Positions 1-64,000 of a stretch of DNA of 64,000 nucleotides are shown here, piece after piece. Made by a program: the position numbers and the translations under genes. The DNA is from Mobula hypostoma (lineage: Eukaryota). The notes beneath the pieces are model-generated. The model had not been told where the DNA came from. It searched no databases and saw only the letters and a program-made list of their open reading frames with translations. The stretch's first letter is position 1; each line of letters begins with the position of its first letter. The DNA lies in contig NC_086097.1 of NCBI RefSeq assembly GCF_963921235.1, positions 107,634,001 to 107,698,000 on the forward strand. Reading direction: 5' to 3'.

Positions 1-3000
1 GACCAGGCCGGAGACCCGAGAACAGGCCGGAGACCCGAGGCGATGCCAGAGGCCGGAGTCCCGAGGCGAGGCCACAGGCCGGAGACCCGAGGCGAGGCCA
101 GAGGCCGGAGACCTGACGCCGGAAACCTGAGGCGAGGCCGGAGGCCGGAGACCTGAGGCGATGCCGGAGGCCGGAGACCTGAGGCGATGCTAGAGACCGG
201 AGACCTGAGGCCAGTGGCCTGAGACCTGAGGCAGGTGACCTGAGGCGATGCCGGAGACTGGAGACTTGAGGCGACGCCGGAGGCCAGAGACCTGAGGCAA
301 GGCCGGAGGCCGGAGACTTGAGGCGAGGCCAGTGGCCGGAGGCCGGAGGCCGGAGACTTGAGGCGAGGCCGGAGACATGAGGCCTGAGGCCAGAGACTTG
401 ATCCCAGAGACCTGAGGCCAGAGGCCAGAGGCTGGAAACCTGAGGCCAGAGACTTGAGGCCGGAGACCCAAGGCCAGAAGCTGGAGGCCGGAGACCTGAT
501 GCCAGAGCCCGGAGACCTGAGGCCGGTGTCCTGAGGCGAGGCCAGAGGCCAGAGACCTGAGGCGAGGCCGGAAGCCAGAGACCTGAGGCGAGGCCGGAGA
601 CTTGAGGCGAAGCTGGAGGCTGGAGGCCGGAAGCCAGAGACCTGAGGCGAGGCCGGAGACTTGAGGCGAAGCTGGAGGCTGGAGGCCGGAGACTTGAGGC
701 CAGGCCAGAGGCCGGAGACCTGAGGCCAGGCCCGAAGCCGGAGACCTGAGGCCAGGCCCGAGGCCGGAGACCTGAGGCCAGGCCTGAGGCCGGAGACCTG
801 AGACCAGGCCGGAAACCCGAGGCGATGCCAGAGGCCGGAGACCCGAGGCCGGAAGCCAGAGACCTGAGGCGAGGCCGGAGACTTGAGGCGAAGCTGGAGG
901 CCGGAGGCCGGAGACTTGAGGCCAGGCCAGAGGCCGGAGACCTGAGGCCAGGCCCGAGGCCGGAGACCTGAGGCCAGGCCCGAGGCTGGAGACCTGAGGC
1001 CAGGCCCGAGGCCGGGGACCTGAGACCAGGCCTGAGGCCGGAGACCTGAGGCCGGAGACCTGAGACCAGGCCGGAGACCCGAGAACAGGCCGGAGACCCG
1101 AGGCGATGCCAGAGGCCGGAGTCCCGAGGCGAGGCCACAGGCCGGAGACCCGAGGCGAGGCCAGAGGCCGGAGACCTGACGCCGGAAACCTGAGGCGAGG
1201 CCGGAGGCCGGAGACCCGAGGCGAGGTCCGAGGCCGGAGACCTGAGGCTAGAGACCGGAGACTGGAGACCTGAGGCCAGAGGCCGCAGACCTGATGCCAA
1301 AGGCCAGAGGTTGCAGACCTGAGGCCCGAGGCTGGAGACCGGAGACCAGAGGCCAGAGGCCAGAGGCTGGAGACTTGAGGCGACGCTGGAGGCCGGAGGC
1401 CGGAGACCTGAGGCCAGGTCCGAGGCTGGAGACCTGAGGCCAGGCCCGAGGCCGGTGACCTGAGGCCGGAGACCTGAGGCCAGGCCTGAGGCCGGAGTCC
1501 TGAGGCCAGGCCTGAGGACGGAGTCCTGAGGCCAGGCCTGAGGACAGAGACCTGAGACCAGGCCGGAGACCCGAGGCGATGCCAGAGGCCGGAGACCCGA
1601 GGCGAGGCCAGAGGCCGGAGACCTGAGACCGGAGACCTGAGGCGAGGGCGGAGACGTGAGGCGAGGCCGGAGGCCGGAGACCTGAGGCGATGCCGGAGGC
1701 CGGAGGCCGGAGACTTGAGGCGACGCCGGAGGCCAGAGACCAGAGACCTGAGGTGAGGCCGGAGGCCGGAGACCTGGGGCGATGCCAGAGGCCAGAGGCG
1801 GGAGACCTGAGGCGAGGCCGGAGGCCGGAGACCTGAGGCCAGAGGCCGGAGACCCGAGGCGAGGTCTGAGGCCGGAGACCCGAGGCGAGGTCCGAGGCCG
1901 GACACTGGAGACTTGAGGCCAGAGGCCGGAGACCTGATGCCAGAGGCCAGAGGTTGCAGACCTGAGACCAGAGACTGGAGACCTGAGACCAGAGGCCGGA
2001 GACCTGTGGCCGGTGACCTGAGGCGAGGCCCGAGGCCGGAGGCCGGAGACCAGAGACCAGAGGCCAGAGACCGGAGACCTGAGGCCGGTGTCCTGAGATG
2101 AGGCCCGAGGCCAGAGACCTGAAGCGAGGCCCGAGGCCGGAGACCGGAGACCAGAGGCCAGAGACCGGAGACCTGAGGCTGGAGACCTGAGGCCGGTGTC
2201 CTGAGGCGAGGCCGGAGGCCAGAGACCTGAGGCGAGGCCGGAGACTTGAGGCCAGGCCAGAGGCCGGAGACCTGAGGCCAGGCCCGAGGCCGGTGACCTG
2301 AGGCCGGAGACCTGAGACCAGGCCTGAGGCCGGAGACCTGAGGCCAACCCTGAGGCTGGAGAACTGAGACCAGGCCGGAGACCCGAGGCGATGCCAGAGG
2401 CCGGAGACCCAAGGCGAGGCCAGAGGCCGGAGACCTGAGGTGAGGCCGGAGGCCGGAGACCTGAGGCCAGAGGCCGGAGACCCGAGGCGAGATCTGAGGC
2501 CGGAGACCCGAGGCGAGGTCCGAGGCCGGAGACCCGAGGCGAGGTCCGAGGCCGGAGACTGGAGACCTGAGGCCAGAGGCCGGAGACCTGATGCCAGAGG
2601 CCAGAGGTTGCAGACCTGAGGCCAGAGGCTGGAGACCTGAGACCAGAGGTCGGAGACCTGAGGCGAGGCCCGAGGCCGGAGACCGGAGACAAGAGGCCAG
2701 AGGCCGGAGACCTGAGGCCGGTGACCTGAGGTGAGGCCCGAGGCCGGAGACCGGAGACCAGAGGCCAGAGACCGGAGACCTGAGGCCGGAGACCTGAGGC
2801 CGGTGTCCTGAGACGAGGCCCGAGGCCGGAGACCTGAGGCAAGGCCCGAGGCCGGAGACCGGAGACCAGAGGCCAGAGAGCGGAGACCTGAGGCCGGAGA
2901 CCTGAGGCCGGTGTACTGAGACGAGGCCCAAGGCCGGAGACCTGAGGCAAGGCCCGAGGCTGGAGACCGGAGACCAGAGGCCAGAGACCGGAGACCTGAG

Positions 3001-6000
3001 GCCGGAGACCTGAGGCCGGTGTCCTGAGGTGAGGCCGGAGGCCAGAGACCTGAGGCGAGGCCGGAGACTTGAGGCGAAGCTGGAGGCCGGAGGCCGGAGA
3101 CTTGAGGCGATGCCGGTGGCCGGAGACCAGAGGCCAGAGGCCAGAGGCCAGAGACCTGAGGCCGGAGACTTGAGGCAAGGCCAGAGGCCGGAGACCCAAG
3201 GCGAAGCCAGAGGCCGGAGACCCGAGGCGAGGCCAGAGGCCGGAGACCTGAGGCGAGGCCGGAGGCCGGAGGCCGGAGACCGGAGACCAGAGGCCAGAGA
3301 CCGGAGACCTGAGGCCGGTGTCCTGAGATGAGGCCCGAGGCCGGAGACCTGAAGCGAGGCCCGAGGCCGGAGACCGGAGACCAGAGGCCAGAGACCGGAG
3401 ACCTGAGGCTGGAGACCTGAGGCCGGTGTCCTGAGGCGAGGCCGGAGGCCAGAGACCTGAGGCGAGGCCGGAGACTTGAGGCCAGGCCAGAGGCCGGAGA
3501 CCTGAGGCCAGGCCCGAGGCCGGTGACCTGAGGCCGGAGACCTGAGACCAGGCCTGAGGCCGGAGACCTGAGGCCAACCCTGAGGCTGGAGAACTGAGAC
3601 CAGGCCGGAGACCCGAGGCGATGCCAGAGGCCGGAGACCCAAGGCGAGGCCAGAGGCCGGAGACCTGAGGTGAGGCCGGAGGCCGGAGACCTGAGGCCAG
3701 AGGCCGGAGACCCGAGGCGAGATCTGAGGCCGGAGACCCGAGGCGAGGTCCGAGGCCGGAGACCCGAGGCGAGGTCCGAGGCCGGAGACTGGAGACCTGA
3801 GGCCAGAGGCCGGAGACCTGATGCCAGAGGCCAGAGGTTGCAGACCTGAGGCCAGAGGCTGGAGACCTGAGACCAGAGGTCGGAGACCTGAGGCGAGGCC
3901 CGAGGCCGGAGACCGGAGACAAGAGGCCAGAGGCCGGAGACCTGAGGCCGGTGACCTGAGGTGAGGCCCGAGGCCGGAGACCGGAGACAAGAGGCCAGAG
4001 GCCGGAGACCTGAGGCCGGTGACCTGAGGTGAGGCCCGAGGCCGGAGACCGGAGACCAGAGGCCAGAGACCGGAGACCTGAGGCCGGAGACCTGAGGCCG
4101 GTGTCCTGAGACGAGGCCCGAGGCCGGAGACCTGAGGCAAGGCCCGAGGCCGGAGACCGGAGACCAGAGGCCAGAGAGCGGAGACCTGAGGCCGGTGTAC
4201 TGAGACGAGGCCCAAGGCCGGAGACCTGAGGCAAGGCCCGAGGCCGGAGACCGGAGACCAGAGGCCAGAGACCGGAGACCTGAGGCCGGAGACCTGAGGC
4301 CGGTGTCCTGAGGTGAGGCCGGAGGCCAGAGACCTGAGGCGAGGCCGGAGACTTGAGGCGAAGCTGGAGGCCGGAGGCCGGAGACTTGAGGCGATGCCGG
4401 TGGCCGGAGACCAGAGGCCAGAGGCCAGAGGCCAGAGACCTGAGGCCGGAGACTTGAGGCAAGGCCAGAGGCCGGAGACCCAAGGCGAAGCCAGAGGCCG
4501 GAGACCCGAGGCGAGGCCAGAGGCCGGAGACCTGAGGCCGGAGACCTGAGGCGAGGCCGGAGGCCGGAGACCTGAGGCGATGCCGGAGGCCGGAGACCTG
4601 AGGCGATGCTAGAGGGCGGAGACCTGAGGCCAGTGGTCCGAGACCTGAGGCGGGTGACCTGAGGCGAGGCCGGAGGCCGGAGACTTGAGGCGAGGCTAGT
4701 GGCCGGTGGACGGAGAATTGAGTCGAGGCCTGAGGCCGGAGGCCGGAGACTTGAGGCGACGCCGGAGGCCAGAGACCAGAGACCTGAGGCGAGGCCGGAG
4801 GCCGGAGACCTGAGGCGATGCCAGAGGCCAGAGGCCGGAGACCTGAGGCGAGGCCGGAGGCCGGAGACCTGAGGCCAGAGGCCGGAGACCCGAGGCGAGG
4901 TCCGAGGCCGGAGACCCGAGGCCGGTGACCTGAGGCGAGGCGGGAGACTTGAGGCGAAGCTGGAGGCCGGAGACTTGAGGCAAGGCCAGAGGCCGGAGAC
5001 CTGAGGCCAGGCCCGAGGCTGGAGACCTGAGGCCAGGCCCGAGGCCGGTGAACTGAGGCCAGGGAACTGAGACCAGGCCTGAGGCCGGAGACCTGAGGCC
5101 AGGCCTGAGGCCGGAGACCTGAGGCCAGGCCTGAGGCCAGGCCTGAGGCCGGAGACCTGAGACCAGGCCGGAGACCCGAGGCGATGCCAGAGGCCGGAGA
5201 CCCGAGGCGAGGCCAGAGGCCGGAGACCCGAGGCGAGGCCAGAGGCCGGAGACCTGAGGCGAGGCCAGAGGCCGGAGACCTGAGGTCGGAAAACTGAGGC
5301 GAGGCCGGAGATGTGAGGCGAGGCCGGAGGCCGGAGACCTGAGGCGATGCCGGAGGCCGGAGAACTGAGGCCAGAGGCCAGAGGCCTGAGACCTGAGGCT
5401 GGTGACCTGAGGCGATGCCGGAGGCCGGAGACTTGAGGCGAGCCGGTGGCCGGAGGCCGGAGACCAGAGGCGACGCCGGAGGCCGGAGACCCGAGGTGGG
5501 GCCAGAGGCTGGAGACCCGAGGCGGGGCCAGAGGCCGGAGACCCGAGGCGAGGTCCGAGGCCGGAGACCCGAGGCGAGGTCCGAGGCCGGAGACCCGATG
5601 CAAGGTCCGAGGCCGGAGACCCGAGGCCGGAGACCTGAGGCTAGAGACCGGAGACTGGAGACCTGAAGCCAGAGGCCGCAGACCTGATGCCAGAGGCCAG
5701 AGGTTGCAGACCTGAGGCCCGAGGCCGGAGACGGGAGACCAGAGGCCAGAGACCTGAGTCCGGTGACCTGAGGCGAGGCCGGAGACTTGAGGCGAAGCTG
5801 GAGGCCGGAGGAAGGAGACTTGAGGCAAGGCCAGAGGCCGGAGACTTGAGGCGAAGCTGGAGGCCGGAGGCCGGAGACTTGAGGCAAGGCCAGAGGCCCG
5901 AGACCTGAGGCCAGGCCCGAGGCTGGAGACCTGAGGCCAGGCCCGAGGCCGGTGACCTGAGGCCGGAGACCTGAGGCCAGGCCTGAGGCCGGTGACCTGA

Positions 6001-9000
6001 GACCAGGCCGTAGACCCGAGGCAATGCCAGAGGCCGGAGACCCGAGGCGAAGCCAGAGGCCGGAGACCCGAGGCGAGGCCAGAGGCCGCTGAGGCGAGGC
6101 CGGAGACGTGAGGTGAGGCCGGAGGCCGGAGACCTGAGGCGATGCTAGAGGCCGGAGACCTGAGGCCAGTGGTCTGAGACCTGAGGCGGGTGACCTGAGG
6201 CAAGGCCGGAGGCCGGAGACTTGAGGCGACGCCGGAGGCCAGAGACCAGAGACCTGAGGCGATGCCAGAGGCCAGAGGCTGGAGACCTGAGGCGATGCCA
6301 GAGGCCAGAGGCCGGAGACCTGAGGCGAGGCCGGAGGCCGGAGACCTGAGGCCAGAGCCCGGAGACCCGAGGCGAGGTCCGAGGCCGGAGACCCGAGGCG
6401 AGGTCCGAGGCCGGAGACCCGAGGCGAGGTCCGAGGCTGGAGACCCGAGGCGAGGTCCGAGGCCGGAGACTGGAGACCTGAGGCCAGAGGCCGGAGACCT
6501 GATGCCAGAGGCCAGAGGTTGCAGACCTGAGGCCAGAGGCTGGAGACCTGAGACCAGAGGCCGGAGACCTGAGGCGAGGCCCGAGGCCGGAGACCGGAGA
6601 CAAGAGGCCAGAAGCCAGAGGCCGGAGACCTGAGGCCGGTGACCTGAGGCGAGGCGGGAGACTTGAGGCGAAGCTGGAGGCCGGAGACTTGAGGCAAGGC
6701 CAGAGGCCGGAGACCTGAGGCCAGGCCCGAGGCTGAAGACCTGAGGCCAGGCCCGAGGCCGGTGAACTGAGGCCGGGGACCTGAGACCAGGCCTGAGGCC
6801 GGAGACCTGAGGCTGGTGACCTGAGGCGATGCCGGAGGCCGGAGACTTGAGGCGACGCCGGAGGCCGGAGACTTGAGGCGAGCCGGTGGCCGGAGGCCGG
6901 AGATCAGAGGCCAGAGGCCAGAGGCCGGAGACCTGAGGCGAGGCCGGAGGCCGGAGACCTGAGGTCCGAGGCCGGAGACCCGAGGCGAGGTCCGAGGCCA
7001 GAGACTGGAGACCTGAGGCCAGAGGCCGGAGACCTGATGCCAGAGGCCAGAGGTTGCAGACCTGAGACCAGAGGCTGGAGACCTGAGACCAGAGGCCAGA
7101 GACCTGAGGCAAGGCCCGAGGCCGGAGACCGGAGACAAGAGGCCAGAGGCCAGAGGCCGGAGACCTGAGGCCGGTGACCTGAAGCGAGGCGGGAGACTTG
7201 AGGCGAAGCTGGAGGCCGGAGACTTGAGGCAAGGCCAGAGGCCGGATACCTGAGGCCAGGCCCGAGGCTGGAGACCTGAGGCCAGGCCCGAGGCCGGTGA
7301 ACTGAGGCCTGGGACCTGAGACCAGGCCTGAGGCCGGAGATCTGAGGCCAGGCCTGAGGCCGGAGACCTGAGACCAGGCCGGAGACCCGAGGCGATGCCA
7401 GAGGCCGGAGACCCGAGGCGAGGCCGGAGGCCGGAGACCTGAGGTCGGAAACCTGAGGCGAGGCCGGAGACCTGAGGCGATGCCGGAAGCCGGAGACCTG
7501 AGGCCAGGCCAGAAACCCGAGGCGATGCCGGAGGCCAGAGACCTGAGGCCAGAGGCCAGAGGCCTGAGACCTGAGGCTGGTGACCTGAGGCGATGCCGGA
7601 GACCGGAGATTTGAGGCGACGCCGGAGGCCGGAGACTTGAGGCGAGCCGGTGGCCGGAGGCCGGAGACCCGAGGCGGGGCCAGAGGCCGGAGACCCGAGG
7701 CGAGGTCCGAGGCCGGAGACCCGAGGCGAGGTCCGAGGCCAGAGACCCGAGGCGAGGTCCGAGGCCGGAGACCCGAGGCGAGGTCCGATGCCGGAGACCT
7801 GAGGCTAGAGACCGGAGACTGGAGACCTGAGGCCAGAGGCCGCAGACCTGATGCCAGAGGCCAGAGGTTGCAGACCTGAGGCCCGAGGCCGGAGACCGGA
7901 GACCAGAGGCCAGAGGCCAGAGGCCAGAGACCTGAGTCCGGTGACCTGAGGCGAGGCCGGAGACTTGAGGCGAAGCTGGAGGCCGGAGGAAGGAGACTTG
8001 AGGCAAGGTCAGAGGCCGGAGACTTGAGGCGAGGCCAGTGGCCGGAGGACGGAGACTTGAGGCGAGGCCGGAGGCCGGAGACCTGAGGCGATGCCAGAGG
8101 CCAGAGGCCGGAGACCTGAGGCCAGAGGCCGGAGACCCGAGGCGAGGTCCGAGGCCGGAGACCCGAGGCGAGGTCCGAGGCCGGAGACTTGAGGCAAGGC
8201 CGGAGGCCGGAGGCCGGAGACCTGAGGCGAGGCCGGTGGCCGGAGGCCGGAGACCTGAGGTGAGGCCGGTGGCCGGAGGCCGGAGACATGAGGCCGGAGA
8301 CTTGAGGCCGGAGGCCGGAGACCTGAGGCGAGGCCGGAGACCTGAGGCGAGGCCAGAGACCTGAGGCCAGAGACTTGAGGCATGGCTGGAGGCTGGAGGC
8401 TGGAGACTTGAGGCGAGGCCGGAGACCTGAGGCGAGGCCGGAGGCCTGAGGCCAGAGACCTGACGCCAGAGGCCGGAGACCTGAGGTTAGAGACTTGAGG
8501 CCAGAGACCTGAGGCCAGAGGCCAGAGGCCAGATTCCAGAGGCCTGAGACCTGAGTCCACAGGCTGGAGACCTGAGGCCTGAGGCCAGAGGCCAGATTCC
8601 AGAGGCCTGAGACCTGAGTCCAGAGGCTGGAGACCTGAGGCCTGAGGCCAGAGGCCGGAGACCTGAGGCCAGAGGCCGGAGACCTGAGGCCTGAGGCCAG
8701 AGGCCGGAGCCCTGAGGCGATGCCAGAGGCCAAAGGCCGGAGACCTGAGACTTGAGGCAAGGCCGGAGGCCTGAGGCGAGTTCGGAGACCTGAGACCCGA
8801 GGCGAAGCTGGAGGCTGGAGGCAGGAGTCTTGAGGTGAGGCTGGTGGCCGGAGGCCGGAGACTTGAGGCGAGACCGGAGACCTGAAGCCAGAGGCCGGAG
8901 ACCTGAGGCGAGGCCCGAAGCCGGAGACCTGAGGCGAGGCCCGAAGCCGGAGACCTGAGGCGAGGCCCAAGGCCGGAGACCTGAGACCTGAGGCGAGGCC

Positions 9001-12000
9001 GGAGACCTGAGGCCAGAGACCCGATGCGATGCCAGAGGCCGGAGACCCGAGGTGAGGCCAGAGGCCGGAGACCTGAGGCCGGAGACTTGAGGCGATGCCG
9101 GAGGCCGGAGATCTGAGGTGAGGCCCGAGGCTGGAGACTTGAGGCGAGGCCCGAGGCCGGAGACCCGAGGCGATGCCGGAGGCCGGAGGCCCGAGGCGAG
9201 GCCGGAGGCCGGAGACCTGAGGCTGGAGACCGGAGACTGGAGACCTGAGGCCAGAGGCCGGAGACCTGATGCCAGAGGCCGGAGACCTGTGACCAGAGGC
9301 TGGAGACCTGAGGCCAGAGGCCAAAGGTTGCAGCCCTGAGGCCAGAGGCTGGAGACCTGAGACCAGAGGCCGGAGACCTGAGGCGAGGCCCGAGGCCGGA
9401 GACCTGAGGCGAGGCCCGAGGCCGGAGACCGGAGACCAGAGGCCAGAGGCCGGAGACCTGAGGCCGGAGACCTGAGGCCGGTGTCCTGAGGTGAGGCCGG
9501 AGGCCAGAGACCTGAGGCGAGGCCGGAGACTTGAGGCGAAGCTGGAGGCCGGAGGCCGGAGACTTGAGGCCAGGCCAGAGGCCGGAGACCTGAGGCCATG
9601 CCCGAGGCCGGAGACCCGAGGCCAGGCCCGAGGCCGGAGACCCGAGGCGAGGCCAGAGGCCGGAGACCCGAGGCGAGGCCGGAGACCTGAGACGATGCCG
9701 GAGACCGGAGACCTAAGGCCAGAGGCCAGAGGCCTGAGACCTGAGGCTGGTGACCTGAGGCGATGCCGGAGGCCGGAGACTTGAGGCGACGCCGGAGGCC
9801 GGAGACTTGAGGCGAGCCGGTGGCCGGAGGCCGGAGACTTGAGGCAAGGCCGGAGGCCGGAGGCCGGAGACCTGAGGCGAGGCCGGTGGCCGGAGGCCGG
9901 AGACCTGAGGTGAGGCCGGTGGCCGGAGGCCGGAGACATGAGGCCGGAGACTTGAGGCCGGAGGCCGGAGACCTGAGGCGAGGCCCGAGGCCGGAGGCCA
10001 GAGGCGAGGCCCGAGGCCGGAGGCCCGAGGCGAGGCCGGAGGCCGGAGACCTGAGGCTAGAGACCGGAGACTGGAGACCTGAGGCCAGAGGCCGGAGACC
10101 TGATGCCAGAGGCCGGAGACCTGTGACCAGAGGCTGGAGACCTGAGGCCAGAGGCCAAAGGTTGCAGCCCTGAGGCCAGAGGCTGGAGACCTGAGACCAG
10201 AGGCCGGAGACCTGAGGCGAGGCCCGAGGCCGGAGACCGGAGACCAGAGGCCAGAGGCCGGACACCTGAGGCCGGAGACCTGAGGCCGGTGTCCTGAGGT
10301 GAGGCCGGAGGCCAGAGACCTGAGGCGAGGCCGGAGACTTGAGGCGAAGCTGGAGGCCGGAGGCCGGAGACTTGAGGCCAGGCCAGAGGCCGGAGACCTG
10401 AGGCCAGGCCCGAGGCCGGAGACCCGAGGCCAGGCCCGAGGCCGGAGACCCGAGGCGAGGCCAGAGGCCGGAGACCCGAGGCGAGGCCGGAGACCTGAGA
10501 CGATGCCGGAGGCCGGAGACCTAAGGCCAGAGGCCAGAGGCCTGAGACCTGAGGCTGGTGACCTGAGGCGATGCCGGAGGCCGGAGACTTGAGGCGACGC
10601 CGGAGGCCGGAGACTTGAGGTGAGCCGGTGGCCGGAGGCCGGAGACTTGAGGCAAGGCCGGAGGCCGGAGGCCGGAGACCTGAGGCGAGGCCGGTGGCCG
10701 GAGGCCGGAGACCTGAGGCGAGGCCGGTGGCCGGAGGCCGGAGACCTGAGGTGAGGCCGGTGGCCGGAGGCCGGAGACATGAGGCCGGAGACTTGAGGCC
10801 GGAGGCCGGAGACCTGAGGCGAGGCCCGAGGCCGGAGGCCAGAGGCGAGGCCCGAGGCCGGAGGCCAGAGGCGAGGCCTGAGACCGGAGACCTGAGGCCG
10901 GAGACCTGAGGCGAGGCCGGTGGCCGGAGACCTGAGGCGAGGCCCGAGGCCGGAGGCCGGAGACCTGAGGCGAGGCCCGAGGCCGGAGGCCGGAGGCCTG
11001 AGGCGAGGCCCGAGGCCGGAGACCTGAGCCGAGGCCCGAGGCCGGAGGCCAGAGGTGAGGCCCGAGGCCGGAGACCTGAGGCCGGAGGCTGGAGACCTGA
11101 GGCGAGGCCGGTGGCCGGTGGCCGGAGACCTGAGGCGAGTCCGGTGGCCGGAGACCTGAGGTGAGGCCGGTGGCCGGAGGCCGGAGACCTGAGGCGAGGA
11201 TGGTGGCCGGAGGCCGGAGACCTGAGGCGAGGCTGGTGGCCGGAGGCCGGAGACCTGAGGCCGGAGACCTGAGGCGAAGCTGGAGGCCAGAGGCCGGAGA
11301 CTTGAGGCGAGGCTGGAGGCCGGAGTCCTGAGGCGAAGCTGGAGGCCGGAGACCTGAGGCTAGAGACCGGAGACTGGAGACCTGAGGCCAGAGGCCGGAG
11401 ACCTGATGCCAGAGGCCGGAGACCTGTGACCAGAGGCTGGAGACCTGAGGCCAGAGGCCAAAGGTTGCAGCCCTGAGGCCAGAGGCTGGAGACCTGAGAC
11501 CAGAGGCCGGAGACCTGAGGCGAGGCCCGAGGCCGGAGACCTGAGGCGAGGCCCGAGGCCGGAGACCGGAGACCAGAGGCCAGAGGCCGGAGACCTGAGG
11601 CCGGAGACCTGAGGCCGGTGTCCTGAGGTGAGGCCGGAGGCCAGAGACCTGAGGCGAGGCCGGAGACTTGAGGCGAAGCTGGAGGCCGGAGGCCGGAGAC
11701 TTGAGGCCAGGCCAGAGGCCGGAGACCTGAGGCCATGCCCGAGGCCGGAGACCCGAGGCCAGGCCCGAGGCCGGAGACCCGAGGCGAGGCCAGAGGCCGG
11801 AGACCCGAGGCGAGGCCGGAGACCTGAGACGATGCCGGAGACCGGAGACCTAAGGCCAGAGGCCAGAGGCCTGAGACCTGAGGCTGGTGACCTGAGGCGA
11901 TGCCGGAGGCCGGAGACTTGAGGCGACGCCGGAGGCCGGAGACTTGAGGCGAGCCGGTGGCCGGAGGCCGGAGACTTGAGGCAAGGCCGGAGGCCGGAGG

Positions 12001-14786
12001 CCGGAGACCTGAGGCGAGGCCGGTGGCCGGAGGCCGGAGACCTGAGGTGAGGCCGGTGGCCGGAGGCCGGAGACATGAGGCCGGAGACTTGAGGCCGGAG
12101 GCCGGAGACCTGAGGCGAGGCCCGAGGCCGGAGGCCAGAGGCGAGGCCCGAGGCCGGAGGCCCGAGGCGAGGCCGGAGGCCGGAGACCTGAGGCTAGAGA
12201 CCGGAGACTGGAGACCTGAGGCCAGAGGCCGGAGACCTGATGCCAGAGGCCGGAGACCTGTGACCAGAGGCTGGAGACCTGAGGCCAGAGGCCAAAGGTT
12301 GCAGCCCTGAGGCCAGAGGCTGGAGACCTGAGACCAGAGGCCGGAGACCTGAGGCGAGGCCCGAGGCCGGAGACCGGAGACCAGAGGCCAGAGGCCGGAC
12401 ACCTGAGGCCGGAGACCTGAGGCCGGTGTCCTGAGGTGAGGCCGGAGGCCAGAGACCTGAGGCGAGGCCGGAGACTTGAGGCGAAGCTGGAGGCCGGAGG
12501 CCGGAGACTTGAGGCCAGGCCAGAGGCCGGAGACCTGAGGCCAGGCCCGAGGCCGGAGACCCGAGGCGAGGCCGGAGACCTGAGACGATGCCGGAGGCCG
12601 GAGACCTAAGGCCAGAGGCCAGAGGCCTGAGACCTGAGGCTGGTGACCTGAGGCGATGCCGGAGGCCGGAGACTTGAGGCGACGCCGGAGGCCGGAGACT
12701 TGAGGTGAGCCGGTGGCCGGAGGCCGGAGACTTGAGGCAAGGCCGGAGGCCGGAGGCCGGAGACCTGAGGCGAGGCCGGTGGCCGGAGGCCGGAGACCTG
12801 AGGCGAGGCCGGTGGCCGGAGGCCGGAGACCTGAGGTGAGGCCGGTGGCCGGAGGCCGGAGACATGAGGCCGGAGACTTGAGGCCGGAGGCCGGAGACCT
12901 GAGGCGAGGCCCGAGGCCGGAGGCCAGAGGCGAGGCCCGAGGCCGGAGGCCAGAGGCGAGGCCTGAGACCGGAGACCTGAGGCCGGAGACCTGAGGCGAG
13001 GCCGGTGGCCGGAGACCTGAGGCGAGGCCCGAGGCCGGAGGCCGGAGACCTGAGGCGAGGCCCGAGGCCGGAGGCCGGAGGCCTGAGGCGAGGCCCGAGG
13101 CCGGAGACCTGAGCCGAGGCCCGAGGCCGGAGGCCAGAGGCGAGGCCCGAGGCCGGAGACCTGAGGCCGGAGGCTGGAGACCTGAGGCGAGGCCGGTGGC
13201 CGGTGGCCGGAGACCTGAGGCGAGTCCGGTGGCCGGAGACCTGAGGTGAGGCCGGTGGCCGGAGGCCGGAGACCTGAGGCGAGGATGGTGGCCGGAGGCC
13301 GGAGACCTGAGGCGAGGCTGGTGGCCGGAGGCCGGAGACCTGAGGCCGGAGACCTGAGGCGAAGCTGGAGGCCAGAGGCCGGAGACTTGAGGCGAGGCTG
13401 GAGGCCGGAGTCCTGAGGCGAAGCTGGAGGCTGGAGGCCAGAGACTTGAGGCCAGGCCCGAGGCCGGAGACCCGAGGCCAGGCCCGAGGCCGGAGACCCG
13501 AGGCGAGGCCAGAGGCCGGAGACCCGAGGCGAGGCCGGAGACCTGAGACGATGCCGGAGGCCGGAGACCTAAGGCCAGAGGCCAGAGGCCTGAGACCTGA
13601 GGCTGGTGACCTGAGGCGATGCCGGAGGCCGGAGACTTGAGGCGACGCCGGAGGCCGGAGACTTGAGGTGAGCCGGTGGCCGGAGGCCGGAGACTTGAGG
13701 CAAGGCCGGAGGCCGGAGGCCGGAGACCTGAGGCGAGGCCGGTGGCCGGAGGCCGGAGACCTGAGGCGAGGCCGGTGGCCGGAGGCCGGAGACCTGAGGT
13801 GAGGCCGGTGGCCGGAGGCCGGAGACATGAGGCCGGAGACTTGAGGCCGGAGGCCGGAGACCTGAGGCGAGGCCCGAGGCCGGAGGCCAGAGGCGAGGCC
13901 CGAGGCCGGAGGCCAGAGGCGAGGCCTGAGACCGGAGACCTGAGGCCGGAGACCTGAGGCGAGGCCGGTGGCCGGAGACCTGAGGCGAGGCCCGAGGCCG
14001 GAGGCCGGAGACCTGAGGCGAGGCCCGAGGCCGGAGGCCGGAGGCCTGAGGCGAGGCCCGAGGCCGGAGACCTGAGCCGAGGCCCGAGGCCGGAGGCCAG
14101 AGGCGAGGCCCGAGGCCGGAGACCTGAGGCCGGAGGCTGGAGACCTGAGGCGAGGCCGGTGGCCGGTGGCCGGAGACCTGAGGCGAGTCCGGTGGCCGGA
14201 GACCTGAGGTGAGGCCGGTGGCCGGAGGCCGGAGACCTGAGGCGAGGATGGTGGCCGGAGGCCGGAGACCTGAGGCGAGGCTGGTGGCCGGAGGCCGGAG
14301 ACCTGAGGCGAAGCTGGAGGCCAGAGGCCGGAGACTTGAGGCGAGGCTGGAGGCCGGAGTCCTGAGGCGAAGCTGGAGGCTGGAGGCCAGAGACTTGAGG
14401 CGAGGCTGGAGGCTGGAGGCCGGATACTTGAGGCGAGGCCGGAGGCTGGAGGTGAAGCTGTTGGCTGGAGGCCGGAGACTTGAGGGGAGGCCGGAGGCCG
14501 GAGACCTGAGGCGAGGCCCGAGGCCAGAGGCCGGAGACCTGAGGCCGGAGACCGGAGACTTGAGGCGAGGCCGGTGGCCGGAGACCTGAGGCCAGAGGCC
14601 GGAGACTTGAGGCGAGGCTGGAGGCCGGAGACCTGAGGCGAAGCTGGAGGCTGGAGGCCAGAGACTTGAGGCGAGGCTGGAGGCCGGAGACTTGAGGCGA
14701 GGCCGGAGGCTGGAGGTGAAGCTGTTGGCTGGAGGCCGGAGACTTGAGGCGAGGCCGGAGGCTGGAGACTTGAGGCAAGGCGAGGC
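1..14786. repeat. GC-rich tandem satellite of 7-bp (GAGGCCG, GAGACCT, GAGGCCA, GAGACCC, GAGACTT) and 5-bp (GAGGC) units with higher-order duplications; runs off the left window edge
   Basis: Units directly visible throughout. Rare marker motifs recur at fixed spacing, e.g. AGGCCAACCC at 2341/3571 and CCAAAGGTTGCAGCCC at 9321/10155/11458/12292. Confidence 0.97.
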
Positions 14787-15260
14787 AGGCTCCTCCTGGG
14801 CAGGGCACGGATCACCACCTGACAGAAGCAAGGGACAGGAAGGGACAGAACCAACCCCATGTAACGGCAAGACGGCCTGGCTTACCTGGGCAGAGGCAAG
14901 GGACAGAAAGGGAGCTAGGTACAGGGTGGCTCCAGGACCAGACAGCAAGACAAGGCAAGGCTACAGGCAAAGCAAGGCAAGACAAGAACTTCAGGCGAGG
15001 CGAGAGTTACTGGCAAGTCAAGGCAGGGCTTCAGGCGAGGAAACAGAAGGCAGGGGAAGGGATACAAGGAGTAAGGACAAGAACCATCTAGCAACCACAC
15101 CCTGGTCTCTGGAGGTATTTCTGCAGCCCGCCCCAACGAGCATCAGCTGCCTCAATTAGCTCAACAAGGACAGAAACAGGGTAAATAGGAAAACTTGGAG
15201 CAAGGGTCAATGGACAGGACCGTGATCCGGAATACGGACTTCACGGACCAGACTATGACA
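14787..15260 (-). mobile_element. Non-satellite outer part of a probable Gypsy-type LTR whose interior is the satellite
   Basis: Minus strand starts TGTCATAGTCTGG exactly where the hAT transposase is cut (15260/15261). Contains a GC box, CAGCTG and a TATA-like GAAATACC. CAAGG/CAAGA pentamers and TTCAGGCGAGG motifs grade into the satellite units. Confidence 0.6.
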
Positions 15261-15727
15261 GCTAATTCCTCAATGACCTGCTTCAAAACATTAAAAGAAA
15301 TATCAACTATTCTGGAATGTATCACATTATTTGATAAGGGATCAGCTTTCAGTTTTTTCCTCTGTTCCAGCCCACAAACTGGCTTGACCATTTCCAATGT
15401 ACATGGCTTTACAAAAGTCTCTCCAATAGTGGGTGCTTCTTTCCTTCGATAATCTTGAAAGCAACTTTATAGGATGCTTCAAGAAAAAGTTTTTATGAAA
15501 TGGCAAATACAATTTTAGGAGTGGCCCTCTTTTCTCACATGAAAAAAATACATCTTAGATACTTTTTCAAGATGTATAGATGTGAGGTGCTCTTTCAGTT
15601 TTGATGGCTTCATACTTCGGTTCACAAGAATTTTTCCACACAAAAATACTGTGGCTTTTGCATCCTGTCACGTCCAAGTGCAACTGTATAATACAATCTT
15701 TTCATCATACTTCGGTTTCCTGGACAT
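15261..15727 (-). pseudogene. Degraded Buster/Charlie-type transposase N-terminus (BED finger region and start of core)
   Basis: MSRKPKYDE...LCGKILVNRSMKPSKLKEHLTSIH...TIGETFVKPCTLEMVKPVCGLEQRKKLKADPLSNNVIHSRIVDIS, with stops/frameshifts. Acceptor-like TTTTCTGCAG just before the ATG. Confidence 0.85.
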
Positions 15728-16570
15728 TACAGCTTAAATTGGGTCTGCAGAAAATATAAAATAAAGCTAAAATAAAATACTTGATTCAATTGACATTTTT
15801 AAAAACAATATTTTTGTATGGTTCTAAGTAATTTGTTTGAGAAATCTGCAAATAAAAAATCTGTATGTTAACTAAATGAAGTGAAATTCAAGAAATTTGT
15901 ATGCCAGGTAAGTAAAATAAGTCATTCAAAGTTTTAACACTTTTAATGGCTTTTAGATACTCAGATAGACATAAGGATTAGCTCAAGTGTTGTGTCCTTC
16001 CGAGAATTAGGCTATTGTTGCACATGGAGTCATGTGGTATTACAAAAGACTGCACAGCCATACGAAGAGAATTCATTTGAACTGACCAGTATTGCAAAAC
16101 TTTTAATAAACAGTAAAAATGATTCACCTCCCTGTATGCATCGATCAACGACCAATTATAGACAGGGACTAATGGAGAGCAACGTAAACACAGCTTCACC
16201 GTTTGGTGGCTGAGCAGGTGTGCCCAATAATAGACCAGACAGGAAGACTGCAATCACCTTCGATCTAGTAGTGTGTCTAATAACTACCATAACTTTGAAG
16301 CAGTGATGAGCATACCTTAAATAATATTTTGAGATATTTGTAACAACTGTAACGTGATATGAAAATATCTGTGATTTCTGTTGGAGACAGTCACAGGTAC
16401 TGCTAATACTACTGTGGTGTATTGCCTACATTCATAATTGAAGAAAATGCTAAACTTCAGTTACAAGTAAGTGAAAAAAATGTAAATTGTTTTCCATCCA
16501 AAGTCACAGATACCTGGAATCTATCCACGGATGCCTAAGGTGTCCATTGACCCTAGGTTCAGAACCACTG
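15261..16570 (-). mobile_element. hAT DNA transposon (Charlie/Buster group), 5' half, interrupted at 15260
   Basis: Minus-strand terminus CAGTGGTTCTGAACCT at 16570. Flank CTCTAAGG fits the nnnTAnnn 8-bp target typical of Buster/Charlie. Transposase remnant lies downstream. Confidence 0.85.
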
Positions 16571-17954
16571 CTCTAAGGAAATGTCTGATCAAGATGCCTG
16601 CTACTTTCCAAATCTTATAAGGAGCCCATAGAAACAACATGCTGCAATTTGTTTAGGCCTTATTGGTCTCACCTGGTAAGTTAATCAAAATACTTTGACT
16701 TTTGATAAGTTTTGATTAGTTTTCATAAACAAAGAAATAAAATTGAGATCTGATTGCAGGTGTCTATAAACTTCTAGAAAAGACTTGTAGCTTCCCGCTG
16801 GATCTTTACCCCTCTCCAGAATGTCATTACTGAACTGCTTGCTATGGGTCGGGAGTACCCTCTGTAATTCAAAGTTTCTTCATCACGAGCTCCGCAATTA
16901 ATTTATGAATGTCTTTAAATAAAATCACAACCACCTAAACAGACTTCTGTACTCATGTTCCAGCAATCTGTTTTAAGGGTGTTCTATGAGAGAAAGAACA
17001 TCCCTTTTACTTTATTTCAGTTCCGAGGATGCAGGAACATTATGTTCATCAAATGCCTCTTTTGTTCATTAAATTGGATTATAAAAAAATTGGCGAAACA
17101 AAGCACTGCATGTCTGCCTGCTTCTCTGTGATTATAGCCAGATGGGAAGACTGGAGAACAGAGTATATTCAATGACAGGATGATGCCATTCACGCTGCTA
17201 TTTGTTGCCAAATGTTTAAAATGATGTTTCTAACTCTGAACATTGCAGATATCTTAATGTCAAATGAGTTTTGAAAGATAAAACAATTCACTGGGACTTT
17301 TGCAAAGATTCATATTTAAATTATGGTAACATGTGGGAGGAAAAGCGATTTATTGATGGCTGTGTGCAATACGTCTCTGTGAGTTCATAGTCATTGGTGG
17401 AGAAGCATTCAGGGTACTCACACAGGGAACATGGCAAGCTCCAAGGACATGTCTTCTCTCTTCAAGGTTCTTCTCCGAGTGCAAATGCACACAACAGGAG
17501 GCACAGCATTCAGGACATAATGCTGGCATAGTCACACATACCGCACTGCTTTCCCATTTGAAGAAAAAGGTGAAACATTTATGAATTTGCAAGTTTAACT
17601 TTTTAACTGGATTTCAAATTCTTCATAGTCATGTTGTTTCTTGCTTTTGTTGATTATAAGATTGTGTTCATCTCTGGACTCACTAAAAATGTCATGCAGT
17701 GCCCGTTCTTTTTAACATTTTTTGTCAATTGTTCATTGATATCAGGACTCATTTCATGCATTATTTCAAATTCACTCTTCACAATTCTCTGAAGTATTTT
17801 GCTCTGAGATCATGAATGTTTCTGAATCGCTTGTCTATACATCCAAAATATTTCTTAGATATGTACCTCCACAATCTCTCCAATGTTCCATTTTCCCAAC
17901 TCTGACCTGCCTGCTTCATGTAATCTGAATATATTTTAGCTTTAAACTGAGATT

Positions 17955-18382
17955 TAAGCACCAGGCCAAATCGGAAAGGTTGGGTCAATCAGGAAGGCGG
18001 GGTCCAGGCCCAGAGTGTATCGATGCAATGTTTGGAGCCCCAATATTTAGATGTCGATTGAAAAGGTAAGGGTGTTGGGGCCCGAGGTGAAGGAAGGGTC
18101 AGTTCATCTCGTTGCTCCCCGACAGGTACTCGACTCTGTGCTGAACTATGGATCTCGGACTCTCTTGGTGGATTTCTATTCAGAACGCTATTTGCTTCTG
18201 GTTATTGCTTGCACTATTTGTCTTTTTTACTCTCTCCGAAAATTGGGTGTTCAACGGTCTTTTTTTTATGGGTTATTTTGAGGCTTCTTTGTTTTGTGGC
18301 TGCCTTTTAGGAGACAAATCTCAGGGTTGTATAATGTATCCATACTTGGATAATAAATGTACTTTGAATCTTCAACTTTGAA
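17955..18382 (+). mobile_element. Short non-autonomous retroposon (SINE-like) with AATAAA and (TTTGAA)-type tail
   Basis: 3' end GACAAATCTCAGGGTTGTA...AATAAATGTACTTTGAATCTT is shared with copies at ~19801-19870 (minus), ~27650-27696 and ~31576-31650 (minus). Confidence 0.6.
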
Positions 18383-18454
18383 TTTTGCTATAGTTTGCTT
18401 TGTTTCAGCTGCCTTTACTCCACCTTCCCTTCTTCTACAGCTGGACTTGATTCA

Positions 18455-19030
18455 GACTAGAACGTAAAAGCAAGAATGTAATGTTAAAACTTCATGAGGC
18501 ACTGGTGAGGCCTTATCTGGAATATTGTGAGCAGTTTTGGTCCCCTTATCTAAGAAAGGATGTACTGATACTGGAGAAGGTTCAAAGAAGATTCACAAAA
18601 ATGATTCTGAGATTGAAAAGCTTATCATATGAGGAGCATCTGATGACTCTGTGCCTCTATTCACAGGAATTCAGAAGAATGAGGGGTGACCTCATTGAAA
18701 CCTATCGAATAATGAAAGGCTTCAATAGAGTGAATGTGGAGAGGATATTTCTTGTGGTGGGGGAGCCTAAGATCAGAGGATACATTGTCAGAATAGAGAG
18801 ACATTGTTTTAGAATGGAGATGAGGAGGTATGTCTTTAGCCAGAAAGTGGCAAATCTCTGGAATTCATTGCCACCAGTGGCTGTGCAAGTCATTAAGACA
18901 GAAGTTGATAAATTTTTGATTAGTCAGGGCACAAAGGAATACAGGGAGAAGGCAGGAGATTGTGGCTGAGTGGGTATATGGATCAGCAGACTCAATGCAG
19001 CAAAAAGCCTAATTCTGTTCCTATATCTTC
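18455..19030 (+). mobile_element. CR1 LINE 3' fragment (older copy)
   Basis: ORF 18481-18969 LVRPYLEYCEQFWSPYLRKD...RRMRGDLIETY...NLWNSLP matches the CR1 ORF2 C-terminus; 3' UTR ends CCTAATTCTGTTCCTATATCTT. Confidence 0.9.
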
Positions 19031-19926
19031 AGTCCAGAGTCTTCTGCAGGAAAGTATCCTATCAAGGAGTGCAGTGCCCATCAGCAGCTCAGAAAAAGAT
19101 GTGTGAGTTGATTCTTCACAGTAAAGCCTGATCTTCCTTGCAAAGCTCTTTTATTTAACATGCCAATCTTTTGAGTTGTCTCTTTGAGGCTGCATTATAA
19201 AGAGACATGAAGCTATGTATGATCCTCGTTTGTTTCCCACACTGTCCAAATTACAGACCATTATCCAATGCAGTTTCCTCGGGAATGAGTGGTGGGAAGG
19301 GTGGGAAAAGGGCTTGTTCTGCTCAGCATTGTGGTCAACCCATTGTGGCGACACTTACAGGCTGCTCCCAGCACATCTGTGGCTGTGTTGTTTGTTAACA
19401 TAAATGACACATTTTACTGTATGTTTCAAAGTACATGTGATAAATAATTTCAATCTGAAGTGAATTTGAGTTCTTCTATCGTGCACTCGGACATGACACA
19501 TGACCCCACACTCTTTACCTCAATCCTGTTTATTAACATGAAGAAGTTGCTGTGGTAATCTTTTGCTGTGAGGTCAGTTTAAAACTGGAGGGACCTTGCA
19601 TTTTGTGCTATTGTTATCAATGGCCTTAAGTGAAGAATGCAAAAATGAAAATGATTTTGTGCACAGATCTCCACATTTTAACTGAGGGATTTTGAGTGAT
19701 GTTTATACTTATATTTAAATATATTGAACAATGCCAATACGATAACTAGAGATGACAATGAAAGAAGATTAACCACGATTATGAGATCCTGTATGATATT
19801 TCAAAGATTCAAAGTACATTTATTATCAAAGTATGAATGCAGTATACAACCCTGAGATTCGTCTTCCTGCAGACAGCCATGAAACCTGTTCAAAGAAAAA
19901 CATCAGGCCCCCATTGCACAAAAAAA

Positions 19927-20708
19927 GAACATAGAAACATAGAAACATAGAAAATAGGTGCAGGAGTAGGCCATTCGGCCTTTCGAGCCTGCACCGCCAT
20001 TTATTATGATCATGGCTGATCATCCAACTAAGAACCCAGCCTTCCCTCCATACCCCCTGACCCCTGTAGCCACAAGGGCCATATCTAACTCCCTCTTAAA
20101 CATAGCCAATGAACTGGCCTCAACAGTTTGCTGTGGCAGAGAATTCCACAGATTCACCACTCTCTGTGTGAAGAAGTTTTTCCTAATCTCGGTCCTAAAA
20201 GGCTTCCCCTCTATCCTCAAACTGTGACCCCTCGTTCTGGACCTCCCCAACATCGGGAACAATCTTCCCGCATCTAGCCTGTCCAATCCCTTTAGGATCT
20301 TATACGTTTCAATCAGATCCCCCCTCAATCTTCTAAATTCCAACGAGTACAAGCCCAGTTCATCCAGTCTTTCTTCATATGAAAGACCTGCCATCCCAGG
20401 AATCAATCTGGTGAACCTTCTTTGTACTCCCTCTATGGCAAGGATGTCTTTCCTCAGAATAGGAGACCAAAACTGCACACAATACTCCAGGTGTGGTCTC
20501 ACCATGGCCTTGTACAACTGCAGTAGTACCTCCCTGCTCCTGTACTCGAATCCTCTCGCTATAAATGCCAGCATACCATTCGCCTTTTTCACCGCCTGCT
20601 GTACCTGCATGCCCACTTTCAATGACTGGTGTATAATGACACCCAGGTCTCGTTGCACCTCCCCTTTTCCTAATCGGCCACCATTCAGATAATAATCTGT
20701 TTTCCTAT
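19927..20708 (-). mobile_element. Young 5'-truncated CR1 LINE inserted into a SINE-like element
   Basis: (TTTCTATG)n tail; nearly identical to 43790-44572; host element resumes at ~20709. Confidence 0.95.
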
Positions 20709-20769
20709 CATGCAAACAGAAAAAAAAATGAAAAACACAGAATATAAAACACCAAACCACAAATCATTG

Positions 20770-21244
20770 TAATGGTCCAGGAATGAAAGGGTTACCGTAT
20801 GAGGAACGTCTGGCAGCTCTTGAGCTGTATTCCCTGGAGTTCAGGAGAATGAGGGGGGAACCTCATAGAAACATTCCAAATGTTAAAAGGCCTGAACAGA
20901 TTAGATATGGCAAAGTTACTTCCCATGGTAGGGGAGTCTAGGACAAGAGGGCATGTCTTCAAGATTGAAGGACGTCCATTTAGAACAGAGATGCAGAGAA
21001 ATTAGTCAGAGGGTGGTAAATCCGTGGAATTTGTTGCCACAAGTGGCTGTGGAGATCAAGTCATTGGGTGCATTTAAGGTAGAGATAGATAGGTTCTTGA
21101 TTAGCCAGGGCATCAAAGGGTATGGGGAGAAGGCAGGGGAGTGGGGACGACTGGAAGAATTGGATCAGCCATGATTGAATGGCAGAGCAGACTCAATGAG
21201 CCAGGTGGCCTACTTCTGCTCCTATATCTTATGGTCTTATGGTC
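20770..21244 (+). mobile_element. CR1 LINE 3' fragment, different subfamily
   Basis: PGMKGLPYEERLAALELYSLEFRRMRG...QRVVNPWNLLP...GYGEKAG; (TCTTATGG)n tail. Confidence 0.9.
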
Positions 21245-21269
21245 AGCTCAGTTCAGTTCAATCTATAAG

Positions 21270-22325
21270 CAATAGAAAATCTGCAGATGCTGGAAATCCA
21301 AGCAAAACATGCTAAATGCTGGTGGAACTCAGGTGGCTAAGCAGCATTTATGGAAAAAAGTACAGTTGACGTTTTGGGCTGAGACCCTTCGGCAGGACTG
21401 GCGAGAAAAAGATGAGGAGTAAATTTAAAAGGTGGGGGGAGGGGGAGAGCGAAACATTAGGTGATAGGTGGAGAAGAGATAAAATCAAAAGCTGGGAAGT
21501 TGATTGGTGAAAAAGATATAAGGCTGGAGAAGGAGGAGTCCAATAGGAGAGTGCAGAAGGCCATGGAAGAAAGACAAGGGGGGGGGGAAGAGGGAAAAGG
21601 AGATGGAGAATGGTGAAGGGGGGTGGGGGGTTTAGTCATTACCAGAAGTTTAAAAAAACAATGTTCATGCCATCAGTTTGGAAGCTACCTAGATAGAATA
21701 TAAGGTGTTGATCCTCCACCCAGATGGAATATAAGATGTTGATCCTCCAACTTGAGTGTGGCCTCATTGCGACAGTAGAGGAGGCCATGGATTGACATAT
21801 TGGAATGGGACTGGGAAGTGGAATTAAAATGGGTGGCCACTGGGAGAATCCACTTCTTCTATTGGAAGGAGCGTAGGTGCTTGGCAAAACAGTCTCCCAA
21901 TCTACGTTGGGTCTCACTGATATACAGGAAGTCACACTGGGAGCACCGGCTACAGTAGATGAACCCCAACAGGCTCACGGGTGAAGTGTCGCCTCACCTG
22001 GAAGGACTGTTTGGGGCCCTGAATGGTGGTGAGGGAGGAAGTGTTGGGGCAAGTGTAGCACTTATTCCGCTTGCAAGGATAAGTGCTGGGAGGGAGATCA
22101 ATGGGGAGGGACGAATGGACAAGGGAGTTGCGTAGGGGGCATTTATCCCTACGCCAGGGAGGGACAAAGTGAGCTTGGTGGTGGATCCCGTTGGAGATGA
22201 CGGAAGTTGCAGAGAATTACATGCTGGATACAGAGGCTGGTGGGGTGGTAGGTGCCCACCCTATCTCAGATAGGGTGGCGGGAGGATGGGGTAAGAGCAG
22301 ATGTGTGTGAAATGGAAGAGATGTG
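21270..22325 (-). mobile_element. Penelope-like element 3' part (GIY-YIG endonuclease remnant and pLTR with degraded hammerhead)
   Basis: Homologous to 31961-33200; EDQHLIFYLGSFQTDGMNI C-terminus; decayed HHR at 21362-21400. Confidence 0.85.
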
Positions 22326-22374
22326 ATTTGTGTGTGTTGTCAGTTCAATCTAGCTCTCTGTTGTTTGTTAACTT

Positions 22375-23045
22375 CAGACCACAAAGCCAAGCTGCCCTGA
22401 TCAAAAATTGCACAAAATAGCAACAAAAAAAAGGAGCAACCAGAAACCATAACCACATTGTAACATGAACTACAGATCCCAATCCACAAATTGTGTCGAT
22501 TAAACCCTGCCCAAGGTTCAGAACTCCATCACCATCCTCCGTCAGCATCAAGTGAGAAGGGGAGAAAGTCAATTTAGATGCAGGAACCTGCCTACAGGAG
22601 CAGCAGATGAGAGGGAGGGAGAGACTGTTACACACAAATACCTTCCTCCAGGAGCAGTGGATGAGACGGAGGGAGAGACCGTTACACACAGATGGGAGGA
22701 GCAGATGAGAGGGAGGGAGAGACCATTACACACAAACATGTTCCTCTGGGAGCAGCAAGAGAGGGGGAGAGAGAAACCAGTCACATACAGGTAGACGGCC
22801 CTGAGCATCCACTTGCCTTCCACTCTCATCCTCGATGTGTTCAATCTTCCTCGATGCTTTCAATCTTCCTCGATGCTTTAAATAGCAAGATCAGCAAGAA
22901 ATGGAGTCTATCATGGGCTCGCACACTGTCTCCAGGCTTCTTGGCCTCCAGGTCACACACTTTGCTTGAAACCTCACCGAACCCCCTCAGAGACAACAAA
23001 GTGCCAGATCAAAACACACCACCTAAATATAGATCACAGGTTCTT
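22375..23045 (-). mobile_element. SINE-like non-autonomous element with internal ~40-bp tandem repeats (GGAGCAG.AGATGAGAGGGAGGGAGAGAC.GTTACACAC)
   Basis: Reverse complement resembles 27360-27480; repeats visible at 22595-22790. Confidence 0.5.
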
Positions 23046-23291
23046 GGTTTATTTCTCAGATGCTCTGAGGCACAAAGGTTTATTAAGGTCAACTAAAAAT
23101 TTATTATTTTAACCTTTTTGGTTTCCATCACTTGTGCGTGACATAGCTCAAGTGAAAGAAACTGCAAATGGGACTTGAAATTCTTTCAATAAATCAGAGG
23201 ATTAGTGAATTGAACCTATGAAAGGTTCACTCTCCTTCCAGTCAAGATGGCACTGAGCTGTGCTCTCCTTCGAGATTTTGTTTCAGACCTA

Positions 23292-24716
23292 TGTTACGTA
23301 CCCCATAACAGTTTTTAAAGAACCAGCAGAAATGGAACACACCTTTAGTCTGGTTTTGGTGTTAACTAATGCTATTTTTATTCGTAACTACGCAATAGAG
23401 TAATATATAACCAGATAAATCAAACAGGTTAGCAGAACTTATGCATATACAGGTGTGTAAATATAAAACCCAAACTTCTTCAAGCTTAGGTGATAATTGA
23501 CACAGTCTTAGAATGGAATGTAAGATAGTTCAGTTCGATGCTCAGGTTAATTAATGAGAGATATTTATAATCCAAAGGTGAATGTTGTGAGAAGTCAATA
23601 TTCCACAGATTCCACAACAGCAATACAAGATAACAATAGTAGTAGGTTTTATCTCCCAAGTTGTTCCACTCCACACACGAAGTATCACTGACAGTGATCT
23701 TCAACGAATATCCTTTCGATACAAGTGGTACCACACCGGAATTCAGCTATGGGTCATCCCGAAGTGGTGGCCACAGGATACTCAAAGAGAATCCATGTAT
23801 GTATTATCACCAACAGTAGCTTATCACTAAGGGGACCCTCTTCAAGGGAACCCCCACCCAGGCAAGGGTCAACACACCAGTAGATTCCACAAGGTTACCC
23901 CAAACACACAATGTGAAAGCCACTTATCCAGCTCTACGACATACGAAATAACTCCAACAGTGATTTGCCACAGGGGTGCCTTTCTTCAGTGGAACTACCA
24001 CACCCAAACAAGGATAACACACAAGTGGTATTTACAAAGGTACTCCCCTCACCAGAGAACTCACTCTTGTGGATTAACTACATGACAGTCACACCTTCAT
24101 ATTCCAATGGAACTCAAACTCACCCTCATGGGCTACTTAGGAGAGAGTCCAAACAGTGACCTCTTTGTCACTAGGTTTCTTCTTTTTCAAACCTTCCTCT
24201 CCCCTCTCCACTTCCTTTAAAGTCACTGAATGTGACCACAAAAAGGAGACCGTCTTCTGTGGTAGTTACCAACCCAGGCAAGGATTGAAAACACTGATAA
24301 CTTCCCACCGGTCACACCTTTTCCACACTGCGAGAGTCACTGATCGATTGTCCCGATCTATCCTCAAAAACCTACCTTTCTGTGGGCACTACAAAGCTCA
24401 TCCAGTGTCCAAAACCATGTGTGTCTGTCTAACAACCAGCTGACCTTGTACTTATCGGAGCATGCTGAACAGCAGCCGTCCATCAAATAACGCTGCCCTC
24501 AGTCGCCATGGCGACCCACGAGCTGCCCGTTGCTCTCTCTCGGTAAGAACTCACAAGCAGGCATAGCATCCTTGTAGAAGTGTGAACACCATCTCAAGAC
24601 AGGCTTCATCCCTCTCTCTCTGTAACAGTTCCAACAGTGTCCAAAGGTAAGTCTCATTCTCCCGACATCTTAAAGTGACAGTCCACAGAAAATATGAACC
24701 CTAGGGGTGCATAACA
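23292..24716 (-). mobile_element. Solo LTR (Gypsy-type), 1425 bp
   Basis: Inverted termini TGTTACGTACCCC...GGGGTGCATAACA; 4-bp TSD CCTA at 23288-23291 and 24717-24720; minus-strand AATAAA near the left end. Confidence 0.9.
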
Positions 24717-24811
24717 CCTAGCTGTTTTTTTTAAATTCATAGAGATAATTTTGGTGACAGAGAGGGGAGTTAGGAACCAGGTTAGGGTTTAGGGACAGTG
24801 ATGTGAGGGAA

Positions 24812-25635
24812 TTAGATAGATAGATATACTTTATTAACCCCGAGGGAAATTTGGTTTCGTTACAGCCGCACCAACCAAGAATAGAGCAATATAGCAAATA
24901 AATAGCGTAAATATAGCAATACAAAAAACCCCAACAGTCAAACAATAAAATGCAAAACTATGCCAGATGGAAAATAAGCCCAGGACCAGTCTATTGGCTC
25001 AGGGTGTCTGACCCTCCATGGGAGGAGCTGCACGTTCGATGGCCACAGGCAGGAACGACCTCCCGTACCGCCAAGTGTTGTATCACGGTGGAATGTGGCC
25101 TAAGTCCAACAGTAAAAAGTTCAATATCCAGTCTGCAAACACGTTCCTCGATCGTAATATACCCCGGATTGCACCATCCGTTGTTAGCTAGATCGGTAAG
25201 CACCCCACTCCTTTACACTTACCGCTCTCAGTGCACTTCCGGTCAGCCGGAACGGTATTTACCACCGAACTCCTCTTCTCCAAAAGTCTCTGTTGTCTCG
25301 ACCCGGTCCTCTTTCCTCGGCTTTGTGATCCCCCTCTGTGTGTTTTCCTCCGGATTTCAGCAGGGGTGTCCACCGCTCTGTTCACTAAGCTGGCCGGTCT
25401 TTGTTGGTCTGTGGAATACACAATGCGACCTTGCTTCTGTCCCGCGTGTCGGGATGTAACCATTTCCAGCGCTAAAGAAAACCCAAATAAAACTCTCTCT
25501 ACCAGCATATTAGAGAGGGTGCAGCTTCGACGTGTTACCGTGAGAAAAAAATACAAAAATAACAAATTTAAAAGTAAGAAGAAGAAAGTAAAAGAATAGA
25601 TCGGAACGGCTGTACCAGGCTGCATACACAACCAG
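24812..25635 (-). mobile_element. Internally deleted Rex1/Babar-type LINE derivative
   Basis: 5' RIVYSTDQ...EIRRKTHRG, then an endonuclease snippet NNGWCNPGYITIEERVCRLDIELFTVGLRP joined directly to the RT C-terminal RYGRSFLPVAI, then AATAAA and a (TCTA)n tail. Confidence 0.7.
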
Positions 25636-26896
25636 CCTTAGAGGTCAGGCTCTGTGTTCCGGCAATGTGGACAAGTGACAAAGGGCATTTCAAGTCTGGG
25701 CTTCCACTCTGCACTCAAAGGCCTGCAATGTGATGCATGGATGTCCATGTACATGTGATACAAAAATCTTACTCTGAATCTGAAATATCGTTTGCTCCGA
25801 ATAATATTTCCAGAAGGAAGAAGTCCATTTTATTCTCAGCTGTAGGTGCAAAGAAACAACGGTTGATATATACCAGAACAGGAGACAAGAGATTCAAAGA
25901 GTTGTTTGAACTAGTTGAAGAGCTTGTTGTCTCATTCTCAGCCTTGCCATTGATTGGAACATGTGTAGCAAATGGAATCTGCATCCAGATGAAATTGTTC
26001 AATATTTTCTTACAACTTTAAGCTGAGCCATTGAGCACTGCGAGCATGGTACAAATTTGTAGCATCTGTTGTGGGCTCCCAGAGGTGCTGGAGTCAAAAA
26101 TGATTCTACTCAGAGGAGAATACTAAGTGAGAAGCAAGTGTAGTTAAAGCAGCCACTGTAAATTGCACAGGCAATGGAGAATGGCCAGCAGACAGAAGAT
26201 CTGCAATGTCATGTGATGATAGGACTTTGTTCTACTTTCAGAAAAAGGGAAGGTCGCTTGTGGAAGGGAAGGTGTTCTGGTGGCATAATAATGAATTAGT
26301 GAGTCAGGTACAAAGAATTGTTTTCCCTCATCGTAGTATCAAGGGATTTCAGCCAACAGCCTCTGAAAGCAAAGTGATACCATGTCAAACTCAAGCAGAC
26401 AAGCTGTGCACAACTTAATGGTTTAAACAGTAAAGGACAATGCACACCTGAACTAAGTGAAGAAGATGTGACCTAAGTGGATTGTATAATTTTTTTACCC
26501 TATTGAGAAAATTGTACTGAGCTTTTCTGTATGACGAAGTATCTTGGAAAGTGATTGCCAGCACCTAGATATTTTCTTGAAGTACACAGAAGCATTCAAG
26601 ATGAGGAAGCCAAGATTCACCTGAAAGAGAAATCTACACCTCGGTTCTTCAAAGCATGTGTGAAGGAATATATTGTGGATGAGCGTACAGGAAGCTGGTA
26701 TCTTTGAACTTGCTGAGGTTCCTGTTTGCTTGGCTCTCTTCATTCCTGCAGAGGAGGAATCTGTACAAATTTGTACAAATTGCGAAGTAATAATCAACAA
26801 AGAAACAAATTAGATATATACTCATTATTCCCTGACTGATAATTTGTTTGTTTAGCTGGCAAGGTAACAGATCTTAATAATCCTTAATTAACCCTT

Positions 26897-27696
26897 GATG
26901 GCGAACATGGCACCAGCAAACAACACTATCAAAGGCAACATCCTCAAGCTGGGTCACAAAGCAACTCCTTTCCCTTCTTTTACCTCTTTTTTATTTCAGC
27001 TGTGGTTTGCTACTGTTGGAGCCTGTTATCTACATTCTGGCAGTGTGGTTTTTGGCACTTTGCTGTCTCGGAGAGGGTTCCATGAGGCTGCGAGGAGACC
27101 GGGAAGCCTGGAGATGGGGCACGAGCCCGTGATCAACTCCATCCCTCGCTAATTAAAGCGGCAAGGAAGATTGAAATTGTTGAGGCGGCTGTGGAGTGTG
27201 AGCGAGTATTCAGCCTCATCTACTAGTCTCTCACTGGCTGCTGCCAGAGAAGGGTGTCTGCATGTGGTGATCTCTCTTTCCCTCTTGCTTGCTGCTCTCA
27301 AGGGAGGGCCCCTGCACTCGAATGATCTCTCTCTCTCTCTCGATGCTGTGGGAGGATGGTACCAGGACAAGGTTTAATCAATGCAGTCTGTGGATCGTGG
27401 ACTCCATGATATGTTTCTAGTTTCTCTGGTCGTACTAGTTTTGTTGCTAGTTTGGGCAATTTTGAATCAGGGCGGCCTGCAGATAACAAACACTGAGCGG
27501 AACTGAATATGCCTTTTGATTTTTGTGTTTTATATTCTATGTTTTTGCTCTTTTTTTTTGTCTGTGCAATTTGGGTTTTTTTGTGTTTGGCGGCAGTTAA
27601 TTTTTTTTTCTTCGAATGGATTCCATGGTTCTTTGTTTTGTTGCTGTCTATGAGGAAGACAAATCTCGGAGTTGTACATACTTTGAATCTTTGAAT
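26897..27696 (+). mobile_element. ~800-bp non-autonomous retroposon (SINE-like), apparently full length
   Basis: Starts GATGGCGAACATGGC and ends GACAAATCTCGGAGTTGTACATACTTTGAATCTTTGAA; related to the 17955-18382 and 22375-23045 copies. Confidence 0.55.
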
Positions 27697-28187
27697 GTAT
27701 AAAATGTTTACCAGCAAGCCAAGTTAGACAGCGGGTCGAAGGAATACTCCTTGGATTGTTCCAGTATCACACATTTCCATTTGAAATAGCATGGACTCTG
27801 CACAGAGGGCGATGGGAAGTTTGATCCAAAATCTGCAGGTGATATCGGATATCTGGATGAGACATCTATGCATGGAAAATCAGAGCAGGAACACAGGGTA
27901 CACTTTAATAATTCTGAGAAGTGAGAGTGTTATTGGGAAAAGGGAAAATGGGTATTGATTATCTCAGAAGAGATCTAAATTGCCCTTAAGATGGATGCTG
28001 ACAGTGGAGACAAGATTAAAGGTTTCATGTCCCTGGTACAGTTAATCAAACAGAAGTTAACACTTCTCAATTACCATGGATATTTCCCTTCCTCTTTAAG
28101 CAAAATATCAAGGTTTCTACATACATTGCTGGACCACAAGAGAAAGTGGAAGTGGACAAGAAAACAAGAAGCTGCTCTTTTAGAGTT

Positions 28188-29705
28188 CAGAATCAGAATC
28201 CGGCTTAATATCACTGGTCTTTGTCATGAATTTATTGGTTATGCAGCAGCAGTACATAATAAAACTGTGAGTTACAGTAAATATATAAAAGAAGTTAAGT
28301 TAAACAAGTAGTGCAAAAATGGCAGAGGGGAAGACATTGTTCTTGAATCATTGAGTGAGTGTTTTCAGGTGTTATGAAGACCACACAACTGTGCCAGCTT
28401 CTGTGGTTTAGATGTTCTAACCCTCTGGAATATGGATATCTGGCTGGCCTTTTAAAGATTCACCAGCCCCGCTAATTGGTGACCATGTTTTGGTGCCAGG
28501 GTTTAATATTCAAAGAACACCTGACCTCAAGGCTCAGTCACCCTCTGCCTGTTCCGGACAGACCATGGGCACATGGACTTTGTCACGGGGTTTCTTCCTT
28601 CCAAGGGGAAGACTGTCATCATGGTAATTGTGGATCGTTTTTCAAAGGTCCAAAAATTCCATCTGCAGTGAAGATGGCCGAAATTGGACAGACTACCATC
28701 TGCAGTGAAGATGGCTAAAATTGTCCTGCAGTTCACGTCACATTTTTGGAGGGCATTCTGTAAGATGATTGAGACGACAACGAATCTTTCCTCTGGGTTT
28801 CACCTGCAGTCCAACGGTCAGTCAGAACGGGTGAACCAGGTTTGGAATGAACCTAAGATGTCCGGCCTCTGAAAAACCAAATGAGTGGTGCGACCATTTG
28901 ATGTGTGCAGAGGGTGCCCACAGCACTTTACAGCACTCAGCACATGGGGTGTCCCCTTTTGAATATAAATTTGGGTATTCTCTGAGCAGGAGGCCAAGGT
29001 TGGGGTTCCTGCAGCCGAAGATCTCGTCTGATGCTGCAAGGAGAAATGGACTAGGGCAAGGGAGAGTTTGTTAACCTCTACCTGGAAGGGTGAAATAAAG
29101 GCTAACCACAATAGAAGACAGGGACCAGTTTTGCAGCCTGGGCAACAGGTCTGGCTGTCAATTCCAAGTGGAGTCTAGGAAATTGGCACCCAAGTTCAAT
29201 GAACCCTTCAAAGTTCTCAAGAAAGTAAACCTAGTGTCTTACACCTTGCATTCCCAACCCCCTGAAGATCCTATACCTCCTCCCTGATGGTAGCAATTTG
29301 AAGAGGGCATATCCTGGGTGATGTGAGTCCTTAATGATGGACGCCGACTTTTTGCAGCATTGCTCATGGATGCTGGGGAGGCTAGTGCCCATGATAGAGC
29401 TGAGTTTACATCTTTCTGCAACTTATATTGATCCAGTGCAGTGCCCTCCCCCCATACCAGCCAGTGATTCAGCCAGTTAGAATGCTCTCTACAGGACATC
29501 TGTAGAAATTTGTGAGTGTTTTTGGTGACATACCAAATCCTCAAACTCCAAATGAAATGATGTCATTGTTGTGCTTTCTTTCTTTGTAACTGCCTCCATA
29601 TGTTGGGCACAGGACCAATCCCCCGAGATGCTGACACCCAGGAACTTGAAACTGCTCACCCTTTCCAATTCTGATACCTCTTTAAGGACTGGTGTGTGTT
29701 CCTTC
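28188..29705 (-). mobile_element. Rex1/Babar LINE 3' fragment split by a Gypsy fragment (28369-29267)
   Basis: (TTCTGA)n tail at 28188. TTTTCAGG|...|ATCCTATACCTCCTCCCTGATGG continuity across the insert. FLQMSCREHSNWLNHWLVW is a shifted-frame version of the FYRCxxESIL motif. Confidence 0.7.
28369..29267 (+). mobile_element. Degraded Gypsy (Tf2/sushi-like) integrase fragment
   Basis: HPLPVPDRPW...DFVTG...VIMVIVDRFSK...QFTSHFWRAFCK...LSSGFHLQSNGQSERVNQ. Confidence 0.85.
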
Positions 29706-30169
29706 GTCTAACATTTGCTGCTGAATTAATAGCTTCCTGTATATTATGATCTGATGAAGCTTTACTTTCTATACTGTAATATATTGCTTTATGGCTGTGG
29801 TGTGTTTTCTTACTCACTTTGAAATGGAACTGAGGGACACGTTGGTTTTGCATCCGGTCTTTTTCCAAGTGGAGTAATTTTACTTACAACAGGACAAGAT
29901 TGCTATACCAAATTGTACACTAAATTGCCTATGCTAGGTTCTGCTGTTCACAAGTAATCCCCTGCTCTATCTGGGCCCATTTACTAGTAACTCTGCTGTG
30001 TATGCTTTTTGATATTCTTAAGTATCTGCTTAAATACGCCAGGTCTACAGAATGATCCACAATCCCTGAAAGGCATTTTTGTTAAATCCAAAGGGATGAC
30101 TCCAATGCACTCAGCTAGAGAGCAGAGGTAAGCACTATTAATGCCCGTATACAATGTTGTTCTGATGTA

Positions 30170-30235
30170 CAGTATGTGCAAAATTCTTAGGCACATATAT
30201 GTAGCTAAGATGCCTAAGACTTTTGCACAGTACTG
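30170..30235. mobile_element. 66-bp Tc1/mariner-type mini-MITE
   Basis: TA|CAGTATGTGCAAAATTCTTAGGCA...TGCCTAAGACTTTTGCACAGTACTG|TA; a third TIR copy at ~30594-30618. Confidence 0.7.
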
Positions 30236-30681
30236 TATTTGCCACTGTGGAGCAGAGAGGAGTTTGTAAATCCAGCAGGAGCAAAGGATGTTGGGAATGG
30301 TGAAGCTGGAGCACCATGGGAAGGGTGTGGGACAGGTAGCAGACAGGGGGTGTCATGGCTGGGGGGGCAGGGTGGCATGGATATAGACACACTCAAACCT
30401 GAGACACCAGGCAAGGTCATTTGATTCAAAACAATTGGTTTATTGATCTCTACAGAGTGCTTCCCACTCCCTTCCCCTTTTCCCAACCATGATTACCTTC
30501 CCACACTCAGTCCACATAGGGATCAGGTTTATCATCACTTACACATGTCATGAAATAATTTTTTTTAGCAGCAGCTGTACATAAAATGACTAGAGTACTG
30601 TGTAAAAGTCTTGGGCACCCTAGACTTATTCTGCCTTATTCTGTACAATACATTCAGAATAAGGATAGACTGAGTCAACTG

Positions 30682-31090
30682 TCCCTTCAAGAGTACCACA
30701 ACCTTGTCATGGTTTGGAGGCTTGCTTCCTTCAATGACCCAAGAGCTATGCTGCCCTTTAGGCTTTGGCTGTTGGTAGGGTCACCTATACCAAACAGGTC
30801 AAAGGATAGATGCCAGACTAAGTTCCTCCCGGTTCGGGGGTTCAGCTCAGGACTAACAACCCTGACAGTTATGGATACAGCAATGAAGAATAACCCTGAC
30901 AGTTATGGATACAGCAATGAAGAATCCTTCTACATCTGTGTGTGACAGTATTCCTGAGTCTCCACCCAGGACTTGTGTGACTGACAGTAAAATGAGAGGA
31001 AGCTACTGACATGATGAAGGAAGCCGTGAATATTGCCAGAGGTAGTGGACCTTCATTGCTGCCTTAAACACCAGCAGCATAATAGGCAAA
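30682..31090 (+). mobile_element. Short bipartite RTE-LINE-derived element
   Basis: Second copy at 54026-54440; RTE-like 5' UTR joined to 3' end GGACCTTCATTGCTGCCTTAAACACCAG; family assignment is from recalled resemblance. Confidence 0.55.
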
Positions 31091-32020
31091 GGAAGAAAGA
31101 GTCAACTGCCAGCTGGTTCACATCCATGTAAGACACCATACCAGGTGAGATTGTGCAGGGGGTGGAATAAGTGGACAGTAACACAATCACAATCCAGTAG
31201 TTTGATACCATAATGAGGTATGACCTCAACATCTTGTTGGTATCCCAAAACATCCATGCAGGATGGGTGGGAAAATAGCAGAATATAAACATATTTCAGG
31301 AATAGATATGAACTAAGCGGGCAGGAGGTGTGGTTCATTGAAGATTTGGAGTTGTTCCATCCCGAGGAAGAGTAGTTGCAGAAAGGGATTTCTTGTATCA
31401 AGCAGGCTGCTCAAAGTTTTGTCTGGTAGCTGGGACTAGGTAACTATTCAGAGGACGCTGTCAAGGAATGTAAGGGATGACAAGAACATTACAAGGATCT
31501 AACTAGAGGCTCTTGTAATGAAATCTACCAGGGGTTGAGCTCCTGTACCCCTGACCCTTGCCAAACAAGTCTTGGTTCAAAGTTCAAATTCAAAGTGCAC
31601 TTATTATCAAAGAATATATAAACTTTGTAACCTTGAGATGTGTTTGCTGACAGGCAGGCTGATGATGCAAGTGGATTTTGCAGCTCCGTTTATGGCAATA
31701 AGTATCATGATGTGGAGATGAAAAGTATCTCTCTGTATCTTTTCTCATTCTGCTTGAAGATAAATGAACAAACTGAAGTTATTTGTTTATTAAAAAATAC
31801 AAATTGCACAAGCAAATTTTCTCATAGCAACTTTGAGGTAGATTCAACATTGGTTGCATGCACAAATTATTAAAGAAATACCAGCTTACATATTTAAACA
31901 TCCCCATAATTCTGTTTAATAATAAAATAAAAAATCAAAAAAGTAAATCAAATTCATAGCAACACACACAAAAAATGCTGGTGAACGCAGCAGGCCAGGC
32001 AGCATCTATAGGAAGAACCA

Positions 32021-32057
32021 CAGTCGACGTTTCGGGCCAAGACCCTTCGTCAGGACT
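32021..32057 (-). ncRNA. Minimal hammerhead ribozyme motif of PLE pLTR
   Basis: AGTC-CTGACGA-AGGGTCTTGGCCC-GAAAC-GTC-GACTG: intact CUGANGA/GAAA core, stem I AGTC/GACT, stem II hairpin, palindromic mini stem III. Confidence 0.85.
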
Positions 32058-34508
32058 AACTGAAAGAAGAGATAGTAAGAGATTTGAAAGTGGGAGGGGG
32101 AGATCCGAAATGATAGGAGATGACAGGAGGGGGAGGGATGGAGCTAAGAGCTGGAAAGTTGATTGGCAAAAGGGATACAAGGCTGGAGAAGGGAGAGGAT
32201 CATGGGACGGGAGGCCTAGGGAGAAAGAAAGGGGGGCGGTGAAATAACCCAGAGGATGGGCAAGGAGTTATAGTGATAGGGACAGAGGGAGAAAAAAGAA
32301 AGAGAGAGAAAAAGGGGGAAAGAAAAATAAATAAATAAGGGATAGGGTATGAAGGGGAGGTGGGGCATTAACGGAAGTTAGAGAAGTCAATGTTCATGCC
32401 ATCAGGTTGGAGGCTACCCAGACGGAATATAAGGTGTTGTTCCTCCAACCTGGGTGTGGCTTCATCTTGACAGTAGAGGAGGCCGTGGATAGACATATCA
32501 GAATGGGAATGGGACGTGGAATTAAAATGTGTAGCCACTGGGAGATCCTGTTTTCTCTGGCAGACAGAACGTAGGTGTTCAGCAAAACAGTCTCCCAGCC
32601 TGCGTCGGGTCTCGCCAATATATAGAAGGCCACATCGGGAGCAGTATATCACCCCAGCCGACTCACAGGTGAAGTGTCGCCTCACCAGGAAGGACTGTCT
32701 GGGGCTCTGAATGGTAGTGAGGGAGGAAGTGTAAGGACATGTGTTGCACTTGTTCTGCTTACAAGGATAAGTGCCAGGAGGGAGATCAGTGGGAAGGGAT
32801 GGGGGGGACAAGGAAGTCGTGTAGGGAGCAATCCCTGCGGAAAGCAGAAAGAGGGGTGGGAGGGAAAGATGTGCTTAGTGGTGGGATCCCGTTGGAGGTG
32901 GCGGAAGGAGAATTATATGTTGGACCCGGAGGCTGGTGGGGTAGTAGGTGAGGACAAGGGGAACCCTATTCCTAGTGGGGTGGTGGGAGGATGGAGTGAG
33001 AGCAGATGTGCGTGAAATGGGGAAGATGCGTTTGAGAGCAGAGTTGATGGTGGAGGAAGGGTAGCCCCTTTCTTTAAAAAAGGAAGACATCTCCTTCGTC
33101 CTGCAATGAAAGACCTCATCCTGAGAGCAGATGCGGCGGAGACGGAGGAATTGCGAGAAGAGGATGGCATTTTTGCAAGAGACAGGGTGGGAAGAGGAAT
33201 AATCCAGATAGCTGTAAGAGTCAGTAGGCTTATAGTAGGTAAGCTATCTCCAGAGATAGAGACAGAAAGGTGAGGGAAGTGTCAGAAATGGACCAGGTAA
33301 ACTTGAGGGCAGGATGAAAGTTGGAGCAAAGTTGGACTATTCCTCTTCCCATCCTGTCTCTTGCAAAAATGCCATCCCCTTATCGCAATTCCTCCTTCTC
33401 CGCCGCATCTGCTCTCAGGACGAAGGAGATGTCCTTTTTTAAAGAAAGGGGCTTCCCTTCCTCCACCATCAACTCTGCTCTCAAACGCATTGCTCCTATT
33501 TCACGCACATCTGCTCTCATTCTATCCTCCCGTCACCCCATTAGGAATAGGGTTCCCCTGGTCCTCACCTACCACCCCACCAGGCTCCGGGTCCAACATA
33601 TAATCCTCCGTAACTTCTGCCACCTCCAACGGGATCCCATCACTAAGCATATCTTTCCCTCCCCCCTTTTTCTGCTTTCTGCAGGGATCACTCCCTACGC
33701 GACTCCCTTGTCCATTCGTCACCCCCATCCCTTCCCACCGTTCTCCCCCACACCCACGCCCCCCCCCGGCACTTATCCTTGCAAGCGGAATAAGTGCTAC
33801 ACATTTCCTTACACTTCCTCCCTTACCACCATTCAAGGCACCGGACAGTCCTTCCAGGTGAGACGACACTTCACCTGTGAGTCGGCTGGGGTGATATACC
33901 GTGTCCGGTGCTCCCGATGCGGCTTTCTATATATTGGCGAGACCCAACGCAGACCGGGAGACTGTTTCGCTGAACACCTACGCTCTGTCCGCCAGAGAAA
34001 GCAGGATCTCCCAGTGGCCACACATTTTAATTTTCATGTGCCATTCCCATTCTGATATGTCTATCCACAGCCTCCTCTACTGTCAAGATGAAGCCACACT
34101 CAGGTTGGAGAAACAACACCTTATTTTCCGTCTGGGTAGCCTCCAACCTGATGGCATGAACATTCACTTCTCAAACTTCTGCTAATGCCCCACCTCCCCC
34201 TCGTAACCCATCCATTATTTATTTATTTATTCATTTGTCTCTCTCTTCCCCCCCCCACCTCTTTTTTCTCCCTCTGTCCCTCTCACTATAACTCCTTGCC
34301 CATCCTCTGGGTTTCCCCCCCCCTCCCCTTTTCTTTCTCCCTGGGCCTCCCATCCCATGATCCTCTCCCTTCTCCAGCCTAATATCCCTTTTGCCAATCA
34401 ACTTTCCAGCTCTTAGCTCCATCCCTTCCCCTCCTGTCTTCTCCTATCATTTTGGATCTCCCCCTCCCCCTCCCACTTTCAAATCTCTTACTATCTCTTC
34501 TTTCAGAT

Positions 34509-34545
34509 AGTCCTGACGAAGGGTCTCGGCCTGAAACGTCGACTG
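34509..34545 (+). ncRNA. Minimal hammerhead ribozyme motif of PLE pLTR
   Basis: AGTC-CTGACGA-AGGGTCTCGGCCT-GAAAC-GTC-GACTG; core intact. Confidence 0.85.
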
Positions 34546-34832
34546 TACTTCTTCCTATAGATGCTGCCTGGCCTGCTGAGTTCACCAGCATTTTTTGTGT
34601 GTGTTGCTTGAATTTCCTGCGTCTGCAGATTTCCTCGTGATTGCGTTTTTAAAATCAAATTCATAGCTTAGTCTCTGCCTGCCTCACTATAGCACAAAGA
34701 GGCCCACAACTGTTCACAACATTCCAAATGTAGTCTGACTGATGCCTTATAAAGCTTCAGCATTACATTCTTGCTTTTATATTCTGCAGAAAGGTCTCAG
34801 CCCGAAATGTTGACTGTTTATTCATTTCCATA

Positions 34833-37800
34833 TGTAGCCCCCTGGTAAGCCTCAGGCTCGCTCAGCTCGCTTTCGTCCAGGGGGAGCAGCCTTCGGCCCC
34901 TCCAAACTGGGTAATCAGGTTTGTGTGGATGTTGTGTGATGTACCCCACCTCACCAAATAACAGACAGTACACCATATGTGATTAAATGATTACACTTTA
35001 TAGATCTTATTGGAACTACATACAAGTTTCCCCCGCCATCCAAAGGTAGAGCGTTCCTGTGAAACGGTTAGTAAGCCGGAATGTTGTAAAGCGAAAAAGC
35101 AATTACCATTTATTTATATGGGAAATATTTGTGAGCGTTTGCAGACCCAAAAATAACCTACCAAATCATGCCAAATAACACATAAAACCTAAAATAACAG
35201 TAACATATAGTAAAAGCAGGAATGATATGATAAATACACAGCCTATATAAAGTAGAAATACTTTTCTACAATCATTGCTGCACTGTTCTCCGTAGCAAAA
35301 ATCTCACGCAAGCGCTTTTGGCAGAAACACTCTTCTCCAGTAATATTTTAGCTATGAAGCTGCCAAATCATAGCAAATAATGCTTAAAAATACACAGCCT
35401 ATATAAAGTAGAAATAATGTATGTACAGTGTAGTATCACTTACGGGAATCTGGAAGACAGCGCCGAGCCCACTGATGATGGTGTGTTAGGCTGAGTCATC
35501 GGAGGTTGGGGTGGTACAGTGGTCCCCACCCTCCGGGCTGCCGACCGATCTGTGAAAAATGCAGTGGTAGCCCGGATGCATCCAGCACACCTTTAAGAAA
35601 TAAAGCCAAAATAAACAAGCTGATTAATTAGGTGCCGCCCGGCACGTAAATTTTAGCCCAGATCAGAGGCGATGCGATCAGCAATCACTTCTGATCTGGG
35701 CCGACATTTACGTGCTGGGCAGCACCTAATTAATTAGCTTGTTTATTTTTGCTTTTTTCTTAAAGACGTGCTGGATGCCTCCTGGCTACTGGTGCATTCT
35801 CCGCGGCAATGTATCGGTTGGGGTAGTGGGACACTGGGGTGACATCTCGTCTGTTTCCATCAGGGCAGGTAGGTCATCTTCTTCTATGTCTGCCTGCCTT
35901 GATGTTGAAGGTCGAGGTTCGTCATCTGCTGTGGCTAATATGGAAGGCTTGCTTGACTGCTTAGCCTCGCGCATTTTTAGATCATACAGTTCTTTGTAAA
36001 CCATTCAAACCATCCTGCAAATATCCCCGAAACCGATGTACCCTTTCAAAATTAAAGTTGTACTTTATCATTGCAGCGAAAATCTCACGCAGTTGCTTCA
36101 AGTTCAGTTCCTGGACAACTTCACTTTCGGTCCATTCGCTACTGCATTCGGTTTCGATTGTTATCCTTTCCTCTTCCAATTGCATCAGCTCTTCATCTAT
36201 CAGTTCTTGGTCATGGGACGCCAAAACCTCTTCGACATCATCTTCGTCAACTTCCACAAGCCAAACTCACTTTGTCCTTACTTCGTTCACCACGATCGAA
36301 ATGCTTAATTATGTCTAGTTTTACGCTCAGTGTAACACCCTTACGAGCTCTTTTAGGCTTTTCTGAGACCTTAGAACTCATCTTGCTAATGGGGGCTTAC
36401 AAGCACGTGTTTAAGCAATGCCGGCTAGAATGCAGTTCCAAATCTGGGGCGCGCGCTGCCTTTTTTTGCGACAGTGAAAACACCTTCTGTTAGCAAAAAC
36501 AGGTAACTAATGTAGGTCTTTCGTAACAGTGAGGTTTCGTAAAGTGAACATTCGAAAAGCAGGGGACACCAGTAATTAATCGAGATAAAATATAAAAAGA
36601 AAGCCAAAGGTGCCAAGTTTATCAAAGTTCAACCGCTTCGTGCACAACCGTTGGAGCTCAATTAATGGAGCCTTCTTTCCACCATTCAATCCCCTCCGAC
36701 CTCCTCGACCCGCCGCCTGGGACCAACCATGGTGGTCGACCAGGCGCTCCACACGAGTCTGTCTTCGTTTCCTCTCCTTGCCGAAGACCCTGGGCCTCGG
36801 GCTCCCGCTCGGGGTCCGTCCCGCCGCCCAGCTTACAGCATCGCATCTCCTCTCTCTGTTCCCATCGCCTTCTGCCCCAAAGCCCATGAAAACAATAGCT
36901 TACAGACACACAAGAAAGAATAACATCTATCCCAATTGGTTAGCAAATGTATACAATTCTCATTATCAGTAATATAACCCAAACAAGCTGCTATAGAGAA
37001 CCACTGTCTCAGCAGTTAACAGTACAGAGAAGCCATTTTATTCTTGCCAGTAACATAAAAGAAGAAACCCCTTACACTCTCCCCCCCACCAAATTTAGTC
37101 ATGTCCTCATGACTTCTAAATAAGTCGCCAACCATTCCTACAGACACAATTCCCAATCCAGTTATAAATAGTGACATTGCTCCCCAAACAGTGGACCTTA
37201 CGCCCGGTCCCACGGGCGCTACATAGCCCAACCTATCTTGGAGTTTCCTAATCCTCCAAGACCTACGTACCCCCTCACCTAAACCCTTCAGGCTCGGACA
37301 CTACTGGGGATAGCTCAGGTCTGCTTGCCAACTCCTCTCTCAATCTCTCACTTATGCCCCCACTGCAACTTGGAGCCCCCGTCCCGTGTCCGGGGCCCTG
37401 CTTCTTTTTCTTCAGGGTCCTGCAGTAACCTAGGCTGCCCACAGATAGCCCTCCTCACTACCCCTGCCTCAGTGGGAGAAGGGCCAAAAGTCTCTTCCTC
37501 AATCAAGGGGAAGTTAGCGAAAGGAAGCATGTACCACACATTCAGCACGTCATCCTTCGAATTCGTATTCTTCCCCATTTCCTCGATTGGTATCTGCTGT
37601 GTGATTTTCTCCAAACTGAAGCACTTAGCCTGGGCTGCCTCTGCAGCCTCTTCAACCTCCAGCAATCAAGACATCAGCTTCTTCTTTGACTCCTCTGCCT
37701 CCACCTGCAGTCGCAGCAGTTCTGACTCACGCTTCGTGTTTATCTCCATCTGGGATGCAATTTCATCACCAGCTTCTTCCAATCTGTTCTGGATCAATTT

Positions 37801-38429
37801 CTTGAGTTTCTGCTGATCCTTTCGAAGGTTGGTCATTGTTCCGTCTCTCTAGGTTAATTCACCAGTACATGACCGCCATTTCGGCTCGGAATTCCATTTC
37901 CTTGTCCCCACTTTGATGAGCGTGGACTCCAGTTCTTCAATAGTTGTCCCAAAATTGCAGCATTCAGTCTCCAGCCTGCATTTCTGAGCGTTCAGTTCAG
38001 CGATGCAAATCTCCTCTCTCAGCCAAACACTCAGGATCTGTGTCCTTCTCCAGACCTGGCACTCGTCCAAAGAAAGTTTTACTTTGTTAATTCTTTGTCG
38101 TCCGGGCTCCACCACCCGCTTCGCATCATCGTCCCCCAAGGTGAATCCAAACCCTAGGCAATCATCCACATACGCCAAAACCCATGATCCTGCCTCACAT
38201 GGGGCACCAACAGATACTGGCAGTCCCACCACCATTTCGTCAGCGCTAGTCTGAACTTGAACAAAGACCTCCGGGGTACCAAGAGCCAACCCATCCAACA
38301 CGCATGCAGTGACAACCAGCAATGCATAATTTAAAGAGGGCGATCATACAGCTTCCTACCAAAAATCCATACTCCAGACGAGTAACCCCACAATGTAGCC
38401 CCCTGGTAAGCCTCAGGCTCACTCAGCTC
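34833..38429 (-). mobile_element. Non-autonomous Gypsy LTR element: 3' LTR 34833-37076 (split by Tigger), PPT 37077-37090, ~1.3-kb internal region, 5' LTR stub 38394-38429
   Basis: TGTAGCCCCCTGGTAAGCCTCAGGCTC at 34833 and 38394. Minus-strand purine tract precedes TGTAAGGGG. Degenerate tRNA-Pro-like PBS TGGGGTTACTCGTCTGGA. Internal coiled-coil ORF remnants end in the pol-tail motif RRSWRIRKLQDRLGY. Confidence 0.85.
35023..36572 (-). mobile_element. Internally deleted Tigger/pogo DNA transposon
   Basis: TA flanks at 35021-35022 and 36573-36574 with imperfect TIRs. ATG at 36381 gives MSSKVSEKPKRARKGVTLSVKLDIIKHFDRGE (psq-type HTH start) joined to the acidic C-terminus EVDEDDVEEVLASHDQELIDEEL...YKELYDLKMREAKQSS; no DDD domain. 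Confidence 0.9.
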
Positions 38430-39740
38430 TGTCCCTCATGTCTTAGCATCACCTTTGTAAACATTTCCTGCACTTTCTCTACTTTATAAGCAACTTTCCT
38501 ATAGCGGGACACGTGAAACTGGACACAATACTGCAAGTGGAGTCACCGGTGTCCTCCCACTACATGACCTCCCAACTTTTATCCTCAATGCCCTGACTTA
38601 TGAAGGCCAGCTCTCCAAAAACTTTCTGTACCACCCTGTCTACCTGTGACTCCACTTTCTGAGAACCATGTACTAGTATTCCAAGGTCCCTCTGTTCTAT
38701 TACACTCGTCAGGGCCCTGGCATTGTCACTGAGAATGTCCTACCTCGATTTGCCTTTCCAAAATGCAACATCTTCCACTTATTCCAATTTAACTCCATTT
38801 GCTATTCCTTGTCCCACTTACTCAGTTGATCAAGAACCCCCTGCAACTTTTGATAACTTCCCTCATTGTCCACTCTACCACTTACTTTGTTGTCATCTGC
38901 AAACTTACTAACCATGCTTCTACATTCAAATCCGAATTGTTACTATAGATACCAAATAACAATAGAGTCCAACACCACCCCCTGAGGTTCACCACTAGTC
39001 AGAGGCCTCAAGGCCAAGAAACAACCTTCCAACATCACCCTCTGCTTTCTATCATCAAGCCAATTGTGTATCCAATTAGCCAGCTCTCCCTGGATTCCAT
39101 TCAATCTTGCCTTCCTGAGCAGCCTATATGGAACTTTATCAACGGCCTCACTGAAGTCCATATAAACCATGTCTTCATCAAAAAAATCAACTAATTCATA
39201 AGACATGATCTCCCATGCACAAAGCCAAGCTGACAACCTCCAAAGTAACTTTCTTTCCAGATGTACACATATCTTGTCCTGCAGAATCCTCTCCAGTAAT
39301 TTACCTGCCATAGATGTTAGCCTTACTAGCCTATAGTTCTCAGGTTTCCTTAAATAAAGGCAAGGCATTTGCTACCCTCCAGCCTATCCGCATCACACCA
39401 ATGGCAAAAAATATGTAAGTATCTCTGCCAGGGTCCCCGGATTTTCTTCTCCAGCCTCCTGGTATTCTTGGATATACCTGACCAGGTGCTGAAGATTTGA
39501 ACACCTACATTTTTAATATATTCAGCATCTCCTCTATCTTCTGTGATGTTGCCTATCCTCATAACCTTCCTTAGTTTTGAAATCTTCATGTCTTTCTCCA
39601 CAGTAAAAAGAGAGGAGAAATATTTGTCAAATACCTTGCCCATCTCCTGAGTTTACTCTTAGGTCTTTGAGGGGCCCTATTCTTCTCTAGTTACTCTTTT
39701 TCGCTTAATATACTTATAAAATCTCACTGGATTTTCTTTA

Positions 39741-40367
39741 AGGGAGGAAGGAGAAGATGGCAATGGGATGCAGTGCGCGTGGCCGTTCTGAATGAATATC
39801 GTATGTGTAACTAGGGGGCCGTGCACAATCCGGATTTGATGGAGACAGCCGTGAGAAGCACGGAGGAACACCTGGAGTAACTTCTGAAATGCCTGCTTCG
39901 CTGCGCTGCTACTGTATGATCGAGAATCTCTGGATTCAAAGGCCCCAACTCCTTGGCTTTGCCTATTGCCTGTTGCTGGGGTCGGGGTCGAAGTGCTCGG
40001 TGTCAGAGAGCTGGTCGAAGGCTCGGAGTTTTCGGACGGACTCGGAGACGGACTGTGGTCGGATGCTTCCAGTATGCTGCATCGGCAGGTTGGCGGTGCT
40101 GGAGGTTTACCGTCTGTGTGAGATGATGGGACTTTCAAGAGACTTTGAGACTTTTACCGTGCCCATGGTCTGTTCTTATCAAATTACAGTATTGCTTTGC
40201 ACTGATGTAACTATATGTTATAATTATATGGTTTTTGTTAGTTTTTAAGTTGGCTTGTCATGTGTTTTCGTGATATCATTCTGGAAAAACATTGTATCAT
40301 TTCTTAATGCATGCATTACTAAATGACAATAAAAGAGGACTGCGTGTCCTCATAATCTAATCTAATC
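39741..40367 (+). mobile_element. ~630-bp SINE-like element nested in CR1
   Basis: Starts GGAGAAGATGGC, CpG-rich body, ends AATAAAAG...(AATCT)n; interrupts CR1 homology. Confidence 0.65.
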
Positions 40368-41095
40368 TTCTCTGATCCTTTTTTGCCCTCCTGATTTCCG
40401 ACTGCATCCTATATACTCCTTCAGGGACTCAGTTATTCCTAGCTGCCTGTACCTGTTCCACACCTTCTTTTTCCTGGCCAGGCCATCACTACCCCATGTC
40501 ATCCGATCCTAGCAACCTGCCCTTCACTCTGACAGGAGTATGCAGACCCTGAGCTCACCTATAAAATCCTGTGGTCCTGCGCTCCAGTTTCCCACTAACA
40601 ACCTACTCCAATCAAGCTTTGCAAGCTCTTGTCTCATCCTGTCAAAATTTGCCTTGCCACATTTTAGAACTTGAACCTATGGATGGACCAGTTCTGACCT
40701 TTCAAACTAGTCCCAACGCTCTGCAACTGTCAACTGAATCACTTGCCCTGCCCTATTACACAAGAATAGGTCAACCTTTGCCCTTTGCCTAGTAAGGCAC
40801 TCTATATTTCCAGATGAAAGTTTCCTGACCTCACTTAACAAATAATACCCCATCTAAGCTGTTAATAGTATGGAAGTTGCAGTCTATGTTAGGAAAGTTA
40901 AAATCCCCTATGACAATCCTATTGTTCTTACAGCTCTACACAATCTCCTGTATTTTTGTTCCTCCAATTCCCCTTGAATACTTGAGAGCCCATATCCTAA
41001 CAATGTGATCATCTTCTTCAGCTCTACCCACTAAGCCACACTGGATGATCCTTCAGCAATTTCATCTATGACTGTTCTGTTCTGTTCTGAGACCT

Positions 41096-41665
41096 CTGTC
41101 AGTCAGAGTTGACCATGAATATTCCATCCTAGCTGTCTAGATATGCAAGCCTGGTCAGTACGATATGGAACACAAGCTGCTACCCATGTAGCAAGCACCC
41201 CCTCTCCACGCATTTGATGAACCCAAAGGAACGGCAGGGGCCGATGCAGTTTGGTACCAGCAGCATCGCAGGAGTTGCCAGTCAGTATTGAACTCAATGT
41301 AGGACTGCCTTAGGGACTCCAGCTCCTGATTTTTCCCTTGGGGTTTACTCCTGAAGCCTTCCCCATGGGTGGATATAGCCACTAGGCAGTGGAGGTTTGA
41401 AAACAGAATTTTTCTTCACCTAGATAAGTTGCCAACCACAGCTAATGAGCTCCATCTGCCTGAAGCAACTGGTTTAAAGATGCCAGTAACCTACCTTTGC
41501 CCCTTCTCCTCTCAGTAGAAATGGTTCTGCCTGGCTTAGTAGCTAAGCCATACTTGAAGGCCAGAAGCTGAACTTGGTTGTCAGAGGCTGTTTGAGGCAC
41601 ACACTGTTGGGAGCATTTAATAGGTAGTGGGAGCTTATCCCCATTATCACCCCCAGTTATAACAA
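41096..41665 (-). mobile_element. Short RTE-like non-autonomous element nested in CR1
   Basis: Interrupts the CR1 endonuclease region; CATCTAGG.GAAG.AAA.TCTG.TTTCAAACCTCCACTGCC-type motif recalled from RTE 5' UTRs. Confidence 0.45.
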
Positions 41666-42769
41666 CTTTATGACTACTGCTGTGACATTCCCCGTAATCA
41701 TAAATGCAATGCCCCTTCCTCTCTTTCCTCGGCCTCTATCCTGCCTAAAGTGCCTGTATCCCGGAACAGTCCTGTTCCTCCCTTTGTCACGTTTCCATAA
41801 GGACTATAATATCCTAGTCCCATGTAGCTATCCAGTCGCTAATTTCATCCGTCTTACCTGTCAGACCTTAGACTGAAATAAATGCAATTCAATCCAAAAA
41901 GCTTTCTTGCACCCTGTCTCACTCCTGCCTATTCAATTTACTGTCACTGACGTCGGCATCACTTTCCAGCCTTTCAATTGTTTCCCTGATGCTTGGGATC
42001 CCAGCCCCTCCCAGTGGAATTTAAATCCATCCCAGTAGCACAAATAAACTTGCCTGACAGATCATTGATACTTTACAGCTTGTGTGTTGTAGATTCCTGT
42101 ATGTTCTGTATGTAGCTCATCGACAGATCTGGAGAATATGTACAGTGGCTCCACAGTATCGGCATTTTAAAGTTCACCAGTTACTTGATATTTAAACTAG
42201 CAGATATCCTGAACAATGCTGTAAAACTTCTCATCGAAATTTTTCAAGGTTGGTCCAGCCTTTCAAACATTGTCCATAGATATGATTCAGCTCCACTTCT
42301 TGCTGAGTCATCTGAGCAACGCACACAGCTTTCACCGGGCAATCTACTACAGTGTTTTAGCACTATATTTGGAGTGTGTAGTGGCAGAACCAAGCCATTG
42401 CCACTGCCTGCCATCATTACAGAGTTGTTATATTTGCATGATGCTTCCTCAGCTCCAATGATTGTTCCAAAAGTTGAATCCTTTCTTCAATCCTTTATTA
42501 GCAATTAGTAAACATACAATCTTGAGGCGATGAAACTTAAGCATACCCAAGTGATATGAATGCCTAACCACTATGCAGCGATGTTTAGTGATATCTTAAG
42601 ATAATCTCAAAGAAAGATACAATCTCTGCTGCTCCCAAGGTACAACTGCTGCAAAGTAAGCAAGAATACCTAACTTATTCCCCTTGCTTTTACCACGCTT
42701 CCCCACTCTTGTGACTGGTTACCATAATAAACACATAACACAGAATACAAAGCAGATAGAGAATCACGT

Positions 42770-43220
42770 ACACGGCTCCTACAGAGTGCCCAGTTTAGCT
42801 GCCCGTACTATTGGAAAGAGTGCAAATGAGATGCATCAGGATTTTGCCTGGGTTGAAGAACCTTGGTTATACAGTGAGAGATTGGATAGGCTGGACTTGT
42901 TTTCCATAGGACGAAGGAGACTGCGAGGTGACCTTGGGTAAGATTATCAGGGGCGTAAATCAGAGGGATAATCAACATCTCTTCCCCATGATAGGGATAT
43001 CAAAAACACAAGAAGATGTGTACATTTAACCTGAGAGGAAGCAGTTTTTAAAAGGGATCTGGGGAATTAGTTTCATTATACACAGGGAGTGGTTGGTACC
43101 TGAAATGGTGTACTGGAGATAGGATTGGATACAATTATTACATTTGAGAGGAATTTAATAGCAATGTGAAGACGAATAGTATCCTAACGTGGGCAAATGA
43201 TACATATGTAGATAAGCAAA
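42770..43220 (+). mobile_element. Degraded CR1 3' fragment
   Basis: YSERLDRLDLFSIGRRRLRGDL. Confidence 0.7.
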
Positions 43221-43894
43221 AAGCTCAGGAAGGACACAGGGAGCCAAAACTCAAAAATGTGAAAATCTGTAGGTGCTGGAACTCCAAAATGCTGAAGGAA
43301 CTCAGCAGCTCAGGCAGAATCTGTGGAAAAGAGTAAACAGTCAACCTTTTTGGGCCAAGACCCTTCATCAGAACTGGAAAAAAGATGAGGTTAGAGCAAG
43401 AAGATGGGGGGAGGGGAGGAAGAAGTACAAGGTGGTAGGTGATATGTGAAACCAGGAAAGGGAAGAGTGAAGTAAAGAGCTGGGAAGCTGATAGGGGAAA
43501 CAGATAAAGGACTGGAGAAGGGGGAATCCTGTAGGAGAGGGTAGATGACCATGGAAGAAAGGAAAGGGGGAGGAGCACCAGAGGAAGGTGATGGTTAGGT
43601 AATGAGATGAGATGAGAGAGGGAAATGGGAATGGGAATGGTGAAGGGGGGGGGCAATTACCAGAAGTTCAGGAAATTGATGTTCATACGATCAGATTGGA
43701 GGCTACCCAGATGGAATATAAGCTGTTGCTTCTCCAACCTGAGTGTAGCTTCATCGCAGCAATAGAGGAAGCCATGGACTGACATTTCATAGAAACATAG
43801 AAACATAGAAACATAGAAAATAGGTGCAGGAGTAGGCCATTCGGCCCTTCGAGCCTGCACCGCCATTTATTATGATCATGGCTGATCATCCAAC

Positions 43895-46894
43895 TCAGAA
43901 CCCAGCCTTCCCTCCATACCCCCTGACCCCTGTAGCCACAAGGGCCATATCTAACTCCCTCTTAAACATAGCCAATGAACTGGCCTCAACAGTTTGCTGT
44001 GGCAGAGAATTCCACAGATTCACCACCCTCTGTGTGAAGAAGTTTTTCCTAATCTCGGTCCTAAAAGGCTTCCCCTCTATCCTCAAACTGTGACCCCTCG
44101 TTCTGGACCTCCCCAACATCGGGAACAATCTTCCCGCATCTAGCCTGTCCAATCCTTTTAGGATCTTATACATTTCAATCAGATCCCCCCTCAATCTTCT
44201 AAATTCCAACGAGTACAAGCCCAGTTCATCCAGTCTTTCTTCATATGAAAGACCTGCCATCCCAGGAATCAATCTGGTGAACCTTCTTTGTACTCCCTCT
44301 ATGGCAAAGATGTCTTTCCTCAGATTAGGGGACCAAAACTGCACACAATACTTCAGGTGTGGTCTCACCAAGGCCTTGTACAACTGCAGTAGTACCTCCC
44401 TGCTCCTGTACTCGAATCCTCTCGCTATAAATGCCAGCATACCGTTCGCCTTTTTCACCGCCTGCTGTACCTGCATGCCCACTTTCAATGACTGGTGTAT
44501 AATGACACCCAGGTCCCGTTGCACCTCCCCTTTTCCTAATCGGCCACCATTCAGATAATAATCTGTTTTCCTATTTTTGCCACCAAAGTGGATAACTTCA
44601 CATTTATCCACATTAAATTGCATCTGCCATGAGTTTGCCCACTCACCCAACCTATCCAAGTCACCCTGCATCCTCTTAGCATCCTCCTCACTGCTAACAC
44701 TGCCATCCAGCTTCGTGTCATCCGCAAACTTGGAGATGCTGCATTTAATTCCCTCATCCAAGTCATTAATATATATTGTAAACAACTGGGGTCCCAGCAC
44801 TGAGCCTTGCGGTACCCCACTAGTCACCGCCTGCCATTCTGAAAAGGTCCCGTTTATTCCCACTCTTTGCTTCCTGTCTGCTAACCAATTCTCCACCCAC
44901 ACCAACACCTTACCCCCAATACCGTGTGCTTTAAGTTTGCACACTAATCTCCTGTGTGGAACCTTGTCAAAAGCCTTTTGAAACTCCAAATATACCACAT
45001 CCACTGGTTCTCCCCTATCCACTCTATTAGTTACATCCTCAAAAAATTCTATGAGATTCGTCAGACATGATTTTCCTTTCACAAATCCATGCTGACTTTG
45101 TCCGATCATTTCACCGCTTTCCAAATGTGCTGTTATCACATCCTTGATAACTGACTCCAGCAGTTTCCCCACCACCGATGTTAGGCTAACCGGCCTATAA
45201 TTCCCCGGTTTCTCTCTCCTTCCTTTTTTAAAAAGTGGGGTTACATTAGCCACCCTCCAATCCTCAGGAACTAGTCCAGAATCTAACGAGTTTTGAAAAA
45301 TTATCACTAATGCATCCACTATTTCTTGGGCTACTTCCTTAAGCACTCTGGGATGCAGACCATCTGGCCCTGGGGATTTATCTGCCTTCAATCCCTTCAA
45401 TTTACCTAACACCACTTCCCTACTAACATGTATTTCGCTCAGTTCCTCCATCTCACTGGACCCTCTGTCCCCTACTATTTCTGGAAGATTATTCATGTCC
45501 TCCTTAATGAAGACAGAACCAAAGTAATTATTCAATTGGTCTGCCATGTCCTTGGTCCCCATAATCAATTCACCTGTTTCTGTCTGTAGGGGACCTACAT
45601 TTGTCTTTACCAGTCTTTTCCTTTTTACATATCTATAAAAGCTTTTACAGTCAATTTTTATGTTCCCTGCCAGTTTTCTCTCATAATCTTTTTTCCCCTT
45701 CCTAATTAAGCCCTTTGTCCTCCTCTGCTGAACTCTGAATTTCTCCCAGTCCTCAGGTGAGCCACTTTCTCTGGCTAATTTGTATGCTTCTTCTTTGGAA
45801 TTGATACTATCCCTAATTTCTCTTGTCAGCCATGGGTGCACTACCTTCCTTGATTTATTCTTTTGCCAAACTGGGATGAACAATTGTTGTAGTTCATCCA
45901 TGCAATCCTTAAATGCTTGCCATTGCATATCCACCGTCAATCCTTTAAGTGTCATTTGCCAGTCTATCTTAGCTAATTCACGTCTCATACCTTCAAAGTT
46001 ACCCCTCTTTAAGTTCAGAACCTTTGTTTCTGAATTAACTATGTCACTCTCCATGTTAATGAAGAATTCCACCATATTATGGTCACTCTTACCCAAGGGG
46101 CCTCTCACGACAAGATCGCTAATTAACCCTTCCTCATTGCTCAAAACCCAGTCCAGAATAGCCTGCTCTCTAGTTGGTTCCTCGACATGTTGGTTCAAAA
46201 AACCATCCCGCATACATTCCAAGAAATCCTCTTCCTCAGCACCTTTACCAATTTGGTTCACCCAGTCTACATGTAGATTGAAGTCACCCATTATAACTGC
46301 TGTTCCTTTATTGCACACATTTCTAATTTCCTGTTTAATACCATCTCCGACCTCACTACTACTGTTAGGTGGCCTGTACACAACTCCCACCAGCATCTTC
46401 TGCCCCTTAGTGTTATGCAGCTCTACCCATATCGATTCCACATCTTCCCGGCTTATGTCCTTCCTTTCTATTGCGTTAATCTCTTTTTTAACCAGCAACG
46501 CCACCCCACCTCCCCTTCCTTCATGTCTATCCCTCCTGAATATTGAATATCCCTGAACGTTGAGCTCCCATCCCTGGTCACCCTGGAGCCATGTCTCTGT
46601 GATCCCAACTATATCATAATCATTAATAACAATCTGCACTTTCAATTCATCCACCTTATTACGAATGCTCCTTGCATTGACACATAAAGCCTTCAGGCGC
46701 TCTTTTACAACTCTCTTAGCCCTTTTTAATGCTTGCCCTGGATTTGTCGGCCTGCCACTTTTACTTTTCTCCTTTGTACTTTTTGCTTCTACGCTCACTT
46801 TACACCCCTCTGTCTCTCTGCACTGGTTCCCATCCCTCTGTTGTGAACTAACCTCCTCACGCCTAGCCTCTTTAATTTGATTCCCACCCCCCAA
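43895..46894 (-). CDS. CR1 ORF2: apurinic-like endonuclease and reverse transcriptase (999 aa, uninterrupted)
   Basis: NARSIRNK, GITETWL, MGDFN, SDH (APE); [18 protein letters not shown] (RT); non-ATG start just after the ORF1 stop. Confidence 0.93.
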   Translation of the reverse strand: MGGGNQIKEARREEVSSQQRDGNQCRETEGCKVSVEAKSTKEKSKSGRPTNPGQALKRAKRVVKERLKALCVNARSIRNKVDELKVQIVINDYDIVGITETWLQGDQGWELNVQGYSIFRRDRHEGRGGGVALLVKKEINAIERKDISREDVESIWVELHNTKGQKMLVGVVYRPPNSSSEVGDGIKQEIRNVCNKGTAVIMGDFNLHVDWVNQIGKGAEEEDFLECMRDGFLNQHVEEPTREQAILDWVLSNEEGLISDLVVRGPLGKSDHNMVEFFINMESDIVNSETKVLNLKRGNFEGMRRELAKIDWQMTLKGLTVDMQWQAFKDCMDELQQLFIPVWQKNKSRKVVHPWLTREIRDSINSKEEAYKLARESGSPEDWEKFRVQQRRTKGLIRKGKKDYERKLAGNIKIDCKSFYRYVKRKRLVKTNVGPLQTETGELIMGTKDMADQLNNYFGSVFIKEDMNNLPEIVGDRGSSEMEELSEIHVSREVVLGKLKGLKADKSPGPDGLHPRVLKEVAQEIVDALVIIFQNSLDSGLVPEDWRVANVTPLFKKGRREKPGNYRPVSLTSVVGKLLESVIKDVITAHLESGEMIGQSQHGFVKGKSCLTNLIEFFEDVTNRVDRGEPVDVVYLEFQKAFDKVPHRRLVCKLKAHGIGGKVLVWVENWLADRKQRVGINGTFSEWQAVTSGVPQGSVLGPQLFTIYINDLDEGIKCSISKFADDTKLDGSVSSEEDAKRMQGDLDRLGEWANSWQMQFNVDKCEVIHFGGKNRKTDYYLNGGRLGKGEVQRDLGVIIHQSLKVGMQVQQAVKKANGMLAFIARGFEYRSREVLLQLYKALVRPHLKYCVQFWSPNLRKDIFAIEGVQRRFTRLIPGMAGLSYEERLDELGLYSLEFRRLRGDLIEMYKILKGLDRLDAGRLFPMLGRSRTRGHSLRIEGKPFRTEIRKNFFTQRVVNLWNSLPQQTVEASSLAMFKRELDMALVATGVRGYGGKAGF

Positions 46895-46899
46895 CCATT

Positions 46900-47133
46900 C
46901 TAGTTTAAAGTCACCTCAGTAGCCCCCGCTAATCTCCCTGCCAGGATATTGGTCCCCCTAGGATTCAAGTGTAACCCGTCCTTTTTGTACAGGTCACGCC
47001 TGCACCAATAGAGGTCCCAATGATCCAAAAACTTGAATCCCTGCCCCCTGCTCCAATCCCTCAGCCACGCATTTATCCTCCACCTCATCGCATTCCTACT
47101 CTCACTGTCGCGTGGCACAGGCAGTAATCCCGA
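46900..47133 (-). pseudogene. CR1 ORF1 C-terminus (SGNH/GDSL esterase-like domain)
   Basis: SGLLPVPR...INAWLRDWSRGQGFKFLDHW...YKKDGLHLN (DxxH motif). Confidence 0.85.
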
Positions 47134-49768
47134 ATTCATTTCCCATTTCAGAATGGGAATGGGAAGTAGAATTGAAAAGATGGCCACTGGAAGATCCCGC
47201 TTTTTCTAGGTGGTCGGCGAAGCAGCCTCCCAATCTACATTGGGTCTCACTGACATACAGGAAGTCACACCAGGAGCACTGGATACTGAAGATAACTCCA
47301 ACAAACTCACAGGTGAGGTGTCCCCTCACCTGGAAGGACTAGTTGGGGTCCTGGATGGTAGTGAGGGAGGAGGTGTAGGGGCAGGCATGGCATTTGTTTT
47401 GCTTGAGAAGGATATGTGCCGGGGGGAGGTCAGTGGGGAGGGATGAATGGACAAGAGAGTTGCGTAGGGAGCAATCCCTGCAGAAAGCGAAAAGTTGGGG
47501 GGGTGGAGGGAAAGATGTGCTTGGTGGTGGGATCTGTTGGATATGGAGGAGGTTACTGAGAATTATGTGCTGGATGCGGAGGCTGATGGGGTGGTAGGTG
47601 AGGAAAAGAGGAACCCTATCCCTGGGGTGAGGGCGGACATGCCCAAAATGGAAGAGATGAGAGTGAGGGCAGCGTTGATGGTGGAGGAAAGGAAGCCCCT
47701 TTCTTTGAAGAAGAAAGACATCTCATTAGTTCTGGAATGAAAAGCCTCATTCTGAGAGCAGATGCATCGAAGACAGAGGAACTGAGAGAAGGGAATAGCA
47801 TTTTTACAGCTGACAGGTTGGAGAGGTATAGCCCAGTTTGCTGTGAGAATCAGTGGGTTTGTAAAAGATTTCAGCAGACAAACTGTCTCCAGAGTTGGAG
47901 ACAGAGAGATCAAGAAAAGGCGGGGGGAGGTGTCGGACCAGGTAAATTTGAGGGCAGGGTGGAAGTTGGAGGCAAAGTTGATGAAGTTGACAAGCTTCGC
48001 ATGGGTGCAGGAAGCAGCACCAATGCAGTCATCCATGTAGCATAGGAAAACTGGGGAAGTGGTATCAGTGCAGGCTTGAATCATAGACTGTTCCACGTAG
48101 CCAACAAAAAGGCAGGCACAGTTGGGACCCATGCGAGTGCCCACGGCTACGCCTTTTGTTTGGAGGAAGTGGGAGGAGCAGAAGGAGAAATTATTGAGAA
48201 TGAGGACCAGTTCCACCAGACAGAGGAAGGTGGTGCTAGTGGAGGGAAACTGGTTGGTTTGTTGTCCGGCAAGAAGCACAGAGCTTTAAGGCCCTCCTGA
48301 TGGGGAATGGAGATGTATAGGGACTGGATGTCCATGATGAAAATGAGACAATCATGCCCAGGGAACTTGTAAGTCATTGAAAAGATCCAGAGTGTGTGAC
48401 GTGTCATAGATGTAGGTAGGAAAGGACTGAACCGGGGGATAAAACAGAGTCGAGCTATGCAGATACAAGTTCAGTGGGGCAGAAACAATGGGTGTTACCT
48501 GGACAGGCAGGTTTGTGGATCTTGGGTAGGAGGTAGAAATGGGAGGTGCGGGGTAAGGGAACTATGAGGTTGCTGGGAGTAGACGGGAAATCACCAGAGT
48601 TAATGAAGTCAGTGATGGTGCAGGTGACAATGGCCTGGTGCTCCTTAGAGGAGATTTGTTTGAGGGGTAGGTAAGAGGAGGTGTCTGAGAATTGTCATAT
48701 AGCCTTAGGAAGGTAGAGGTCAGTCTGCCAGACTACTACAGCACCTCCCTTATCTGTGGGTTTGATGCTGAGTTCAGGATTAGAGTGGAGAGCAGTATGT
48801 TCAGGAGGAATGAGGTTAGAATTAGAGAGGAGTGTTAAAGTCAAGATAGTTGATATCACGTCGGCAGTTAGCAATGAAAAGATCTAGAGCAGGCAGAAGA
48901 CCAGGGAAGGGTGTACTGGAAGAGGAGGAAGGTTGGAGGTGGGAGAAGAGGTCATCGGTGTGGGGTGGAGAGTCCTTGCCAAAGAAATAGGCTCGGAGAT
49001 GGAGATGGAGGCAGTGGAAGAAGAGCTCAGCGTCATGGCGGGTGTGGAACTCACTAAGGTGTGGGTGCAAGAGGACAAAGCTGAGGCCCTTACTGAAGTC
49101 AACGTTCTGCCTCAGAGAGGGGAAGGTCAGAGGGAATTGTGAAGACTCAGCAGGGATGAGAGCTGGGATTGGGTGGGGGGGGGAAGGGGATTGGCAGTGC
49201 CTGAGGAGAGGGGACGGTTGTGGTTTTCAGGGATGGTGAGGTGGGAGGAAGATGAAGTCTCTGAGGACCTCAGAGCTGGCGGTGGGACCCGAGAGACACG
49301 GGACTGCAGAGTGGTGGTGAGGGAAGGGGAGACTGGGGTTCCAGTGACAGTACATATAATCCAGGCCTGGAGGTACTGTCAGTTAAAGTCCAGGCTGGAG
49401 TCGGAGATGAAGATCGAAAGTGTCCGGGGTTGTTGGAACCTGCATCGTCCAGGTTCTCCATCTGCTCAGGATTGTTAGAACCGTTGAGGTCAGTAGCAGG
49501 GATTGCAGTCTGGGGATGTCTGTGCCTGCTGGCGTTGAAGATGGTAGGTTCTGTAGTCTGTAGATGGCTGATCTTCTGATCCTTGCTGGACATGAGAAAG
49601 GCGAGTATCTGGTGATTGAAAATGTGGATCTGATGGAGGATAAAGTACCGGACAGCTCCATTGCAGGCGGCAGAGAGTAAATGCTGGAGTTGTGGAAGCA
49701 AATGGGAGAGGGACCCCAGGAACCTCCTCATGGCGGAAAGCATAGCATGTAGAACGTGGTAGGATTTT

Positions 49769-52190
49769 AATTGAATTGACTTTATTACTTACATCCTTCA
49801 TATACACGAGGAGTAAAAATCTTTATGTTACACCTCTGTCTAAATGTGCAATGTACAATTTATAGTAATTTATAATAAATAGTATGTACAACAGGATAGT
49901 CAATATAACATAGAAATATAATTGTGTCAGCATGAGTTAAGCAGTTTGATGGCCTGGTGGAAGAAGCTGTCCCGGAGCCTGTTGGTTCTGGCTTTTATGC
50001 AGTGGTATCGTTTCCCGGATGGTAGCATCTGGAACAGTTTGTGGTTGGGATGACTCAGGTCCCCAATGATCCTTCAGGCCCTTTTAACACACCTGTCTTT
50101 GTAAATGTCCTGAATAGTGGGAAGTTCACATCTACCAATGCGCTGGACTGTCTGCGCCACTCTCTGCAAAATCCTGTGATTAAGGGAGGTACAGTTCCCA
50201 TACCAAGCAGTGATGCAGCCAGTCAGGATACTCTCAATTGTGCCCCTGTAGAAAGTTCTTAAGATTTGGGGGCCCATGCCAAACTTCCTCAACCGTCTGA
50301 AGTGAAAGAGGCGCTGTTGTGCCTTTTTCACCACACGGCTGGTGTGCACAGACCACGTGAGGTCCTCGGTGATGTTTATGCTGAGGAACTTAAAGCTGTT
50401 TACCCTTTCAACCCCAGATCCATTGATATCAATAGGGGCTAGACTGTCTCCATTCCTCCTGTAGTTCACAACCAGCTGCTTTGTTTTTGCAACATTGAGG
50501 GAGAGGTTGTTTTCTTGACACCACTGTGTCAGGGTGGTGACTTCTTCTCTGTGGGCTGCTTCATTATTATTTGAGATAAAGCTAATCAATATAGTATCAT
50601 CTGTGAATTTAATTAGCAGATTGGAGCTGTGGGTGGTGAAACAGGGGCATACAGAGAGTAAAGGAGGGTGCTTAGGACACAGCCCTGAGGGGCACCTATG
50701 TTGATGGTCAGAGGTGAGGGAGCCCATTCTTATCACCTGCTGGCAATCTGACAGGAAGTCCAGGATCCAGCTACACAAGGCAAAGTGTGCTTCTCTGAGC
50801 TTCTTGTCGGGCCTGGAGGGAATTATGGTGTTGAATGCTGAACTGTAGTCCAAGAACAGCATTCTCACATAAGCATCATTCTTCTCCAGATATGTAAGGA
50901 CGGTGTATAGAGCTGTGGCTATTGCGTCATCTGTTGATCAGTTGTGGCGGTAGGAGAATTGTAGGGGGTCCAGCGTGGGTGGTAGCAAGCTGCAGATGTA
51001 GTCCTTGACCAACCTCTCAAAGCATTTGCTAATTATTGAGGTAAGTGCAACAGGACACCAGTCGTTCAGACACGTTACCTTGGTCTTTTTAGGTACAGGG
51101 ACAGTGGTGGATGTTTTGAAGCAGGAGGCCACTCTATACTGGGAGAGGGAGAGATTAAAAATGTCTGCAAACACACCAGCCAGTTGTGTCGCGCACATTC
51201 TGAGTACCTGCCCTGGGATACCATCCAGTCCCGCAGCCTTGTGACTGTCCACTCATTGGAAACCGTGCGTACTTCAGCCTCAGAGATGACCAAGGTGCAG
51301 GTTGCACTGGTAGCTCTCCTCAGGGGCTCAGTATCAGCAACATGGAATCGAGTTTAAAAAAAGATTTAGTCATCTGGGAGAGAGGCTAGAAACTCCACTG
51401 CATTTAGCTTTTAAGTATGCGATGGTGTGCAGACCTTGCCACAAGCTGCGTGTGTTGTTGGTGGAGAGTTGAGTCTGAATCTTGTCCTTGTATTGTTGTT
51501 TTGCTGCATTTCTTGAGTTCTTGATGATTACCAGTAATGTAAGCTCTGTGTCGCACAGTATGTACTGCTCGCATGGAACTATTGATCCAGGGTTTTTGAT
51601 TTGGTAGATCCTGACCAATTTCTGGGGAACAATATCCTCAGTGAACTTCTGGATGAAACTCATGACGCCATCCATGAACTCGGAGACATCCTCATCATGG
51701 AAGACATTCCAGTCCATGTCATCAAAGCAGTCCTGAAGCATGGAGGCCAATTGTTTGGACTAACAGTGGATTGTTTTAACTATGGCCGCCTTTCGTTTCA
51801 GCTTCTGTCTGTACTTTGGCACTAACAAGATGGAGGAGTGATCCGATTTTCCAAATTGGGGGTTATTGACCATGAAGCATACTCCTTTACTCTTCCCAGA
51901 GAGGTTTTTCACACCTGTCCGGCTGGAACAGGGAGAACCCAGAGGGCTCGATGGCATGATGTATCTCATCCGTCACACAGGTCTCCACAAAGCACAAAAC
52001 ATTCCTTCGTTTCCCGCTGATAGGAGATTCTGGCTCTCAGTTTGCACAGAAGTTGATTGAATATGAGTACCTGAGGCCTGCAGAGGGTCCAAATCGAGAA
52101 GCTTGAAAACTGATCTAGAAGCCATGTGGCACAAATGTCACAACCACGGATGCAGCAGTGCAGCAGATACAGCAATTACGCTGTTGAATA
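49769..52190 (-). mobile_element. Rex1/Babar LINE, degraded (APE and RT)
   Basis: [76 protein letters not shown] and (TCAAT)n tail. Confidence 0.9.
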
Positions 52191-52279
52191 TGCATGTGTC
52201 AGCTAATTGTTATCTAATTGTGGTGGTATTTAACTTCATTCTTTTTGACGTAGTGCTTGTCGAGACTTGAGCAACAGCA

Positions 52280-52927
52280 GACCTTTTTGTGCCAAGAGCC
52301 TTCATCAGAATTGGAAAGAAAGGTGAGAAGTTAGGGCAAGAAGATGGGGGGAGGGGAGGAAGATGTACAAGGTGGTAGGTGATTGGTGAAACTGGGAGGG
52401 GGAGGGGTGAAGTAAAGAGCTGGGAAGCTAATGGGTGAAAGAGATAAAGGGCTGGAGGGGGAGAATCTGATAGGAGAGGGTAGATGACAATGTAAGGAAG
52501 GGAAGGGGAGGAGCACCAGAGGGAGATGAAGGGCAGGTAAGGAGATAAGGTAAGGGAGGGAAACAGGAATGGGAATGGTGAAGGAGGTGGGGCAATTACC
52601 AGGAGTTTGAGAAATCCATTTCATGCCATCAGGTTGGAGGCTACCAAGGTGTTGCTCCTCCAACAAGAGTGTGCCCTCATCACATCTGTAGAGGAGGCCA
52701 TGGACTGACATGTTGGAATGGTAATGGGAAGTAGAATTGAAGTGGATGGCCACCAGGAGATCACGTTCTTTTTGCCACACGGAGCATAGGTGCTCGGCAG
52801 AGCGGTCTCCCAATCTACGTCAAGTCTCACCGATATACAGGACGCTACACCGTGAGTACCAGATACAGTAGATGAGCCCAACAGACTCACAGGTGAAGTG
52901 TCGCCTGACCTGGAGGGACTGTTTGCA
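52280..52927 (-). mobile_element. Penelope-like 3' part (GIY-YIG and pLTR), possibly the upstream partial-tandem copy of the 43250-49765 element
   Basis: MGDRSAEHLCSV...LEEQHLGSLQPDGM; decayed HHR at ~52280-52312; same orientation as the downstream PLE. Confidence 0.8.
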
Positions 52928-53397
52928 GCTAAAGCATCAGTTGTACATATCAATGAAAGTAAATTCATTGTCATGTGTAGATTGTGCAGATCTCCCTTTG
53001 TGATTCTTAAAAGAAACTGATTCTCTCTGTGCAGCTTCTATATTTAAGAACACATCTCTGCCAGTTTTCATGTACTTCATTTTATGAGCTACTGCTATGA
53101 TTCCTTCTGACCTGAAAGAATCATTTAGACTCTTGAAAAGAGCAGTTGTAATAAGAATAACGCATGACACTTTCATGCTGTTTACTATCATGCTGTTTGC
53201 ATTCGTGGACTACAACTTTAGGAGTAGTTTTGAATGTAGATTATTTGTTATATCTATGGCTTGCACATGAAAGAAGTCCCTTGATATCTTGGCATTGAGA
53301 ACACTACTAGGATTTTTCTTACAAGGTTCATTCACCTTCTGCCATGCCTTTCACAACAGGATGGTTTACCCTCCTCAACAGATGATGGAGTGATGCT

Positions 53398-53552
53398 AAA
53401 CACAAGAGACGCTGCAGATGCGGGAAATCCTGAGCAACACACACAAAATGATCATGCACAGTCCTGGCGAAGGGTCTCAGCCTGAAAAGTAGACTGTTTG
53501 TTCCCTCCATGGATGTTGTCTGACTTGTTGAGTTCCTCCAGCATTTTGTGTG
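53398..53552. mobile_element. Miniature inverted PLE-terminus insertion with degraded hammerhead
   Basis: PLE 3' tail on minus (53398-53450) and HHR/pLTR on plus (53459-53552); AGTGATGCT at 53389-53397 and 53560-53568. Confidence 0.7.
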
Positions 53553-54025
53553 CACTGATAGTGATGCTGGTGTTTTGTGTGACTCAGCAGGAGCTTTTAT
53601 TAGACTATAATTAGACGTGATTAAGGTTGGGGAAATTTCTAACCTTGACACTGATCTCAGCCTTTCCCTGAACTAGGTACAGGCCACTTATATCCACCTC
53701 CAGAGCCAAACAACCCAGTTACTTTCCGCAACAAAGCTGTGTTTACTCTTGAGCTCAAAAGAATTGTGAACTGTGAAAGTCAAACATTGAGATAAAAGAA
53801 AAAATGTCTAAATAAGCCGGATGGTTTAAAAGATATGTCAATTCTTATTTGATTTCTTTTTTTTGTCACACTCCTTTTATAGTAAATGTTCATGTTGGAT
53901 GGTTTTTATTGTATAAAAAGGTTAAAAGATGAGTCATTCTGAAGCTATTGCTTTCAAGAAAATCAAATAAAAGTAGTCATATAGAGAGCAGAGAAATAAA
54001 CTTATTGGAAATCTAATGGCAAGTT

Positions 54026-54440
54026 CCTCCAAGAGCACCACAATCTTGTCATGGGGTTTGGAGGCTTACGTGCCCCAGTGACCTGGAGAGCTACGATGTC
54101 TAGAGTCAGGGTTTTATGCTTTGGCTCTTGATGGGGTCACCCATGCCAAAGACTAAGAGTGGTCCACTGGTCTTCCAGGTTTGGGGGTTCAACTCAGGGC
54201 TGACAAACCTGACTGGTAAAACAAAAGTGACATGGAAACAGCAATGAAGAATTCTTCTACATCTGAGTGTGATGGTATTCCTAAGACTCCACCCAGGACT
54301 TGCATGACCGACAATAGTGAAAACCAAGCTACTGACACGATGAAGGAAGCCCTGAACACCGCCAGAGCTGGAAGACTTTCATTGCTGCCCTAAACACCAG
54401 TGGAGTAACAGGCAGTAGGTAGGTAGGTAACAGTAAGTTA
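54026..54440 (+). mobile_element. Short bipartite RTE-derived element, second copy
   Basis: Colinear with 30682-31090; (GTAG/GTAA)n tail. Confidence 0.6.
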
Positions 54441-55189
54441 GACAGTAAACAATCTTGTAATACTCCTTTAATTGTTAACAGCGACAGAATTGGAACACAC
54501 TGACAGAATATAGTGCTAAATCAGACATAATTGGTTTGTAGTTTTACTAATACAAGGAAGGTCAACTCAAGTATGTCAATGAAGCCAAGTTTTAAACATG
54601 AATCTCTGTGTTGTTTGCCATAAAGCACTGCTCTAGCATTAATTTTAAAAGTTGTCAAAGGATGTTCAGTTTGGATTTTTGTTTGACATGCAGATGAGTA
54701 TTTTCCCTAAATGTTTCCTTATTTGGAAGATGGTGTTCCATACGAAAAGCTTCTACTGAGATTTTGCACAGTTGGCAACACTAAGCTATGCAGCTGAGGT
54801 GTCAAAGCTGTAAGCATGAAAGGACCAGATGCAACGTACACCGATACTGCAACTTGTAGTAAAAGGACTTCTGCTAAAATGATGATTAAAAAGGGCAAAA
54901 GAGATAAGAAAGCAAGATCCCAAATTAATTCTCAGCAGATTTTCATGGAGTAAACAGTATTTGTGCTGGGACAGCATTTTCTCAACCTGGTACAGCCGGT
55001 AGGAGATAATTGTTGAGTTCAATGTAAAGAGTGGCATCTGCATAATATGGAACAATGCTGAGAGAAGTGTTGTAACCTCACAGATTATGTGAAGATAAGA
55101 CCTCAAAACCCTACACTTTTTAAAAACCAATTGGTTTCAGGAGAATTACATTAACACCCTAATATTCAATGACAGAAAGGCAATGGTCA

Positions 55190-57330
55190 GTCTGCTAGCA
55201 TCACCATCTTCAGCTCCATCACTGAACTCCAGCATCACCCAGGGCCGTCTGCACAGCCTGCACTGCTAGACCTAGCTCAAACTGAGTTATCAAGTTCGCT
55301 AATGACACAACAGTTGTTAACCTCATCAATGATGACGACGAATGGCAAACAGAGAGGAGGTCGAGCCACTTGTAGAATGCTATGAGTACAACAACTTGAG
55401 TCTCAACTTGGAAAAGACTAAAGGAAGGTGCAGGCTGACCACTCCTCCCTGCACATAAATGGCCCCTCTGTGGAGGGAACTAGGAGTTCCAAGTTTCGGG
55501 GAGTGCACATACAGGACAATCTCATCTGGTCCCTCAACACTTCCTCTTTGGTCAAGAAAGCACAGCAGCGTCTTCACCTACTGAAACAAGCAAGGCTCCC
55601 CACCTCCCTTCACCACCCCCCATTCTAACCAATTTTTACAGGAACACCATTGAGAGTGCCCTGAGCAGCTACATTGCCGTCTGGTATAGGAATTGCAAAG
55701 CATCTAACCTCAAGACCCTGCAAAGTATTGTGAGGACCACTGAGAGGATCTCTTAGCAGTCTTTCTACCCATCTGAGATATTTATAAGGAATGTTGCATA
55801 TAGAAACATAGAAACATAGAAAACCTGCAGCACAATACAGGCCCTTCGGCCCACAAAGTTGTGCCGAACATGTCCCTACCTCAGAAATTACTAGGCTTAC
55901 CCATAGCCCTCTATTTTTCTAAGCTCCATGTACCTATCCAAAAGTCTCTTAAAAGACCCTATCATATCCGCCTCCACCACCGTTGCCGGCAGCCCATTCC
56001 ATGCACTCACTACTCTCTGCGTAAAAAACTTACCCCTGACATCTCCTCTGTACCTACTCCCAAGCACCTTAAACCTGTGCCCTCTTGTGGCAGCCATTTC
56101 AGCCCTGGGAAAAAGCCTCTGACTATCCACATGATAAATGCCTCTCGTCATCTTATACACCTCTGTCAGGTCACCTCTCATTCTCCATCGCTCCAAGGAG
56201 AAAAGACCGAGTTCACTCAACCTGTCTTCATAAGACATGCTCCCCAATCAGGCAACATCCTTGTAAATCTCCTCTGCACCCTTTCTATAGTTTCCACATC
56301 CTTCCTGTAGTGAGGCGACCAGAACTGAGCACAGTACTCCAAGTGAGGTCTGACCAGGATCCTATATAGCTGCAACATTGCCACTCGGCTCCTAACCTCA
56401 ATCCCACGATTAATGAAGGCCAGTACACTATATGCCTTTTTAACCACAGAGTCAACCTGCACAGCTGCTTTGAGTTTCCTATGGACTCAGACCCCAAGAT
56501 CCCTCTGATCCTCCACACTGCCAAGAGTCCTATCATTAAAACTATATTCTGCCATCATATTTGACCTACCAAAATTAATAATTTCACACTTATCTGGATT
56601 GAACTCTATCTGCCACTTCTCAGCTCAGTTTTGCATCCTATCAATGTCCTGCTGTAACCTCTGACAGCCCTCCCTCCACACAATACCCCCAACCTTTGTG
56701 TCATCAGCAAACATCCCTCCACTTCTTCATCCAGGCCATTTATAAACATCACCAAAAGTAAGGGTCCCAGAACAGATCCCTGAGGCACACCAGTGGTCAC
56801 CGACCTCCATGCAGAATATGACCCGTCTACAACCACTCTTTGCCTTCTGTGGACAAGCCAGTTCTGGATCCACAAAGCATTGTCCCCTTAGATCCCATGC
56901 CTCCTTACTCTTAGCTCTTAGCCTTGTCAAGGATCCCTCCCATCCATCCACAATCTCTTTGAGCCCCTTACCATTAGGAAGGAGATACCATATTATTAGT
57001 ACAAAGGCTGTTAAGATGGGAAACAGCTTTTTCTCCTGGGCTGTGAGGCTACTGAATTCCCGGCCAACATCCAGGTCTCATCATGTAGGAAGTGTCAATA
57101 ACCATATAGAGTTTACTTTTTAACTTGTGTTGTAACTGCACCTAATGGTAAATGTCAATCTTCTGGAATGTATTTTATTATTTATTAATTTATTAGTGGT
57201 GATATTACTTTATGTGTTGTGTGTGAGTTATATGTTCTGTGTTGTGCACCTCAGTCTGGAGGAATGTTGTTTCATTTGGCAGTATACATGTATACGGCTG
57301 AATGATAATAAACTTGAATTTGAACTTGAC
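55190..57330 (+). mobile_element. Rex1/Babar RT fragment split by CR1 (55797-56910)
   Basis: KFRGVHIQDNLIWSLNTSSLVKKAQQRL; resumes VKDPSHP...LPLGRRY...NSFFSWAVRLLN; AATAAACTTGAATTTGAA tail. Confidence 0.8.
55797..56910 (-). mobile_element. CR1 LINE 3' part (another subfamily)
   Basis: [39 protein letters not shown]; (TTTCTATG)n tail. Confidence 0.92.
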
Positions 57331-57689
57331 TGTCAGTGACATTCCACCCTCCCTCCCTCCTTCATAAACAGCCACACTGTGGTTCTCCATCCTCCTCTGA
57401 CAGAGATCCCCACCCCTTTATCACTACTCTCTACAGACCAATAGTCACAAAGAAACCCCATCTTTATCCCTCCTTCATGTTCACTGGCAGTGATAGTCTT
57501 ACCTCCATGGCCATTGACATTCAAAGAGGGATAGCTCCCCTTGTTCCCTCCTTTATCCAAGCAAACATTGACATACATTAATTGATGAAATCACATCAGA
57601 AGCCCACCTCCCTAATTTGAGTTTTTTTCAGGTCAAGGTAATAATGAAACAACAATCGTAATAAACAGGAAACATCCATCAGGACTAAG

Positions 57690-59174
57690 AAACTATTTGG
57701 GAGAGGAGACAAACTGAAAACACAAACTGAGGACACAAACTGAAAATGAAGCTGACGTCTGGAGGCCAAACACAACAGTTAGAGCTTTATACATTGAAAA
57801 GGGGAGGGCCAGCACTTTTTGGATGTGAATGGTTGAGAAAAATCCAACTCGACTGGCACTCAATCAAAACTCGCAGTGTGGCATCAACAGGCAGCTGCAG
57901 CCTAAATGGTAGCACTAACCAGAGGCTGTCAGAGCTGCTTAATGCTAATCAGAAGGTGTTTGAGAAGGGAATAGATAAACAGATTGAAGACTTGGCCAAA
58001 AACTTTCGAATGCCAAAAAGTTCAAAATGCACCACTAAAATCACCGTTACATCCATGGGAGTGGCCATCTTCACCATGGCAAAGAGTATATATTGACTTT
58101 GCTGGGTCACTCATGGACTCCATGTTTCTAATTGCTGTGTATCCTCATTCAAAATGGCCAGAGGTTATATCAATGAAGACAACCACCTCAGCAAAGACTG
58201 CCTCCACCGTGAGGACTATTTTCACCAGTAACAGCTTACCCAAACAATCATGATTGACAACAGACCACAATACATGTCAGAAGAATTCCGACTGGTCATG
58301 AAGAAAAATAGATCCTCACCACCCAGCAACGAATGTTAGCTGAAAGGCTTATACAAACCTTCAAGAGGTCAAGAACCTTCAAACCTTCATTAAAGTGATG
58401 GACAAGGATGTCATTTCGCTACAACACAAGGTGGACAACTTCTTTTTTGTGTATCGGAACTCTGTACATGCAATGACAAATCAAACACCTGCAATGCTGT
58501 TCATGAACAGGAATCTGAGATCTCGCATAGACATCCTGAAACCAGACCTCTGGAGGGAAGTGCAGAATAAACAGTTCTACCAGTTGCCAAGTGAATCAGC
58601 AAGGAGCTTCTAGTTTGGACAGGAAGTCCCAGCACGTGATTACCCAGAAGGCAAGTGGACACCCAGTAGGACAGCTATGAGAACTGGACCACTGATGTAC
58701 ACAGTGAATGTTGGAGATCTGACACATGTGGACCAGATACTGGATGCCCAGCCAAAGAACACACCTGAGCCGATTGCATCCAACAAGACAGACACATTAC
58801 AGCCACCGGACTTACCTCTCAGTGATGATCATGTCTCTGACAGCGACATGATACCAGCAACCAAGAGCGTTCTCTTAGACAAGACACCTAGCAAACCTAA
58901 TGCCACTCCGCAGGTCCAGAGGCACTATCCTGACAGAAACAGAGTGCCACCCAAAAGAGTGAACCTTTAGAACTGTGAAGTTAGTTATGGACTGTTATTG
59001 TGAAAGCATGTTTATTTGGATAATGGGTTTATGAAAGGGAAATTGAATATTTTGTATATATACAGTTTTATGTTACACCACTAAAGGGGAGGAAATGTAA
59101 TGTATGGATCTATTTCTTTTAGAGCCATGACTCCTCCCACCCCCAGCACGATGTATTGATCTGTTGTCTGTGCA

Positions 59175-59178
<4 letters not shown>
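57690..59178 (+). mobile_element. Deleted Gypsy (Mag-like) element: protease end, integrase, PPT and start of 3' LTR at 59096
   Basis: GPALFGCEWLRKIQLDW joined to LHPWEWPSSPWQRVYIDFAG...HSKWPEV; tail RHYPDRNRVPPKRVNL*; AAAGGGGAGGAAA|TGTAATG. Confidence 0.85.
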
Positions 59179-59223
<45 letters not shown>

Positions 59224-59722
59224 CTCTCCCTCTCTCCCTCTCTCTCCCTCTCTCCCTCTCTCTCTCCCTGTCCCTGTCCCTCTCTCTCCCTCTCTCTCTC
59301 CCTCTCTCTCCCTCTCTCTCCCTCTCTCCCTCTCTCTCACTCTCTCTCTCTTCCTCTCTCCCTCTCCCTCTCTCTCTCCCTCTCTCACTCTCTCTCCTTC
59401 TCCCTCTGTCTCCCTCTCTCACTCTCTCCCCTTCTCCCTCTCTCCCTCTCTCTCCCTCTCTCCCTCTTCCTCTCCCTCTCTCTCTCCCTCTCTCTCCCTC
59501 CCTCTCTCTCTCTCTCACTCTCTCTCCTCCCTCTCTCCCCCCCTCTCTCTCTCCCTCTAACTCTCCCTCTCTCTCTCACTCTCTCCCCTCCTCCCTCTCT
59601 CCCTCTCTCTCCCTCTACCTCTCACTCTCATCCCTCTCCCTCTCTCTCTCTCTCTCACTCTCTCCCCTTCTCCCTCTCTCTCTCTCCCTCTCTCCCTCTC
59701 CCTCTCCCTCTCTCTCCCTCTC
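59179..59722. repeat. Imperfect (CT)n/(CCCTCT)n polypyrimidine tract
   Basis: Directly visible. Confidence 0.97.
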
Positions 59723-62609
59723 TGAGGTTGGGTAAAATACTGAAAGGCTTTTATTCGCTGTACAATACGACCCCATGCTGAGTGTCAGCCCCCGGACTGA
59801 GGGGGAGGGGCAAGGCGAATCACCTTTATACGAGATTCTGTGGGAGGAGCCACAGGGGCAGACACTCAGCAGAGGGGCATGTCCAGACAGTTAACCCCCC
59901 CCCGTTACATAGAAACATAGAAAATAGGTGCAGGAGTAGGCCATTCGGCCCTTCGAGCCTGCACCGCCATTTATTATGATCATGGCTGATCATCCAACTC
60001 AGAACCCCGCCCCAGCCTTCCCTCCATACCCCCTGACCCCCGTAGCCACAAGGGCCATATCTAACTCCCTCTTAAATATAGCCAATGAACTGGCCTCAAC
60101 TGTTTCCTGTGGCAGAGAATTCCACAGATTCACCACTCTCTGTGTGAAGAAGTTTTTCCTAATCTCGGTCCTAAAAGGCTTCCCCTTTATCCTCAAACTG
60201 TGACCCCTCGTTCTGGACTTCCCCAACATCGGGAACAATCTTCCTGCATCTAGCCTGTCCAATCCCTTTAGGATCTTATACGTTTCAATTCAATCATATA
60301 TGTTACAACATATATATGGTTTACCACATTCACCCCTCCTTTTTTTAAAAAAGAGTCCCGCGGGTTGAAGTGACTGACAATATTTACAGCAAGTATATTT
60401 ACAGGTCAAGTCTATCAGGCAGTCGCGTCACTCTCCACTTGGAAGGGAATGGACTCATCCACCACATGCATTGCTGCTTTGGCAATGTCCCCTGATATGT
60501 GGCTGAAGGCCGCGCGGGCCTCGGCTGAGAGGGGGAATGTGGTGGACTTGACCAGGGGCGGGCCTTGTCTACGTAGTTTGAGACCCATTGGGCGTAATAT
60601 GAAAAGAAGCCCAGGCACCTTTTGAGGGCTCTGAGAGTATTGGGAAGAGGGAGTTCCAACAGGGAGCGCATACGGTCGGGGTCAGGGCCAATGATTCCAT
60701 TCTCCACCACACACTCAAAGATAGCAAGTCGGGTGGTCCTGAATACACACTTGTCCTTGTTATAGGTGAGATTGAAAGCTTTGGCCGCTTGGAGAAATTT
60801 TTGGAAGTTGTTGTCGTGATCCTGCCAGTCGTGACCGCAGATGGTGATGTTATCCAGATATGGGAACATGGCCTTCAGTTGGCACTGATCCACCATCCGG
60901 TCCATCGCCCTCTGGAAGACAGATACACCATTCGTGACACCAAAGGGGATGCTCAGGAATTGATAAAGCCTGCCGTCTGCCTCGAAGGCAGTGTAAGGGC
61001 AGTCCTCCCGGTGGATGGGGAGCTGTTGGTAAGTGGATTTTAGGTCTATATTTGAGTACACCTTGTACTGTGCTATCTGATTGACCATATCCGCGATGCG
61101 GGGTAGACGGTACACGCTGAGCTGCGTGAACCTATTGATGGTCTGGGTATAGTCCACGGCCATCCTATTTTTCTCCCCATTCTGAACAACGACCACCCGT
61201 GCCCTCCTAGGATTTGTGCTTGCCTCAGTGACCCCCTCCCTGAGCAGCCGCTGCACCTCCGACTTAATGAAAGCTCTGTCCCCTGCGCTGTACCTCCTGC
61301 TTTTAGTTGCCACGGGTTTACAGTCGGGGGTCAGGTTGGCGAACAGCGGTGGGGGAGGGATCCAAAGGGTGGAGAGGCCGCAAGTGGCGTCGGTAGTGCA
61401 GCAGTTGGCATGGTGTTTGGTGGGGTGCCCCGTGAGCACCCATTGGTCATAGGCGGTGGGAGGTGGCGCTGACCAAGATGGCAGCCCCCATGTCTCGCAA
61501 GTGGTGGCGGCGTGCAGGGAAGATGGCGACCCCTATGTTTCGCACGCGGCGCTACTCGATCCCGCTCGCGATTTGGACTTACAGACCTTCGTGAAGTAGC
61601 CCTTCTTTCCGCAGCTGGAGCAGGTAGCTTCTCGGGCCGGGCAGCGTTTCCGGGGGTGCTTCTCCAGTCCGCAGAAGTAGCACTTCGTGGACTCGCGACT
61701 GGCAGCAACCAGGGTTAGTTCACCGGCGGGTTGCGGGGAATTGCGACTGGCAGCAGCTGAGGTCGATTCGCCGGCGGTTTGCGGGGTCTGCGGCGCCCAC
61801 GAGGCCATCGGGGGATCGCGTGCCTGGAGAGCCTTAGAGTTATGCAGAGCGGCCTCTAGCATGTCGGCCAGCTCGATTGCCGAACTTAAGGTAAGATCGG
61901 CTTTTCCCAACAGCCGCTGGCACACATACACTGACCTGGTCCCCCTGACGAAGGCGTCTCTCACGAGGAGTTCTGCATGCTGCGCCGCCGTCAGCTCCTG
62001 GCAATGGCAGGCCCACACAAGTGTCTGTAGTGCCTGGACAAACTCAGCACTCGATTCCCCGGGCTGTTGTTGCCTTGTCGCTAAGCGGTGCTAAGCATAG
62101 ACGCTGTTTATTGGCCGCAGGTATTGTCTTTTGAGGGCACTCATCGCGCCATCGTAGTTCAGCTGGTCGCTGATCAGCGAATAGACTCGTGGACTGACCC
62201 TGGAGAGTAGAACTCTGCGCTTCACTACGGGGTCGGTCGCTTTAATCTCCTCTAGGTACACTTCGAAGCAAGCCAGCCAGAGTTCGAAAGTGTTTCCAGC
62301 TTCAGGTGTTTGTGGATCGAGGTCTAATTTGTCGGGTTTCAGTGCATGTTCCATGCTTTAAAATTTACAGCGAATAAAATTGAAGCACCTTCAATAACTC
62401 CAAAAGACTGAAGTTGAGTAAAATACTGAAAGGCTTTTATTTGCTGTAGAATACCACCTCTATGGTGAGTGTCTGCCCCCGGACTGAGGGGGAAGGGCAA
62501 GGCAAAATCACCTTTATACAGGAACCTGTGGGAGGAGCCACAGGAGCAGTCAGCAGAGGGGCGTGTCCAGACAGTTAACCCAGTTACAACATGTATATGG
62601 CTTACCACA
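59723..62609 (-). mobile_element. Internally deleted Gypsy element: 5' LTR 62381-62609, gag (two Zn knuckles), RT, start of RNase H fused to pol tail, PPT, 3' LTR 59723-60328 (split by CR1)
   Basis: Two homologous LTRs (minus strand TGTGGTAA...GCTTCA). Gag MEHALKPDKLDLDP...CYFCGLEKHPRKRCPAREATCSSCGKKGYFTKVC. RT IDLKSTYQQL...IPFGVTNG...YLDN. PFQVESDA joined to RLPDRLDL*. PPT GGAGGGGTGAA. Confidence 0.92.
59910..60289 (-). mobile_element. Short young CR1 3' end inserted in the Gypsy 3' LTR
   Basis: Tail plus RLDAGRLFPMLGKSRTRGHSL; TSD GTTACA at 59904-59909 and 60302-60307. Confidence 0.93.
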
Positions 62610-62787
62610 AGAGGGAGAGGGAGAGAGAGAGGGGGAGAGGGAGAGAGAGAGAGGGAGAGAGAGTGAGAGGGAGAGAGAGAGAAGGAGAGAGAGAGGGAGA
62701 GGGAGAGAGAGAGGGAGAGGAGAGAGGGAGAGAGAGAGGGAGAGAGAGAGGGAGAGAGAAGGAGAGAGAGAGGGAGAGGGAGAAAGG
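62610..62787. repeat. Imperfect (GA)n/(GAGAGG)n polypurine tract
   Basis: Directly visible. Confidence 0.97.
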
Positions 62788-63207
62788 AAAAATCCTATGA
62801 GATTCATCAGACATGATTTTCCTTTCACAGATCCATGCTGACTTTGTCCGATGATTTCACCGCTTTCCAAATGTGCTGTTATCACATCTTTCATAACTGA
62901 CTCTAGCATTTTGCCCACCACCGATGTTAGGCTAACTGGTCTATAATTCCCCGGTTTCTCTCTCCCTCCTTTTTTGAAAAGTGGGGTTACATTAGCCACC
63001 CTCCAATCCTCAGGAACTAGTCCAGAATCTAAAGAGTTTTGAAAAATTATCACTAATGCATCCACTATTTCTTGGGCTACTTCCTTAAGCACTCTGGGAT
63101 GCAGACCATCTGGCTCTGGGGATTTATCTCCCTTTAATCCCTTCAATTTACCTAACACCACTTCCCTACTAACATGTATATCCCTCAGTTCCTCCATCTC
63201 ACTGGAC
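62788..63207 (-). mobile_element. Internal CR1 ORF2 fragment without 3' tail
   Basis: KSPEPDGLHPRVLKE...NYRPVSLTSVVGK; close to 45043-45460. Confidence 0.9.
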
Positions 63208-63930
63208 ACTGGCCACCCGCCCCTTTGAGCGACTGAGTGTTGACTTTAAGGGCCCCCTTCCCTCCACCGACCGCAATGTGTACTTTCTTAACGTTATTGA
63301 CGAGTACTCGTGGGTCCCCTTCACCATCCCCTGCCCCAACACCACTACCACGTCAGTTATAAAAGCCCTGCGCAATCTCTTCACTCTGTTCGGATACCCA
63401 TGCTATATCCACAGTGACAGAGGGTCCTCGTTTATGAGTGACGAGCTGTGCCAATACCTACTGGCTAGGGGAATTGCAACCAGTAGGACCACGAGCTATA
63501 ATCCCCGGGGGAATGGACAGGTGGAGAAGGAGAATGGCATGGTGTGGAAAGCCCTCAGGTCAAAGGGACTGCCGGTCTCTCGCTGGCAGGAGGTCCTTCC
63601 CGAGGCACTCCACTCCATCCACTCCCTGTTATGCACAGCCACCAACACCACCCCTCATGAGAGGCTCTTTTCATTTCCCAGAAAGTCGACTACTGGGACC
63701 ACCCTACCAACTTGGCTGACGTCCCCGGGGCCAGTGCTGCTCTAGAAACATGTGAGGAGCAATAAATACTCCCCGATGGTCGAGAGGGTTCACTTACTTC
63801 ATGCGAACCCTCAGTATGCCTATGTGGTTTTACCTGATGGGCGAGAGGACAAGGTCTCCATCCACGACCTGGCGCCCGCAGGAGCACCAGGCCCCTACCC
63901 TGAACACTCCGTGGTGACTATTGACCCCAT
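63208..63930 (+). mobile_element. Gypsy integrase fragment (DDE core)
   Basis: PFERLSVDFKGPLP...VIDEYS...IHSDRGSSFMS...YNPRGNGQVEKEN; in-frame stop at 63743-63745. Confidence 0.9.
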
Positions 63931-64000
63931 GTAAGGGCGGTCCTCCCGGCAGATGGGGAGCTGATGGTAAGCGGATTTTAGGTCTATGGTTGAGTACACC
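63931..64000 (-). mobile_element. Gypsy RT fragment of the same family as 59723-62609
   Basis: Closely matches ~60993-61062. Confidence 0.75.

Follow-up and report, generated by a model that had tools for sequence, protein, structure and literature searches.

How does a Gypsy element whose primer-binding site lacks the TGG of a tRNA-type site start reverse transcription? This question is raised by a decayed retrotransposon on the minus strand of a 64,000-nucleotide stretch of DNA (hereafter the window) from the 3.48 Gb genome of the ray Mobula hypostoma. The original prediction held that the primer site of this element is the complement of a segment of its own long terminal repeat (LTR), and that this segment may serve as primer in a Gypsy lineage distinct from typical chromoviruses. 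Because the primer site matches the element's own terminal repeat instead of a tRNA, as it does in the majority of related marine elements, the element likely primes with its own RNA, and from sequence comparison we infer that its lineage as a whole probably primes reverse transcription with an RNA segment derived from its LTR. The prediction of tRNA-independent self-priming in a non-chromovirus Gypsy is supported by covariation between primer site and LTR, by a clade that stands apart from chromodomain elements, and by by-product junctions that lie at the predicted primer end.

In the accessible portions of the literature, self-priming is demonstrated for Tf1 and is a prediction for related chromoviruses and for a single plant Copia lineage; it is named there for Tf1/sushi, Tcn1 and the TAR Copia lineage (PMC6317226, PMC3601003, PMC6238403, PMC3670739, PMC4600332, PMC10085805, PMC11042837, PMC7175516, PMC5341516; supplements of PMC8556966). 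According to the same portions, the Tf1 primer consists of the transcript's first 11 bases, cut by RNase H (PMC7175516), Tf1 cDNA often keeps a single-stranded primer-site tail (PMC11042837), and self-priming of the TAR (Houba/Osr-1) lineage of Ty1/copia elements and of the Tcn1 clade of plants was inferred from complementarity between LTR and primer site (PMC6317226). The Cigr-1 clade is named without primer data in the available text of PMC6238403, PMC3670739 and the supplements of PMC8556966, and a search for such data in the available text of PMC2774666 gave no match. No description of self-priming in a non-chromovirus animal Gypsy was found in the literature searched, and Repbase, GyDB and subscription papers may hold a name for the clade or an earlier note on it. 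Self-priming is said to be noted in Repbase for some animal Gypsy entries.

The element belongs to an abundant family of compact Gypsy elements with a 229-bp LTR, a single gag-pol and 5-bp target duplications. A search of the genome with the LTR-leader region gave 2722 candidates, of which 40 were scored; a second LTR match lies approximately 4.2-4.4 kb downstream in 16 of 20 fetched copies, matching 5-bp flanks occur in most of 14 copies inspected, and the 11 copies measured are 4.41-4.56 kb long, with LTR pairs that are 92-96.5 % identical. One reading frame encodes Gag, protease, reverse transcriptase (RT), RNase H and integrase, without a chromodomain, and the family displays the TG..CA LTRs, target duplication, polypurine tract and PR-RT-RH-IN order of Ty3/gypsy LTR retrotransposons. 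The nearest solved structure is Ty3 RT (E 4e-46). Among named proteins, the closest are from Mobula hypostoma (91 %), Hypanus sabinus, Narcine and Scyliorhinus, with more distant relatives (57-65 %) in Actinostola, Ischnura, Trichuris and many further assemblies; no relatives were found in viral contigs, and a search of the ESM Atlas returned generic Gag clusters only.

The copy in the window is decayed (Table 1), having lost its protease region (~0.5 kb) and most of its RNase H-integrase region; its 3' LTR is split as well as truncated, and no target-site duplication is left. On re-reading of the minus strand, all coordinates of the original prediction proved right, and the two-knuckle Gag and YLDN RT that it described are both seen in translations of this copy. 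GA/CT-rich arrays at 59179-59722 and 62610-62790, in opposite orientation and with arms 75-88 % complementary, flank the element, and it is at such an array that the 3' LTR is cut.

Table 1. Features of the Gypsy element in the window, listed from its 5' to its 3' end (positions are those of the window)
Feature	Position	Strand	Remarks
5' LTR, 229 bp, TG...CA	62381..62609	-	ends fixed by 5-bp target duplications in other, full-length copies
TATA-like box	62513..62518	-	TATAAA at 62518; T/A polymorphic, GAATAAA in 12/62 copies
Initiator-like TCAGTC, 33 nt below TATA	62482..62487	-	A at 62485 is a candidate upstream start; stop point of three inverted copies
LTR segment complementary to primer site	62435..62448	-	62435 is the predicted 3' end of the self-primer; AG at 62445 opens the conserved 11-nt frame; AATAAA 62441-62436
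Stacked helix and inner hairpin (predicted), from primer segment to primer site	62388..62433	-	prediction only
Spacer A (62380) and primer-binding site	62366..62380	-	no TGG
gag, two CX2CX4HX4C knuckles	61533..62354	-	stop codons interrupt; protease region behind deleted
Reverse transcriptase (YLDN) and start of RNase H	60425..61428	-	RVT_1 E 2.7e-20; remaining RNase H and integrase deleted (~1.5 kb)
Polypurine tract	60329..60346	-	
3' LTR, first 27 bp	60302..60328	-	
Inserted 3' piece, which we take to be LINE-like, with short tandem tail	59906..60301	-	
3' LTR remainder	59723..59905	-	ends at LTR base 201 at GA-rich array; holds perfect complement 59762-59749

Directly after the end of the 5' LTR at 62381, the minus strand reads a spacer A (62380) and then TTTTATTCGCTGTA at 62379-62366, and the exact reverse complement of TTTTATTCGCTGTA is found in the 3' LTR. 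The window therefore has, as had been claimed, a primer site that begins one base past the LTR and is complementary to a segment of that LTR, rather than a TGG-type site. The partner in the 5' LTR (62448-62435) has one mismatch to the primer site, at a CpG position where a G-U/A-C context can still allow pairing in the fold. The leader RNA of the window is predicted to fold into a single long rod with the primer-site duplex at its base (-38.1 kcal/mol, z -2.68, 3 of 200 shuffles as good), with one position of this duplex unpaired; the further pairing within the loop that had been proposed is present in this fold as a helix between 62433-62424 and 62396-62388. When a pretzel-like arrangement was sought in minimum-energy folds, a central duplex and a U5-side helix were predicted, and no stable third duplex was seen on the 3' side of the primer site. 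In the family copy L048 the pairing extends over 16 nt, compared with a maximum of 9 in 2000 resampled LTRs, and the window 5' LTR, with its mismatch, retains a perfect run of only 7 nt, a length matched by 23 of 2000 resamples. Complementarity also exists in other family members, on which the prediction depended, as 14 of 14 pairs are kept in 35 of 53 normal ray copies and at least 13 pairs in 46, counts that favour intact sites because similarity or an exact junction pattern was the basis on which the copies were selected. At non-CpG sites of the same 53 copies, no other part of the ray LTR varies as little as the segment (1.6 % vs 2.9-5.4 %). Seven copies have the LTR variant C168A without a counterpart in the primer site (0/7), and five have the matching primer-site variant without one in the LTR (0/5); both look like sporadic later changes.

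Beyond the ray family, 88 related loci were fetched, 52 of them with a Gag start, and the 46 of these with at least 110 nt upstream were testable. In 35 of the 46 (which include repeat copies of some families, and so do not amount to 35 independent cases), CA is followed after 0-3 nt by a perfect 10-19-nt complement of a segment lying 23-69 nt upstream; control windows inside the reading frame gave perfect complements of 7 nt at most. No perfect match of at least 10 nt is present in the other 11 testable loci, among which are two interrupted matches and one damaged LTR end. When 14 primer sites from 11 distinct families were compared with all 14 LTRs, each paired over 10-19 nt with its own LTR (7 nt for the window copy, owing to its mismatch) and over no more than 9 nt with foreign LTRs, the exceptions being sister copies or families and the pair L081/L127, whose similar primers match over 11 nt. 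The pairing letters differ between families while the match between site and LTR persists; compensatory change, which had been put forward as a check on self-priming, is seen both across the 35 loci and in the cross-test. AG stands 11 nt before the predicted cut in 25 of the 35 paired loci, and (G/A)CC follows the cut in 29. Judged from these alignments, the conserved feature is an 11-nt AG...AAA/GCC frame (the slash marking the predicted cut), of the same length as the Tf1 primer. Eight bacterial MAG contigs (L132-L139) that carry these animal-type Gypsy elements are probably misbinned host DNA.

By the two features tested, namely chromodomain and RT-RNase H grouping, the element would not be a Tf1/sushi chromovirus, although it appears to work like Tf1. 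The Pfam chromodomain is absent from six of six polyproteins, and none occurs in precomputed lists of 120 homologs; a two-knuckle Gag is present in 76 of 90 homologs and a YLDN-type RT in 77 of 120. An RT-RNase H tree was inferred by quick maximum likelihood in IQ-TREE (46 rows, SH-aLRT only, unrooted, with no Tf1 or sushi-ichi reference). It recovers the element's clade (29 rows, SH-aLRT 100), with ray chromodomain-type elements elsewhere (7 rows, SH-aLRT 100; chromodomain motif in 3 of 4 checked) and a ray Mag-like group with TGG primer sites on its own branch (7 rows, SH-aLRT 100), the element's clade and the Mag-like group being two long branches that meet. The phylogeny that the original prediction called for thus sets the clade apart from ray chromodomain elements, to the extent that a quick unrooted tree free of named references can do so. 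The labels sushi-like, Mag-like and Gmr-like for the ray groups follow motifs that we take to be diagnostic. With the Mag lineage and Cigr-1 among metazoan Gypsy elements, the ray family shares compactness and short LTRs, and with Mag also a two-knuckle Gag. Unlike the family under study, the ray elements that we presume to be Mag-like have TGG-type sites and form their own branch. In the window, positions 57731-58970 of the plus strand hold fragments of another Gypsy element, presumably Mag-like by its motifs, whose relatives in the genome have TGG-type primer sites.

To judge from the accessible text of the relevant papers, the element resembles Tf1 and Tf2 of Schizosaccharomyces pombe, Tj1, Tosmo/Tcry and Tf1/sushi in having no tRNA site, a primer site complementary to its own LTR and a segment whose 3' end faces U5, and it resembles the Tf1 group also in its 11-nt core, predicted extra R/U5 helix and PR-RT-RH-IN order (PMC7175516, PMC10085805, PMC4600332). 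In contrast to Tf1/sushi, the element's clade has no chromodomain, has a two-knuckle Gag and mostly a YLDN-type RT, occupies a separate branch, and often pairs over 12-19 nt. The segment of the ray family lies ~70 nt below its TATA-like box, whereas three ray chromodomain-type LTRs have, by eye, a degenerate primer-like segment ~33 nt below a GATAA(A/G) box. The chromodomain-type elements with such a degenerate complement and a non-TGG primer site (L384, L391 and L392) probably practise ordinary sushi-type self-priming. As with TAR, self-priming would lie outside Tf1/sushi and have an independent origin (PMC6317226, as far as its accessible text goes), but in a different superfamily or clade from TAR and Tcn1, and in different hosts.

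On the model of Tf1, the transcript's 5' portion would fold back onto the primer site, the element's RNase H would cut at AAA/GCC, and the new 3' end would be extended into U5. The plus strand would later copy the primer, and the resulting tail could mis-anneal to the same segment on a second molecule, whereupon the mis-annealed plus strand would run on through U3 and yield a fold-back insertion. The clade-wide primer is predicted to be the first ~11 transcript bases (AG...AAA), whose counterpart in the ray family may reach ~51 nt through use of a TATA start farther upstream.

Fold-back insertions, in which LTR and A are followed by an inverted LTR that begins at the predicted primer end, are the new finding, with dozens present in the genome. 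A genome search with 26-base junction patterns found 35 fold-back vs 353 normal junctions, which makes the fold-back share ~9 %, and reversed controls gave 0. A looser pattern gave 57 matches, and its union with the strict pattern comprises 58 loci, all of which were read; one of them, L219, is probably a damaged normal junction and is counted among the 58 as a miss. With LTR positions numbered as in copy L048, where base 176 equals window 62435, the inverted copy spans base 176 to base 1 in 46 of the 58. Among 31 loci with both ends read, the 5-bp flanks are identical in 19 (palindromes of 389-426 bp), differ by one mismatch in 4 and differ more in 8, the last showing mostly a continuation of element sequence. 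Upon extension of 17 complex loci, several turned out to be whole elements with target duplications, in which LTR, A and inverted LTR (to base 127, 125, ~6, or the polypurine tract/internal region) give way again to the normal strand; because whole elements with target duplications contain such jumps, we infer that fold-backs are made before integration. At U3 subfamily sites 88/89/94, the first of which is close to an indel, the two arms disagree in 17 of 39 scored loci, which suggests the use of two templates. Among other origins considered, a simple inversion that followed integration was rejected in the case of the 405-bp class, in which the target duplication directly adjoins the inverted U3 start and LTR 177-230 is absent there, and amplification of one non-autonomous master was rejected in view of the commonest variant set, which also occurs in 16 of 62 normal copies. 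A search for copies ending after a short (11-nt) primer copy gave three matches, two being fold-back loci and one an internal deletion, and none of the kind sought.

As the fold-back products show, the LTR segment serves as an annealing site for plus-strand ends that carry the primer site, and the products likely record the priming step going wrong. The identity of the primer is not fixed by the products alone, as they would also arise with another primer, given that the primer site is itself complementary to the LTR. One alternative has the segment of the 3' LTR, on the same or a co-packaged RNA, cut as the primer, so that a long RNA ending in U3-R does the priming. The arm differences, which point to two templates, are in keeping with this scheme, as are inverted copies that continue through U3, the polypurine tract and the internal region, one of them back to the primer site (L260, L261, L263). 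However, the same products are explained if a short primer copy is mis-transferred to a second molecule, the exact stop at LTR base 1 in most inverted copies fits a plus-strand DNA template, and the conserved AG looks like a transcription start site; priming from the 3' LTR is on this account improbable.

For self-priming with the 5' segment, the length of the primer depends on where transcription starts. A start at the conserved AG would give an 11-nt primer as in Tf1, and pairing beyond 11 nt could represent fixed short over-extensions. Alternatively, transcription of the ray family may begin upstream, at the TATA-dependent position, with a primer of ~51 nt. For the upstream start speak the spacing of TATAAA and TCAGTC in the ray LTR (Table 1) and the four inverted copies that break off between bases 7 and 157 and do not resume, three of which end at 125-127 (L141, L146 and L158), with microhomology at two of these three junctions; against it speaks the replacement of the TATA by GAATAAA in some copies. 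Arm-to-arm differences in LTR 126-176 (2.0-2.7 %) are lower, not higher, than those in U3 (4.5 %), so that a long primer from another template gains no support. No clear linkage break was seen in 62 copies at either the predicted cut or the upstream start, and Logan contigs of related organisms contained no start, end or poly(A) junction, a result that says nothing on expression. A fuller scenario can be put forward tentatively, as one that we would sooner doubt than rely on. In it, an animal-wide Gypsy clade self-primes independently of Tf1/sushi, and the ray start has moved upstream to give a capped ~51-nt primer that is paired by its last 14-16 nt and carries the poly(A) signal. Copying of this long primer would misdirect about 1 in 11 plus strands, leaving integrase-inserted 405-bp palindromes as a fossil record of priming.

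The original prediction also suggested that the fold-back might hide the poly(A) signal of the 5' LTR. Such masking may occur in the ray family but is no conserved feature, as AATAAA or ATTAAA lies within the segment in only 20 of the 35 related loci; masking would hold for part of the clade at most. The same signal bears on a second alternative, by which the pairing is a regulatory hairpin (for poly(A) hiding, packaging or translation control) and priming takes another route. While the hexamer in those 20 loci, and the position of the sole AATAAA downstream of the TATA-like box of the ray LTR inside the duplex, would suit such a hairpin, the other 15 loci keep the pairing without the hexamer. 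Moreover, the start of the complement is fixed, mostly at one base past CA, where a primer must end, and there is no TGG there, whereas TGG-type sites are readily seen in the ray's other Gypsy groups. A purely regulatory role is, in the light of these features, just as improbable as priming from the 3' LTR. A host tRNA fragment or other small RNA that matches the site by chance deserves scarcely any credence. Half-tRNA primers are known in Copia lineages (PMC6317226, in its accessible text), and the host comparison covered tRNA-Lys(TTT) only (30 loci fetched of 60 matches), but the best match among 9 such sequences is 4 nt, no Rfam family reaches its cut-off in the LTR-leader, and the site varies between families and tracks each family's LTR, which a fixed host RNA cannot do.

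If self-priming holds true, a separate and widespread animal Gypsy clade with the 11-nt logic would be a further lineage that independently evaded both its need for host tRNA and silencing by tRNA fragments. A self-primer site would also account for the failure of annotation pipelines to detect a primer site in such elements. The fold-back insertions are an additional class of repeat, palindromic and integrase-made, through which primer length and template switching can be tested on genomic sequence by itself.

Several minor observations concern rearranged copies and the remainder of the window. Three double fold-back loci (L169, L205 and L217) have in common a jump that occurs at LTR base 202 across a short microhomology. 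A relative on a metagenome contig (L093) has identical LTRs and an internal inversion with overlap, and is likely a template-switch product. A second broken piece of the ray family, at window 63211-64000 and in L051:212-1573, has a plus-strand integrase (Pfam rve) abutting a minus-strand RT-side stretch, and may have arisen by template switching. Finally, window positions 1-15000 form a ~15 kb tract of 70 % GC, strongly skewed in both GC and AT, that is probably a long array of tandem or low-complexity sequence.
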